DNA of 61,094 nucleotides, counting the filler. It is 4 parts of 4 records of this genome, joined end to end, with 100 filler letters (N's around TTAATTAATTAA, not from the genome) between each part and the next. Parts side by side here need not be neighbours in the genome. Positions count along the whole stretch, not along the records: positions 42,234 to 50,740 come from DRR723986_6731; 3 more parts are not named here. One strand, given 5' to 3'. Shown here in pieces: positions 1-61,094 of the stretch. The notes beneath the pieces were generated by a model. The model had not been told where the DNA came from. It did not search any database and saw only the letters and a program-made list of their open reading frames with translations. The number at the start of each line of letters is the position of its first letter. Within the stretch, counting starts at the first letter, position 1. The position numbers and the translations under genes are program-made.

Positions 1-55
1 CATCATCTTTCAACCTGTCAAACACTTTTGGCAAATAAATTCGAAGAATCTTTAC

Positions 56-787
56 ATGAAAGTTAGACCGAGCGTAAAAATACTGCAATCACAAGGACTT
101 GGCAGCCGTCGTGAATGTGAAAATATTTTCTGGAATTCTGAGATTTTTCGTGACGGGATGCGCATCGACCCCGAAATTGATGAAATTTCTTTGGGAGACC
201 ACCTGTTAATTGACGGAAAAAGCTTTGAAATTACCCAACATAAATATGTGTTGATGCACAAGCCAGCTGGCTATGAGACCTCCCACCTACCCAGCCACAA
301 CCCCTCGGTATTTGATCTGCTGCCCAAACACTATATAAAGCGCGGCTTGCAGGCTGCTGGCCGACTTGACGTGGACACAACCGGCTTACTGTTGTTCTCA
401 GATGACGGTCAGTTTATTCATCGGCTGATCAGCGGCAAGGTAGGTACGAAACAGGAAATAGAAAAGATTTATGAAGTGACCGGCACGCAGCCATTTACTG
501 AGTTGCAATTGCAACGATTGCTGGAAGGCGTTGACCTCGACGACGAGCCAGAGATTATCTACGCCAGCAAAGCCGCCTTATTGCCTGATGGAAGACTTGA
601 ATTGGGCATTACAACGGGCAAGTATCATCAGGTTAAAAGGATGGTTGCAGCTGTCGGCAATCATGTTGAAGCACTGCACCGACGAGTGGTCGGCCCTTAC
701 GAATTGCCGACAGACTTGGCCGTTGGCTCCTATATAGAAGTAGACCCAAGCCCGGTGTTAAACAGGAACATATCGAAAACAGTCTGA
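56..787 (+). CDS. rsuA: RsuA-family RNA pseudouridine synthase
   Basis: S4-like N-terminus, LMHKPAGY, catalytic GRLDVDTTGLLL, GKYHQVKRM motifs. Confidence 0.85.
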   Translation: MKVRPSVKILQSQGLGSRRECENIFWNSEIFRDGMRIDPEIDEISLGDHLLIDGKSFEITQHKYVLMHKPAGYETSHLPSHNPSVFDLLPKHYIKRGLQAAGRLDVDTTGLLLFSDDGQFIHRLISGKVGTKQEIEKIYEVTGTQPFTELQLQRLLEGVDLDDEPEIIYASKAALLPDGRLELGITTGKYHQVKRMVAAVGNHVEALHRRVVGPYELPTDLAVGSYIEVDPSPVLNRNISKTV

Positions 788-911
788 ATTAAAAGGCTTT
801 ATTACCCTTCAACCCCTCAAAAATGCCCTGAATTCACACGCGAAGATGTGTTGTGCCAACAATCACTTCGAGTACAATACGGGGCTTAAATTTTAAATCC
901 TCATCAAACTC

Positions 912-1472
912 ATGAAAACAGCACAAGAAGTCCGCCTAGGCAACGTGGTAATGGTTGGTAAAGACCCCATGGTGGTTTTGAAGACCGAATACAACAAATC
1001 AGGCCGCAATGCCGCAGTTGTAAAAATGAAAATGAAAAACCTGCTGACCGGCGCAGGAATGGAAAGCGTGTACAAGGCAGACGAAAAGTTCGAACTGTTG
1101 GTTCTTGAACGCAAAGAGGTGACTTATTCCTACTTCGCAGACCCAATGTACGTTTTCATGGATGCGGATTACAACCAGTATGAAGTGGAAGCCGAGAACA
1201 TGGGCGACGCCCTGAACTATCTGGACGATGGAATGGAGTGTGAGGTTGTGTTCTATGACGGCAAGGCACTGTCTGTGGAATTACCGACAAGCTTGGTGCG
1301 TGAAGTTGAATACACGGAACCAGCTGTACGTGGCGATACTTCTGGCAAAATCATGAAGGCCGCACGTATCAAGCCCACCAGCTTTGAAATTCAGGTGCCC
1401 GCTTTCGTTGAAATTGGCGACAAGATTGAAATCGACACACGCACCGCAGAATATCGCAACCGCGTGAAGTAA
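912..1472 (+). CDS. efp: Elongation factor P (Arg32, rhamnosylation type)
   Basis: KSGRNAA loop, [18 protein letters not shown] motifs. Confidence 0.98.
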
Positions 1473-1497
1473 ATCATTCAATACAAAGTGGACTAGC

Positions 1498-1527
1498 AGG
1501 GGCCCCATAGGGGCCCTTTGTGTTTTT
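1498..1527 (+). terminator. Putative intrinsic terminator after efp
   Basis: GGGCCCC-ata-GGGGCCC stem followed by TTTGTGTTTTT. Confidence 0.6.
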
Positions 1528-1542
1528 CCAGCTTGAGGTTCT

Positions 1543-2613
1543 ATGCACATCGGGATTGTTTGCAAGGTAATCGATAATTTCGGCGATGCTGGCTTTTCCC
1601 TCCGATTGGCGAAAGCCTTGGCAGAGAGGGGTCATAGCGTCGATTTGTTTCACGACGACTCAGCCACTTTTCGGGCTTTGTATCCGACCCCAGACAACGG
1701 CAACCTCAAGCTAATCGATGCAATCAAGACCAACATCGAAACCGAGGGTCTACAAAAGCCAGATTTGATTCTGGAACCATTCGGGACTTCAAGTGAGCAA
1801 ACCGCGTACCGCTTCGACTTGGTTCTGAAACGCCAGTTTCCCAAGACACCCTGGTTACTGATTGACTACCTCTCTTCTGAAAAATGGATTGAAAGCTTTC
1901 ACTTAAGCAATTCTATTGACCCCAATACAGGTCATGTCACTACTTTTTTTTACCCCGGCTTTACCGAGCAAACGGGTGGGTTGATTCATTGCGACTACCC
2001 CAGGCACCTGGCTGGAAAACGATTGTTAACAAGCAAGACATGCCTTCGAGTTTTTGTTTTTGCCTATCCGAACGCACCCATCAGAGGCCTGATAAACACC
2101 TGTAATTCTTTAAATTCTCAGGGAAACGAAATAAGCATTGGACTTGCCGGGAATTCTTTAACGCTTGAGCCGGACGACTGCGCCAGCGCTATTCCATTTG
2201 TTGCACAAAGTGAGTTCGATAAATTGCTGGCGCAATATGACATGCTGTTTGTGCGAGGAGAAGACTCGTTCGTGAGAGCACAACTGGCCGGAAAACCATT
2301 CATCTGGCAAATCTACCCGACCGAAGACAATGCACATTTTGAGAAACTTGCGTGTTTTTTTGATCTGTACGCCAATGGGCTTGGCGCGGATTGCAAGTTA
2401 GCGCTTTGGAACAGCTGGCTGGCATGGAATGGCGTGAATACTCACGGCGATTTTGGAATGATCTGGATGGCACTCTTGCCACATTTGCCCGAATTGGACG
2501 TTCATGCGATGAAGTGGCAATCCCGAATTCTCAATGGGAAAGAACTTGTAAAGGAAGTTCTTACATGGCACGGTTCACAGACTCTTACTTTGAAGGAAAA
2601 GCCTGATTTATAA
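1543..2613 (+). CDS. earP: EF-P arginine rhamnosyltransferase EarP
   Basis: CKVIDNFGDAG, FFYPGFTEQTGGL, FVRGEDSFVRAQLAGKPFIWQIYP; adjacent to Arg-type efp. Confidence 0.93.
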   Translation: MHIGIVCKVIDNFGDAGFSLRLAKALAERGHSVDLFHDDSATFRALYPTPDNGNLKLIDAIKTNIETEGLQKPDLILEPFGTSSEQTAYRFDLVLKRQFPKTPWLLIDYLSSEKWIESFHLSNSIDPNTGHVTTFFYPGFTEQTGGLIHCDYPRHLAGKRLLTSKTCLRVFVFAYPNAPIRGLINTCNSLNSQGNEISIGLAGNSLTLEPDDCASAIPFVAQSEFDKLLAQYDMLFVRGEDSFVRAQLAGKPFIWQIYPTEDNAHFEKLACFFDLYANGLGADCKLALWNSWLAWNGVNTHGDFGMIWMALLPHLPELDVHAMKWQSRILNGKELVKEVLTWHGSQTLTLKEKPDL

Positions 2614-2684
2614 GGCTTTTCTCAACAAAACAAATATCAAGAAAGGACAGAAACTGAATTCAAGTTCAACGCTTGGATTCTGCA

Positions 2685-3344
2685 ATGCTGTCATTTCTGC
2701 TCTCACTAGGTCTGGGTTTTGGCTCAATCAACCTGACACAACTGCCTGCGCACCAAGTTGAAAAAATTGCCAAGGAAGTTTTGGTTGAACTGGGTGCAGA
2801 AATGCGAACCAAACCCTCGCTCATTGTGACCGAACGTCCCGAGCCCACACCATTGGGCGCCTTGGCTTATGCCAATGGAAAATGCGTGGTCATCGTGAAT
2901 ACGAATGAGGCGGCCTGGGCGCAGTGGGGACGATTCTTGAATGATCAAAATCGCGCACATTGGCCTCAAATTATCGCAGCCTCCGTGGCGCACGAAATGG
3001 GTCACTGTTTCAGAGAAAGCCGTTCATTCGTGGCTAACTACGAGGTGAATGAGGACGAGTTCAGAGGGATTCAAAACACGGGAAGTTTTGGTCCAAAGCC
3101 AGAGATGGTTTACAAACAGGAACTGTTTGCCGACACGGTTGCAATTCTGTACGCAAAAGAAAACGCCGGGAATGATGCCCATCATGTAATCGAGTCGATG
3201 ATCCAGGCGCGGGAGAAGTTCAGCGCCAATGACCCGACCCATAACACTTCAAAGGTACTGAACCGACTAATTGCCAAGGACACATCGCGTCAAGGCGATG
3301 AAACTTTGGGTTCAACAGCCACACGTTTGCTATCCGGGCTGTAA
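2685..3344 (+). CDS. Hypothetical exported protein with HExxH zincin motif
   Basis: Hydrophobic N-terminus, VAHEMGHC and downstream ELFAD; ATG at 2685 preferred to TTG at 2673. Confidence 0.6.
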   Translation: MLSFLLSLGLGFGSINLTQLPAHQVEKIAKEVLVELGAEMRTKPSLIVTERPEPTPLGALAYANGKCVVIVNTNEAAWAQWGRFLNDQNRAHWPQIIAASVAHEMGHCFRESRSFVANYEVNEDEFRGIQNTGSFGPKPEMVYKQELFADTVAILYAKENAGNDAHHVIESMIQAREKFSANDPTHNTSKVLNRLIAKDTSRQGDETLGSTATRLLSGL

Positions 3345-3357
3345 GGGCGACAAACCC

Positions 3358-4254
3358 CTATTTGGCGCGCGGAAAGGCGTTGTCATAGACGCTGGATAGA
3401 TGATCGAAATCAAGTGCGGTGTAGACCTGTGTGGATGCGATGGACGCATGCCCCAACAGTTCCTGAACGGCTCGCAAGTTCTGCGTGCCTTGCAATAAAT
3501 GACTCCCAAATGAGTGACGCAACATGTGGGGATGCAAATGCTGTCCCAAACCGCATTTTGAGGCATGCTCGGCGATATCCCGTTGAGCTTGCCTGACCGT
3601 CAATGCCAACCCTTTGGCCGATACGAACAAAGCGGTTTCTTGCCCTTTTCCATGCTTAAGCAGGTGACTCTGACGGGGCTCTGCGAATTCTCTGAGGCGG
3701 AATTGCAACGCATCTACGACAGGCACAATTCGGGCCTTGCGCCCCTTGCCTACGACCCTCAATTCTGTCGATCCATTCAAGGCCTCTGCTTGAAGAGTCA
3801 ATGCCTCACTGATTCGAAGACCGGTGCAATACAGCAGTTCAATAAGGACATGCGCCTGAGCGAAGCGAAACTCTTGCGGAAGTGGTTTGGCAAGCAAGGC
3901 AGCCAAAGAGTCAACCCCTACTGCTTTGGGTAAAGATCTTGGAAGTTTGGGAGTTTTGAGGCCCAGGGTGGGATCTACCTCGACAATGCCGTTGTTTAGC
4001 AGATATTTAAAGAATCCTCTCCAGCTTGATGCCAAACGCGCCAAGCTGGCGGGCGCAGCGCCGTTTGCATGGCGTTGCGCAAGGATTGATTTCAGTGTTG
4101 TGCCGGTGACCTGTCCCGGCGGCGTATCAATCAATGAAAGGTCACGCTGCGCCGCCATGACGGTGTTATTGCTGTGACGACACTCAAAGCGCAGGTAATC
4201 CAGATATCGCTGAATCAGGAGTGAGTGTTCTGGAGTCTGCTCAGCGCTGCGCAT
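3358..4254 (-). CDS. xerC: Tyrosine recombinase XerC
   Basis: TGLRISE, GKGRK, HPHMLRHSFGSH, LLGHASIASTQVY; dapF-DUF484-xerC synteny; start uncertain (40-nt overlap with upstream gene). Confidence 0.92.
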   Translation of the reverse strand: MRSAEQTPEHSLLIQRYLDYLRFECRHSNNTVMAAQRDLSLIDTPPGQVTGTTLKSILAQRHANGAAPASLARLASSWRGFFKYLLNNGIVEVDPTLGLKTPKLPRSLPKAVGVDSLAALLAKPLPQEFRFAQAHVLIELLYCTGLRISEALTLQAEALNGSTELRVVGKGRKARIVPVVDALQFRLREFAEPRQSHLLKHGKGQETALFVSAKGLALTVRQAQRDIAEHASKCGLGQHLHPHMLRHSFGSHLLQGTQNLRAVQELLGHASIASTQVYTALDFDHLSSVYDNAFPRAK

Positions 4255-4865
4255 GCGGTCTCTGCCAGAGTGTTCAAGAAATCAGTTTCTAGAGTCGGCG
4301 AAAAACGGTCCTTATCCGGAGAACCAAAGCCCAAACAACCAAATGTAACGGGACTCACACCAACACGCAGAGGGATCAATACCACCGAACGCGGAACTAC
4401 CTGCTCGCCATCAAAAACCGACAGGGTGGGCGCGTTCTCGGAAAAACCGCAGTAGAGACTTTTCATCCCATCGATAAGCGCTTTGTCGGAATCACTGATG
4501 GGTGAACTGTCCTCCTCCCAAAGCTGCAGGCGAACAATAGGCACGACAAACTTTTTTTTGATTGATTCAACCAACACAGAGGGCAAATCACTCGCATTTT
4601 TCACTGTGAGTAAGGTGCGCGTAATTGATTGAAGGTTATTAATAATCGCTTGGTTTTCGACGGCGGCATGTGTCATCTCGACCACCCGGTGCTCGAGAGA
4701 TTTAACCTTCTCGCGCATGGTTTGAACCTGACGCTCATGCAGCGATGCCACGTTCCCGTTGCTTTGCTCTGGTAGTTTGATAAACGCGAGAATACCCGGA
4801 TTCTTGATTAAAAAATCAGGGTGTGCTTTGAGAAAATCGGCAACCTGAACGGCCTCATCAGTCAT
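4215..4865 (-). CDS. DUF484 (YigA-like) family protein
   Basis: VADFLKAHPDF, SLHERQ, LGFGSPDKDRF; ATG at 4865 overlaps dapF stop (ATGA). Confidence 0.88.
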   Translation of the reverse strand: MTDEAVQVADFLKAHPDFLIKNPGILAFIKLPEQSNGNVASLHERQVQTMREKVKSLEHRVVEMTHAAVENQAIINNLQSITRTLLTVKNASDLPSVLVESIKKKFVVPIVRLQLWEEDSSPISDSDKALIDGMKSLYCGFSENAPTLSVFDGEQVVPRSVVLIPLRVGVSPVTFGCLGFGSPDKDRFSPTLETDFLNTLAETACAALSRLQNTHS

Positions 4866-5737
4866 AAGTAAAACTCTCCTTCGAAAACGGTTTGTGCCGG
4901 ACCTGTCATCAAGACATCGCTGTCCTGCTGTCCACTCCATTCAATGGTGAGGGTTCCACCGGCTTTGACAACATCTACAGACTCGGCAATGAGCCCCATT
5001 TTCATGCCAACCACAGCGGCTGCACAGGCACCTGTACCACATGCAAGGGTTTCGCCCACCCCACGCTCATAGACCCGAAGATGAACCCGACTGCGATCTA
5101 CAACATGAAGAAAGCCGACATTGACCCGTTCAGGAAACCGAGGGTGTGATTCAAGCGTAGCGCCCAAGCGCTGAACCAAATCGTCGGAGGCTGGTTGGTC
5201 CAAAAGAATAACCACATGGGGATTGCCCATAGACGCGACTCCTACCCACAACTCCTCCAGGTCAGAACCCGAGTCGACTGGAAGTTTGTATTGGGTCAGA
5301 CCGCCCACCTTTCGACTGGACAAACCCTCCGCAATAAAGGGCACCTTGGCTGGATTCAGTTCGGCCGGGCCCATATTGACTTTGACCCAATTGTGTTTGA
5401 TCAATTCCGGCTGAATAATACCAGCGAGAGTTTCGACAGTGATTTGGTTCTTTTGAGTAAGCCCTTTGTCAAATACATACTGAGCAAAACAGCGTGCACC
5501 ATTTCCACACTGCTGCACCTCTTGACCATCCGCATTGAAAATCCGGTATTTGAAGTCAGCAAGTTCCGAGGATTCAACAATTAGAACTTGATCAGCACCG
5601 ACACCAAAATGGCGGTCCGCAAGCCGCTTGACCAAGTCATGACTCAGGTCTATTTGACCAGCGCAATTGTCCAACACAACGAAATCGTTGCCAGCACCAT
5701 GCATTTTGGTGAACTTAAGTGTGTTCGAAGTTGTCAT
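4862..5737 (-). CDS. dapF: Diaminopimelate epimerase
   Basis: FTKMHGAGNDF, CGNGARC, MGNPH, ERGVGETLACGTGACA. Confidence 0.98.
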   Translation of the reverse strand: MTTSNTLKFTKMHGAGNDFVVLDNCAGQIDLSHDLVKRLADRHFGVGADQVLIVESSELADFKYRIFNADGQEVQQCGNGARCFAQYVFDKGLTQKNQITVETLAGIIQPELIKHNWVKVNMGPAELNPAKVPFIAEGLSSRKVGGLTQYKLPVDSGSDLEELWVGVASMGNPHVVILLDQPASDDLVQRLGATLESHPRFPERVNVGFLHVVDRSRVHLRVYERGVGETLACGTGACAAAVVGMKMGLIAESVDVVKAGGTLTIEWSGQQDSDVLMTGPAQTVFEGEFYL

Positions 5738-5777
5738 CGTCGCTCTGTCAAGAACCGTGGTTTGTCTGTTTCAAGTA

Positions 5778-6653
5778 TCAGTATATTCTGGACTCGCCAG
5801 CCGGGCGGGTTTTGAATCGCTTGTGCAACCACAAGTACTGTGCAATGTTGTCTTTCACCCAAGACTCGATGTAATGGTTCATCAGTTGTGTTGATTCGGT
5901 GTCGTCGTCCAGCGGAAAGTTGGGCAATGGTTCATGAATATGAATGCGATATCGACCCTTGCTGTACTTGGTGGTGACCGGAACGACCCGCGCTTCGAGC
6001 AACTTGGACAACCGTGCCACTGCCGTTACGGTGGCGGCCTTCACCCCGAAGAAGCTGACAAATACTGAGTCACGCTCACCAAAATCCATGTCGGGCAAAT
6101 AGTACAGGGGGCGCCCTTTTTTCATCGCAGTCAATAATGGACGCACTCCCTGTTGGCGAGACAACAGGAGTTGATCTCCAAACTTGGAGCGTCCTTGCAA
6201 TATCAACGAATTCAACACGGGATTCTTCTGGTTTGAATACATCGTGACCATATCGATTTCAAGACAGAGGCGACTCCATGCCGCATCGAGTCCCAAAAAA
6301 TGTGGGGCCAGGAATATGGTTGGAGATGCGTCACTTAAAGCGGTCAAAGCTTCGGGGTTCTCAATGTGGACCCGATCACGCACTATTGTTTCATTTCCCG
6401 ACCACAGCCAGGCCCTGTCCAGAAAAGTGCGCAGGTAAAAGTAAATATGAGTTACTGCCCAGCATGTGCGCTGAAAGATGGACGACTCAGGAAAACACAA
6501 GGCAAGGTTGGTGAGCACCACTGTCCGGCGCTCACGGGCCAGTACGTACAAAAACATGGCCAGCAATAACGAAATGGACGAGGAAATCAGTCGATAGGCA
6601 AAAAATGGCAGCCGAGCAAGCGAAAACCATATTGAGATGAGAAATTGAGTCAC
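5778..6653 (-). CDS. Lipid A biosynthesis acyltransferase (LpxL/HtrB family)
   Basis: PHFLGLD, YLPDMDFG, QYLWLHKRFKTRP. Confidence 0.9.
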   Translation of the reverse strand: MTQFLISIWFSLARLPFFAYRLISSSISLLLAMFLYVLARERRTVVLTNLALCFPESSIFQRTCWAVTHIYFYLRTFLDRAWLWSGNETIVRDRVHIENPEALTALSDASPTIFLAPHFLGLDAAWSRLCLEIDMVTMYSNQKNPVLNSLILQGRSKFGDQLLLSRQQGVRPLLTAMKKGRPLYYLPDMDFGERDSVFVSFFGVKAATVTAVARLSKLLEARVVPVTTKYSKGRYRIHIHEPLPNFPLDDDTESTQLMNHYIESWVKDNIAQYLWLHKRFKTRPAGESRIY

Positions 6654-7516
6654 GATTGTCCTTGATGGCCCTGTTGACCTTTAGGAGGTTTGTAACGTTC
6701 GTAGCCCCAATAATACTGCTCGGGATGCATTTGAATCAGCCGCTCCATCGCTGCATTAACTTGGGCGGCTGCCTCGACAGGATCCGCGCTGAGTGACTCG
6801 GGACCTTGGTACAACTCGAGGGTAAAACCCTGTCCACCTGGCTTTCTGTAACCGATTGCCAAAACAATCGATGCACCTGTTGCATGGTGGAGTCGACCCG
6901 GTAAAGTCATGGTGTATGCGGGCTGACCAAACATCGGAGCCCAAACACCCTCACCCTGCGCTGGAACCTGATCAGGAAGCATGCCGACAGCCTCACCTCG
7001 CTTGAGCGCCTTGAGCAGGATTTTCACACCACCTATCGTCGTGGGCGCTAGGGCAACATTGTCGCGTGCACGGCTATCTTCAATGATGTCTTGAAGTTCG
7101 GCCTTCCGGTTGGGACGATACAGGACGGTGATGGGCGCACGAGTTGAAAAGATTTGAGCCGTTGATTCAAAACTCCCCATGTGCGGTGTGAGAAAGATGA
7201 TGCCTTTCCCCTTTGCCCGGGCTCTTTCCACGACATCCCAGCCGGTGATATCAGTGCATCGCGCTGCGCCTTGCTGAGTAGACAAGCCCCAAAGAAAAGG
7301 TAGTTCCAATAGTGCCATTCCCGCATGCCTGACCGAACCTTTCACGGCAGCAAGACGCGCCAATTCATCATGCGGAAAGGCAATTTTGGAGTGGATTTCA
7401 ATTTTTCGGCGATAGCTGGCCGACAACCCATAGACAGCCCATCCCAAATACGCACCCAGCGCATGGAGAACCGGCAAAGGGAAAACCGACAGTGCTTTGA
7501 ACAAATTTTTGATCAT
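6650..7516 (-). CDS. Lipid A / lysophospholipid acyltransferase (LpxL family), second paralogue
   Basis: TPHMGSFE, GMLPDQVP, PEQYYWGYERYK; start moved to 7516 so it does not overlap the metK riboswitch. Confidence 0.88.
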   Translation of the reverse strand: MIKNLFKALSVFPLPVLHALGAYLGWAVYGLSASYRRKIEIHSKIAFPHDELARLAAVKGSVRHAGMALLELPFLWGLSTQQGAARCTDITGWDVVERARAKGKGIIFLTPHMGSFESTAQIFSTRAPITVLYRPNRKAELQDIIEDSRARDNVALAPTTIGGVKILLKALKRGEAVGMLPDQVPAQGEGVWAPMFGQPAYTMTLPGRLHHATGASIVLAIGYRKPGGQGFTLELYQGPESLSADPVEAAAQVNAAMERLIQMHPEQYYWGYERYKPPKGQQGHQGQS

Positions 7517-7575
7517 GGGGCAGATTGTAACCAGTACCCGCTTTGCCATCGCCCCCGAATGTTGTATATTTCGTG

Positions 7576-7634
7576 AGTTCGCTGAGTTAAATGACAACTT
7601 GCGGGGCGAACTAAAACAAATCTGCTAAAGCGTC
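7576..7634 (+). promoter_or_regulatory. SAM-II class riboswitch upstream of metK
   Basis: P1 AGTTCGC/GCGAACT enclosing GAC..TTGC, then AAAT-CT-GCTAAA and GTC able to pseudoknot with GAC; position before metK. Confidence 0.75.
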
Positions 7635-7694
7635 GCCGGGCTTCAAACGAACATGGCGGCCGTACCAACCCCTTGTTTTTTTGGAGCTTTTTTA

Positions 7695-8861
7695 ATGTCT
7701 AATGAATTTTTCTTCACTTCCGAATCCGTCTCAGAAGGTCACCCGGACAAAGTGGCTGACCAAATTTCCGACGCAGTTTTAGACGCAATTCTCGAACAGG
7801 ACCCCACGGCGCGCGTTGCCGCTGAAACACTGACCAATACCGGTTTGGTGGTGATGGCTGGGGAAATCACAACCTCTGCCCAAGTGAACTACATTGACGT
7901 AGCGCGCGATACACTGAAAAAAATTGGCTACGACAACGGCGATTTTGGTATCGATTACAAAAGCTGCGCCGTGATGGTCTGCTATGACCGTCAAAGTCCG
8001 GATATCGCTCAGGGCGTGGACAAAGCGCACGACAATGATTTGGACCAGGGCGCTGGTGACCAAGGCTTGATGTTTGGCTACGCAGTGAACGAAACCCGCG
8101 AATTGATGCCACTGGCCATCAGTCTTTCACATCAGCTGGTTCAGCGCCAAAGCCTGCTTCGCAAGGATGGCCGTTTGTCTTGGTTGCGCCCGGATGCTAA
8201 ATCGCAAGTCACCATCAAGTATGTGGACGGAAAACCTTTCTGTATCGACACGGTAGTGCTTTCAACCCAACACGCACCGGATATCGAGTTGGCAACACTG
8301 CGAGAAGCTGTGATTGAAGAGGTGATCAAGCCAGTTTTGCCCAAAGAACTCGTGAAAGGAAATATCAACTTTTTGGTGAATCCAACCGGACGCTTTGTGA
8401 TTGGTGGCCCACAGGGTGACTGCGGTTTAACAGGTCGCAAAATTATCGTGGACACATACGGTGGCGCAGCTCCTCACGGTGGCGGTGCATTTTCGGGAAA
8501 GGATCCTTCCAAGGTGGACCGTTCCGCGGCCTATGCAGGCCGTTACGTGGCAAAGAACATTGTTGCAGCGGGCTTGGCCGAGAAATGCCTGGTCCAGGTG
8601 AGCTACGCCATCGGCGTTGCACGCCCTACTTCGATCATGGTGAATACGTTCGGTACAGGAAAAATTGAGGACAGTGCAATTACTGAATTGGTGAGAGCCC
8701 ACTTTGACTTGCGTCCCAAGGGAATTGTACAAATGCTGGATTTGCTGCGACCAATTTATGCGAAAACAGCGGCTTATGGTCACTTTGGACGCGAAGAACC
8801 AGAATTCAGCTGGGAACGTACGGACAAGGCAGAAGCTTTGAAAGCCGCAGCCGGCGTTTAA
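7695..8861 (+). CDS. metK: S-adenosylmethionine synthetase
   Basis: [28 protein letters not shown]; start at MSNEFF. Confidence 0.98.
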
Positions 8862-8942
8862 CAGAAAATACAGGCAGATCAGGAAAGTGCCAGCATGAAT
8901 ACTGCTTGGCCTTCCTGAGTCAACCCTGTTACAATTTAAGAC

Positions 8943-9018
8943 GTTCGAGGAGCGTTGCGACACACCCATGCTTTTTTGGGGTGCTAGGCTCGAACAAGAA
9001 ATAAACAACGGCGCTCAC
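8943..9018 (+). promoter_or_regulatory. SAH riboswitch
   Basis: GTTCGAGGAGCGTTGCGAC...AGGCTCGAAC...AACGGCGCTCAC fits the SAH riboswitch pattern; directly before ahcY; TACAAT -10 at 8930-8935. Confidence 0.92.
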
Positions 9019-9054
9019 GCTTCTTTCTTTATGAACTTTAAAAAGGAGGGCGTG

Positions 9055-10482
9055 ATGAACGCCATTGCAAAACCAATCACCGCCGACGGCGAAAACGACT
9101 TTTTCGTAGCCGACATCAATCTGGCCGATTTTGGCCGCAAAGAAATCGCGATTGCAGAAACTGAAATGCCTGGCCTGATGGCCATTCGCAAAGAGTTTGC
9201 GGCATCCCAGCCCCTCAAAGGCGCACGCATCACCGGTTCACTACACATGACCATTCAAACGGCCGTGCTGATTGAAACACTTGCTGCGTTGGGTGCTGAA
9301 GTACGCTGGGCCTCTTGTAACATTTACTCGACACAAGATCACGCTGCCGCAGCGATTGCCGCCGCTGGTATTCCTGTATTTGCATTCAAAGGCGAATCAC
9401 TGACCGATTACTGGAACTTCACTCACCGTATTTTTGAATGGGCTGATGGTGGTTATTCCAACATGATCTTGGACGATGGCGGTGATGCAACCATGTTGCT
9501 GCACCTTGGCACCAAGGCTGAGAAAGACATTAGCGTGCTGAACAACCCAGGCAGTGAGGAAGAAATTTGCCTGTTTGAATCAATCAAAAAGACCCTGAAA
9601 AACGATCCGACCTGGTACTCCAAGCGCCTGAAAGAAATCAAGGGTGTGACTGAGGAAACCACGACTGGCGTACACCGTTTGTATGAAATGCACAAGAAGG
9701 GCGAACTGGCCTTCCCTGCCATTAACGTGAACGATTCTGTGACCAAGTCCAAGTTCGACAACCTGTATGGCTGCCGCGAATCGCTGGTTGACGGCATCAA
9801 GCGAGCAACCGATGTGATGATCGCCGGCAAAGTGGCTGTTGTAGCCGGCTACGGTGACGTGGGCAAGGGTTCTGCACAGGCCCTGCGCGCCCTGTCAGCC
9901 CAGGTTTGGGTGACCGAAATCGATCCGATTTGCGCATTGCAGGCTGCTATGGAAGGCTACCGTGTGGTGACCATGGACTACGCTGCTGACAAAGCAGATA
10001 TTTTCGTGACAGCCACAGGTAACAAAGACATCATCACCCATGATCACATGCTGAAGATGAAAGATCAGGCCATCGTTTGCAACATTGGTCACTTTGACAA
10101 TGAAATTGACATTGCCAGCGTGAAAAAATACCAGTGGGAGAACATCAAGCCCCAAGTTGATCACATCATTTTCCCCGACGGCAAGCGCATCATCATGCTG
10201 GCCGAAGGCCGCCTGGTGAACCTGGGCTGTGGTACCGGCCACCCCTCATTTGTCATGTCCTCAAGCTTTGCCAACCAAACCATTGCGCAAATCGAGCTGT
10301 GGACGCAAAACGAGAAGTATCCCGTGGGTGTGTATGTATTGCCCAAGCACCTGGACGAGAAGGTAGCCCGCCTGCATCTGATGAAAATTGGCGCCCAGCT
10401 TACGGAACTGAGCCCTGCGCAAGCAAGCTACATTGGCGTGAAGCAAGACGGCCCTTACAAGCCAGACCACTACCGCTACTAA
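9055..10482 (+). CDS. ahcY: Adenosylhomocysteinase
   Basis: [45 protein letters not shown] before ATG 9055. Confidence 0.98.
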
Positions 10483-10500
10483 TTCGGTAAAGAGTCACTT

Positions 10501-11301
10501 TTGCGCGCTGACCTTGCCTTGGTTGAAAAAGGCCTGTGCCCCTCTCGGGCACAGGCCCAAAGTTTGATCGAGCAGGGAAGAGTGCTGGTGCGTAATGGAC
10601 TGGTTCAAGCGCCCGTTACCGTGAAGAAAGCATCGCAGCAAATCGAACCATTCATGACTCTTGAATTGATTGACTGCGATGCGCCTAGTTTCGTATCTCG
10701 TGGCGGATTGAAGTTACACCATGCACTCGAACGCGCACGGATAGATACCCTTTCAAAACGGTGCGTCGACTTTGGACAATCCACTGGAGGGTTTACAGAC
10801 TGCCTTCTTCAACGAGGTGCATTAAGTGTGGTGGGGATTGACGTAGGGCGGGATCAGTTACATCCACGTTTGAAGGACCACCCGGCTGTGCTGGCTCTGG
10901 AGGGGATCAACCTGTACAAGGTAAATACAAGTGATCTTGAGCAAGAGATTGCTGCGCTAAAACCAGAGTTCATACCGTTTGATATTGCCGTGGCGGACTT
11001 AAGCTTTATCTCCCTGCGCAAGGTACTGCCAAATATTGCGAAGCTAATGCCTGCAGGGTGCGAAGGTTTGTTTTTGGTTAAGCCCCAATTTGAGGTTGGA
11101 CCGGAGAATATCGGGAAAAGTGGTTTGGTGAAAAATCTCGACGACCTTATCGCTCAGTTGGAAGACGATGTAAGAACCTCCTGTGCCCAAGTCGAGTTGA
11201 CTGTGGAAGATTTCTTTCCGTGCCAGCTCAAAGGCGGCGACGGAAATCAGGAATATTTTGTGTACGCGGTCAAGGATCTTCTCGCCGCGACAAACCGATA
11301 A
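10501..11301 (+). CDS. tlyA: TlyA-family RNA methyltransferase
   Basis: S4 domain, FVSRGGLKL, GQSTGGFTDCLLQRGA, LVKPQFE, GGDGNQE. Confidence 0.92.
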   Translation: MRADLALVEKGLCPSRAQAQSLIEQGRVLVRNGLVQAPVTVKKASQQIEPFMTLELIDCDAPSFVSRGGLKLHHALERARIDTLSKRCVDFGQSTGGFTDCLLQRGALSVVGIDVGRDQLHPRLKDHPAVLALEGINLYKVNTSDLEQEIAALKPEFIPFDIAVADLSFISLRKVLPNIAKLMPAGCEGLFLVKPQFEVGPENIGKSGLVKNLDDLIAQLEDDVRTSCAQVELTVEDFFPCQLKGGDGNQEYFVYAVKDLLAATNR

Positions 11302-11320
11302 CTCTGTGAATGAATACACC

Positions 11321-12142
11321 ATGATGAACATCAGCTTTGAGTTTTTCCCTGCGAAAACGGACGAAGGTGCGGAGAAATTGCGTGCCACGCGTGAAAAACT
11401 GTCCGAAAGAAAGCCAGAGTTTTTCTCCGTCACATTTGGGGCGGGTGGCACTACACAGGATGGAACACTGTCCACCGTACTTGAAATCAAGGCAGCCGGC
11501 GAGGAAGCTGCACCCCATTTGTCATGCGTGGGCTCCTCCAGGGAAAAAGTTGCCGCACTGCTAAAGCAGTACAAAGAACACGGAATCAATCGGATTGTTG
11601 CGCTTCGTGGGGATTTGCCTTCAGGCATGCTGGAGACTGGATCATTTCGATATGCAAGCGAACTGGTTGAGTTTATTCGACAAGAAACAGGTGATCACTT
11701 TTTCATCGAGGTAGCCGCCTATCCCGAAACGCATCCTCAGGCCAAAAGCCCCGCGGCCGATGTGGACGCTTTTGTGCACAAAGTAAACTGCGGTGCGAAC
11801 TCTGCGATCACGCAGTACTTCTTTAATTTGGATGCTTTTTTATACTTCCGGGATCAGGTTCAAAACCGCATTTCAATCCCACTGATTCCGGGCATCATGC
11901 CAGTTACGAATTTCAGTCAGCTTGCTCGTTTTTCAGATGCATGTGGTGCTGAAATTCCACGATGGATGCGCAACCGCTTGCAACACTTTGGTGATGATCG
12001 CGAGTCCATTCGTGCCTTTGGGCTGGAAGTGGTGTCGAATCTGTGCGAACAACTCATTCGGGAAGGCGCTCCCGGACTGCACTTCTACACCATGAACAAT
12101 GCACAGCCTACTTTGGCGATACTGGATCAAATCGGTTACTAG
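11321..12142 (+). CDS. metF: 5,10-methylenetetrahydrofolate reductase
   Basis: ISFEFFP, ALRGD, AAYPETHP, AITQYFF, GLHFYTMN. Confidence 0.97.
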   Translation: MMNISFEFFPAKTDEGAEKLRATREKLSERKPEFFSVTFGAGGTTQDGTLSTVLEIKAAGEEAAPHLSCVGSSREKVAALLKQYKEHGINRIVALRGDLPSGMLETGSFRYASELVEFIRQETGDHFFIEVAAYPETHPQAKSPAADVDAFVHKVNCGANSAITQYFFNLDAFLYFRDQVQNRISIPLIPGIMPVTNFSQLARFSDACGAEIPRWMRNRLQHFGDDRESIRAFGLEVVSNLCEQLIREGAPGLHFYTMNNAQPTLAILDQIGY

Positions 12143-12708
12143 ACAACACCTGGGCGAGTCCAGACAAGCTCTCGCTCAGTCAGTACGTAATCGAGCAACT
12201 CATCGTGCTGTTCTGAAAAGTTATCTTTGAACTCGGTCAATGCATAAGCCACACCGACAGTGATTGGCTTAACAGGCATTTGACTCAAGGTTCGATCGTA
12301 CCAGCCGGCGCCATATCCGAGACGGACCCCCGCCCGGTGGAATGCCAGGCATGGAATAAGCAGCACATCGGGTTGAATCCACAATTTGAATTTTGGAACA
12401 GGAATATCGTATCGTCCGGGTTCCAATTCGTCGTTAGGCGCAAACTGCGCGAACTTCAACAATGCACCTGTTGGCGACTCACAACACACAGGCAAAGCCC
12501 ACTGAAAGGCCTCGAGCGCCAAATTATTCATGATGCTCAGTACATTCGGCTCACCGCGTGTGGGATAGAACAGACCTACAGTGCAAGGCTGGAATGTTTG
12601 GAGTAGAGTTAATAGGGATGCGGAAATTTCTCTGCTCAGCGCGTTGATTTCTTCGGGCTGTAGCTGATTTCGATAGGCCAAGGCGGTTTGCCGCAATGAT
12701 TTTTTCAT
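12139..12708 (-). CDS. 5-formyltetrahydrofolate cyclo-ligase
   Basis: RLGYGAGWYDRTL motif. Confidence 0.93.
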   Translation of the reverse strand: MKKSLRQTALAYRNQLQPEEINALSREISASLLTLLQTFQPCTVGLFYPTRGEPNVLSIMNNLALEAFQWALPVCCESPTGALLKFAQFAPNDELEPGRYDIPVPKFKLWIQPDVLLIPCLAFHRAGVRLGYGAGWYDRTLSQMPVKPITVGVAYALTEFKDNFSEQHDELLDYVLTERELVWTRPGVV

Positions 12709-14698
12709 GACAGGAATAATGACAATTTCTCACCACATTTCACGCTGGATTTCCCTACCCCTTGTTGCCTTGGGCGCCATGGCATTTCAACCCGCTATTG
12801 CCAGTAAACAATCGGATGCGGAGTTGATCAAACAAATTAAATCTGCCTACGCCGACGGCGCTTACGACAAGTTTAACCGCTTGGCCTCGGAGTTGCCGCA
12901 GAAAAGCGTCTTTAGACCCTACGTGGACATTTGGCAATTTCGCTTTTTCCAGAAAGGCGTGGAGAAACAGTTTCCCGACCGGGAAGTGGTATGGAACAAA
13001 TCAGAAATCCTGCCTTTGCTCACCAGACATGACAACAGCTGGCCAGCCGAAACCTTGAGACGAGACTGGCTTGAGCAGCTTGCACGTACCGCGCAGTGGA
13101 CCGATTTTGCAGAGCAGAGGCAACATCTTCGCTACCGACCTGACCAAGGCGTTGAGTGTGCAGACCTGATGTATGCAGCAGAACAAGGACAGTTGGTGAG
13201 ATACAAACTGGATGCTGTGGTGAGTTTTGATAAACGCCTGCCTAAAACATGTCGGGTTCTTTTGAAAAACCTATACAAACTGGGCGGTGTAAGCGCGCAA
13301 GACCTGGATCGACATGTGCTGCAGATGGTGGCCGCCAACCAGTTGACCAACGCAGTGAAATTTGTCGACGAATTCGAAGACACCGCTTGGGGAAAGACGA
13401 TCAGCAGCACTGAGCTGCGCGAGGCGATCTTCAATCCTGACAAATACCTGAAATCATCGGGCCAAAAAGCCGACACAGACCTTTACCTGACTGGTGCACT
13501 GGCGAGAAAAGCTGTAGAGGACTTTGAGCGTGTTGCGCGACAAATGACTGAGAATTATCAGGGCAAACTGTCGCCCAGCTCTGAACAATGGCTTTGGGCC
13601 CATGTGGGCTACCGTGCTGGCTTGGTATGGGACAGAAACGCACTGACCTACTTCAAGCGCAGCAAACCTGAGGTCATGAGTCAGGAACAACAAGAATGGA
13701 AAGTTCGCTCGGCGCTGCTTCTTGAGGACTGGAATGCAGTGCTCCAGGCCACCAACGAGATGAGTCCGAATGTGAAGGAGGACAGGGCTTGGACCTATTG
13801 GCGAGGACGCGCGCTGGCCCAGTCAGGCAAGTTGGTTGAGGCCCGGCAAGAATGGATCAAAGCCAGCAGTCCTTTTTCTTTTTATGGAAAATTGGCGCAT
13901 GAGGAACTGGGTGACACAGTGACAGCGCCTAAGCGCCCTGAATTGCTAAGTGCGGCGGAGTTGGACTGGGCAAAAAAACACCCTGGATTATTACGCGCGC
14001 TTGCGCTCTACGATGCAGGGCTGCGCACTGAGGGATTTTGGGAATTCAATCTGCAAGTGGCTCAGATGAATGACCGACAGTTGCTCGCAGCCGCGACTTG
14101 GGCTGAACGCAATCAGCTGTACGATCGGGCAATTGCTGCAGCAGATCGCACGGAAACTGAACATGACCTTGCTTTAAGATACCTCACGCCGTTTCGAGAC
14201 AATATGCGAGCGAAAACCCGCGAAATTGGTGTAGATGAATCCTGGGTTTACGGTCTGATCCGCCAGGAATCGCGCTTTGTAACCATCGCGCGCTCTGGCG
14301 TGGGAGCAAGTGGGTTGATGCAGGTCATGCCAGCCACCGCCAAGTACGTGGCGAAAAAAATTGGCATGTCCGATTTCAAACCTGCTGACATTACCGAAAT
14401 CGAAACCAACCTGACTTTGGGCACCAGCTACCTAAAAATGGTCTTTGAACAGCATGATCAATCACCGGTACTCGCCTCGGCGGGTTACAACGCAGGCCCG
14501 AGTCGCCCTGCCCTCTGGAAACGGCGCCTGGGTGACCGGAAGATTGAAGGCGCTATATTTGCAGAATTGATCCCGTTCGACGAGACACGTGGCTACGTGA
14601 AAAACGTAATGTCCAATACCATGGCTTATTCCCTGTTGTTGAACAATGCCTCGACCCCTTTGAAACAAAGACTGGGTATCATCTACGGATCCAAGTAA
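12707..14698 (+). CDS. slt: Soluble lytic murein transglycosylase (Slt70-like)
   Basis: Signal peptide, helical repeat region, IRQESRF, GLMQVMPATA, AGYNAGP, ETRGYVKNV; start may be 12719. Confidence 0.93.
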   Translation: MTGIMTISHHISRWISLPLVALGAMAFQPAIASKQSDAELIKQIKSAYADGAYDKFNRLASELPQKSVFRPYVDIWQFRFFQKGVEKQFPDREVVWNKSEILPLLTRHDNSWPAETLRRDWLEQLARTAQWTDFAEQRQHLRYRPDQGVECADLMYAAEQGQLVRYKLDAVVSFDKRLPKTCRVLLKNLYKLGGVSAQDLDRHVLQMVAANQLTNAVKFVDEFEDTAWGKTISSTELREAIFNPDKYLKSSGQKADTDLYLTGALARKAVEDFERVARQMTENYQGKLSPSSEQWLWAHVGYRAGLVWDRNALTYFKRSKPEVMSQEQQEWKVRSALLLEDWNAVLQATNEMSPNVKEDRAWTYWRGRALAQSGKLVEARQEWIKASSPFSFYGKLAHEELGDTVTAPKRPELLSAAELDWAKKHPGLLRALALYDAGLRTEGFWEFNLQVAQMNDRQLLAAATWAERNQLYDRAIAAADRTETEHDLALRYLTPFRDNMRAKTREIGVDESWVYGLIRQESRFVTIARSGVGASGLMQVMPATAKYVAKKIGMSDFKPADITEIETNLTLGTSYLKMVFEQHDQSPVLASAGYNAGPSRPALWKRRLGDRKIEGAIFAELIPFDETRGYVKNVMSNTMAYSLLLNNASTPLKQRLGIIYGSK

Positions 14699-14716
14699 TC
14701 AGGTGAATGCTGTTTT

Positions 14717-15691
14717 ATGAGTAAGACAAAAAATGTATTGGTGATCGGTGGTTCAGGTTTTCTGGGCCAAGCTGTTTGTAATCAACTGGCCAAAGCTGGT
14801 TACCGAATTACTGTACCTACCCGTCGCTATGACAGGGCGAAGCATTTGTTGACCTTGCCAACCTGTCAGATCGTTGAAGCGAATATTCATGATCGTGCCA
14901 CCTTGGGTCGCCTTGTCTCGGGACAGGACATTGTTGTGAACCTCTTGGGCGTATTGCACAGCAAACCCGGGAAGCCCTATGGTCAAAACTTCCGGGTCAA
15001 TCATGTTGAATTTCCGAAAGCATTGTGCACAGCCATGTCAAAGCATGGGGCAAAACGGATTGTTCATATCAGCGCTCTGGGTGTAGGGGTACAGAATCCA
15101 GCGCCATCCATGTATTTGCGTTCCAAAACTGATGGTGAAGCTGTGGTCAAAGACAGCGGACTGGCTTGGACCATTCTTCGTCCTTCGGTGGTGTTTGGTC
15201 GAGAGGACAAGTTTCTGAATACATTCGCCTCATTGGCAAAAATCGCGCCTTTGATTCCCTTGGCCGGTGCTGATGCACGTTTCCAACCCGTGTCAGTGGG
15301 TGATGTCGCCAAGGCGATATTCGCATGTGTGGAGGATCAAGGCAAAGACACCCTTCACAACACCTATGATCTGGTCGGTACGGAGATCTTTACTTTGAAA
15401 GAACTGGTGCAACTTTCGGCCCGTGCCGTGGGTAAAAACCCAGTGGTTTTTGGCATCCCCGATTTCGCAGCAAAAGCCCAGGCATTTTTGATGGAATTGG
15501 CCCCAGGAGAACCGCTTATGAGTCGAGACAATGTCGATTCCATGAAAATCGACAATATTCGAACCTCGGGCCGAACTTTCCCGCTATCCAGCTATGAATG
15601 CCTGTCGGTTGTTGCCACTGAATATTTGAGAGCCAAGCATTTACCCTCTGATCTTGATGAATTTAGGACCCGGGCTCACCGGCAAGACTAG
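14717..15691 (+). CDS. NDUFA9-like NAD(P)-binding epimerase/dehydratase family protein
   Basis: GGSGFLG, YLRSK, RPSVVFG, FQPVSVGDVA. Confidence 0.88.
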   Translation: MSKTKNVLVIGGSGFLGQAVCNQLAKAGYRITVPTRRYDRAKHLLTLPTCQIVEANIHDRATLGRLVSGQDIVVNLLGVLHSKPGKPYGQNFRVNHVEFPKALCTAMSKHGAKRIVHISALGVGVQNPAPSMYLRSKTDGEAVVKDSGLAWTILRPSVVFGREDKFLNTFASLAKIAPLIPLAGADARFQPVSVGDVAKAIFACVEDQGKDTLHNTYDLVGTEIFTLKELVQLSARAVGKNPVVFGIPDFAAKAQAFLMELAPGEPLMSRDNVDSMKIDNIRTSGRTFPLSSYECLSVVATEYLRAKHLPSDLDEFRTRAHRQD

Positions 15692-15730
15692 CCCTTAAGC
15701 CTTGATTCGTCGTACAATTTCGCTTTGCAC

Positions 15731-15770
15731 AACGCAGCCGCACGTCAATCGATTGGCTGCGTTTGTTTTT
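15731..15770 (+). terminator. Terminator-like hairpin between the NDUFA9-like gene and argD
   Basis: AACGCAGCC/GGCTGCGTT stem followed by TGTTTTT. Confidence 0.55.
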
Positions 15771-15814
15771 AGAGTCCGCGTTTTGCCTGAACACTGCTGA
15801 TAGAGAGTTTTACC

Positions 15815-16996
15815 GTGACAAATCACCTGATGAACACCTACGCCCGCCAGCCCATCGCCTTCACCCATGGCGACGGAGCCTGGATGTGGTCCACCGATGG
15901 TAAAAAATACCTGGATGGCTTGTCTGGCATTGCAGTCAATGGCTTGGGACACAATCACCCCAAGTTGGTAAAAGCCATTTCTGAGCAGGCAAGCAAACTG
16001 ATCCACACCTCGAATTTATACGGCGTGGTTGAGCAATCAAAACTGGCGGATCGCCTGTGCGAAATATCAGGCATGGACGAGGCATTTTTCTGTAACTCTG
16101 GCGCGGAAGCCAACGAAGCGGCCATCAAACTGGCCAAGTATTACGGTTACAAGAAGGGCATCGAAAACGCGAAAATTATCGTGATGGAACGCGCATGGCA
16201 TGGCCGTACCCTGGCCACGCTTGCTGCCACAGACAGCCCCAAGGCCAAAGTGGGGTTTGGCGAGCTGCCAGGAGGATTTGTGCGTGTGCCCTACAAAAAC
16301 TTCGCCGCCATTGAACAGGCCGCAGATGAACACCCGGAAATTCAGGCAGTTTTGCTGGAAGTACTTCAGGGCGAAGGCGGAATTAATGTGGCAGATACCG
16401 AGTATTTGCAGGCTTTGCGCAAGTTGTGCACCGCCAAAGGCTGGCTGCTGATGATCGACGAAGTGCAAAGTGGCATTGGCCGCACGGGCAAATGGTTTGG
16501 CTACCAGCATGCTGGTATTCAACCTGATGTCATTACACTGGCCAAAGGTTTGGGATCCGGAGTACCGATCGGAGCCTGTTTGGCATGGGGTCCCGCGGCT
16601 GGCGTCTTTACACCCGGTACCCATGGCACCACATTCGGTGGTGGCCCCCTGGTTTCAGCAGCTGCACTGGCCACCATTGACATTATGGAAGAAGAGGGCT
16701 TGCTGGCCCATGCCGAGCAAATGGGACAGCTTATTCGCGCCATTTTGTCGCGTGAATTGGCAGGCATTGCCGGAGTCAAGGACATTCGCGGCCGCGGCCT
16801 CATGGTGGGTGTTGAACTGTGGAAGCCCTGTGGCGACCTGGTTGCAATTGCACGTGACAAAGGTTTGATCATTAACGTAACCCGAGACAATGTGGTGCGA
16901 CTGTTGCCACCACTGGTGATTAAAAAAGAAGAAGCAGAAACGCTGGCCATGGAACTGGCCCCATTGATTAAAGCGTTTCTTGAACAATCCGCATAA
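15815..16996 (+). CDS. argD: Acetylornithine aminotransferase
   Basis: FCNSGAEANEAA, DEVQSGIGRTG, AKGLGSG; upstream of argF and argG. Confidence 0.93.
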   Translation: MTNHLMNTYARQPIAFTHGDGAWMWSTDGKKYLDGLSGIAVNGLGHNHPKLVKAISEQASKLIHTSNLYGVVEQSKLADRLCEISGMDEAFFCNSGAEANEAAIKLAKYYGYKKGIENAKIIVMERAWHGRTLATLAATDSPKAKVGFGELPGGFVRVPYKNFAAIEQAADEHPEIQAVLLEVLQGEGGINVADTEYLQALRKLCTAKGWLLMIDEVQSGIGRTGKWFGYQHAGIQPDVITLAKGLGSGVPIGACLAWGPAAGVFTPGTHGTTFGGGPLVSAAALATIDIMEEEGLLAHAEQMGQLIRAILSRELAGIAGVKDIRGRGLMVGVELWKPCGDLVAIARDKGLIINVTRDNVVRLLPPLVIKKEEAETLAMELAPLIKAFLEQSA

Positions 16997-17033
16997 GGAG
17001 GAACCGGCCTGCCAGGCAAGCCGGTCTACAAAA

Positions 17034-17945
17034 ATGCCTATCAAACATTTTTTGCAGTTCAACGACATCAGCAAAGACGAGTTCGAGTACCTGATGCAAT
17101 CGTCTCGGGATGTGAAAGCGAGATTTAAGCGTTATGAGCCGTATTACCCGCTGCAAGACCGCACCTTGGTGATGATCTTCGAGAAAGCATCCACTCGAAC
17201 GCGGCTTAGCTTTGAGGCAGGTATGCATCAGTTGGGGGGCTCGGCGATTTACCTGAACACCAAAGACTCTCAACTGGGTCGGGGTGAACCGGTTGAAGAC
17301 GCAGCGCAGGTTATCTCTCGCATGTGCGACATTGTGATGATTCGTACCTACGAGCAAGAGATCATTGAACGCTTCGCCGCCAACAGTCGCGTTCCAGTGA
17401 TCAACGGCTTGACCAATGAATATCACCCCTGCCAGATTTTGGCGGATATTTTTACATTCATTGAACACCGAGGCAGCATTCAGGGTAAAACCGTGGCCTG
17501 GGTAGGCGATGGTAACAACATGTGCGCCACCTGGTTACAGGCAGCAGAGCTGCTCGACTTCAAGGTGAATATTTCCACGCCCAGCGATTACAACATAGAC
17601 CCAGCAAAAACCAACATCAAGGGAACCCACCATGAGTGGTTTGAAGACCCCATGGACGCGTGCAAAGACGCCGATTTGGTGACCACTGACGTTTGGACTA
17701 GCATGGGTTTTGAGAATGAGAACAAAGCCCGTCGCCGGGCATTTGCAGACTTTCAGGTGGACACGGAAATGATGGATGTGGCCAACCCGGAAGCCCTCTT
17801 CATGCATTGCCTGCCTGCCCATCGTGGTGAGGAAGTGGCCGCCGAAGTGATTGATGGGCCGAAAAGCGTAGTGTGGGACGAGGCGGAAAACCGCTTGCAC
17901 ACCCAGAAAGCCCTAATGGAATTCCTTTTGTTGGGCCGCAAGTAA
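17034..17945 (+). CDS. argF: Ornithine carbamoyltransferase
   Basis: STRTR, HPCQ, HCLP, EAENRLH. Confidence 0.97.
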
Positions 17946-17979
17946 GCGGACCTGTTACAACCTTTTTGAATCGAGAACC

Positions 17980-18263
17980 ATGAGCGACATCAACAAAGTA
18001 GTACTTGCCTATTCCGGCGGTTTGGACACCTCAGTCATTTTGAAATGGCTGCAAGACACTTATGGTTGCGAAATCGTGACCTTCACTGCCGACTTGGGCC
18101 AAGGTGAAGAGCTTGAACCTGCACGCCAGAAAGCATTGAAGTTTGGCATTAAACCCGAGAACATCTACATTGATGACGTGCGCGAAGAATTCGTGCGCGA
18201 TTTTGTATTCCCCATGTTCCGTGCCAACACCGTGTACGAGGGTGAATACCTGCTGGGCACCTC
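17980..18263 (+). CDS. argG: Argininosuccinate synthase, 5' part (cut by contig end)
   Basis: [21 protein letters not shown]. Confidence 0.95.
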
Positions 18264-18363
18264 NNNNNNNNNNNNNNNNNNNNNNNNNNNNNNNNNNNNN
18301 NNNNNNNTTAATTAATTAANNNNNNNNNNNNNNNNNNNNNNNNNNNNNNNNNNNNNNNNNNNN
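18264..18363. other. Artificial contig linker
   Basis: N-run, TTAATTAATTAA (stops in all six frames), N-run; composition shifts across it. Confidence 0.99.
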
Positions 18364-18558
18364 ATTGAACCATTTCGAACCTCTCAAAACATGCATTTAA
18401 ACGTCATATAGGCGCTTTTTATGTTTATGATTTTTGAATGATCTTTTTTCTTTTTGATGTAAAATCTGAAAAAGAACCTTTTTATTTTCTGATAATTTGA
18501 AGGTATTCACGCTATCCTAGAATCGAATTCATTTGAATATTTAAGTCTCGTAATATTC

Positions 18559-18597
18559 GTACGGTACGAGGGGTACGAGCTGTACGAGGGGTACGAA
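18559..18597. repeat. Short tandem GTACG repeats with 9-bp period
   Basis: GTACG at 18559, 18564, 18573, 18582, 18591. Confidence 0.8.
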
Positions 18598-18726
18598 TTT
18601 TGATAAATAACTTTTCTTCAACTAGTATCTAATTCAGTTAATCATAGCGGAGCTCAAAAAAGCAAAAAAACCGAAACAATTGTCCCGGCTTTTCTCTAAT
18701 AAACCCAATCTAAATATTATTTAGAA

Positions 18727-20442
18727 TTAGTAACCATAATTCTGAAGAATACCTGTTTTCTCAACCTCAGATAAAGGGATTGGCAAATAATAATTTGCAT
18801 CCGTAAACGATCGGTCCTCTATAAGAACTTTAGTCATCACAAGTGTACCAGAAGGATCCAAGTTGCCGGCAGCATCAACTTTCTTCCATTGAACTCCTTG
18901 TATATCTTCACCAATTTTGTCCGAATCCATCCATCTTCTCAGATCAAAAAATCGATGTCCTTCATACGCTAATTCCATTTGGCGCTCATACTTGATATCC
19001 TCTAGTAGAAGTTCTCCACTTGAAGTAATGGAAGGTAATCCTACACGTTCGGCAACCATACTTACATATTTTCTAGCTTCAGCTTCATTACCCAAATGAT
19101 ATTGAGCTTCAGCATAATTCAAAAATATCTCAGGAAGTCTGGCAAGAGGATAAGGGCGACGTGCTGATTGCTCCGCATCTATGATAATTGACTCATCCAA
19201 AAACTTACGAAGATTATATCCTGAGGCAGCATAATGCACCTGTCCTGGAGCTTCTTTAGCATCCGCACCAGCTGGAGATGAATAATCTAAAATAGATCCT
19301 CTGAAATATGCTCCTTGAAAATTTATGTTAGCATACATTCTCAGCTCTCTATTTCCATAAATATCAGCTTCATTGAATCCACTTCCTGGTTCATTAATTC
19401 TTTTTCCATTTGCCATCTTAAAATCCATCACAAAATTGTGGGTAGGATTGCTAAGTCCCCATCCTCCTGAACTATGTGGGGACTGCGCCTTATCAGGAAG
19501 CGTGTTGAAGTCATTTGGAGTTGTCGGGAAAGCAGGATTATAAGGTCTTCCAAGAATCATCTCAGAATTAGGGTGTAAAAACATATCCTGATATTCCTTA
19601 GCGTTAGTTACTTGCACCAGTGAATATGCATTTTGGTCAATCAGATCTTTTGCTGCCGCCGCAGCATCTTCCCATTTCGATGCTTTAGTATAATCGTACA
19701 ACGGCCCGTTAGGGACGGTAGCCGGATCATGAAGCTCACTTGCAGCATAAAGTAGAACTCTGGATTTAAGAGCCATAGCCGCACTTTTTGAGATTCTGCC
19801 AAAATCAACCCCATTCCTAACCAACATATTTTCAGGAAATAAATCGATAGCTGCATTTAAGTCACCTATAATGAAATCAACACATTCCTCGTATGAATTT
19901 CTAGGTCTTACAAAATCATCATTCAAATCAAATGGCTCATCTATAATCGGAACTCCACCATGGTAGTTAATTAGTTTCGCGTACGCATTGGCTCTCAAAT
20001 AAAGCATTTCAGCCTTCAACACCTTTACCTCTTCGGGATTTGTCTCAGCCACGGGACTGGTATCAATTGTACTTAAAAATTGATTTGCAACACCTATGAA
20101 GCTATAGTATTGAGCCCATTTTGCCCTAAAAAAGCCCAGATTATTAGGAGCGATTAATGCTCTAGTAATAAGAAAGTTCTGAGGGACAAAATGAAACCAA
20201 GCTTCATCAGAGGCATTTTCGATGTTGATTCTCCGAGTCCACCAATCTGCAAAGTTTAAACCCCAACTTTCAGTGCTGTTGTAAGCATAAAACACATAAC
20301 GTTCCGTCAATTCTATATTGCTGAAAATATCTACATCTGAATAGGCATTCCCAGGTTTAGTGTCTAGCACTTCCACACATCCATTGGAAAGGAAGGTAGT
20401 CAGCGCTAAAAGGATAAGTATTTTTATATTTTTCATAATCAA
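18727..20442 (-). CDS. susD: SusD/RagB family glycan-binding lipoprotein
   Basis: Lipobox LSNGC, ALKSRVLLYAAS, YERQMELAYEGHRFFDLRRW, YLPIP; follows susC. Confidence 0.95.
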   Translation of the reverse strand: MIMKNIKILILLALTTFLSNGCVEVLDTKPGNAYSDVDIFSNIELTERYVFYAYNSTESWGLNFADWWTRRINIENASDEAWFHFVPQNFLITRALIAPNNLGFFRAKWAQYYSFIGVANQFLSTIDTSPVAETNPEEVKVLKAEMLYLRANAYAKLINYHGGVPIIDEPFDLNDDFVRPRNSYEECVDFIIGDLNAAIDLFPENMLVRNGVDFGRISKSAAMALKSRVLLYAASELHDPATVPNGPLYDYTKASKWEDAAAAAKDLIDQNAYSLVQVTNAKEYQDMFLHPNSEMILGRPYNPAFPTTPNDFNTLPDKAQSPHSSGGWGLSNPTHNFVMDFKMANGKRINEPGSGFNEADIYGNRELRMYANINFQGAYFRGSILDYSSPAGADAKEAPGQVHYAASGYNLRKFLDESIIIDAEQSARRPYPLARLPEIFLNYAEAQYHLGNEAEARKYVSMVAERVGLPSITSSGELLLEDIKYERQMELAYEGHRFFDLRRWMDSDKIGEDIQGVQWKKVDAAGNLDPSGTLVMTKVLIEDRSFTDANYYLPIPLSEVEKTGILQNYGY

Positions 20443-20446
20443 TGGA

Positions 20447-23400
20447 TTAAAGTTGAATATTCGCTCCTAGGGTAAATGTTTTGAGTGGGCCATATAGCCC
20501 AGATTCAAAATTGTAATACCTCGGCATTTCAGGATCAAAGCCCTTAAGATCTTTCATGTGATCAAAAGTGAGGAGATTGGAACCTCTTACATACATTCTG
20601 ATGCGGGCAAACTTTACCAGATCGGTAGGAATGTTATATGCCAATTCCAAATCCTTAAGTCTTATAAAAGAAGCATTGCGGATCCAAATGTTTGAAAGTC
20701 TCGAATTATAAGTATCGTTCAAGCCAAAAGCCCTAGGATAAGCTGCATCAATATTTTCTGGTGTCCATCTTTGATCGTATTCAAATACAGGTCTGTTGCC
20801 TTCATTATCATACCTCACCTCGATTTCAGCTCCACCTTGTCCCTGAAAAAGTATATTCAACTCAAATCCTTTATAAATTAAAGCACCGCTGATACCGTAT
20901 TGAAATCTTGGAACTGGGGAAGTATATTTTCTTATTTGATCCGAACCAGTGATCTTACCATCTCCATCAGTATCGACATACTTTACATCCCCCGGTTTGG
21001 TCCCTGGCAATTTAGCTACCGTCTGATCTACCTCCTCCTGAGTTTTGAACAGCCCATCTGAAGGATAAATGACAAAAGAATTCATAGGGTGCCCTTCCTG
21101 CTTTCTATAATCAGGAATATTAGAAGCCTCATCCATATAAACTATTTCATTCTGAGCCATCGTAAAATTACCCCCAACTCTATAGGTAAGTTGTCCTTTA
21201 GTTTCGGTGTAATTCAATTCCATTTCGTATCCAAAACTATTTACAATACCAAGATTCTCTTGCGGCAATTGAATAGCAGCATAGTCAGGAACTGACGCAT
21301 TTCTCTGAATTAGTATGTTGGATCTTTTTTGGAAAAAATAATTAAAGTCTCCCGACAGCTTATCTCCAAACATCGCAAAGCTGACTCCTAGGTTTTTAGA
21401 GTCTGCAGTTTCCCATGTAATGTCTGGGTTAGGTACATTATTGTTATAGAAAGCATTGAACTGGGTAGGATTTTCTCCGAATACATAAAAGTTCTGGTAT
21501 TGCCCATTGTATCCTCCGTATAAATATTGCCTTAGGTATTGAAATCCTGGCACACGGTCATTCCCCATCTTAGCCCAAGAAGCCCGAAGTTTTAGAAATG
21601 AAAGCCAACTTTGGCTACCTGACATAAATCCTTCTTCTGAGATAACCCATGCAGCTGAGACTCCTGGGAACAACCCAAATTGCTTTTTGGGAGCAAAAAC
21701 ACTCGATCCATCATATCTCAGTGTCATATCGATCAGGTATTTTTTCTTAAAATCGTAGGATAAAGATCCGAAGAAATTTAGCCTGCCATATTCTGATTCC
21801 ACTCCAGTACTTGTCTGACCATCAGCTCCCCCGGCAAATAAGGAAGGGTGCTCAGCTGAGATTAAGTCTCTTTTATAAGCTTCGAAAGATGATGTATTCC
21901 CTGATTGTTGCTCAAATGCCGCAAGGCCTCTAACTGTATGGCTACCAAAGGTTCGATTATAATGAAGTTGTACACTGTAGTATTCATCATTCGTCTTCAC
22001 ATGAGAATTACTTAAGCTTAAATAATTCCCAGAATTAAAATTAAAACCTTTGAAAGGCACATATTCATCAGAAGTCTGATCGTAATCATAAACTGTCCAG
22101 GTATCATGAAATTCCTTGCCTTTAGTGTTACTCAGGATATATCTAGCTATAGCCTTTGCTGTAAGACCCTGAATGAATTTATCCAGATTCAAATCCATAG
22201 AAAATCTGCCTCTAATCTCATTATAAACAGTTTCATTAAATCCAGAAGCTGAACTGGCCATTACGGCAGGATTCGCTCCGTTTTCGGCACCAATTCCATA
22301 CAAACCATTCGGGTACTGTCCTACTCTGGTAGGCAAATTGGTTTGCAACTGCTTGTGAATAAAACCTGCGTCTACTCCTGGCTGGGTTCTCTTATCATTT
22401 GCCCCATACAAATCCGCCCCAAATGACAGCATATCATTTACTTGGATATCCAAATTTGATCGTATTTGATATTGTTTAAAGTTTAAGTCCCCCGATTGGA
22501 ATAAGCCTCCTTGATCAAACTGGTTTCCACTTACAAAGTATTTTACATTCTTTCCTGCACCTGATATTGACAAACTGTTTCTGGTTTCGAATGAATAATC
22601 TTTCATTACCAAATCATACCAATTGGTATTAGGATAATTTATCGGGTCATTACCTGCAGCATAATTCGCTATGTCCTCCGGGCTGAACTGAGGTGGATTT
22701 CCATTACTTTGATCAATCTCATTTTTGTAAATAGCATACTGCTCCGAATTCATCATCTGAGGCACTCTTGTAAACGCTCCCCACTGATTGGAAGTAGTGA
22801 AATTCACAACAGGCTTGCCTTCTTTACCCCTTTTGGTGGTAACCAATATCACCCCGTTTGCTGCTCTTGCTCCGTAGATAGCCGCTGCTGCATCTTTTAA
22901 AACAGTTATACTTTCTATGTCTCCTGGCGCTAAAAAAGAAAAGTTAGCAGTAGGCACCCCGTCTAGAATTATAAGCGGGGAATTATTATTTAAAGTAGAT
23001 GTACCTCTAATAAGAAAAGTAGTTTGGTCAGTTCCAGGATAGCCACCTCTATCAGCTACTATCAGTCCAGGTACTTTACCCGCCAGAGATTTACTCAGAT
23101 TACTAGTCGAGGATCTAGCAATATCGTCAGAATTAACAGTACTTACTGAACCTGTTAAATCTCCACGAGTTCTAGTGCCATATCCTACTACAACAACTTC
23201 ATCCAATTCAGAATCATCTAGTGTCATTAGGGCATTAAGAACTTCACTTGAACCCACAGGAATCTCTACTGGCTGATAGCCTATAAATGAAAAAACTATC
23301 ACGGCGTCATCTGCAACAGTAAGTTCATATTCGCCATCCAGTCCAGTAACTGTACCATTTGTTGTTCCTTTTTCAATTACAGTAGCTCCAGGCATGGCCT

Positions 23401-23599
23401 GCCCAGTCTCGTCAGTAACTACTCCTTTTATCACTCTCTGCTGCTGTTCTGGCAAAATAAGAACAGTTTCTAAAGAAAGTGGGTTTGCATTTGTTTGTAT
23501 TGGGCAGATATATGCACACAGTAAAACCATTACGATTTTAGCATAGCTGTGCCTGCCACAGAAAAACCATGTAGGTTTTTCGAGGTAAAACCAAGTCAT
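20447..23599 (-). CDS. susC: SusC/RagA TonB-dependent transporter
   Basis: LDEVVVVGYG, LKDAAAAIYGARAANGVILVTTKRG, TWET, SFIRLK. Confidence 0.97.
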   Translation of the reverse strand: MTWFYLEKPTWFFCGRHSYAKIVMVLLCAYICPIQTNANPLSLETVLILPEQQQRVIKGVVTDETGQAMPGATVIEKGTTNGTVTGLDGEYELTVADDAVIVFSFIGYQPVEIPVGSSEVLNALMTLDDSELDEVVVVGYGTRTRGDLTGSVSTVNSDDIARSSTSNLSKSLAGKVPGLIVADRGGYPGTDQTTFLIRGTSTLNNNSPLIILDGVPTANFSFLAPGDIESITVLKDAAAAIYGARAANGVILVTTKRGKEGKPVVNFTTSNQWGAFTRVPQMMNSEQYAIYKNEIDQSNGNPPQFSPEDIANYAAGNDPINYPNTNWYDLVMKDYSFETRNSLSISGAGKNVKYFVSGNQFDQGGLFQSGDLNFKQYQIRSNLDIQVNDMLSFGADLYGANDKRTQPGVDAGFIHKQLQTNLPTRVGQYPNGLYGIGAENGANPAVMASSASGFNETVYNEIRGRFSMDLNLDKFIQGLTAKAIARYILSNTKGKEFHDTWTVYDYDQTSDEYVPFKGFNFNSGNYLSLSNSHVKTNDEYYSVQLHYNRTFGSHTVRGLAAFEQQSGNTSSFEAYKRDLISAEHPSLFAGGADGQTSTGVESEYGRLNFFGSLSYDFKKKYLIDMTLRYDGSSVFAPKKQFGLFPGVSAAWVISEEGFMSGSQSWLSFLKLRASWAKMGNDRVPGFQYLRQYLYGGYNGQYQNFYVFGENPTQFNAFYNNNVPNPDITWETADSKNLGVSFAMFGDKLSGDFNYFFQKRSNILIQRNASVPDYAAIQLPQENLGIVNSFGYEMELNYTETKGQLTYRVGGNFTMAQNEIVYMDEASNIPDYRKQEGHPMNSFVIYPSDGLFKTQEEVDQTVAKLPGTKPGDVKYVDTDGDGKITGSDQIRKYTSPVPRFQYGISGALIYKGFELNILFQGQGGAEIEVRYDNEGNRPVFEYDQRWTPENIDAAYPRAFGLNDTYNSRLSNIWIRNASFIRLKDLELAYNIPTDLVKFARIRMYVRGSNLLTFDHMKDLKGFDPEMPRYYNFESGLYGPLKTFTLGANIQL

Positions 23600-23846
23600 A
23601 TTTATAAGTTTAGATGGATACTATTTATACACTTCCCCAGGAAGGGGAATAGATACTGTAAGTCAAATTTCTCATTGACTCCCTATGGGTAAAACAAATA
23701 ATCTCACCCTGTCTAGTTTTTTAAAATCTTACAGTTTGCTTAGAATCATAGTCAGGATAGTTTTGGGTTTTATGAGATAGTTAATTGCTTAATAGAGAAA
23801 ATTTTATTGGAAATAATAGAGTTTTCTAATAGCCTTTTCACTAGTA

Positions 23847-23911
23847 TAAAGAACCAACTTTATGCGTCCCTGCTATTCATCTTATTTACCCTAGAATTAC
23901 TCTATTTTACC
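23847..23911 (-). promoter_or_regulatory. Candidate AraC-activated promoter of susCD
   Basis: + strand TATTTACC (23883) and ATTTTACC (23904), 21 bp apart; TAAAG at 23847. Confidence 0.65.
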
Positions 23912-24103
23912 CTTCTTTTAAGGGATCATACTAATCCATAATCCACTAATTCTTATAACACCTCAGAAACAATCATAAATAAACCACTAACTATCAATAA
24001 CTTAAAGAGACAACACTTCAATTAACCCTCAATAAGAATGCACGATTTATTTTTTTACTAAGGGGTAAAATCAGCTTACCTTTCGGTGATCTAAAAATCA
24101 AAA

Positions 24104-24128
24104 ACGGCTCAGAAAAACTCTGAGCCGT
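24104..24128 (-). terminator. Hairpin terminator after the GH129-like gene
   Basis: ACGGCTCAGA/TCTGAGCCGT stem with AAAA on the + strand (U-tract on minus). Confidence 0.75.
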
Positions 24129-24177
24129 ATTCATTAGCCATCTATATGGCATTCTGTTAAAACATATAACCTAACTA

Positions 24178-26277
24178 TTAATTCATATTCAAACTTAGCT
24201 TAAAGCCTCCCTTCATTACACTTCCATCCGCTTTGGTTACATAATAACCATATCCCGGGATACTGATACCTTCATCAGTTTTTTGTGGCACTGGCCCTAA
24301 GTTTACCATCACTTCTGTTCCACTGGAAAACTTACTTCGCTGAAGTTTGAAATCTGCACTCAGGTACTCATGACTTTCCAATTCCGCAAAAAATGTTTCC
24401 CGATGCACTGGACTCACTAATTCATTGGACATTTTCAACATTTCTTTCATCCCGTCAAATTCGTAGGGAGAAAAGAAAATGGCTGAGCCAATGCCAAACA
24501 ACATACTCTGCAAAGATTTAATTCTGTAATCACCATTCGCAGTAATTTCATTATTGGGATCCTGAATTTTACCAAAATTGGCAATAGCATCATGATACAC
24601 TAAGCTAAAGAGCGGAGCTGGATGTGATATTTCTGAAAGTGAGTGCCCCTCAAGGTATACCAACCCTTCAAACATGTCGAAATAAGGAATCCACTGTTCT
24701 TGTCCATGTTCGGTACCCATCACTAGATTTAAAGAACGAAGATATTTAGCTAATTCACGAATACCTTCACTCCCTTTTTCTGGGTAAATAGCAAAGGAAA
24801 TATCTGTAATATCCGCTTCTAGGTCCAAAGCAGCTATTTCTTTTTCCAAATTTGCACTAGCAAGAGACTTGAGTTTATCAGTATCCACGCGTGCCCAGCG
24901 GCTACCTGTGTGTTCTAACTTCCCTTGCTCATCTCTCCCCATTAACCCAATATTGATGTCAGGGTCGTTTTCCAAAACTGGCGAATAAGCATGATAGGAT
25001 GAATACAGGTAATCATATTCTTTGGTTAAGTCCACGGCTTCTTTTAAAACTTTGGCACCACCTAAATCTTCATTGATCGGCCAGCATACAGGTGGGAAAT
25101 TTGAAAACACTCCCCATGCGTGAATAAATGCATTCTCTACTCCGACCTCATCATGGGTAGTTTTAATAATTTCTTTCAACTCTTGAAAAGTGAACTGCAT
25201 ACCAGGCATATTTACATAATGCGGATACCCTCCGTAAATCCCCATATAAATGGCTCCAGCAAGCTTGTTCACATTGGGATTTGCATCTGCTTTTTCTTTT
25301 AATGAAACCAAAAATCCCTTCTCCACAGCTTCTTTTCTATAGGTCTTGGCCATATCCACATAATTTCCGCCAGGAATAAAGTGAAATGACATTTTCATTT
25401 TGGCGTTCTCTTTCTTCAGATTCCATACCGGATCCAAAAACACAATTCTCTGAAATTCCGACATCTTGCCGTCCGGATTAAATAAGTATTGTCCATTATT
25501 ATTAATGTTATAGAACATGCCAGGCCTGGACGCTTCATCCAAAACTACCATCACAGCTGATTTCTCATTATAGGTACCCCACCAAGGCATACTTAATCCA
25601 GAGCCATTATTAAACAATTCAAGTGTCCCGATAGATTTATTATTGTACGTAGCATCATCCCATTTACAAAAACGCCCACCGTTCATTGGGAATATATAAG
25701 ACGGACTGATCACTCCCTGCTTCTGAGGAATGACTGCTGCACCTCTGTCTACGTCTGTTTCCAAACTGAAATGCCGGGCTGGATAACGTAAATCCAACAA
25801 TGAAAAGTCACCCGGCTCTATCTCCGTAACTTCTATATCCAAGGTGGATTTGATTTGACTCAGGCTAAGTTTCACACCCACTTTTACTCCTTTTGCTACG
25901 TCTCCATTCTCAAAAACTGGATCAGCAAATTCTATCCTCACACTTCCATCTGCCTGGTTGTTTAATAGAATAGAAGAACTCTTTGAAAGATTAACGGTTT
26001 GTCGGACGCCTTTGGAATCATTTAATGTTAACAATCCCGCTGCATTCTCCCATGGATCCGGAGTCCACTCCTGACCAGTCTTCTTTTCCAATACAGAAAA
26101 GTTGCCAGATTGCTGGTCAAATGTCACTTTGATCAATTCATTTTCCAACCCTTGGATTGGAAGCGTTCGATTTTCTGCCATAGGCTGAGCCTGACTCGTA
26201 CATGCATAAATACTGATCGCTAGTAACGACAGTGCCAGCCAACCTAGCGGGTTAAATGTTTTAAAACTTATTTTCAT
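24178..26277 (-). CDS. dagB: GH129-like lipoprotein, probable alpha-(3,6-anhydro)-D-galactosidase (DagB-like)
   Basis: Lipobox IYAC, LSMPWWG, YVDMAKTYR, GTEHG, PLFSLVYHD; context of dau genes and GH127; family assigned from recall. Confidence 0.7.
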   Translation of the reverse strand: MKISFKTFNPLGWLALSLLAISIYACTSQAQPMAENRTLPIQGLENELIKVTFDQQSGNFSVLEKKTGQEWTPDPWENAAGLLTLNDSKGVRQTVNLSKSSSILLNNQADGSVRIEFADPVFENGDVAKGVKVGVKLSLSQIKSTLDIEVTEIEPGDFSLLDLRYPARHFSLETDVDRGAAVIPQKQGVISPSYIFPMNGGRFCKWDDATYNNKSIGTLELFNNGSGLSMPWWGTYNEKSAVMVVLDEASRPGMFYNINNNGQYLFNPDGKMSEFQRIVFLDPVWNLKKENAKMKMSFHFIPGGNYVDMAKTYRKEAVEKGFLVSLKEKADANPNVNKLAGAIYMGIYGGYPHYVNMPGMQFTFQELKEIIKTTHDEVGVENAFIHAWGVFSNFPPVCWPINEDLGGAKVLKEAVDLTKEYDYLYSSYHAYSPVLENDPDINIGLMGRDEQGKLEHTGSRWARVDTDKLKSLASANLEKEIAALDLEADITDISFAIYPEKGSEGIRELAKYLRSLNLVMGTEHGQEQWIPYFDMFEGLVYLEGHSLSEISHPAPLFSLVYHDAIANFGKIQDPNNEITANGDYRIKSLQSMLFGIGSAIFFSPYEFDGMKEMLKMSNELVSPVHRETFFAELESHEYLSADFKLQRSKFSSGTEVMVNLGPVPQKTDEGISIPGYGYYVTKADGSVMKGGFKLSLNMN

Positions 26278-26388
26278 ATTCGATCTGATTAATTGTAGGT
26301 TTGATTGAATTGAGAGTGCTGTAAGTCAACATTATATATTTAGCGTAGCCAGACATACCAGTTTTGATATACACTCTCTCTTGAGTTC

Positions 26389-27828
26389 TTATTTGATTTT
26401 AAAAGTATCATTGAACGTATTCATCTTCTTCTCTTTCCATATTACTTCGAGCTCTTCAGGCATAAACCATTGTGGTTCCGTATTTGACTTACTCCATTTC
26501 TCTACCTCAGCTACCATTTCTTTCAGCTTATCAGGGTAAATAGCACTCAAATCGTAAACTTCACTTTTGTCAAGCCGGATATTAAAAAGTTGCCAATGGT
26601 CTCCCGATTTCAAGACTTTCCAATCATCCTTTCTCGCACCTACATCGGTATACCCTTCCCAGTGGCGTAATACATAAATCATGTCTTGCTGATGAGTAAC
26701 TCTGTTTTGAATAAGGTCATCCCACACATTTTTCCCGTCAATTTTTTTCCCTTCAGGTAATTCTGCTCCAGCTAATGAGGCAAAAGTCGGATAAAAATCT
26801 ATCGCTGAAATAGGGTGTTCAAATACTTTCCCTCGAGCAACGTGTCCCGGCCAATGGAAAAACATGGGAACCCGATATCCACCTTCATGAGTACTTCCTT
26901 TTCCTTCTTGTAAGGGAAAATTAGTCGCACCATGTTCCAGGTTCCCTCCATTGTCACTCATGAAAATTATCAGCGTATTTTCATACTCACCTGTTTCTTT
27001 CAACATAGAAACAAGATCTTTTACCCCGCGATCCACTGCATATACCATTGCCGCGTATTTTCTTCTGTCCATATCTTCAATGGATGAAAAGAGCTCAAGA
27101 TCTTCTTTTTTAGCCTCCAAAGGTACATGCGGTGCATTGTAGGATAGGTATAGGAAAAATGGCTGATCTTTTTCAGCGGCGTCTTTCACAAATTGATTGG
27201 CATGGAGAGAAAGTGCATCAGTCAGGTATTCGGTAGGATGTACGTCCACTCCATTGTGTTCAATTGGTTTTAAATAATCCCAAATGACTTCCACCCCCTT
27301 TTGCTTTTGAGCTAAATATCTTGGCTCATATTCTTCGGGATGATAATTATGACCTCCTCCTAAAAAACCATAGAAATCATCAAAACCTCGTTTATTAGGA
27401 TGAAACTCAGAATTTGCACCCAAATGCCACTTACCCACAATTCCTGTGTAATAGCCAGATTCCTGTAGTACTTTGCTAATGAATGTTTCCTCCAGCGGAA
27501 TACCTTTTCCTATTGTCTCACTGTTTGGTGGAAGATTGAATTGAGCCCCATATTCATGTGGATATCTTCCAGTCATTAATGCTGCTCTACTAGGACCACA
27601 AAATGGATGGGCTACGTAGCCCGAAGTTACAATGGTGCCTTGCTTTGCCAATTGGTCCAACGTTGGTGTAATTATATCCTTAGCACCATTGAAGCCAACA
27701 TCCGAATAACCTAAATCATCACATAAAATCACTAGGATATTGGGTCTTTTGGCTTGAGCAAAAGACTGTTTTCCACTTAATGGAAAAAGCACTAATAGTA
27801 GATACAGTAGTTTATTATAAATTCTCAT
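26389..27828 (-). CDS. S1 sulfatase (Cys-type), probably S1_19-like carrageenan galactose-4-sulfatase
   Basis: Signal peptide, DDLGY, CGPSR, GKWHLG, SDNGG; subfamily is inference. Confidence 0.9.
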   Translation of the reverse strand: MRIYNKLLYLLLVLFPLSGKQSFAQAKRPNILVILCDDLGYSDVGFNGAKDIITPTLDQLAKQGTIVTSGYVAHPFCGPSRAALMTGRYPHEYGAQFNLPPNSETIGKGIPLEETFISKVLQESGYYTGIVGKWHLGANSEFHPNKRGFDDFYGFLGGGHNYHPEEYEPRYLAQKQKGVEVIWDYLKPIEHNGVDVHPTEYLTDALSLHANQFVKDAAEKDQPFFLYLSYNAPHVPLEAKKEDLELFSSIEDMDRRKYAAMVYAVDRGVKDLVSMLKETGEYENTLIIFMSDNGGNLEHGATNFPLQEGKGSTHEGGYRVPMFFHWPGHVARGKVFEHPISAIDFYPTFASLAGAELPEGKKIDGKNVWDDLIQNRVTHQQDMIYVLRHWEGYTDVGARKDDWKVLKSGDHWQLFNIRLDKSEVYDLSAIYPDKLKEMVAEVEKWSKSNTEPQWFMPEELEVIWKEKKMNTFNDTFKIK

Positions 27829-27851
27829 TTCTAGAAGTATTTTGAATGTGA

Positions 27852-29852
27852 TTAGTTAGTCCAGATTACTGGCAAAAAAACTGTCATTTCTGCCTGTCCG
27901 CGATTGCTCCAAGAATAATAAGGGACCAATCTAGTTTTGATGGATTTGAAAATCGGTTTAGATATGGCTCCGTAAAGGCTGGTTTGCATGTTTTCTCGTA
28001 ATAATAGTTCCCCGTGCAGGCAGCAAACCCCTCCAAGAAAATCAGGTTCAAAAACTGGAGACCATTGCCTATTCCCATCGAGATAAACATCTAAAATTGA
28101 TGTCCCCTTTGGTAGATCAGGTGATTCTATGCAATACACTATCGGACCACGCTTAATGGCTACATGATTTCTGATTTCCTCAACTCTCGGGTGACCTTCC
28201 ATGAATTTGATCTCCATGGGAAGGTTTATGGTAATGACATCACCGTCTTTCCAGGTTCGATGTAATGGAAGAAACTCGCCAGCTTTCACCCTCTCGATTA
28301 CTTCTTCGCCATTAATTAACACAGTAGCTCCTTCAGCCCAATCAGGTATCCTAAAGAGCATATCAAAAGGAGTTTCTTTACACTTTTCAATACAGATTTC
28401 TACCAACCCCTCCCAAGGATAATTTGTTTTCTGCGACAGTTTAAGCACCGAACCATCAGATAGTACTGTATCCAGTTGACTGCTACCGTATAGATTAACA
28501 GACAACCCATTTTCTGTCATACAATAGGCCCAATTGGAAAGGTTTGCGAGTGTACGGACTAGGTTGGGCGGACAGCAAAAACAGGATAGGTAACCTTCTC
28601 TATCTGGTGTCTCTGTTATATTTTCATGAGCATCATAGTCTCGGGTATTATTCACCATCCGGAGAGGATTCGAATAGAAATATTCCTTTCCTGACACACT
28701 TATTCCCGACAAGCCACTATTGAACATTACCAACTCAATAACATCTGCATATTTTGATTCACCATGAATCATGAGCATTCTGTTACTGAATATCGCATTA
28801 CAGAGATTAGCGCAGGTTTCATTGTAGGCAGTGAGATTAGGGAGCATGTAGCCATCGATGAACCCTTCTTCAATCATATCTCTAGCTGTCGAAGCACCAT
28901 AATGAGCCTGCCCTACAGCTCCCGTGAGATACATTTTTTTCTGGGTCATATTTTCCCAGAGTCTATCCAAAGCCAAAAGCAATGCAGACTCTCCAGTTTC
29001 CGAATAGACATCCGCAGCACCAGCATAGAAATATAGAGCCAAAACCGCATGCCCTACTACTTCTGAAGAATCGCGTAATGGGACTCGCTCCTGAACCATG
29101 TCACCTATAGGATATCCTTCGGTGGTGGAATTATGTTCCACTTTATATTTACCCCGATTATTAACAAATTTCTCTGCGAGTCTTAGATACTTTTTATCAA
29201 AAGTGATACGGTAAAGTTCAACCAAGCCCATGATTTGCGTTTGATTGAAACCAAACCTACCCAGGCGCTTGTTTTCCGGCATAAAAAGCACATATAGAAG
29301 ATCTGCCTGCTTAATAGCTATATTGAGGAAATCCCGCTTACCGGTGACTTTAAAATGTGCACAGGCACTGATTAGTAAATGTCCTGTATTATACATTTCA
29401 TGATACTTCCGATTTTCGTAGCGATCTACTTCTGGTCTCAACTGAATCTGAGTTTGGATATACCCATCAGGCTCCTGAGCCTTCCCTATAATGCGAACGT
29501 ATTCGTCCAATTGATCCAACATCTTTTGATCGTTGTTGATAGCATAGATATAGCACATGGCTTCCATGTATTTATAGAAATCTCCATCATGCCAATACAT
29601 TCCCTTGTGTTCCCCTAGCTTCTCACCTGCAGCAATTTTAAAATTGTTCCAAGCATGCCCAATATCGCCGCAGAGTAACCCACCCATGTAAGGAACCATC
29701 ACATCTTTGGCATTATTAAATTTTTCCGCCCAAAAACCAGTGCTCCACCTGTTATCTCCGATTGGCGTTTGTTTTAATTTCACAAAGGCACTTATACTAG
29801 GATGGTTTAGTTCTAATTCTTCCACCCCTGTGTTCGTTAGTTTTTTACTCAT
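27852..29852 (-). CDS. dagA: GH127 glycoside hydrolase, probable alpha-1,3-(3,6-anhydro)-D-galactosidase (DagA-like)
   Basis: HEMYNTGHL, GHAV, YNETCA, CFCCPPN, RGPIVYC, PYYSWSNR; no signal peptide visible. Confidence 0.88.
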   Translation of the reverse strand: MSKKLTNTGVEELELNHPSISAFVKLKQTPIGDNRWSTGFWAEKFNNAKDVMVPYMGGLLCGDIGHAWNNFKIAAGEKLGEHKGMYWHDGDFYKYMEAMCYIYAINNDQKMLDQLDEYVRIIGKAQEPDGYIQTQIQLRPEVDRYENRKYHEMYNTGHLLISACAHFKVTGKRDFLNIAIKQADLLYVLFMPENKRLGRFGFNQTQIMGLVELYRITFDKKYLRLAEKFVNNRGKYKVEHNSTTEGYPIGDMVQERVPLRDSSEVVGHAVLALYFYAGAADVYSETGESALLLALDRLWENMTQKKMYLTGAVGQAHYGASTARDMIEEGFIDGYMLPNLTAYNETCANLCNAIFSNRMLMIHGESKYADVIELVMFNSGLSGISVSGKEYFYSNPLRMVNNTRDYDAHENITETPDREGYLSCFCCPPNLVRTLANLSNWAYCMTENGLSVNLYGSSQLDTVLSDGSVLKLSQKTNYPWEGLVEICIEKCKETPFDMLFRIPDWAEGATVLINGEEVIERVKAGEFLPLHRTWKDGDVITINLPMEIKFMEGHPRVEEIRNHVAIKRGPIVYCIESPDLPKGTSILDVYLDGNRQWSPVFEPDFLGGVCCLHGELLLRENMQTSLYGAISKPIFKSIKTRLVPYYSWSNRGQAEMTVFLPVIWTN

Positions 29853-31414
29853 ACCAGTACAAGTTTGCGTTGAATATCTTCGATGCTCATATTCTTAGTT
29901 TCTTTCAGGTAAACAGATAATATCACTAAGCCAATTACCACTACAAAAGCATAAAATAGGAAAGTGGTAGCTGCTCCAAATTGTGCCAATTGCCATGGAA
30001 AAAACTGCTGGACTAAATAGCTTGTAAAGCTTGAAATCAGTGTAAAAAAAGGAATGGCAACACCCCTGATGGAAATAGGGAAAATTTCTGAAAAGAGCAC
30101 CCACATTATTGGTCCTACTGAAAAATGAAATGCGGCGATAAAGCTCAAAATCCCAGCGAAAATCAAAGGAGCATTAAGTGAAGCTGCTTTCTGTAGGATC
30201 ACTGCTTCATGAGCTTTAGCATTCCCCTTACCTAAAACATCAATGATTGCTTTTTTAAATGTCCTGTCATTTTCAAAGGTCACCTCAGCAATACTTAGCA
30301 ATGCAACTGCATTGTCGATTTCATTCAACTCTGATATTGCCTTCTCAGTCAAAGTATATCTAGCTTCGTAAAAACCATAAGAGCACATACCAAGGCTGAA
30401 CGCTATCCATAAAAGTCCGCCCAAAACCATTATCCTTCTACCAATCCTATCGATTAATAGTAAGGCCAAAAAGGTAAACAAAATGCTGATCAGCCCTATC
30501 CAAATAGCCTGGGCGAAGGCAGTGTCTGTGCCTAACCCCAACTGCTCAATGATCGTAGGAGCGTAGAAAAGAATTGCATTGATTCCTGTAGCTTGTTGTA
30601 CTATAGCCATAGTCAGGCCAATAACAAGGATTACACGCATGGGTGTACTGAAGATCGTACTTAATTGCGTAGCAACGGAAACGCTAGTCCCCTTCTCTTC
30701 TATACTTCTCTCCATAGCCAGAAGCTGGGTTTCGACTTCATTTTCCGGATATATTTGGAGAAGTGTTGTTCTAGCTTGTTCCTTTCTCCCCACGTAGATC
30801 AGCCAAGCTGGACTTCTAGGTATAATTGCCAACAATCCTAGCCAAAGCAAGGCTGGAATGATTTCCACACCTAACATCCATCTCCAGGTATAGCTGTCCA
30901 TGCCTAGATTTTGTACCCATGAACCTCCTGCGTCTACCCAGATAAGGATTAAATAATTCAAAAAATATGCTGCAGATAGTCCGAATACTATATTGATTTG
31001 AGTCATAGAAACCAACTTACCCCTCCATCTGGGTGGAGCGATCTCACCGATATACATGGATGCCAGTGAAATAGAACTAAAAGCCAAACCTCCTACAAAC
31101 CTAGCAACCACCAAAAAAACAAATGTTGGTGCCAAAGCCGATGCTAAGGCGGATATCAAGTACAAAAATGCCACGATCTGCAAAGTGGTCTTTCTTCCCA
31201 ATCTGTTACAGGAAATTCCTGCAAGAGGCAAGGCGAATAATACCCCCAAAACCGGTGCACTTACTACTGTGCCAAGCTGTAGATCCGTCAAAGCAAATTC
31301 TTCTACAAGAAACTTTACCGTACCGGATATCACCGCAGCATCAAGTCCAAAGATAAAGCCTCCCATGGCCACAATGGTGGAGTAGGTAAATGCTCTGGTT
31401 TTAAATGAACTCAT
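29849..31414 (-). CDS. Sugar porter family MFS transporter
   Basis: GGFIFGLD, YIGEIAP, QQATGINAILFY, WVLFSEIFP, ETK. Confidence 0.95.
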   Translation of the reverse strand: MSSFKTRAFTYSTIVAMGGFIFGLDAAVISGTVKFLVEEFALTDLQLGTVVSAPVLGVLFALPLAGISCNRLGRKTTLQIVAFLYLISALASALAPTFVFLVVARFVGGLAFSSISLASMYIGEIAPPRWRGKLVSMTQINIVFGLSAAYFLNYLILIWVDAGGSWVQNLGMDSYTWRWMLGVEIIPALLWLGLLAIIPRSPAWLIYVGRKEQARTTLLQIYPENEVETQLLAMERSIEEKGTSVSVATQLSTIFSTPMRVILVIGLTMAIVQQATGINAILFYAPTIIEQLGLGTDTAFAQAIWIGLISILFTFLALLLIDRIGRRIMVLGGLLWIAFSLGMCSYGFYEARYTLTEKAISELNEIDNAVALLSIAEVTFENDRTFKKAIIDVLGKGNAKAHEAVILQKAASLNAPLIFAGILSFIAAFHFSVGPIMWVLFSEIFPISIRGVAIPFFTLISSFTSYLVQQFFPWQLAQFGAATTFLFYAFVVVIGLVILSVYLKETKNMSIEDIQRKLVLV

Positions 31415-31468
31415 AGGTAACGGGTGAAAATGAATTATATAATGGAGTGAATTGCTAGTTACTTTTTA

Positions 31469-33145
31469 CTACTTAGTCAAATCCTGATTAAGTTGAACAA
31501 GCAGTTTTGACACTATCTCGGGATGCTTGTCAGCAACGTTAATTGTTTCTGAGGGATCCGACTTATGATCATACAGCTCTACAAAAACCGGTGGAAGGGA
31601 AGAGGATCTTCGATCTTTCCAGGCTACCATACGGTATTGATCCGTTCTCATAGCATAGCCCATAAGGTAATTTTCAAATAAATCCCGATCCCAGTTCTGC
31701 TGTTGTTGGTTTTTAATTCTTTCTTCTACATCCTCGATTAAAGGACCGAAGTAGGTTTCACGCATCCCCTGTGAAAGTGGGTTTGCTGCCCACTCGCGTA
31801 ATGCTGGAGTAGGAAACTGACTATACACTGCAGATTTCCAAGTGGTGTTTGGTTTGTCCAACAAGGGCACAAAGCTTTTCCCCTCGAGATGATTGGGAAG
31901 ATTCAATCCTGCTAATTCAGAAAGTGTAGGGTATAAATCTATTAGCTCCACCAAGGCTTCGGTTTTGGAACCTCGGGCCTTTTTTCTCATTTCAGGAGTC
32001 CAGACGATTAATGGTACTCTGGTCGCAATTTCATAATTGGTTGCTTTGCCCCAAATACCCATTTCACCAAGGTGCCAGCCATGGTCACTCCATACCACTA
32101 TTATGGTATTATCCCTCAGGCCGGCATCATCCAATGCTTTGAGCATTTTACCTATTTGTGCATCTACATAACTGACACTTGCCAGATAAGCATGTTTCAG
32201 ATCCACTGCAAGCTCTTCATCAATCGGACCTATTTTTGGAACTCCATATCTCACCCTAAGCTCAAAAGAAGGATGAATTCCCATTTCAGCTCCATGCGTA
32301 GGGGGGCTGGTCTGTGTCGTAAGTCTGATATCATTCCTGTCGTACAAATCCCAATATTTCTTAGGAACTGCCCAGTTCAAATGTGGTCTGTAATAACCTA
32401 AGCCCAAGAAAAATGGCTTTTCTCCATTCTCTATCATGTCATTCATCGTCACTATCGCCAGCTCAGTATTGAATCCATCTTCATAGGTAATATCTGGTAC
32501 ATCAGCTTGCTCAAAGGCTGGCCCGTTACCGAGACCACGTTTTGCTGCCTCACCATATTTTGCGATCATCTCTGCCTTATTTTTTCTGAAGATCTCCTGA
32601 TTCTCAGGCAATGCATATCCTCCTACAAGTGGTGTTGCTGTGACTTGCATTTTTTCTATCGCAGGTTTTCGACTCCAGGATAATTCAGGATCATTGTACT
32701 CTCCATGATAGATTTTTCCAATGTTCACTGTCTCATATCCATTATTTTTAAAATGCTGAGGAAGTGTCACGATATCCGGATTAAGATCACGGAAATAGGT
32801 ATAGTTCTCTATCACACCAATCGTTTCAGGCCGTGAACCTGTCATGATACTTGCTCTGGAAGGGCTACAGATTGCCTGTTGGCAATATGCTCTGTTAAAA
32901 AGCATTCCATCTGCAGCAAGAGCATCAAGATTTGGAGTTACAGCGATCTCCGAACCATACGCTCCCAACTCAGGGCGAAGGTCATCGATTGCTATAAAAA
33001 GTATATTCGGCTTCTCCTGTGCTTGTACTAGACTTACATGAAAAAGTAAAGTAATTAAGGACAGAAAGTATAAGGAATTCCTGAACGTATAAAATGACTT
33101 ACAGCACATATCCCCAGATAGGGAAGGATTATCCTTATGATTCAT
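31469..33145 (-). CDS. S1 sulfatase (Cys-type, iduronate-2-sulfatase-like, probably S1_7)
   Basis: IDDLRP, CSPSR, GKIYH, SDHGWHLGE; subfamily is inference. Confidence 0.9.
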   Translation of the reverse strand: MNHKDNPSLSGDMCCKSFYTFRNSLYFLSLITLLFHVSLVQAQEKPNILFIAIDDLRPELGAYGSEIAVTPNLDALAADGMLFNRAYCQQAICSPSRASIMTGSRPETIGVIENYTYFRDLNPDIVTLPQHFKNNGYETVNIGKIYHGEYNDPELSWSRKPAIEKMQVTATPLVGGYALPENQEIFRKNKAEMIAKYGEAAKRGLGNGPAFEQADVPDITYEDGFNTELAIVTMNDMIENGEKPFFLGLGYYRPHLNWAVPKKYWDLYDRNDIRLTTQTSPPTHGAEMGIHPSFELRVRYGVPKIGPIDEELAVDLKHAYLASVSYVDAQIGKMLKALDDAGLRDNTIIVVWSDHGWHLGEMGIWGKATNYEIATRVPLIVWTPEMRKKARGSKTEALVELIDLYPTLSELAGLNLPNHLEGKSFVPLLDKPNTTWKSAVYSQFPTPALREWAANPLSQGMRETYFGPLIEDVEERIKNQQQQNWDRDLFENYLMGYAMRTDQYRMVAWKDRRSSSLPPVFVELYDHKSDPSETINVADKHPEIVSKLLVQLNQDLTK

Positions 33146-33255
33146 TAGTAAAATTATTTTGGGTTAATAAAAGATTGCCAGTTAAAACGGCAGTCCACGG
33201 CACATAGGGAGCTAGACCTTACAAATAAGCTCTTACTCTTATCCAACAACCTTTA

Positions 33256-33320
33256 CAAAGGAGCTTTAAAAATCATCCCTTGTATTTATGAATTTTACCT
33301 TGGTGTTGCACTATTTTACC
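33256..33320 (-). promoter_or_regulatory. Candidate AraC-activated promoter of the sulfatase-MFS-GH127 unit
   Basis: Perfect ATTTTACC at 33292 and 33313; CAAAG at 33256. Confidence 0.7.
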
Positions 33321-33374
33321 TCATTCACAAATGCGCTTAAAACAGGAGGAAAATAGCGTACACAAAAGGTTCCG

Positions 33375-34019
33375 CTATCCATTTAAGCCCGGTAGCCTTG
33401 ATTTAATCCGTTTAAAATGACTTTCCAATCCTTTAAAATCATTGTTAAGAATCAACTCCTTATCAAAAAGCGAACTTCCCATCCCAACTCCAGCTGCGCC
33501 GGCTTCGAAAAATGAATGGAGGTTCTTCGAATCAACTCCACCTGTAGGCAATAGTTTGATATGATTTAAAGGTGCCAACACATCCTTAATATAAGTGTCG
33601 CCCAATTGAGTCGCTGGAAAAATTTTGACCGCAGAAGCGCCAGCATTCCAAGCTTGATAAATTTCAGTAGGTGTATACGCTCCCGGAAAAATAGGAATAG
33701 CTAAGTCTACACACGTTTGAATGACTTTAATATCCATGATTGGTGTGACAATAAACTGAGATCCAGCCTGAAGAGCCACTTCTAAATCTTTTGTATTACA
33801 GACAGTTCCAGCACCTATATTCAGTTCTGGAAATTTCCTACGAATGGAATAAATCATATCCGCTGCTCCATCCGAATTCATTGTTATTTCCAAAGTAGTG
33901 AGACCAGCCCTATAATATGTCTCTGCTATTTTCACCAGCTGCAAGGAAGTCATTCCTCTGACAATGCCCACAATTGGAGATTCAAAGAATCTTGTCCAGG
34001 AAAATCTAGAATCCTTCAT
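33375..34019 (-). CDS. dauD: KDPG/KDPGal aldolase (DauD-like)
   Basis: LEIT, GAGTV, FIVTP, VKIFPA, PTGGV. Confidence 0.88.
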   Translation of the reverse strand: MKDSRFSWTRFFESPIVGIVRGMTSLQLVKIAETYYRAGLTTLEITMNSDGAADMIYSIRRKFPELNIGAGTVCNTKDLEVALQAGSQFIVTPIMDIKVIQTCVDLAIPIFPGAYTPTEIYQAWNAGASAVKIFPATQLGDTYIKDVLAPLNHIKLLPTGGVDSKNLHSFFEAGAAGVGMGSSLFDKELILNNDFKGLESHFKRIKSRLPGLNG

Positions 34020-34959
34020 AGAATTTTATCATTTTTAGTTGACCTTTTAAGAAAGCTTTTTCAAGTTTTTCCCCATTCAGAAGTAATAACTGATCTTCAG
34101 GGATCAAATATTTCAGAGCCGTGGCATAACTACTGAAAATAGGATCTGCTGCAGCGAGTACAATCTTATCCTTTGTCTTTTTCAGATGTGAAAGTTCATC
34201 TCCAATCAGGATACCGCTGAGGTAATTGTAATTCATTTCACTAATCTGCTTATTCAACACATCTTTTGCCCGCACCGAAAACAAAGACTCCGCCCCCCCC
34301 TTCTCAAACCCCAATTTTACGCCCTCTTGAAATGAGGAAAGAGTAGATTGGTCTAAGGAAGATTTTTCAACTGAAGTTTTCAAAATACTGTGCTGGGTAA
34401 GCAGGCTAAAAAGTTCGCCCGTCATATAGGTTTTAAAATCACAGAACAGATTTGATTCATAGCGAATATGTTTGCTATGTGTGCCTGGAAGCAATAAAGT
34501 CACCTGTTTAAATGAGGTAAAGAATTCCTCAAGTCCTATAGCTTGTACTTCCTCACCCCTCATCATTCCGTTATCACCTCTCACTCCCGAAATCAGCAAA
34601 ACAGTTAATCCCTCGTTCGATTTCAATCGGTGGATGTTTAATTCTGTTCCTGATCCGGAGAAAGGCAAATTGGCATAATCCAATTCATAAAGACCAATAT
34701 TGGAAGTAATCATACCCGCTGCGATGACAGGATATGTCTTGGCAGCCGAACCTAAAACTTCCAATTGGCTATGCAGATACGACAAGAAAAAAGTCTCTCT
34801 GTTTTGGTTAGTTTGTTTCAAAAATTGATCGTTGAGCAGCTTAATACCCATCGAAGTCTGATGCTGAGCCAATACAGATAAAGTATTGGTTTCAACTAAC
34901 CTTAATCTGAAATTACTTGTTCCCCAGTCACAGCTGACAAAATATGCAACATCAGACAT
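34006..34959 (-). CDS. dauC: 2-keto-3-deoxy-galactonokinase (DgoK/DauC)
   Basis: DWGTSNFR, MMRGEEVQ, LPGTHSKH, MTGELF, YLSGILIG. Confidence 0.92.
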   Translation of the reverse strand: MSDVAYFVSCDWGTSNFRLRLVETNTLSVLAQHQTSMGIKLLNDQFLKQTNQNRETFFLSYLHSQLEVLGSAAKTYPVIAAGMITSNIGLYELDYANLPFSGSGTELNIHRLKSNEGLTVLLISGVRGDNGMMRGEEVQAIGLEEFFTSFKQVTLLLPGTHSKHIRYESNLFCDFKTYMTGELFSLLTQHSILKTSVEKSSLDQSTLSSFQEGVKLGFEKGGAESLFSVRAKDVLNKQISEMNYNYLSGILIGDELSHLKKTKDKIVLAAADPIFSSYATALKYLIPEDQLLLLNGEKLEKAFLKGQLKMIKFYEGF

Positions 34960-34961
34960 AG

Positions 34962-36407
34962 TTACACCAGAGCTTTTGTAACACGCTTTTTAATTAGGTA
35001 ATCGTCTAATGCATAGCTGGAACAATCTACCCCAATCCCACTATTTTTAATTCCTCCGTGAGGTAGGTAGATATCGAATTTTACGCCATTAAGATGCACT
35101 TCACCGAAGGCAAGTTTTTCTGTAAAATAGTGAAGTATGGAATTGTCTTTTGAAAACACATAAGATGCCAAACCAGCCTCTGTACTATTAGCGTATTCAA
35201 GTACTTCCTCTTTGTTTTTAAAAGGTATAATTATAGCAACCGGACCAAAAATTTCCTCCTGTAAAACCGTCGCTTCTGCATAATCCAATCGAATGACTGT
35301 CGGCTGAAAATAAAAACCTTTTCCAGGTATCCTCGCACCTCCATAAAGTAATTTCCCCCCTTGCCTAACAGCTTTTTCCACAAGATTTTCTACTTTCTCC
35401 AACGATTTCTGGTTAGTAAGTGGTCCCATCTGAGGAGAATTTTCTCTTCCAAACCCAACGTTTGTTTGTGTGAAAATATCTACCATTCCTTGAGTAAACC
35501 GCTCGATCACTTTTTCCTGGACGTAAAATCTATTCGGCGCAACACATATCTGTCCTGAGTTTCCTGTTTTCAGTGCAGCCCCTATAGTGAAGGCAAGAGA
35601 TATATCAGCATCCTCAAAAACTATGAAAGGCGCATTTCCGCCACATTCCATACTATAGCGTTTGATCGAGGTTTTGCTACTCTGGCCAATTAGCTTCTGT
35701 GCAGTTTCTGTAGAACCTATCATTGTGATCAAGCTTGGGATTTTGCTTTCGGAAAGTGGAATCCCAACGTTCTCCAGATCCCCACAGATCACATTGACTA
35801 CACCTTTTGGGAAATTGATTTTTGCACAGATTTCCCCTATGATATAGGCAGATAACGGAGAGAATTCAGAAGGTTTGATGATAATACTGCAACCTGAGGC
35901 AAGGGCAGGCCCGAGTTTAAATCCAAGATTGAGCAAGGGAAAATTATAAGCTAAAAACGCCACGGCTACTCCTAATGGTTGAGAAATCACTTTATGCGTA
36001 TGTGTACCTTCTCTATCGGCTATTTCTACATCTTTCCTTTGATGAATTTCAGTTGAATAAAAACGAAGAGAATCTGTAAGACTTGTCAAATCCTCAGCTG
36101 TTCCTTCCCAAGTTTTACCCATCTCATACATGATGCTTTCCCTGAGTAAATCAGCATTTTCCAGAATGGCATTTCGTAATCTTTCTATCCATACCAGTCT
36201 TTGCTCTACTGGCAATACAGACCAAAAGTTAAATCCTTCTTGGGCTGCCGCTAAGGAATCCAAAGTATCCTGTTTACTTGCCCAAGATATTGTAGCTATA
36301 GCTTCCTCTGTGGCTGGACAGATTACTTCAAAAGTGCTACCTGAAGATGAATCTCTCTCCTCCCCTCCTACATATAGTTTCCTATGACCGAATTTCAAAC
36401 TTTTCAT
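34962..36407 (-). CDS. dauA: Aldehyde dehydrogenase, probable 3,6-anhydro-D-galactose dehydrogenase
   Basis: NFPL, KPSE, ECGGNAP, GQICVAP, EEIFGPV; substrate inferred from context. Confidence 0.85.
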   Translation of the reverse strand: MKSLKFGHRKLYVGGEERDSSSGSTFEVICPATEEAIATISWASKQDTLDSLAAAQEGFNFWSVLPVEQRLVWIERLRNAILENADLLRESIMYEMGKTWEGTAEDLTSLTDSLRFYSTEIHQRKDVEIADREGTHTHKVISQPLGVAVAFLAYNFPLLNLGFKLGPALASGCSIIIKPSEFSPLSAYIIGEICAKINFPKGVVNVICGDLENVGIPLSESKIPSLITMIGSTETAQKLIGQSSKTSIKRYSMECGGNAPFIVFEDADISLAFTIGAALKTGNSGQICVAPNRFYVQEKVIERFTQGMVDIFTQTNVGFGRENSPQMGPLTNQKSLEKVENLVEKAVRQGGKLLYGGARIPGKGFYFQPTVIRLDYAEATVLQEEIFGPVAIIIPFKNKEEVLEYANSTEAGLASYVFSKDNSILHYFTEKLAFGEVHLNGVKFDIYLPHGGIKNSGIGVDCSSYALDDYLIKKRVTKALV

Positions 36408-37551
36408 TTACTTCTGGGATTTCATTGTCAATATATTTTTCAAGGGCCTCCATACATACATCTACTCCAAGTCCTGGCAAATCTGGGACGTGTATCAACC
36501 CATTTTCAAGCTTGACCTGAGGTAAAGTAACATCATCACGCAGACAGTTTTCGGTTCGGTCCAATTCCAACATTGGCAGGTTATTATACATTCTTCCTGG
36601 GTTTTTATCGAGATTTGCTACGAAATGAATAGCCGCACTGATCGCAATCCAAGTACCCCAAGTATGAGGAACCACATCCTTGTTATATACCTGAGCAAGT
36701 GTAGCTATTTTCTTAGCTTCTGTGATTCCACCAGCTGCACATATGTCTGGCTGTACGATATCCACACTTTCATTTTCTAGCAGACGCTTAAAGCCATATT
36801 TAAGGTATTCGCATTCTCCTCCTGCGATAGGAATGGTCGTATGATCTCTCATACGTCGGTAACCTTCATAATCTTCAGGTGACACGGGTTCTTCAAACCA
36901 CCCTATGTCATATTTCTCAACTCTTCTTGCTAACTCGATGGCCTCCTTATAACTATAAGCATGATTTGCATCGATCATCAATTTCATCTTCGAACCAATT
37001 GCCTTTCTAACTGAAGCTACATTTTTCACATCCTCCTCAATACCTAATCCTACCTTCATCTTTGTAGCCCGAAATCCTTGAGATTGATAAAGCAATGCTT
37101 CCTGGGCTAATTTCTCTGACAAATCATCCACTCGAGTGAAGTACAAGCCTGTAGCATAAGGTTCAATCGTAGGATTCTTTACCCCCCCAAGCAAAACTGA
37201 TACTGGCTGGGAAAGGATTTTACCTTTAAGATCCCAAAGTGCCACGTCTACAGCGCTAATGGCAGCCTGTAGTATCCCACTACGAGCATAATCCATAGAC
37301 CTACGGTACATCTCTTCCCATAAGATTTCATGCTCCAAGCCAGACTTACCCAATAGAAATGGTTTGAAAAATTCTATACCTGCCTTCAATATATGAGCAG
37401 GACCATAACCTTCTCCCCAGCCATAAGTACCATCTTCTAAGGTGATTTTTACAATACAGATTTTTCGCATATCATATTGCCATTGTGAAAAGTAGAATGG
37501 TGTATCTAATTTTTGGCTAATGACAAAAGGTTCTATTGAGGCTATTTTCAT
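36382..37551 (-). CDS. dauB: Mandelate racemase/enolase family, probable 3,6-anhydro-D-galactonate cycloisomerase
   Basis: GWGEG, DVALWDLKGK, KMKVG, DANH, WFEEP, GGECE; start at MKIASI. Confidence 0.85.
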   Translation of the reverse strand: MKIASIEPFVISQKLDTPFYFSQWQYDMRKICIVKITLEDGTYGWGEGYGPAHILKAGIEFFKPFLLGKSGLEHEILWEEMYRRSMDYARSGILQAAISAVDVALWDLKGKILSQPVSVLLGGVKNPTIEPYATGLYFTRVDDLSEKLAQEALLYQSQGFRATKMKVGLGIEEDVKNVASVRKAIGSKMKLMIDANHAYSYKEAIELARRVEKYDIGWFEEPVSPEDYEGYRRMRDHTTIPIAGGECEYLKYGFKRLLENESVDIVQPDICAAGGITEAKKIATLAQVYNKDVVPHTWGTWIAISAAIHFVANLDKNPGRMYNNLPMLELDRTENCLRDDVTLPQVKLENGLIHVPDLPGLGVDVCMEALEKYIDNEIPEVNEKFEIRS

Positions 37552-37630
37552 TTTAAAAGTTTTAAATAAGTTGTATTCATTTTGATTCCTGTTTCCTATA
37601 CTTTCCGAATTAGAAATGGCCGGTTTTAAT

Positions 37631-38644
37631 TTACTGGTAGTTAGCATATCCAAGCAGGCATACTGCAACGATTAAAACTGCAAGACCCGTTAAAAGCTGG
37701 AAGAAAGGTTTCTTTGCATTATCCCACTCCCCTGCTCTATACGCCCATATATTACTGATAATCAAAGCTAACCCAAGAAGAATTGGCCAACCTATTACAG
37801 GACCGAGATCTCCCATCAAGGCAGCTCCCTGTCCGTATACACCTAATGCTGCAAACCAAAACACACCGGACAAAACAGCCCATTTATAGGAATTATAGCT
37901 GAATTTCTCATTATAGGAATTCCAGGATTTATTCTTTATCAGTAGGTATAAGGAATATCCTGCATTCATCGCAAATGCTCCGAGTAATACGACTACCCAA
38001 GCAGCCAAACTCGCATTTTGGGAAGTAGCGCCAAACTCTTCAGCTTTTCTAGCTATCGGCATAGCATTGGAAAATCCTACATTAAGTAAAGCTGACAAAA
38101 CCCCTGAGGTCACAGCAATAAGAACACCTTTTCGAATTGACTTTTTACTACTAAAGGTATGGCTAACAGATTGTACTTTATCTCTATTAATCCCTGCAAC
38201 AGCCGTTATAAAAACCCCAATTAGTAACATCGCAACTCCGATCATGATAATGGGAAAAGAAGGATCACTTGTGAAACCTTCTATTTGAAATAAGGGGATA
38301 ATAGATCCCACGGAAGCTGCTAGCCCCATGACTATACCATAGGTAATTGAGATCCCAGTATATTCTACACTCACTCCAAATAAAATACCTCCGATCCCCC
38401 AAAGAAAGCCATAAAACATTGCCAGGAAGATGACCGACCCTGTAGTGGCTGCAATCACATCCCACAGGCTAGGTACTACTATTAGCGCCCAACCTATCGG
38501 CAAAATGATCATTGCTATAATGGAATACACCAACCACCAAGCTTCCCATTTTAAAGGAGAAATATGCTTCATTCCCAGTCCAAAAGTCCCTTGGAAAAAG
38601 CTAGCAAAAAGCACTAAGGCAAATGCGAGAACATAAGTATTCAT
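37631..38644 (-). CDS. RhaT-family (L-rhamnose:H+ symporter-like) transporter
   Basis: About 10 hydrophobic helices, WEAWW, LWGIGG, GEW motifs. Confidence 0.85.
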   Translation of the reverse strand: MNTYVLAFALVLFASFFQGTFGLGMKHISPLKWEAWWLVYSIIAMIILPIGWALIVVPSLWDVIAATTGSVIFLAMFYGFLWGIGGILFGVSVEYTGISITYGIVMGLAASVGSIIPLFQIEGFTSDPSFPIIMIGVAMLLIGVFITAVAGINRDKVQSVSHTFSSKKSIRKGVLIAVTSGVLSALLNVGFSNAMPIARKAEEFGATSQNASLAAWVVVLLGAFAMNAGYSLYLLIKNKSWNSYNEKFSYNSYKWAVLSGVFWFAALGVYGQGAALMGDLGPVIGWPILLGLALIISNIWAYRAGEWDNAKKPFFQLLTGLAVLIVAVCLLGYANYQ

Positions 38645-38838
38645 ACTTTGATCATTGTGATAATCCAAATCGAATACAGATGGGTCATTCCCTTGTGTAT
38701 GATCGTTTTGGGTTTGTAGTTAATAAGAACAGTGATTACAAAATTGGTTATTCCAATTCAACTTTAGCTTAAGGAAAAAGCAGGGACAGCCTGATTAAGC
38801 ACATCTCCATTACTATATGATTCCCATAATGTTCTCCA

Positions 38839-38903
38839 CAAAGAAAGTAGATGGGGGCGGCATCGAATTGATAGATTTTAGCTTGTACTTAGCGTATTTT
38901 ACC
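38839..38903 (-). promoter_or_regulatory. Candidate AraC-activated promoter of the rhaT-dauBACD unit
   Basis: ATTTTAGC (38875) and ATTTTACC (38896); CAAAG at 38839. Confidence 0.68.
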
Positions 38904-38953
38904 CTCTTTGTTAGGATTGCCCCCAGCACAGGGAATAAAAAAGCAATAGAAAA

Positions 38954-40288
38954 TTACAAGCCTGCAATGACTAAAATCATGACACCACTAAGGCCAGATA
39001 GGCCCATAATAAGAGATTGAGTAGTGTAGGTGCGATATAGCACCTTCGGTGGCACTTCATGAAGACGATTCAATAGCCAGAAAAAGCTTGAGTTTGCATG
39101 AAAAACACAAAAGGAACCGCAGCCAATAAGAGCTCCTGCTATTTCAGGAGAGACAGGCAAAGTGGTCACAATTGGTCCAATCATGGATGCAGTCCCTACC
39201 AATGAGACTGTTATTGATCCTGTAGAAGTTGTGAGAATCGCTGCGATAATAAAAGGCAACAATGCACCTAAAAATGGATAATTCGAAAATATAGAAATTA
39301 GCTCGTTCTGAACACCTGTAGCACGAATTACCTGACCAAGCCCACCACCTGCACCTGTAATCATAATCACCAAGGCAGATTTAACAATTGCTTGTTCCAC
39401 CAATTGATTTAAACTGGTTTTATGAAAGCCACTTACATATCTATATCCAGCAATAAAAGCTCCTATTAATACTGCTACTAGTGGAATAGCGATGAATTCT
39501 AATAATTGGGAGAAGAAACTGACTGTTTTAGAGGAGATGAATGTCCCCATTCCAATGAGCAAAATCGGCACAATAATAGGTAGTAGATCCACAAATATGC
39601 GCTCACTTCCTGACTCACCTATAATTGCCTTTCCTTTCATAACCTCAGTCCTATTCTTTAGCTTTTCATCATATTCTATCCAAGAATTATTGCAATAAAA
39701 CATTACCCACAAAACTCCGCCTCCCATTGCAAAAAGAGCAACGAAAATGTTAATCAACAACATATTCCCGATAGATACCCCCATCAAGGAAGCAACTGCC
39801 ATAGGGCCAGGAGTCGGAGGAATCAAGGTATGGGATACTGTCAATCCTGCTGTTAGAGCTAATCCAATATAAAGTACAGGTTTTTTGCTTTTTACAGAGA
39901 GCGATTCAACTACAGGTTGCAATAGAATGTAGGCCACATCCACAAAAACAGGAATCGATACGATATAACCTGTCATTCCCATAGCCCAAGGAAGTTTCTT
40001 CTCACCTACCCACCTGACAATTCGTTCTGAAACCCGAATGGCACCACCCGTCTCCTGAAGTACTTCTCCAATAAAAGCACCTAATATTACTATAATAGCT
40101 ATCCAACGAAGTGTATCTCCAAAGCCTTGTAATAAAACATTTACTGTTTCTTTACCGCCTAATCCGAAGGTAACCCCTAAACCTATTCCAGTTAAGATCA
40201 ATGCCAGAAAGGGGTGGACGTTCCATTTAGAAATACTAAAAATTAAAAGAGTAAGAAAAAAAACAAGAATTAAAATATGGATAAGCAT
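38954..40288 (-). CDS. GntP family sugar-acid permease
   Basis: HPFLAL, IPVFVD, PPTPGP, ITGAGGG, HANSSFFW. Confidence 0.9.
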   Translation of the reverse strand: MLIHILILVFFLTLLIFSISKWNVHPFLALILTGIGLGVTFGLGGKETVNVLLQGFGDTLRWIAIIVILGAFIGEVLQETGGAIRVSERIVRWVGEKKLPWAMGMTGYIVSIPVFVDVAYILLQPVVESLSVKSKKPVLYIGLALTAGLTVSHTLIPPTPGPMAVASLMGVSIGNMLLINIFVALFAMGGGVLWVMFYCNNSWIEYDEKLKNRTEVMKGKAIIGESGSERIFVDLLPIIVPILLIGMGTFISSKTVSFFSQLLEFIAIPLVAVLIGAFIAGYRYVSGFHKTSLNQLVEQAIVKSALVIMITGAGGGLGQVIRATGVQNELISIFSNYPFLGALLPFIIAAILTTSTGSITVSLVGTASMIGPIVTTLPVSPEIAGALIGCGSFCVFHANSSFFWLLNRLHEVPPKVLYRTYTTQSLIMGLSGLSGVMILVIAGL

Positions 40289-40314
40289 AGCTGGTATTTC
40301 GGGTATTTGTCAAT

Positions 40315-40379
40315 CAAAGTAAGTAAAACTTACAGAAATGAAAAGATAGGAAATTACCCTTCAATACTTATATTTTATC
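40315..40379 (-). promoter_or_regulatory. Candidate AraC-activated promoter of the GntP gene
   Basis: AAATTACC (40351) and ATTTTATC (40372); CAAAG at 40315. Confidence 0.6.
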
Positions 40380-40392
40380 CCAGATCAAAACC

Positions 40393-41253
40393 TTAAACCG
40401 AAGATCTGAATTGTTTAGGCGTACAGCCCATAATCTGTTTAAATTGATTATTGAAATTCGTAACCGAATTGTATCCGACAGTATAGCAAATCTCTGATAC
40501 CAGCAAATCATCCTGGATCAATAATCTAGAGGCATTTCGGATTCGTACTTCGTTCAAAAACTGAGTAAAAGATTTATTTGTCAGTTTCTTAAAAAATCTA
40601 CAAAAGGAATTCGTGGTCATGCAAGCTATGTCCGCTATATCATCTAAAGTAATATTGCTGGAATAATTATCTGAAATAAATTTCAATACAGTATCCAACC
40701 GCTGCGAATTCTCAGTTGTGTACTGCCTCATATCAGAAGATGAAAGGATTTTTCTGTCCTGTGTAAGCGATAACCGGGACAAGATTTCCAATAATTTGAT
40801 TGACTGCATTGCTGGGTGCAACTCTGTAATTTTCACCAGCTCGTCATGGAGAGCTTCGCTTATATTTTGGCCAAAACAAACTCCGTATTTTGACAAATCA
40901 AGTAATTTATCAATTTCAGAGAATTCAGGATTTTTAAAAGTCCCATTACCGATAAAATCATCGGTAAATTTCATAATGATGGTTTTTACCTGATTTTCCT
41001 CCCTATTCTCTTTATAAAAAGACACATCATTTCTCCATAAATGAGGTAAATAAGGTCCTACTAGCACCAAGTCACCAGGGAAAAACTGAGATACACTATC
41101 CCCTACAAATCGAATCCCATTGCTTTGGGAAATATACAGAAGTTCATATTGAGAGTGATAATGCCATGAAGAATCCAGACAAGGGATTTCCTTCTTGCAA
41201 ATATTCAAGCGCTCATTGCCTACATTTTCAGGATTTTTTAATACTAACTTCAT
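40393..41253 (-). CDS. AraC family regulator (CgrA-like)
   Basis: Cupin WHYH..YEL, C-terminal double HTH (FCRFFKK, GYNSVTNFNNQFK, TPKQFR). Confidence 0.93.
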   Translation of the reverse strand: MKLVLKNPENVGNERLNICKKEIPCLDSSWHYHSQYELLYISQSNGIRFVGDSVSQFFPGDLVLVGPYLPHLWRNDVSFYKENREENQVKTIIMKFTDDFIGNGTFKNPEFSEIDKLLDLSKYGVCFGQNISEALHDELVKITELHPAMQSIKLLEILSRLSLTQDRKILSSSDMRQYTTENSQRLDTVLKFISDNYSSNITLDDIADIACMTTNSFCRFFKKLTNKSFTQFLNEVRIRNASRLLIQDDLLVSEICYTVGYNSVTNFNNQFKQIMGCTPKQFRSSV

Positions 41254-41460
41254 ACAAACCAAAAATAGTTAATTTCCCCATAAACTATTGTTAAAAAAAC
41301 TCAGATTTCATACTAGATATAATAATATCCACTTATCCAAACTAACGCACCATTTTTTCTTGTCATATATGTAAGGTGTATGACCCAGAAGAGGGAATTA
41401 GAGGTGAGTGGATAGAGTTTAGCCGATTTCCATTTCAAATATGATTGTAAAGACCCGGCA

Positions 41461-42009
41461 GCCGATAACAAATCACCGAGAGAAACTCAAATGATCCTTA
41501 ATCACAAGGAGGCTATCGAGTTTTTGGTAGAATCATCAAATAAGGTTGATTTTAATAGATACACCATTCTCAATACACACACTCTGCTCTCCAACAACCT
41601 CTTGCCAAATCCTGCTGCATCAGGAAGGATTAGAATCTTTGGAGTAGGGATTACAAATTCAGTTTTCACACCATTAGGCATTCCTCAACTTATTGAAGAA
41701 TGTTTTGACCTAATACTTGAAAAAGCCCGACAAATTGAAAAACCCTTTGAACAGGCTTTTTTCATACTGGTTCAACTACCCTATTTACAACCTTTTGACG
41801 ATGTCAATAAACGTGTTTCCCGGCTGGCTGCTAACCTGCCATTTATCCAGCATAATCTTGCTCCACTTTCATTTATTGATGTCCCGGAGGATATTTATAT
41901 TAAAGGAATGTTTGGAATCTATGAACTAAAGCGCATAGAATTATTCAAAGATGTCTTTCGCATCAAGCCATCCGAATTTTTAGCATGGAAAAAGCATTGG
42001 GATTCTTAG
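41461..42009 (+). pseudogene. Fic-domain gene remnant
   Basis: Fic-like YLQPFDDVNKRVSRL; frame begins mid-protein (ADNKSPRETQMILNHK) and is short for this family. Confidence 0.65.
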
Positions 42010-42037
42010 TAAGATCAAAATAAAAGAAGACAAAAAG

Positions 42038-42057
42038 TGGGACAAATCCTGGGACAA
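42038..42057. repeat. TGGGACAA direct repeat pair
   Basis: TGGGACAA at 42038 and 42050. Confidence 0.7.
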
Positions 42058-42133
42058 TTTGAATTAAATGGAATCAATTTCTATCCACAACATGCATACA
42101 AGACCCTATAAAACACAAAAAGTTGACCGTAAA

Positions 42134-42233
42134 NNNNNNNNNNNNNNNNNNNNNNNNNNNNNNNNNNNNNNNNNNNNTTAATTAATTAANNNNNNNNNNN
42201 NNNNNNNNNNNNNNNNNNNNNNNNNNNNNNNNN
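42134..42233. other. Artificial contig linker
   Basis: N-run, TTAATTAATTAA, N-run; sharp rise in GC after it. Confidence 0.99.
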
Positions 42234-42395
42234 CACGATCAGGCTGGACATGCCGTCATGCACCGGCCCCGACAGGAAGATGATCCGCTCCTTCAGCAAG
42301 CGCGAGAAGATGTCATAGGCGCGCTCGCCCCGGCTGGTCTGTTCGACCACCATCGGAACCAGCGTGTTCATGTAAACGTCATATGGGTCTTTCAT
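42234..42395 (-). CDS. clpP: ATP-dependent Clp protease proteolytic subunit, 5' part
   Basis: [30 protein letters not shown]. Confidence 0.95.
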
Positions 42396-42532
42396 CGGGC
42401 CTGCCTCAGGTAAGGGTACATGCTTTGAAGGGGAGGTTATGGCCGCCCCATGGGGACTGCAAGGGGGGCTGGACCATGAAATAACCCCCGATCGGCGCGT
42501 TTCAATCCCGCCAACGGGTCGTTGCCGGGTCG

Positions 42533-44848
42533 TTACCGGCTGGCCAGCCACATCGTAGCCCCCCACCGGGGCAGAAGAACCATATCGTCACAGGGGTCCA
42601 GCGCCGTCAGATCATCCGATGCACCGGCCACATCCCGGACGCCGTTTTCGAACGGCAACAGGCGGCAGGCGGTCTGGAACAGGTCGCCGGTCAGCGGTTG
42701 GATCGCCCAGACCCTCTGTTCGCCATTGCTGTCCCAGGAAATGATGTGATCGCCCGAGGGCGTGAAGTCAGCGGCCACATAAGTGACCAACCCGTCGCGG
42801 GCATGGGCGAAGGTGTAAAGCGGCAATCCGGTCTGCGCATCCCAGACATAGACCTGCCCGTCATCGGCCCCCGTGACCAGCAACCGCTCATCGGGGCTGA
42901 GCGCCATGGAGGTGACGAACCCGTCATGTGCCAGCCGCTCATTGTAGAAGGGCGGCGCGTCCTCTGCCACATGGCTCAGGCGCAGCACGTCGGGCTGATT
43001 TGGCAGGATGCTGATGCGAAGACCTGTCGCCGCCAGTTCCATCGCAGCCGCATTGCGCCCGGCATCCGATGTCGAGACGACCGCCTCGGTCATCGCGTCC
43101 GAGATCGCAGGCACCGAATGGCCGGTCGAAACGTCAAAAAACCGCATGACCCCGGCAGCGTCATGGGTCATCACCGCATTACCCGTCGGCGAGAAATGCA
43201 CCGTATGGACCGGGCTGCGGTGGCCCAGAAGGGTGATCAGGCTTTTGCCGGTCGGCACGTCATGGATGCGCGCCCGGTTGTCAGAGGCCCCGACCGCCAA
43301 CCGCAAGCCATCCGGCGACAGGCCGATCCCCAGGATGTCGACCCCATCGAGATAGAGGGCACTTGGCGGCAATATCGCGTCGAACGTCGTCAGATCCCAA
43401 ACCCCGGCGATATTGCCAGTGGTTGCGGCGACGGTGCTGCCATCGGCAGAGACATCCATCGCCTCGACCGGGCCCGGCATCCGCAGCCGGTGGATCAGCC
43501 CCATGGCCCGCCCGTTCAGCGCCGGGACAAGGTCGATCACCCGCACTTCATCGCCGACCGTGGCGATCAGACGGGCGCTGCCGGGCACAAACGCCAGGAA
43601 CGTCACGCCCTCGCCAAGATTGAGCGTGGGGCGCAGGGAACGGCCAGACACCAGTGAATGAAAATGCAGCTCATTTGCTTCGGTCGCCACGACCAGCGTG
43701 TCGCCGCCGGGTGACAGCGCCGCCGAAAGAACCCCGTCGCTGCTCTGAAAGGGCAGGCCGTCAACGGCGCCCTCGCGCGGGTTCCAGACAGTCACCCGGC
43801 TGTCGCGGATCAGCAGAAAGCGCCCCCTGTCATAGAGGATATGCGGGGCACTGTCGGAACTGGGCATGGCAAGCTCGCCCTCGATAACCGCGCCGGTTTC
43901 AGGGTCGAACACCGCGCCGGAACCGTCGGTTGCCACGGTCACGACATGGCCCGAGCCCGGCAGGAACTCGACAAAATGGGCCGGCGCATCCGGCAAGGTC
44001 ACCGTCGCGCGAAGACGCTGACCCTGAATGGTCTGGCCAAGCGTTTCCAGCACCTCCAGCCAGGCGTCGGAGGCACGGCACAAGCTGAAATCGACCAGCG
44101 GCAGGATATTCTGGATCGCCCGCACCGGATCCAGCGTCTGCGCCTCGCGGGCCCGGGTCCGCAGCTCTTCGCATTGCTGGTTGCTGACCCAGAAGAACCC
44201 GCCGACCAAGGCCGCGCAGATGGTGAGGGTAGTGGCCACGGCGCTGCCGATCTGGAACCATTTCCGTCGGGACATGCCGGCCTTGAAATAGCGCCAGTGG
44301 TCGCGCGTCGGCCCCGGCGCGCCGCGCGGATGGCGTTCGATCCAGCGGCGCATGGCGCGCAGTTCCGCACCGCGCGGCGGGGCCCCTACCCCGCCGAGGA
44401 ACCGCGCCGCCTGTTCGCCAAAGCGTGTATGATCACGGATCCATTCGATATCCCGGTCGAGCGCGGTGTCCAGCCGTTCAATCGCCTGCGACCATTCCCC
44501 GTCCTCGCCATAGAACCGCAGATAGTTGATTTCCCGGATTTCGGGCGGCAGATCTGGGCCCACATCCTCGAAGGCGGCGGGGACGATGCGTTTGTTCAGT
44601 TCCAGAGCGAACTGCATTTCCATCCGGCAGGCGGGCGACGTGATCCAGTTCGGCCCCAGAACCAGCACCACCACATCCGAGCCCTGCATCATGTCGCGGA
44701 TGCGGGCGGTGATCAGCTCGGTTTCCAGAATACCTTCGCGGTCGATGAAAACCTCGTGCCCGCGCGCGCGCAGTTCATCCCACAGGAAATCTGCCCGATC
44801 CCTGTCCTTGTGAGAATAGGAGATGAAGATTCGCGAACGTTGGGTCAT
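42533..44848 (-). CDS. TIR domain - transmembrane helix - WD40 repeat protein
   Basis: [21 protein letters not shown] (catalytic Glu position); hydrophobic [25 protein letters not shown]; repeats such as [15 protein letters not shown] and [30 protein letters not shown]. Confidence 0.9.
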
Positions 44849-45049
44849 GTCAGGCCATCAAGCCCTGCCGAAGCTGAAAAATCCACCCCTGCCGGGTTGC
44901 GGATCTGCCCTGATTCTGGGCGAAAAGCTGCGTTTCCGAGACCTGTACCGGACAGGCATGGGGGCTTACCCCTTCCGAGATTATAAAATATTCCGTTCAT
45001 TTTCAACACGTTGTCCATGGCAGGGCCAGAAAATGCCCCGGAAGGTAAT

Positions 45050-45094
45050 TTAGTGTGTTTACAACACATATTGTAAGTGTCATAACGACAATAC
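45050..45094. promoter_or_regulatory. Tandem NrtR-type operators overlapping a sigma70-like promoter
   Basis: GTGT-gtttaca-ACAC (45053-45067) and TGTC-ataac-GACA (45078-45090), both GT-N7-AC; TTTACA-N17-CATAAC on + strand. Confidence 0.7.
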
Positions 45095-45275
45095 GAACTG
45101 ACACCAAAGATATAACCAGCCATCCCTACCATAAGAAAGACCAGATCAAGACCTTTTCCCCAGACCTTTTTCCTCCCTCCCCTTTCCTCCCCCAAAGACG
45201 ATCCGTCCTATCCCTGTCCCCATGAACTGGATCGTCCGGCCGGCCCCTTCTGTCCCAGGGGGCCGGCCAATTTGC
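45093..45275 (+). ncRNA. Candidate small RNA with C-rich tract and two CUGUCCC-loop hairpins
   Basis: Promoter upstream; CCTCCCTCCCC tract; stems 45197-45236 and 45238-45268; no credible ORF. Confidence 0.5.
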
Positions 45276-45309
45276 TTGACGACACACAGACAGTGTGTGA
45301 CGTTTACAC
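45276..45309 (+). promoter_or_regulatory. Putative nrtR promoter with autoregulatory operator
   Basis: TTGACG at 45276; GTGT-gacgttt-ACAC at 45295-45309. Confidence 0.55.
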
Positions 45310-45376
45310 CATCCAATCAGCCCCGGGACGGGTCGTTATTTGAAAGGGCCGGACAGATACCGGCAAACGGGCAGAC

Positions 45377-46036
45377 ATGAGTTTTACATATGAATATCCG
45401 CATCCCGCGGTCACGGCAGACATCTGTATTTTCTCGATCCGCGAAGGCACCCTCAAGGTGCTGCTGATCCAGCGCCTGATTGACCCGTTCAAGGACAGTT
45501 GGGCCATCCCCGGCGGCTTTATCAAGATGGACGAAGACCTAGTGGTCGGTGCCGCACGTGAACTGGAAGAAGAAACCGGCGTCAAGGACGTGCCGCTGGA
45601 ACAGCTCGGGGCCTATGGCATGCCCGACCGCGACCCGCGCGAACGGGTGATTACCGTGGCCTTCATGGCACTTGTGCCGTCCGACCAGATGGTGCTGGCC
45701 GCCGCCACCGACGCGGCCGACGCGCAGTGGTTCGACATGGACGAACTGCCCCCTCTGGCCTTCGACCATGACAAGATCCTCGCCGACGCCCGCGCGCGCC
45801 TGGCCGACAAGGTGACCAACCGCGTCACCGAAACCGCGAAATCCGCGTTCCAGTTCCTGCCACAGAAATTCACGCTGGCGCAGGCACAGGCGGTGTTCGA
45901 GACCCTGAAGGGCGAACCGCTGGACAAACGCAATTTCCGCAAGTGGATCGCCGCGAACTGGGATCTGATCGACCTGAAGGAAAAGACCTCGGGTGGGCGG
46001 CACCGGCCCGCCGCACTCTATTCCGTCGATTTCTGA
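45377..46036 (+). CDS. nrtR: NrtR-family Nudix-related transcriptional regulator
   Basis: Nudix box G-FIKMD-E-DLVVGAA-RELEEETGV, RDPRER, LAFDH, C-terminal wHTH with DKRNFRK and GGRHRPAALY. Confidence 0.9.
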   Translation: MSFTYEYPHPAVTADICIFSIREGTLKVLLIQRLIDPFKDSWAIPGGFIKMDEDLVVGAARELEEETGVKDVPLEQLGAYGMPDRDPRERVITVAFMALVPSDQMVLAAATDAADAQWFDMDELPPLAFDHDKILADARARLADKVTNRVTETAKSAFQFLPQKFTLAQAQAVFETLKGEPLDKRNFRKWIAANWDLIDLKEKTSGGRHRPAALYSVDF

Positions 46037-46041
46037 AAAAA

Positions 46042-46070
46042 TGGCCCCGGTGCATGCGCGCCGGGGCCGA
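46042..46070. terminator. GC-rich hairpin after nrtR
   Basis: GGCCCCGG...CCGGGGCC with AAAAA upstream. Confidence 0.55.
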
Positions 46071-46163
46071 ATGACGCGCCAGGGCCGGGAGAGGAGCCCT
46101 GCGCGGATCCGCATCAAATGCGAATCTCAGCTACAGGTTTAACAACCGCAGGTTTTACGCACT

Positions 46164-46177
46164 CTGATCTGGATCAA
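46164..46177. promoter_or_regulatory. FNR/Dnr-type box
   Basis: CTGAT-ctgg-ATCAA, one mismatch to TTGAT-N4-ATCAA, about 55 nt before the Rrf2 start. Confidence 0.6.
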
Positions 46178-46229
46178 GGTACGTTTTCCGATTGTGCATA
46201 TGGTCCACGCATCAAAAGGACTATTGCAG

Positions 46230-46673
46230 ATGCGTCTGACCGTCAGAACAAATATCGCCATGCGCGCGCTGATGACCTGCGCGGTGAACCCCGGCAAGAT
46301 CGTCCGCAAGGCCGAGATCGCAGAGGCCACCGGCGCATCTGAGGCGCATTTGGGCGTGGTGATCAACCAGTTGGCACAGACCGGGTTCATTGAAACGATC
46401 CGTGGCCGTCATGGTGGCATCCGCCTGCGCCTGCCCCCCGAGGATATCAGCGTCGGCCGTGTCTTTCGCACCTTCGAGGCCAACACGCCCTTCGCCGAGT
46501 GCTTTTCGGCCCGCGACAATCATTGCCCGATTGCACCTGTCTGCAAGCTGCGCAATTCGCTCAATGCAGCGCTGGAGGCGTTTTATACCTCGCTTGATGC
46601 GGTCAGCCTGAACGATCTGACCTGCAACAATGCCGGGCTCGAACGGCTGCTGTCGCTCGAACCCACCTGCTGA
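46230..46673 (+). CDS. Rrf2 family regulator (NsrR-like, three Cys)
   Basis: MRLTVRTNIAMRAL, RGRHGG, ECF..NHCPIAPVCKL; SD AAAGGA. Confidence 0.9.
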   Translation: MRLTVRTNIAMRALMTCAVNPGKIVRKAEIAEATGASEAHLGVVINQLAQTGFIETIRGRHGGIRLRLPPEDISVGRVFRTFEANTPFAECFSARDNHCPIAPVCKLRNSLNAALEAFYTSLDAVSLNDLTCNNAGLERLLSLEPTC

Positions 46674-48413
46674 TCAGTCCGCCGCCGTCGAGGCGTCTTT
46701 GCCCACCACCGGGCCCAGTTCCATCATCGCAGCGTATTGCGACAGGAAGACCTTACCGGTCAGCTCTTGCAGGAAATGCGCGCGTTTCAGTCGGTCCATG
46801 ACCGGGCCTTTCACCTCGGACAGGTGCAGCGCGATGCCCATGGAGCCCAACCGGTGATTGATCGCCTCCAGCGATTCCAGCGCCGACATGTCGACCTCGT
46901 TCACGGCCGAGAACATCAGGACCACATGTTTGATGCCCTCTGCTCCCACGACCCGGTCGAGGATGTAATCCTCCAGGTATCGTGCATTGGCGAAATAGAG
47001 GCTCTCATCCACGCGCAGCGTCACCATCGCGGGGTTGGTCAGCACCTTGTAGCGGTTGATATTGCGGAAATGCTCGGACCCATCCTGCATCAGCCCGACC
47101 TCTGCGATATGGGGCCGCGAGGTTTTATAGAGATAAAGCGCGATGGACAGAAGTACGCCCGCCGACACGCCAATTTCCACCCCCGCCAGCAAGGTCAGCA
47201 GGATCGTGGCAGCCACGGCGAAGAAATCGGCCTTGGAATAGGCCCAGGTCTTTTTCAGGATCGAGAAATCCACAAGCGACAGCACCGCCACGATGATCGT
47301 TGCCGCCAGCGTCGCCTTGGGCAGAAAGAATATCAGCGGCGTCAGGGCCAGCGCCGCAATTGCCAGACCCACGGCGGTATAGGCCCCCGCAGCGGGCGTT
47401 TCAGCGCCTGCGTCGTAGTTCACGACAGAGCGCGAAAAGCCGCCAGTGACCGGGAAACCACCGGTGAAGGCCGCGCCGATATTGGCGGCACCCAGCCCGA
47501 TCAGTTCCTGATCCGGGTCGATGCGCTGCCGTTTCTTTGCCGCCAGCGTCTGTGCCACGGAAATGGATTCCACGAAGCCGATGACCGAGATCAGCAGCGC
47601 CGGAACTGCAAGGGCGCGGATCAGGTCGAGGTCAAAGGACGGCATGGTCAAAGGCGGCAGGCTTTGCGGCACCTCGCCCACGATCGACACCCCCTGCCCG
47701 TTCAGGCCGAACAGCCAGACAACAGCCGTTGTCACCATGACAGCGGCCACCGGCCCGGCCTTCGCGGCAACATCTGCCATCGCCGGGGACAGGCCCAGTT
47801 TGCGCAACGCAGGCTTCAGCCCCTTGCGCACCCAGAACAGAAACGCCGTGGCCGTGACGCCGATAACAAGCGTGTAAAGGTTCGTCTCGGGCAGGTGATG
47901 CCACAGCGATTCCACCAGTTCCAACAGGTTGTGCCCGCCTGCCTGCACGCCCAGAATGTGCTTTAGCTGGCTGGCTGCAATGATCACGCCCGATGCGGTG
48001 ATGAAGCCCGCAATCACCGGGTGCGACAGGAAATTCGCCAGAAAGCCAAGCCGGAACACCCCCATGGCCAGAAGGATCGCACCGGAAAGCCCCGCCAGCG
48101 TCAGGGCGGCAATGGCATAGCCCGCCGTCCCAGCCTCGGCGATCTGGCCGATAGAGGCCGCCGTCATCAGCGACACCACGGCAACCGGCCCCACGGCCAG
48201 CGCGCGGGACGTGCCGAAAATGGCATAGAGGATGATCGGCGCGATCGAAGCGTAGAGCCCCATTTCGGGCGGCAAGCCCGCCAGCAGAGCGTAGGCCAGT
48301 GACTGCGGGATCAGCATGATCGTGACGATCACGGCGGCGATCAGGTCGTTCGACAGGGCCTGCTTGTTGTAGGTCCGGCCCCAGTCGAGAATGGGCAGAT
48401 AGCGGGCGAGCAT
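46674..48413 (-). CDS. SulP family anion transporter with STAS domain
   Basis: IPQSLAYALLAGLPP, GGFSRS, LYFANA, LSEVKGPVMD. Confidence 0.95.
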   Translation of the reverse strand: MLARYLPILDWGRTYNKQALSNDLIAAVIVTIMLIPQSLAYALLAGLPPEMGLYASIAPIILYAIFGTSRALAVGPVAVVSLMTAASIGQIAEAGTAGYAIAALTLAGLSGAILLAMGVFRLGFLANFLSHPVIAGFITASGVIIAASQLKHILGVQAGGHNLLELVESLWHHLPETNLYTLVIGVTATAFLFWVRKGLKPALRKLGLSPAMADVAAKAGPVAAVMVTTAVVWLFGLNGQGVSIVGEVPQSLPPLTMPSFDLDLIRALAVPALLISVIGFVESISVAQTLAAKKRQRIDPDQELIGLGAANIGAAFTGGFPVTGGFSRSVVNYDAGAETPAAGAYTAVGLAIAALALTPLIFFLPKATLAATIIVAVLSLVDFSILKKTWAYSKADFFAVAATILLTLLAGVEIGVSAGVLLSIALYLYKTSRPHIAEVGLMQDGSEHFRNINRYKVLTNPAMVTLRVDESLYFANARYLEDYILDRVVGAEGIKHVVLMFSAVNEVDMSALESLEAINHRLGSMGIALHLSEVKGPVMDRLKRAHFLQELTGKVFLSQYAAMMELGPVVGKDASTAAD

Positions 48414-48445
48414 GGCTCACACCTTTCGAGACAATAGTTTCGTCA

Positions 48446-48497
48446 GGATCGCGGAGCGCAGCTCCGCGATCCGGTCGCGACCCTGCGGGTCGCGATC
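48446..48497. repeat. Paired REP-like palindromes
   Basis: GGATCGCGGAGC-gca-GCTCCGCGATCC followed immediately by GGTCGCGACCC-tgc-GGGTCGCGATC. Confidence 0.75.
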
Positions 48498-48523
48498 CTT
48501 GGGATCATAGGCGGGTCAGAGGA

Positions 48524-50197
48524 TCAGCCGGCGCTGACCTTCTCGGGTTTCACCATCCATTCACGGCCACGCAACATGGCCTTCCAGTAAACGGGTGGCA
48601 GCAGTTTTTCCTTCAGGAACCACGACAGGCCCGACGGTTTCGTGCCGTCTATCAGCCATTTCGGGAACGAGGGCAGCAGCGCCCCGCCATAGCCGAACTC
48701 CGCCAGAACGATCTTGCCGCGTTCCACCGTCAGCGGGCAGGAGCCATAACCATTATAGATCATCGACGGCGACTTCCCGTCGATATCATCGGCAAGGTTC
48801 TGTGCCACGATGGGAGCCTGCATCCGCGCCGCCGCCGCCGTCTTGGCATTGGGGGCGTTCATGACGTCACCAAGCGACCAGATGTTGTCATAGGTCTTGT
48901 GGCGCAGCGTCGCCTGATCCACATCGACCCAGCCACCGGCATCGGCCAAAGGCGAGACGCGAATGAAATCGGGCGCGGTCTGCGGCGGGCAGACATGCAT
49001 CATGTCGAACTCGACCGTGACTTCGGTCGGATCGGTATCGGGCTTGGCCACCTTGAACGTGGCCTTTTTCGCCTCGCCATCCACCGAAACCAGATTGTGG
49101 AAGAAGTTCAGGTCGGCATCGTATTTCTCGATGTATTTCTCCAGCGCCGGGACATAGTCCTTGACGCCGAACAGCACCCCGCCCGCATTCATGAACTGAA
49201 TGTCGATATCCTTTAGCGTGCCATTGCGGAACCAGTGATCGCCTGACAGATACAGCGCCTTTTGCGGGGCACCGGCGCATTTGATCGGCATCGGCGGCTG
49301 CGTGAACAGCGCCCGGCCTTCCTTGAGACCCTGAACAAGCTCCCACGTGTAGGGTGCCAGATCGTAGCGATAGTTCGAGGTCACGCCGTTCTTGCCGAGC
49401 GTTTCCACCAGACCGTCAACCTTGTGCCAGTCGAGCTTGATGCCCGGACAGACGACAAGCCGCTTGTAGCCCACGACCCGACAGCCATCGAGGATGACAA
49501 CGTTGTCCTTGGGCTCAAACGCCGCGACGGCGGACTTGATCCAGTGGACGCCCTTGGGGATCAGGCTGCCCATGGTCTTGGCAGTGTCGGCCGCGTCAAA
49601 GATACCGCCGCCCACCATCGTCCAGCCGGGCTGGTAATAGTGAATGTCGGCGGGGTCGATGATGGCGATCTCCAGATCCGGCTTGCGCGATTTCAGCGAC
49701 GAGGCGGTCGAGATCCCCGCCGCACCGCCACCCACGATCACCACGTCATAGCTGGCATCGGCCCGATCCGTGGGCGTCTTGCCACCATTGACGATGCGGC
49801 GAACAACGCCCGCCATGTCATAGCCCGCCGCCTTGGTCGAGGCGAGGATGTCAGAGACCGGCAGCGTATCGGCCTGGCTGAGCGACCAGAGCGTCGCGCA
49901 GCGCGTGCCGGTCCGGCAATAGGCGAAAACGGGCTTCGGCAGCTCATCCATCGCTTTACCGAAGGCCTCGGAATCTTCGTCCGTCACCCGGCCCGACACC
50001 ACGGGCAGATAGCGAAATTCGAGACCTGCCGCCTTGGCCGCCGCTTCGATCTCATCACTCGTGGGCTGATCGGCCCCTTCGCCGTCAGGCCGGTTGCAGA
50101 TCACCGAACGAAAGCCCTGATCCGCAACGCGGCGCATTTCTTCCGCCGTGACCTGCGGACTGACCGAGATCGTGGCGTTGATGGTCTTGATTTCCAT
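48524..50197 (-). CDS. sqr: DUF442/TIGR01244 sulfurtransferase fused to type II sulfide:quinone oxidoreductase
   Basis: ICNRPDGE, YCRTGTR; then GGGAAG, YQPGWT, KCAGAPQK, YNGYGSCP, LAEF. Confidence 0.92.
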   Translation of the reverse strand: MEIKTINATISVSPQVTAEEMRRVADQGFRSVICNRPDGEGADQPTSDEIEAAAKAAGLEFRYLPVVSGRVTDEDSEAFGKAMDELPKPVFAYCRTGTRCATLWSLSQADTLPVSDILASTKAAGYDMAGVVRRIVNGGKTPTDRADASYDVVIVGGGAAGISTASSLKSRKPDLEIAIIDPADIHYYQPGWTMVGGGIFDAADTAKTMGSLIPKGVHWIKSAVAAFEPKDNVVILDGCRVVGYKRLVVCPGIKLDWHKVDGLVETLGKNGVTSNYRYDLAPYTWELVQGLKEGRALFTQPPMPIKCAGAPQKALYLSGDHWFRNGTLKDIDIQFMNAGGVLFGVKDYVPALEKYIEKYDADLNFFHNLVSVDGEAKKATFKVAKPDTDPTEVTVEFDMMHVCPPQTAPDFIRVSPLADAGGWVDVDQATLRHKTYDNIWSLGDVMNAPNAKTAAAARMQAPIVAQNLADDIDGKSPSMIYNGYGSCPLTVERGKIVLAEFGYGGALLPSFPKWLIDGTKPSGLSWFLKEKLLPPVYWKAMLRGREWMVKPEKVSAG

Positions 50198-50220
50198 GGT
50201 CTTCCCTTCCCTGTCCGGTC

Positions 50221-50740
50221 TTACAATGCGTTGACCGGCACCTTGAGCATCGGGTTGCCGTCCTTGTCGGTCGGAACCGCGCCCGCGCGCATATTCACCT
50301 GCAAGGAGGGGATGATCAGCTTGGGCATGTCAAGCTGTGCGTCACGCTCGGTGCGGAACTTGACGAATTCTTCCTTGGACTTGCCGCCGCCTACATGGAT
50401 GTTATGCGCCTTTTCCTCGCCCACGGTGGTTTCCCACGCGATGTCGCGGCCATTGGGGCCGTAGTCATGGCACATGAACAGACGCATGTCATCGGGCAGG
50501 GCCAGAACCTTCTGGATCGAGTCAAAGAGCGTTCCCGCATCACCACCGGGGAAGTCAGCGCGTGCGGACCCGCCATCGGGCATGAACAGGGTGTCGCCCA
50601 CGAAAGCGGCATCGCCCATCACATGCACCATGCAGGCCGGGGTATGGCCGGGGGTATACATGGCGAAGGCCTGCATATTGCCGATCATATAGGTGTCGCC
50701 TTCAACAAAAAGCTTGTCGAACTGGCTGCCGTCGCGCTGG
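50221..50740 (-). CDS. MBL-fold persulfide dioxygenase, 3' part
   Basis: TPGHTPAC, GDTLFMPDGGSARADFPGG, CHDY, PSLQVNMRAG; 5' end cut by linker. Confidence 0.9.
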
Positions 50741-50840
50741 NNNNNNNNNNNNNNNNNNNNNNNNNNNNNNNNNNNNNNNNNNNNTTAATTAATTAANNNN
50801 NNNNNNNNNNNNNNNNNNNNNNNNNNNNNNNNNNNNNNNN
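50741..50840. other. Artificial contig linker
   Basis: N-run, TTAATTAATTAA, N-run. Confidence 0.99.
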
Positions 50841-50930
50841 AAACAAGCCAGCCACCGAACGGAGTGAGAGAGGCGCAAGCGCTCAAACCATTCATATAAA
50901 TGCCCGCCAGCCCCACCACCCCAAAACAAA

Positions 50931-50962
50931 AAACACCTGCCGAAAACGAATCGACAGGTGTT
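50931..50962 (-). terminator. Putative terminator after the Fe-S oxidoreductase gene
   Basis: AACACCTG...CAGGTGTT with A-run on the + strand. Confidence 0.6.
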
Positions 50963-51006
50963 GAGTGTTTGATGCAAAGCAGCGCTGAACGCTAAACTCT
51001 AATAGC

Positions 51007-53043
51007 CTAGTTGTTGCGTTTGACGCTCTCCAGAACGATCTCCGCAACGTCCTTGACCGCGATGGTCTCGGCCTTGTCCTGCGACTTCACGCCGTCGGAC
51101 ATCATCTGCATGCAGAATGGACAGTTGACCGCGATGGTCTCCGCGCCCGTGTCCAGAAGCTCGGCTGTGCGGACTTCGTTGACGCGCTCGCCCTCAGTTT
51201 CCTCCATGAACATGCGGCCACCACCGGCACCACAACAGAAACCTTTGTCCTTGGAACGCTTGGCTTCCAGAATTTCCAGTCCGGGAACCTTGAGCAGCGT
51301 GTCCCGCGGAGCCTCGTATTCCTCGTTGTAGCGGCCCAGATAACAGGAATCGTGATAAGCCACGGCGTCCTGCGTGACGGCGTCGCTGGCATATTCGAGT
51401 TTGCCGCGTTCGCTCAGTTCGCGAATGTACTGCGTGTGGTGGATGACTTCGTAGTTGCCACCCAGCTCCGGATATTCGTTTTTGAGCGTGTTGTAACAGT
51501 GCGGACAGGTCGTGACGACCTTTTTGATATTGTAATTATTGAGCGTCTCAACGTTGGTTTTGATGAGCATGTCGGCCAGGTATTCGTTACCGATACGACG
51601 TGCGGGATCGCCCGTGCACTGCTCTTCCGTACCCAGGATGCGGAAGTTGATGCCCGCAATCTGCATGAGTTCGGCAAAAGCGCGTGAGGTCTTTTTGGCG
51701 CGTTCGTCGTAGCTGCCGGCACAGCCAACCCAGAAGAGAACATCCAGATCCTGGTCCTCGGCGACGGTTTTAATGTCGAGGTCTTCAGCCCAGTCGGCGC
51801 GCTCGGAGGCGGCAAATGCCCATGGCGTTGCGTTATTTTCCAGATTGTCGAGAGCTACCTGCGCTTCGGCGGGGAAGTCGGCTTCCATCATGACCAGCGA
51901 GCGGCGCATATCGACAATTGCCGGGACGTGTTCGATCATGACGGGGCATTCGCGCATGCAGGCACCACAGGTGGTACACTGCCAGAGCGCTTCCTTGGAG
52001 ACGTAATCGCCAATCAGCGACTTTTCGTCGCTGGCGAGCGTTACTTCCTCGGCGCTTTCCTCACCTTCGGCGGCAGTGCCGTTGGTGGCTTTGGCTTCGA
52101 TGAGTTCGGGTGCGCGGTCCATTGTACGCTCGTTAATCGCGACAATAATGGCGCGCGGATCGAGTACCTTGCCGGTTGTGTTGGCAGGGCAGACGCTGGT
52201 GCAGCGGCCGCAATGTGTACATGTATACCCGTCGAGGAGGGTTTTCCAGGTAAAATCTTCGATGTCAACAACACCAAACTTCTCGGCGTCTTCATCCTCA
52301 AAGTCCATGGCCTTGAGTTTATTCGGCGGGTCGAGCGGCCCCAGGAACACGTTCGGCACCGAAGTGAGGACGTGCAGGTGTTTGGAGTAGGGCAGGTAAT
52401 TCATAAAGCCCAAAATCAGGACGATGTGAATCCACCAGCAGACTTCAAAAACAATCGGCGCGGCGTCTGCCGAAATCAATCCGGCGAGCAATTCGCCAAC
52501 CGGGCGCACAGCCCAGCTGAAGTCGGCACCCATGGAGATGCGTGCCGTGTTCTGCAGGAGCAGCGAAGTGACGATCGAAAAGATCGTAAGCAGGATCATT
52601 CCGGCCTCGCGGGCTTCGGACTTATCGCCCTGCAGGCGCTTGACCTTGGTGATGTAACGTCGCCACAGCGCCATTGCCGTGGCCAGGATAATCAGGGCAC
52701 AGAACAGATCCGTCAAGACTGTGATGGCCGAATAAATCGGTCCGAGCCAGTTCAGATGCAGCGAGTGGGAGATACCTTCCAGAATCGCCTCAACGGCGGA
52801 AGCCAGAAGAATCAGGAATCCCCAAAAAATACCGGCGTGGATTGGGCCGGCGGTTTTGTCTCGCAGAATGCGCGTCTGGAAGAGCGCGACTGTAATGGCT
52901 TGTTTGACTCGTTTGCCGATTTCGCCGAAGCGATTTTCACTCTGTGCCAGCTTCAAATATGCCAGCAGGCGATTTACGTTCCATGCGTGGAACGCAAATG
53001 CAGCCAGGAGAATCGGAATGAATACTAAACTCTTGACGTCCAT
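51007..53043 (-). CDS. Membrane-bound Fe-S oxidoreductase (FadF / HdrD-GlpC-like, CCG domains)
   Basis: N-terminal TM helices, CTHCGRCTSVCP, CTTCGACMRECP, YHDSCYLGRYN, CCGAGGG, CPFC. Confidence 0.92.
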   Translation of the reverse strand: MDVKSLVFIPILLAAFAFHAWNVNRLLAYLKLAQSENRFGEIGKRVKQAITVALFQTRILRDKTAGPIHAGIFWGFLILLASAVEAILEGISHSLHLNWLGPIYSAITVLTDLFCALIILATAMALWRRYITKVKRLQGDKSEAREAGMILLTIFSIVTSLLLQNTARISMGADFSWAVRPVGELLAGLISADAAPIVFEVCWWIHIVLILGFMNYLPYSKHLHVLTSVPNVFLGPLDPPNKLKAMDFEDEDAEKFGVVDIEDFTWKTLLDGYTCTHCGRCTSVCPANTTGKVLDPRAIIVAINERTMDRAPELIEAKATNGTAAEGEESAEEVTLASDEKSLIGDYVSKEALWQCTTCGACMRECPVMIEHVPAIVDMRRSLVMMEADFPAEAQVALDNLENNATPWAFAASERADWAEDLDIKTVAEDQDLDVLFWVGCAGSYDERAKKTSRAFAELMQIAGINFRILGTEEQCTGDPARRIGNEYLADMLIKTNVETLNNYNIKKVVTTCPHCYNTLKNEYPELGGNYEVIHHTQYIRELSERGKLEYASDAVTQDAVAYHDSCYLGRYNEEYEAPRDTLLKVPGLEILEAKRSKDKGFCCGAGGGRMFMEETEGERVNEVRTAELLDTGAETIAVNCPFCMQMMSDGVKSQDKAETIAVKDVAEIVLESVKRNN

Positions 53044-53315
53044 GTTACCCCGAAATACTGTGACGTTACGCTATGCGGACACCCGTAATCCGCAAATTTA
53101 GCATAATGGGCCGCGTTTGCCAAGAACGCCGCCAAGGAAGGCCTTGCATATTTATAGAAGCACGGACTCCAGGGGCCGCCTGTCGCGCGGCGCGGCCTGC
53201 AGATATTTATTCTCCGATTTTGCGGAATTTCTTGCCGAAAACCTGACCAATTGATTCAAAGCCGGGCGCGTGAGTCCAGTGAATACAACTCTGCAGGGCA
53301 ACACGCAGACAACTC

Positions 53316-53924
53316 TCAAAAGTTGAGGCGCAGTCCGAGCCCGTTAACCTGCGGGGCATAGTGCAGCTGCGCACCAAGATCATCACTGACGTCAAAATAG
53401 AAGAGGTGCGCGCCAACATATGCGTCGAGGGTGGCAACCAGATAGGTTAGCAGCAGGTAGAGGCCGGCCTCGTCGCGACGGTCGCGATATAACTCGCGTT
53501 CGCGGCGCAGGAGGAAGAGTCGGCTGTCGTCCTCATCCAGCCCGGCAATCTGGTCCTTGGCGTCGTTAAACTTGGTGTTGTTATCGATGATGCGATAGGT
53601 GAAAAATCCGGCCGCGCCGAGCACCACCGGGACTTTCCAATAGTCTTCAACATAGTACTGGCCCCAGCCCGGCAAAACAATTGAGCGCCAAACGGCGCCG
53701 CCGGGCGTGATTTCGGGTTCGCCGTCCGCGTCCTTGGCATCAAAGGTGATTTCCGCGTTTGTGCCGTCCGTCTGAATCGGCAGCGTCGGCTGAAACGTCG
53801 GCCGGTCCTGCACCGTCGAAATTGTATCCACAGCCACGGAGTCGCGCACAGGCGCTTGTTGCGCGTTGAGTTCCAGGCTACAAAGCAGCAAGATTGCCAA
53901 AGCCATTAGCCTGATAGTCGTCAT
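53316..53924 (-). CDS. DUF5683-like exported/membrane protein
   Basis: Signal peptide, RSIVLPGWGQYY..YWKVP, DAYVGAHL..FDVS. Confidence 0.75.
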   Translation of the reverse strand: MTTIRLMALAILLLCSLELNAQQAPVRDSVAVDTISTVQDRPTFQPTLPIQTDGTNAEITFDAKDADGEPEITPGGAVWRSIVLPGWGQYYVEDYWKVPVVLGAAGFFTYRIIDNNTKFNDAKDQIAGLDEDDSRLFLLRRERELYRDRRDEAGLYLLLTYLVATLDAYVGAHLFYFDVSDDLGAQLHYAPQVNGLGLRLNF

Positions 53925-54060
53925 GGGCAAGCCGGATTGAAGCGGCAAAAATGGCATTAGTGCAGCCGACAATCTTCCGCAGCCTTTATGCCGCTGAAAA
54001 CGCTGGTTGGAATGTTTTGCGCGAAACTGAGTCAAAAGTCTAAAGTGTTTGAGCATGTAA

Positions 54061-54444
54061 TCAGCGAACGGCTATCGCTTCGATTTCAACGCGTACATCC
54101 TTGGGCAGCCGGGATACCTGAATGGTGGCACGCGCCGGTTTACTTTCGTTGAAATATTCGGCATACACGTCGTTCATCGCCTTGAAGTCATTCATATCCT
54201 GCAGGTAGACGGTAGTTTTTACGACCTGATTCAGGTCGTAACCGCCGGCTTCCAGGATGGCGCGCAGGTTGTCCAGAACGCGACGTGTTTGTGCGCTGAT
54301 TTCGTGTGAGACGATTTCGCCGCGGATGTTCATGGGAATCTGGCCCGAGATAAACAGCATTTCACCCTGGGTGCGGATAGCTTGGGAGTAAGGGCCGATT
54401 GGAGCGGGAGCCTGGTCGCTCATGATAACTTCACGATAAGACAT
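54061..54444 (-). CDS. ridA: RidA family enamine/imine deaminase
   Basis: [33 protein letters not shown]. Confidence 0.95.
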
Positions 54445-54504
54445 TTGTACGCCTTTAAGATTCTCTAAATGGATTGATTCAGTCTGAAGTAGCCGAATTG
54501 AGAA

Positions 54505-55524
54505 TTATTTGTTGGTCGCCTGCGCCAGCCAGGCCGCGCCGAGGACGCCGGCACCGGCACCAAATGCAGCGATGCGAATCTCAGCATATTTGGCGATGCT
54601 GGGCAGGGCGCGTTTCGCCAGAGTCAGGCGCGCAGCCTGCAGCATCGCGGGATGCACCTGTGAGATTCCGCCGCCGATAACAACATGTGTGAGTCCCAGT
54701 AAATTCAGGGCGGAGGCAATGCCAATGCCCAGGACTGCGCCGACTTCGCGCAGGCAGCGCAATGCCGCCTCATCACCGGCGGCGGCAGCCATTGAGATAT
54801 CGCGCACATCAAAGTCGGGCGCGCGGCTCAGGCCATCGCCCTTGGATTCACTGCCGCTTTGGCTATTGGTTTGAGGCTGAGCGTCTGCGGGTTTGAAGCC
54901 CAGGGCCTGGGCGCGGCGCAGGATTCCGGCGCGGCCCACAAATTCTTCGAGTGTACCGGCATGCCAGTCGGCTTTGTCAGCGCCGGCAGTCTGCATGTCG
55001 GCCCGTACAATTGTATAACCAATCTCACCTGCGCCGCCGCGTTCGCCGCGCAGCAAAGTTTTGTCGTATATGATTGCAGCGCCAACGCCGGTGCCCAGTG
55101 TGACGTACAACATGTTCTGCAGATCGTTTCCGGCGCCGGCATGTAATTCTGCGAGGGCGGCCGTATTGGCATCATTTTCAAGGAATATTGGAATTGGGCA
55201 TTCGGCCTGCAATTCCCGCTGCAGGGGCACATCCACCCAGCCTTTGAGGTTTGGCGCCTGCAGGACCACCTGCGTCACTGGGTCGACCGGGCCGGGGACG
55301 CCGATACCTACGGCGCGCAGCTCGGGACTTTTGGCGCGGCATTCCGCAATAATATCGCGGACTTGCTGGATTACAGCGGCCGGGCCGGCATCCGCCTGAG
55401 TGGGCACGGCAAAGGTTTCTTCCAGGTCACCCTGCAGCGCACCGGCGCGTTGGCCGACGCGCATCAGCGCATATTTGATACTGGTTCCGCCGATGTCAAT
55501 TCCGGCGAAGATTCCTGTCTGCAT
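54505..55524 (-). CDS. ROK family sugar kinase
   Basis: DIGGT, GIGVPG, ENDANTAALAE, TLGTGVG, GEIG. Confidence 0.9.
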   Translation of the reverse strand: MQTGIFAGIDIGGTSIKYALMRVGQRAGALQGDLEETFAVPTQADAGPAAVIQQVRDIIAECRAKSPELRAVGIGVPGPVDPVTQVVLQAPNLKGWVDVPLQRELQAECPIPIFLENDANTAALAELHAGAGNDLQNMLYVTLGTGVGAAIIYDKTLLRGERGGAGEIGYTIVRADMQTAGADKADWHAGTLEEFVGRAGILRRAQALGFKPADAQPQTNSQSGSESKGDGLSRAPDFDVRDISMAAAAGDEAALRCLREVGAVLGIGIASALNLLGLTHVVIGGGISQVHPAMLQAARLTLAKRALPSIAKYAEIRIAAFGAGAGVLGAAWLAQATNK

Positions 55525-55544
55525 CTGGACTCAAAAATTTGGGG

Positions 55545-55877
55545 TTAATCTTCTTGCGGCTGTTCCAGCAGGTAGACGCGCTCACCGGGGCGTATCATCC
55601 CAAAACGCTCACGCGCCAGGCGTTCAATAAACAGCGTGTCGGTGTTGAGGCGTTTGATCTCCGCCTGCAAACTGTCACGCCGCACCGCCGCAGCCTGCAT
55701 GCGTTCATGCAGCTCAGCGTGTTCCATTTCCAGGCGCAGACGTGAGCCCAGGCCGTAGCTGGAAAAAATCAGGAATCCCACTAGTGGGACCAAAACCGCA
55801 GCCGCCAGGATCAGTCGCCGCCGTTTCTGGCGCCGTCTGAAACTTTCAGGCGATGGGGGAGCAGAAGCTTTAGCCAT
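55545..55877 (-). CDS. ftsB: Septum formation initiator (FtsB/DivIC family)
   Basis: TM helix, coiled coil, IERLARERFGMIRPGERVY. Confidence 0.88.
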   Translation of the reverse strand: MAKASAPPSPESFRRRQKRRRLILAAAVLVPLVGFLIFSSYGLGSRLRLEMEHAELHERMQAAAVRRDSLQAEIKRLNTDTLFIERLARERFGMIRPGERVYLLEQPQED

Positions 55878-56004
55878 CAGGAGGCGTGTGCTTTATTATG
55901 GATGGAGTAGCTGCCGGGAGCGAATTGCAGAACTCGAAAAATAGCAATTTTTGGCTACATTTGCGGTTGCTTTCGGCAGCTTACGAGTAAAGTGATAAAA
56001 GTTT

Positions 56005-56469
56005 ATGCACGATGAGAGTTCACCAGAAGAGCGCCGCGGCCTCCTCAAAAACATCCTGCGCGGAGCATTGGCGCTTGTAGCCCTGCCCTTTCCATATGTG
56101 AGCTTCAAATATTTGAAGCCGCAGACCAGCCGCCGCAAAATGCAAGCACTGGAACTGGGATCCGCAGAACTGCTGCCACCAGGGAAATATCGCCGCATTA
56201 AATATGGTGAACGCCCTGTAGGTGTCATGCGCCGTCAGGACGGCAAGTTGCGTGCCTTTGACCTGCGTTGCACACATGCCGGCTGCGTCGTTAACTGGGA
56301 TAACAGGAATACGTTTCAATGCCCCTGTCACGGCGGCGCTTTTGATGCAAATGGACAGGTCACATCCCTGCCGCCTGAGCGTCCCCTGACGCGCCTGGAA
56401 ATTGTTGAAGCCGACGGCAAAATTGTTCTGCATGACGTCGAAATTGATCCTGCTGCGGGTGATGTATGA
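56005..56469 (+). CDS. Rieske 2Fe-2S protein (Rieske/cytochrome b type)
   Basis: Tat-like RRGLLK plus TM helix, CTHAGC, CPCHGG. Confidence 0.93.
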   Translation: MHDESSPEERRGLLKNILRGALALVALPFPYVSFKYLKPQTSRRKMQALELGSAELLPPGKYRRIKYGERPVGVMRRQDGKLRAFDLRCTHAGCVVNWDNRNTFQCPCHGGAFDANGQVTSLPPERPLTRLEIVEADGKIVLHDVEIDPAAGDV

Positions 56470-58043
56470 GTGCTGCCGCCAATGAGCCGGTTGCCCCAGG
56501 GAATCAGCCCGGCCCCTTCCTGCAGGCCATCAGTACGCTGGTCGGGTCTGCGTCTTCAACTCCCGGCAGGTTAAACCTGCGGAGCAGCGCAATCCTCATC
56601 ATTGCCTTTCTTCTAACCAGCGCCGCCGTCAGCGGCATGTTCCTGCACGTCTTTTACCAGCCCTCGGCCGAAATCGAACTTGCACCGGATGGGCAAGCCT
56701 CGCCCTACCTGACGTATGAGCATCCAGACTTTGGCCGGCCGGCGGACCTCGATAAACTGAATGAGCGCCCAACTCTAGCGCTGACCGACACTCTGGTCGC
56801 CAGGCAGGAATCCGCAGGAGCTGTAGCCACAGATGCCTCGCTGGCTTTTCTTTCCGTTTGGCGTGAAATCGTCAGCGGCCAGCCCTACGGCGCTTACATA
56901 CGCCATGTTCATCGCCAATCGACGGGGCTGCTGTTCATTATACTACCGCTGTATCTGGTGTTTGTCCTGCTGGATATCGGCGCCGGTAAAAAAATTGCGG
57001 CCGTGCTCTATACGGCACTTGGCCTGTGTGTGCTTGTATTATTGATGGGGTTTAGCGGTTCACTGCTGACCTGGTCCATGGCCGCTAACTCGGCCGCTGC
57101 CGTGGCAGCTTCCTTCCTGAGTGAAGTTCCGCTGCTTGGTGATTCGCTGGCCGCCTTGTTCAGTGGCGGCTCATATGTTGGCCGGCACACGCTTGGGCGT
57201 GCATTTTCACTACACACAGCCTGGATTCCGGTCTTGATTCTGGCGCTGGTGATTGGTCGGATTCTAACTAAGGGGCCAAATAACGAAAAGTCAGACGCCT
57301 CGAATGCGCTACAGTCGCGCTGGATAGTTTTCGGCTTGTTGCTTGTTGGCCTGGTCTGTCTGGTCTACCAATTTGTCTTTTCCGGCTTCGGCGCTGCGGC
57401 ATTTGCGCAGTCTGCGGCTAACATTTGTGTCACACTGGCTCTGAGTTCAATTTTATCGCGGCGTCTGCCGGAGCTTAGGAACACCCGACTTCAAAACTCA
57501 GATCGCGTCAAACACTTTGCGCTGAGCGCCGGAACCCTGTTGGGACTTGTAGCGTTTGGCCTCTTTCTGCAGTCTGCCACTCCCTCGGTTGAGGCTGTTG
57601 GCGAATTGATTGCAGCCGAACAGGGTTTTACGCCTGGCTACATGCAAACGCTGGAGCCGGCCTGGTTTTTGGCTCCGCTTAAATCGGCTGCGAGCATGAC
57701 TTCGGGCGGGTTAGGCGCGGCGATTTTACTGATCGGTGCCATCGTAATTATGCTCTATCCCTGGGTACTGCGACTCAAAGCTCTGCGAATTGCGGCTTCG
57801 CTGGTTCTACTAATACTCCTGGGGCTTGCGGCAGTCTATATTGTTCTGGGCATGTTTTTTGGTGCCGCTTTTGGCACTTGGAACGGAATGGTTTTGGTAT
57901 TGCCGACGCTACCCAACGCCGAAGCCTGGATGCTGCCGTTATTTATGGCGCTGCTCTCGCTGGTGATCGCAGCTGTCTGCCACGGCCTGAATCACATGTT
58001 GTTGCAGCAACAACTCGATGCAGCCGAAGCGACAACAAATTGA
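56466..58043 (+). CDS. Divergent cytochrome b/b6 fused to a subunit IV-like region
   Basis: SGMFL..FYQPS, IRHVHRQS, GFSGSLLTW, VPLLG, TLGRAFSLHT, PAWF; ATGA coupling to the Rieske gene. Confidence 0.82.
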   Translation: MSAAANEPVAPGNQPGPFLQAISTLVGSASSTPGRLNLRSSAILIIAFLLTSAAVSGMFLHVFYQPSAEIELAPDGQASPYLTYEHPDFGRPADLDKLNERPTLALTDTLVARQESAGAVATDASLAFLSVWREIVSGQPYGAYIRHVHRQSTGLLFIILPLYLVFVLLDIGAGKKIAAVLYTALGLCVLVLLMGFSGSLLTWSMAANSAAAVAASFLSEVPLLGDSLAALFSGGSYVGRHTLGRAFSLHTAWIPVLILALVIGRILTKGPNNEKSDASNALQSRWIVFGLLLVGLVCLVYQFVFSGFGAAAFAQSAANICVTLALSSILSRRLPELRNTRLQNSDRVKHFALSAGTLLGLVAFGLFLQSATPSVEAVGELIAAEQGFTPGYMQTLEPAWFLAPLKSAASMTSGGLGAAILLIGAIVIMLYPWVLRLKALRIAASLVLLILLGLAAVYIVLGMFFGAAFGTWNGMVLVLPTLPNAEAWMLPLFMALLSLVIAAVCHGLNHMLLQQQLDAAEATTN

Positions 58044-58123
58044 TCTGTGTCTTGGCATTGACGCAGTGAATCGACAAATTCAACTCAGCGCAAAACAAAA
58101 ATCCTCTTAAAGGGAAATACAGT

Positions 58124-59452
58124 ATGAAACGTGTCGTGATCATCGGGAATGGCATTGCCGGAGTTACTGCCGCGCGCTACATCCGCAAATACTCCGACTT
58201 TGAAATCCATATTGTATCGGCCGAGTCGGATCACTTCTATTCGCGCCCCGCACTCATGTATATTTACATGGGGCATATGAAGTATGAAAACACCAAACCC
58301 TACGAGGACTTCTTTTGGAAAAAGAATCGTATTAACCTGGTGCGCGACACCGTGACGAATATTGATACCGACGGCAAACGTTTAAGTCTGCACTCCGGCA
58401 GGCACATGGAATATGATGTGTTAATTATTGCCACGGGTTCCGCACCCAATAAATTTGGCTGGCCGGGACAGGATCTGGAAGGTGTGCAAGGCCTGTACTC
58501 GCTGCAGGACCTGGAGCTGATGGAACAGAATACTGTTAACATCGACCGCGGTGTAATTGTTGGCGGTGGTTTAATTGGTATTGAAGTTGCTGAGATGCTA
58601 CTCTCACGCGATATTCCTGTCACATTCCTGGTTCGTGAAGAAAAGTATTGGAATCGCGTGCTTCCCGAAGAAGAATCGGATATGGTCACGCGCCATATTT
58701 TTAAACATCATGTGGATCTGCGCCTGGGTGTTGAACTCAAGGAAATTCGGGGTGATGAGCGTGGCCGCGCGCGTTCCGTTATTACCAGCGAAGGTGACGA
58801 GATACAGAGCCAGTTCGTCGCTCTGACCGCCGGTGTTTACCCAAATATTGGATTTGTTAAAAACTCCAAAGTCGAATGTGGCCGCGGTGTGTTGGTTAAC
58901 GATTTCTTTGAGACTAACATTCCCGATGTTTATTCGATTGGCGACTGCGCCGAAATTAAAGTTGATGACCCCAACAGCCGCAACCGCCTGGAGCAGCTCT
59001 GGTACACGGGCCGCATGCATGGTGAGGTTGTTGCCGCAACGATTACGGGCACGCGCACGGAATATGATCGCGGTATCTGGTTTAACTCCGCCAAGTTTTT
59101 TGATATCGAATATCACACCTATGGCCTGGTGAACTTTAACACGCCGGGCGAAAAAAGTCTTTACTGGGAACATCCCGACGGCGAACGCTCAATCAGGATT
59201 GTGTACAATGACGAATGTGTGATCGGTTTTAACATGATGGGCATTCGTTATCGCCATGGAATCTGTGAAGAATGGATTCGCCATAAGTTAACAGTAGAAC
59301 AGGTGCTTAAACAGTTGCACAAAGCCAACTTCGATCCCGAGTTTTATGAACTCTTTGAAGACGAAGTTATCCGCCTGTACGTCCAGCAGCATCCGGGCTC
59401 GGATTTACGTCCGCGTAAAAAGTCTGGACTCAAAGCGATGCTGTTTGGTTAA
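58124..59452 (+). CDS. FAD-dependent pyridine nucleotide-disulfide oxidoreductase family protein
   Basis: GNGIAG, IATGS, GGGLIGIE, YSIGDCA. Confidence 0.9.
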   Translation: MKRVVIIGNGIAGVTAARYIRKYSDFEIHIVSAESDHFYSRPALMYIYMGHMKYENTKPYEDFFWKKNRINLVRDTVTNIDTDGKRLSLHSGRHMEYDVLIIATGSAPNKFGWPGQDLEGVQGLYSLQDLELMEQNTVNIDRGVIVGGGLIGIEVAEMLLSRDIPVTFLVREEKYWNRVLPEEESDMVTRHIFKHHVDLRLGVELKEIRGDERGRARSVITSEGDEIQSQFVALTAGVYPNIGFVKNSKVECGRGVLVNDFFETNIPDVYSIGDCAEIKVDDPNSRNRLEQLWYTGRMHGEVVAATITGTRTEYDRGIWFNSAKFFDIEYHTYGLVNFNTPGEKSLYWEHPDGERSIRIVYNDECVIGFNMMGIRYRHGICEEWIRHKLTVEQVLKQLHKANFDPEFYELFEDEVIRLYVQQHPGSDLRPRKKSGLKAMLFG

Positions 59453-59543
59453 TATGTTATGTGAGGTATGAAGGTCGCTTGCCGGTTCCCGGCGCTCTTT
59501 TGATTTTTTTGTTAGGCATTGATTGAGAAGTGTTAAATAAAAC

Positions 59544-61094
59544 ATGCAGCAGCTGGATAAAGACGCAAATCAGGAAGTTCTTCGGCTCGAAAACCTCGTC
59601 ACCGAGTTTCACACCGATCAGGGAGTGACACGTGCCGTCGACGATGTTGGTTTCAGTGTGCGCCGTGGCCGTACTCTTGGCATAGTTGGCGAATCGGGCT
59701 CCGGAAAATCGGTGACCTCACTTTCAATCATGCGGCTGATTCCGCAGCCGCCCGGACATATTCGGGCCGGTCGAGCTTTGTTTTACTCCGGCCGCGACGG
59801 TGAGAGCGAAGTTGATCTGCTGGCGCTTTCTGACGCTGAGATGCGCCGCTATCGCGGCAATCGCCTGGCGATGATTTTCCAGGAGCCGATGACATCACTC
59901 AATCCCGTCTTTCGCTGTGGTGATCAAATTGCCGAGGCGCTGATCCTGCATCAGGGGCTTAAACGCTCCACGGCCAACGAGCGCGTCATCGAGTTGTTAA
60001 AAGAAGTTGATCTTCCGCGTCCCGAAGTAATTGTTAAGCAGTACCCGCACCAACTTTCCGGCGGCCAGAAACAGCGCGTAATGATTGCGATGGCTATCAG
60101 CTGCCGTCCCGACGTGTTAATCGCCGATGAGCCGACCACGGCACTCGACGTCACCGTGCAGGCACATATTCTGGATCTTCTGGCGGGCTTGCGCGAGCGC
60201 CACGGCATGGGTGTGATGTTTATCACGCATGACCTAGGCGTTGTGGCCGACATTGCCGACGAAGTGGCTGTAATGTTTAAAGGCAAACTTGTCGAGTACG
60301 GCTCGGTGGATCAGATATTTCGCGACCCGCAGCACGCCTATACGCGTGGTTTGCTGGCCTGCCGTCCGCCGCGCAATCGCAGACTTAAACGCCTCGCTAC
60401 GGTTGCAGACTTTATGCAGTCGAGTTCCGGCGCAACACCGCAAGTGGAGACGGTTCTGAAAAGTTTGGAGTTTCCGGCTGGGGAGCAGGAGGGGCGCAGT
60501 TTAACATTGGACGATAGGTCGGACTTGCTGCGCGTTGACAACCTTGAAGTGCACTTTCCAATCCGTACCGGCCTGTTTAACAAACAGAACGATGTTGTCA
60601 AAGCGGTTGACGGTATCAGTTTCAGCGTTAAACGCGGCGAGACACTTGGCCTGGTGGGCGAGTCCGGATGCGGTAAAACAACTGCCGGCCGCGCGATTCT
60701 GCGCTTAATCGAACCGACGGGCGGTTCCGTAAACTTTGACGGCCACAACCTGGCTGATTATTCAGCGGAGCAAATGCGTGAGCTACGCCGCGATGCGCAG
60801 ATCGTTTTTCAGGATCCTTATGGTTCGCTGAACCCGCGATTTAAGGTTGGCAGCGCGATTCTGGAAGTACTTGAGGCACACGCTGTTAAATCCTCAAAGG
60901 CGGAGCGTCGCGACTATGTGGATGAGCTGCTCCTGCGCGTGGGCATGCAGCCGGAGCATGGTTCACATTACCCACATGAATTTTCGGGTGGGCAGCGTCA
61001 GCGAATATGCATTGCGCGCGCCCTGGCGCTCAACCCACGCTTTTTGATTTGTGACGAATCGGTTTCGGCGCTGGATGTCTCGGTGCAGGCGCAG
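59544..61094 (+). CDS. Fused dipeptide/oligopeptide ABC transporter ATP-binding protein (runs off window end)
   Basis: Own translation: [51 protein letters not shown]; second Walker A GESGCGKT; ends [15 protein letters not shown]; absent from the ORF track because it has no stop. Confidence 0.93.

Follow-up and report, generated by a model that had tools for sequence, protein, structure and literature searches.

A TIR receptor gene linked to an NrtR-type repressor in Rhodobacteraceae, with predicted NrtR boxes over secreted-protein promoters

The genomic comparison shows that, in some marine bacteria, a TIR receptor with an exchangeable sensor is linked to one clade of NrtR repressors, and that NrtR-type boxes lie over the promoters of secreted-protein genes. 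On balance we favour a pathway, read from sequence, in which the receptor would generate ADP-ribose, which would release NrtR and thereby switch on the secreted-protein genes. The window (the whole stretch of DNA analysed, 61,094 nucleotides) is made of four contigs joined, of which the 8.5-kb contig containing the locus (42234-50740, DRR723986_6731) is Nioella-like. Pfam matches and hydropathy confirmed the divergent TIR-TM-WD40 (minus strand) and NrtR-type (plus strand) genes that the initial annotation had described, separated by a spacer of 528 nt. The gene content of the contig also agrees with it in two respects, since the pair is flanked by clpP and an Rrf2 gene and no NAD salvage gene is found on these 8.5 kb.

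The receptor (771 aa; 42533..44848, minus strand) was delimited by Pfam, alignment, hydropathy and an AlphaFold model (mean pLDDT 83) as a TIR domain followed by a helical linker, a single predicted TM segment and a WD40 beta-propeller. The TIR domain (residues 7-126; 44471..44830, minus strand; PF13676, TIR_2, E 9e-23) is a predicted cytoplasmic NADase. Its putative catalytic residue, E77 (codon at 44618..44620, minus strand), is invariant in the 12 aligned TIR rows and aligns with the WCLxE motif of the plant RPP1 TIR. The E-4 position is occupied by Ala73, not Trp, and by A, T, V or P, all non-aromatic, in 12/12 nrtR-linked TIRs. In cyclising TIRs this residue is aromatic in all cases (WxxxE), and low activity is another possible consequence of its loss (bioRxiv 2022.05.07.491051). 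Since the catalytic Glu is kept and the cyclising Trp is missing, linear ADP-ribose is the predicted product, and the cyclic ADPR isomers also considered in the initial annotation are not expected.

A single hydrophobic segment follows an RRKW motif (~residues 199-220; 44189..44254, minus strand), with a KD peak of 1.91 near residue ~202, from which we infer the topology. The KD window of this predicted TM segment ranges from 1.75 to 2.71 in 12/12 nrtR-linked receptors, being only moderate (1.75-1.9) in some rows. Beyond it, the predicted periplasmic sensor region (~residues 279-715; 42704..44014, minus strand) was recognised as a beta-propeller by Pfam WD40 families, by the strands of the model and by Foldseek, whose matches are WD40 propellers. 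Cysteine pairs C-terminal to the TM segment are conserved in the receptor alignment, and the sensor half varies among linked receptors, being either a WD40 propeller or a TPR array. Upstream of the gene, conserved alignment columns (TGGATTTTT ... GGCTTGAT; 44857..44885, minus strand) form putative promoter elements, 71% identical versus 41% for the neutral spacer. They are ~170-205 nt away from the closest NrtR box, and none of the boxes belongs to the TIR gene itself. RNA-seq contigs give little or no cover over the TIR gene and 44794-45103, a lack that proves nothing.

The divergent gene (45377..46036, plus strand) encodes a 219-aa NrtR-family repressor with Nudix and winged HTH domains, both PF00293 and PF21906 (NrtR_WHD) being above their cut-offs, while NCBIfam NF050029 scores 139 for a cut-off of 400. 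The best PDB matches are AraR, EF2700 and SoNrtR, and the solved structure closest by sequence is the arabinose sensor AraR, which has Gly at the position of SoNrtR R98. The protein studied here retains the equivalents of the ADPR-contact residues R41, R98 and F15 of SoNrtR, so that ADP-ribose as its ligand fits the residue-level signs in both NrtR and the TIR. Long relatives of NrtR carry a second Nudix domain, and none of those searched for a TIR-NrtR fusion carries a TIR.

In the spacer, the initial annotation had pointed to three GT-N7-AC palindromes. The bare pattern is weak alone, with 5 spacer matches and at least 3 matches in 439 of 2000 shuffles; the observation stands for longer GTGT-N7-ACA[CA] palindromes, which start at 45053, 45077 and 45295. 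The GTGT-N7-ACAC motif agrees with the published GT-N7-AC operator core of NrtR (PMC2330246). Predicted box 1 (GTGTGTTTACAACAC; 45053..45067), called by conservation and PWM, overlaps a -35-like TTTACA at 45058-45063, and predicted box 2 (GTGTCATAACGACAA; 45077..45091), called by conservation, overlaps a -10-like CATAAC at 45081-45086. The two are 83% and 76% identical over 7 relatives, against 41% in the neutral part of the spacer. They are spaced by 24 bp here as in G349, G699, G370, L217, L218 and L221, and TTTACA-N17-CATA is retained even at loci where box 2 has decayed. The promoter under these boxes points rightward, away from the TIR gene. Further on, conservation and PWM define a TTGAC promoter element of nrtR, invariant in the spacer alignment, together with box 3 (45295-45309; both within 45276..45309, plus strand). 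Box 3, the weakest of the three (PWM score 13.0), is a predicted autorepression site and fits autoregulation of nrtR. A generic sigma-70 scan found no promoter in the spacer, and conservation was used instead to deduce the promoters described.

In relatives, the box 1/2 promoter precedes a small secreted-protein gene, which has been deleted in this lineage; in L006, L222, G349 and G699 the leader position is occupied by a gene for a secreted PPC-fold protein. By comparison with that position, a pyrimidine-rich leader remnant without ORF was recognised here (45094..45196, plus strand), and neither an ORF nor a protein remnant of the lost gene was found in the window. RNA-seq contigs start at 45104-45109, a weak hint, and continue into nrtR. 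The leader is followed by a double hairpin with (C)UGUCCC loops (45197..45268, plus strand), defined by conservation and covariance and kept in 7 relatives with 84-88% identity, which confirms the structured non-coding segment noted earlier. In an alignment fitted to the model, 96.7% of cells pair and compensatory changes occur at 4 of 20 pairs; the single-sequence fold is marginal (z -2.0). The Rfam scan of the spacer gave nothing at gathering score (best E 1.9), and the weak matches to 6C, sX13 and RsmY were judged to be chance. According to the covariance model, the segment is single-copy in each of 5 genomes, and among 141 family genomes it was recovered only in the two module genomes, plus two terminator-like weak matches (E 6e-4 and 7e-4). 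With no second copy and few matches in the family, the segment is neither repetitive nor part of a known sRNA family. A search for sRNA targets by seed found the seed complement close to 5 of 282 start codons. The hairpins correspond to the 3' UTR and terminator of the gene that was lost, and may serve as an sRNA or as a structured nrtR leader. The sRNA of the initial annotation, derepressed there together with nrtR, consists of the conserved leader and these 3' hairpins. It is probably not the main output of the locus, being a leftover of a deleted secreted gene that is absent at TPR-type loci and has been lost in L013 and L227; the larger output is a predicted secreted-protein regulon.

Each of four Nioella-group genomes has 9-11 copies of the box motif, whereas none of 397 others has more than 5. 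G349, G699 and G370 have 1-2 strict sites, the single match in G370 and that in G699 being located at the module; the expanded regulon is seen in the Nioella group alone. There, the boxes are mostly upstream of genes for secreted proteins: curlin, CsgH, I78 peptidase inhibitors, PPC-fold, Sel1, META and VHL-beta. By our own heuristic, and with orthologues counted repeatedly, signal peptides were called in 21 of 46 box-adjacent genes and in 19 of 281 control genes; a second control, made up of other genes at the same loci (37/189), gives a smaller enrichment. Non-secreted neighbours include cysK, xth, adhC and a short ORF near fnrL. At 14/14 loci of NAD genes (5 pncB, 4 nadA, 5 nadE) no box was found, the best PWM score being 7.2 versus a training minimum of 13.0. 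One fold among the targets is shared with PliG, a lysozyme inhibitor, at Z 9.2, on a par with PPC domains. A search of 5 NrtR-negative genomes for the PPC-like family, which had no positive control, gave no match. The ESM Atlas returned no family for the YYCEW peptide, the other target type residing at the module. A strict pairing between sensor type and peptide is disfavoured, since YYCEW genes are boxed in G303, a WD40-type genome.

Rare co-occurrence in relatives, named in the initial annotation as a result that would count against the pairing, was not seen. Among 401 Rhodobacteraceae genomes, with the clade defined by NrtR proteins at 64-96%, this NrtR is present in 7, and a TIR receptor is beside nrtR in all 7 (in two of them across contig breaks). 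The linkage holds at 13/13 close genome loci and at 13 of 17 metagenome clade loci, one more having a TPR tail and the remaining three at most 205 nt upstream; at more distant NrtR loci a TIR was found in 0/63. At L010, one of the close loci, the TIR gene is frameshifted. The position of the TIR relative to nrtR is of three kinds (divergent upstream, tandem upstream and convergent downstream), and the pairing persists over 31-93% TIR identity, these three gene orders and a sensor-domain swap. Both the TIR and the NrtR trees split the WD40 from the TPR groups, and a test of WD40-type/TPR-type TIR monophyly gave p-AU 0.38. The position is fixed across Nioella. The genomes are related and the Nioella loci represent one insertion, so that the number of independent lineages is about four or five. 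NrtR proteins of the clade also occur in Pararhodobacter, Pelagovum, Roseisalinus, Wenxinia, Primorskyibacter and Psychromarinibacter. This NrtR is missing from the nearest genome, G001, and a family search around it is thus uninformative for the clade. No further member was found in the order (151 genomes) or among relatives of G370 (71) and G699 (51).

We suggest that a cue in the periplasm, possibly damage to the envelope or a foreign protein, would cluster the receptor, whose TIR would then cleave NAD+ into linear ADP-ribose. This would free NrtR from its GTGT-N7-ACAC operators and induce the neighbouring secreted protein and, in Nioella, also dispersed secreted and matrix genes. The nrtR gene itself would be induced, and its intact Nudix site would probably hydrolyse the signal and reset the circuit. 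In the lineage of this contig, with the secreted gene next to nrtR deleted, the promoter, leader and 3' hairpins appear to stay under selection as a non-coding RNA segment, seemingly continuing into nrtR.

The NrtR might instead run the secreted regulon while reading bulk ADP-ribose or another sugar-phosphate, the TIR being a related passenger and not a dedicated source. We consider this unlikely. NrtR proteins do differ in their ligands (ADP-ribose, NAD, L-arabinose; PMC4666351), in P. aeruginosa NrtR targets are derepressed by an unrelated toxin that cleaves NAD (PMC11535050), a Sir2/cobB gene adjoins one box, and 4 of 11 TIR-positive genomes have a TIR of this family but lack this NrtR. However, a passenger would hardly account for a linkage that outlasts reorientation, relocation to the opposite side of nrtR and a change of sensor. 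The TIR gene is unboxed, hence co-regulation cannot explain its retention, and the receptor is the only TIR_2 match in 5/5 genomes tested.

An immune module, in which the receptor would sense a phage or predator at the envelope and either drain the NAD+ pool or produce a non-canonical ADPR derivative, with the secreted proteins as decoys or shields, seems to us more doubtful still. It would suit the similarity of the TIR to ThsB and further defence TIRs, the patchy distribution (7/401 genomes) and the presence of protease inhibitors and the PliG-like fold among the targets. The Thoeris-like, anti-phage role put forward initially is nevertheless unsupported. No ThsA-type effector (SIR2-SLOG, TM-Macro, caspase or others) is adjacent, the neighbours being clpP, nrtR, Rrf2 and secreted proteins; PADLOC, run as advised on three core window proteins, returned matches at the level of the TIR domain only; and the NCBIfam ThcB4 score is 45 for a cut-off of 220. 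Besides, the position is stable across Nioella, and the matches in the plasmid and viral collections (best identities 46% and 48%) include no clade member. If the cue is an attacker, this reading overlaps in part with the receptor-to-NrtR pathway.

It is very unlikely that NrtR is kept beside the TIR mainly as an antitoxin-like hydrolase clearing toxic ADP-ribose, with transcription secondary. The Nudix box (GX5EX7REUXEEXGU, G47-V69; 45515..45583, plus strand) is intact in 18/18 clade members examined, as it commonly is outside the clade (16/22), and ADPR pyrophosphatase activity has been associated with an intact box (PMC2330246); against this, all arrangements retain the tandem operators over the secreted-gene promoter, and Nioella has an expanded regulon. 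Least probable by our estimate is that the genome-wide GTGT-N7-ACAC sites belong to another regulator specific to Nioella, with the module acting on its neighbour alone, as the few strict sites in module-bearing genomes outside Nioella would allow, NrtR-DNA binding being predicted from sequence, because the same motif precedes nrtR in every clade lineage as a predicted operator matching the NrtR core, and the PPC-fold and YYCEW module targets are also boxed at distant Nioella-group loci.

If the receptor-to-NrtR pathway is true, ADP-ribose would qualify as a genuine second messenger, with transmembrane input and transcriptional output, and some of the TIR-TM-repeat proteins, a large and unexplained family, would gain a first function. 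In the literature searched, bacterial TIR signalling leads through an effector to growth arrest or cell death; NrtR regulators are known for sensing metabolism. All the parts are known families; the wiring and the regulon were not found described in that literature. The chances seem to us evenly balanced that these loci represent a Toll-like bacterial class, with TM TIR receptors bearing interchangeable periplasmic sensors, linear ADP-ribose as messenger, a self-resetting Nudix repressor and a non-lethal, transcriptional response that induces secreted envelope-protection and amyloid-matrix proteins, the module having become in Nioella a genome-wide regulator that retained an ncRNA when its host gene was lost.

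With known NrtR repressors (PMC2330246; SoNrtR, BtAraR) the protein shares the Nudix and wHTH domains, the GT-N7-AC core, promoter-overlapping operators, autoregulation and ADPR-contact residues. It differs in having no boxes at NAD or pentose genes, secreted targets, an intact Nudix box and a linked TIR receptor; Table 1 of PMC2330246 contains neither an alphaproteobacterial group nor a TIR partner. A Nudix transcription factor is also the proposed ADPr sensor of the Nudix-HTH regulators in ADPr-linked conflict neighbourhoods (PMC9503650), which, in the part of that paper considered here, centre on ADP-ribosylglycohydrolases countering viral ADP-ribosylation and name neither a TIR receptor nor a secreted regulon. 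Thoeris, where a ThsB signal reaches a ThsA-type effector, has in common with the module a TIR with the catalytic Glu, a predicted NAD-derived TIR signal and a separate neighbouring reader. That reader is a killing effector, whereas here it is a transcription factor, the TIR is anchored in the membrane and joined to an outside sensor, and the predicted product is linear ADPR. The main text of the preprint on Thoeris types V-XI (bioRxiv 10.64898/2025.12.03.692087) does not contain the words 'transcription', 'Nudix' or 'regulator'.

The Sinorhizobium cyclases CyaD1, CyaD2 and CyaK are membrane receptors. Their cAMP-Clr system (PMC10463352) follows the same overall logic in another alphaproteobacterium, an enzyme that makes a nucleotide signal acting through a ligand-controlled transcription factor on a dispersed regulon. 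In our case the enzyme would be a TIR instead of an adenylate cyclase, the signal ADPR instead of cAMP, and the factor a Nudix repressor instead of a Crp-type activator. Animal Toll-like receptors combine an outside repeat sensor, a single TM segment, a cytoplasmic TIR and a transcriptional output. The module shares this layout by analogy, not by homology of the systems: its TIR is N-terminal, in the opposite orientation, its sensor is made of WD40 or TPR and not of LRR, and it would use an enzymatic TIR with a small-molecule relay.

The window is composed of four unrelated contigs (GC 0.51, 0.39, 0.62 and 0.55), joined by N-TTAATTAATTAA-N spacers at 18264-18363, 42134-42233 and 50741-50840, so that neighbours across these joints are artefacts. 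One of the other contigs contains a SAH riboswitch (RF01057; 8941-9023, plus strand). The module is on an 8.5-kb contig (42234-50740), where a TIR-linker-TM-WD40 protein of 771 aa (42533-44848, minus strand) and a Nudix-wHTH NrtR of 219 aa (45377-46036, plus strand) are encoded divergently, 528 nt apart, between clpP and an Rrf2 gene. Domains and coordinates bear out the head-to-head arrangement described in the initial annotation. Proteins of 13 Nioella, Alterinioella and Rhodobacteraceae records share 86-96% identity with this NrtR, which makes the contig Nioella-like. Outside the module, 46230-50688 carries the Rrf2 regulator and then a convergent persulfide dioxygenase, Blh-SQR fusion and SulP cluster (sulfide oxidation), which varies among relatives.

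The spacer had been credited with three GT-N7-AC palindromes. In this bare form their number is near chance (at least 3 in 439 of 2000 shuffles), and the real sites are the longer GTGT-N7-ACA[CA] palindromes at 45053, 45077 and 45295 (boxes 1, 2 and 3). Boxes 1 and 2 overlap TTTACA-N17-CATAAC, which faces nrtR and not the TIR gene, and the -10-like element is retained even where box 2 decayed. Conserved promoter-like elements of the TIR gene itself are about 200 nt away. A second stem-loop region (CCCCGGGAC ... GAAAGGGCCGG) is found in the nrtR leader (45316-45376), moderately conserved with 65% identity over 7 relatives.

The order clpP, TIR gene, nrtR is kept in all 13 close loci, with TIR identities of 57-93%, and the Rrf2 gene is present in 12 of them. 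In one of them (L010:1302-3630), the TIR gene aligns as two pieces in different frames, interrupted around residue 180 by either a frameshift or an assembly error of the MAG. Since these loci represent one inherited insertion, the search was widened. From 401 Rhodobacteraceae genomes, 13 have an NrtR-like match, 7 of them close (64-96%) and 6 distant (3 in nrtR-SPFH operons); a TIR-region match occurs in 11 genomes, all 7 close ones among them. The co-occurrence on which the initial annotation had staked its idea was thus found at 13 of 13 loci and in 7 of 7 close-NrtR genomes. Genome G349 has a receptor of only 31% identity, divergent from nrtR and with unrelated chromosomal surroundings, and G699 has the same order spread over two contigs with a 127-nt overlap. 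G370 encodes, in tandem orientation, a TIR-TM-TPR receptor (1016 aa); nearly the same pair of boxes comes next, then the beginning of a gene for a small secreted peptide (YYCEW, named after its motif). The end of such a gene lies with nrtR on a separate contig end, with no exact overlap between the contigs. The metagenomic locus L218 has this order on a single contig, and in L217 the TIR-TPR gene is downstream of nrtR and convergent. The best 80 of 442 metagenome matches include 17 members of the clade of the window NrtR (at least 62%); 13 of these have a TIR match, one (L221) has a TPR tail, and in 3 the upstream sequence is no longer than 205 nt. No TIR match was found in the 63 non-clade loci among those 80, many of them short, and in 77 further loci, some with flanks of just 1.5 kb, the G349 locus gave the sole TIR match.

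None of the 5 genomes tested has a TIR_2 match other than the one at the module. With a FastTree support of 1.0, the TIR-linked NrtRs group as one clade, to which that of L234, where the upstream side is cut off, also belongs; WD40-type and TPR-type groups are apart in both trees. A single origin of all linked TIRs is possible from these sequences, and the independent observations, by lineage rather than by genome, are about four or five. With the linkage kept across divergent, tandem and convergent arrangements, the possibility that the TIR is a passenger appears improbable. L234:70-322 shows another arrangement, with a clade NrtR and three boxes divergent from a gene starting at the contig edge. 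Four NrtR relatives (P0061, P0062, P0065, P0068) have a second N-terminal Nudix (Nudix-Nudix-wHTH). G326 and G329 (L153-L160) each encode 3-4 TIR(-TM) proteins of the receptor's family without a clade NrtR, so this family may feed other outputs.

The receptor has one hydrophobic helix with basic residues before and conserved cysteine pairs after it, suggesting that the TIR is inside and the sensor, presumably with its cue, outside. The TIR retains FISYS, and the invariant E77 aligns with the glutamate of plant WCLxE, the Trp position being Ala in the window and non-aromatic in 12 of 12 linked TIRs. The ligand demonstrated for NrtRs is linear ADPR. According to the Manik preprint (10.1101/2022.05.07.491051), all cyclase TIRs have an aromatic residue at that position, and its mutation shifts the product towards ADPR, although activity can drop. 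The receptor TIR would then act as a NADase, giving ADPR. A primarily immune or death role looks less probable still than the passenger, and nothing specific to phage defence was found in support of that part of the initial annotation. In our own alignment, guided by the residue list in PMC4666351, R33, Y7 and R88 of the window NrtR correspond to R41, F15 and R98 of SoNrtR, the last being Gly in AraR; ADPR would act as the NrtR ligand. The window NrtR also has an intact Nudix box, a feature that goes with hydrolase activity (PMC2330246). With this box on one side and the conserved operator-like sites on the other, we see a slim chance that NrtR serves chiefly as a detoxifying hydrolase.

In L006, L222, G349 and G699, the boxed promoter is predicted to drive a gene for a secreted protein of ~160 aa. 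Its model is a PPC-type beta-sandwich (pLDDT 92), to which collagen-binding PPC domains, subtilase C-terminal domains and the lysozyme inhibitor PliG come equally close (Z 9.2-9.8, rmsd about 3, 94-103 aligned), a likeness of fold that is no sign of function. Genomes G302-G306 have 9-16 domain copies of this family each, including multi-domain repeats; none was found in 5 NrtR-negative family genomes. TPR-type loci have one or two YYCEW genes under the predicted boxed promoter. By consecutive accessions, such peptides adjoin clade NrtRs in Pararhodobacter marinus, Pelagovum pacificum, Pararhodobacter sp. and Psychromarinibacter sp. S121. They end in YYCEWVTV..WGNW.TVWQC[YF], likely a disulfide beta-hairpin, and have no family match in Pfam or Atlas. 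Tandem copies occur at L217:5300-5866, L218:5329-5873 and L087:1597-2054, and five flank the NrtR of P. pacificum in accession order.

A double hairpin begins at the stop codon of the secreted gene in G699 and about 40 nt past the gene in L006. The gene's leader is kept in L007 and L223-L226, with a recognisable ribosome-binding site and ATG in L007, L225 and L226, and no coding remnant was found in these five loci. The window segment is therefore a leader plus 3' UTR whose coding region was deleted. The two hairpins show 84% and 88% identity over 7 relatives, against 41% for the neutral spacer and 41-63% for nrtR four-fold sites, which argues that the segment is still under selection. In the alignment, pairing holds in 96.7% of cells, compensatory changes affect 4 of 20 pairs, and the covariation score is above 500 of 500 shuffles, a control that ignores relatedness. 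The double hairpin was lost in L013 and L227 and is absent from TPR-type loci. RNA-seq contigs (two studies, 4 of 19 listed runs) start at 45104-45109, about 10-15 nt beyond the predicted start, and run through the hairpins towards or into nrtR, a weak hint since they carry no strand or end information. The segment is possibly an sRNA, a structured leader or a leaky terminator. What stands of the proposed NrtR-controlled sRNA is a conserved structured non-coding segment; as chief output, it gives way to a predicted secreted-protein regulon.

The pattern WWGTGT-N7-ACACWW occurs 11, 10, 9 and 9 times in G302, G303, G384 and G304 (reversed-pattern controls 1, 0, 2 and 2) and at most 5 times (G352, control 6) in the other 397 genomes; G349, G699 and G370 have 2, 1 and 1 matches, one per genome at the module. 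Around most, but not all, listed sites, inspected in six genomes, boxes recur at orthologous places, often before signal-peptide proteins: curlin and CsgH clusters, I78 peptidase inhibitors, PPC-fold clusters, YYCEW peptides, and Sel1, META and VHL-beta proteins. By our own heuristic, with orthologues counted more than once, a signal peptide is found in 21 of 46 box-adjacent genes versus 19 of 281 unrelated genes and 37 of 189 other genes of the same loci, and of the 34 sites adjoining a gene start, 20 have a signal-peptide gene. Among the exceptions are cysK, xth, adhC, the gene of a small membrane protein and a short ORF near fnrL; several of these are divergent partners of a secreted gene. 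The labels cysK, xth, adhC, fnrL, cobB, 'IalB-like' and 'CBU_0592-like' are our presumption, from sequence appearance or from Pfam matches. That another regulator owns the distant sites is the least credible alternative. A PWM trained solely on nrtR-locus boxes gives 20-29 at many of these sites.

Five genomes share a strong box (L122:1501, L171:1534, L179:1541, L191:1503, L207:1503) in the gap between the 3' ends of uspA and an FnrL-like gene. A short ORF beginning MFCTAHH starts about 45-50 nt after this box and may represent a small protein or RNA that lacks annotation. In G302 (L086:1499-2175), two tandem proteins of ~90 aa, whose leaders are twin-arginine-like and whose acidic tails contain Cys, follow a weaker box; they are divergent from a 396-aa gene that is cupin/JmjC-like by eye, and the whole is possibly a modified-peptide cluster. 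Minimal curli-like clusters with curlin repeats alternating with CsgH (L161, L081, L186, L216), each carrying boxes, are found in Nioella-group genomes.

The initial core idea of a TIR, ADPR and NrtR gains from the pair linkage, without the sRNA as chief output. We consider moderately probable the sequence from receptor to ADPR, NrtR and secreted regulon, in which NrtR would bind the boxes and control the secreted genes, with a signal reset. The same PWM gave nothing above 7.2 over 14 pncB, nadA and nadE loci, which sets this NrtR apart from canonical NAD-homeostasis regulators. No description of a TIR receptor coupled to NrtR was found in the full-text literature searched, and the neighbourhood tables supplementing comparative papers could contain the pair. 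The literature consulted includes PMC2330246 and passages of PMC9503650, 10.64898/2025.12.03.692087, PMC11535050, PMC4666351, 10.1101/2022.05.07.491051, PMC7159879 and PMC10463352. Compared with the systems in that literature, the putative wiring of a TIR receptor to NrtR, as comparative genomics suggests it, would be new.
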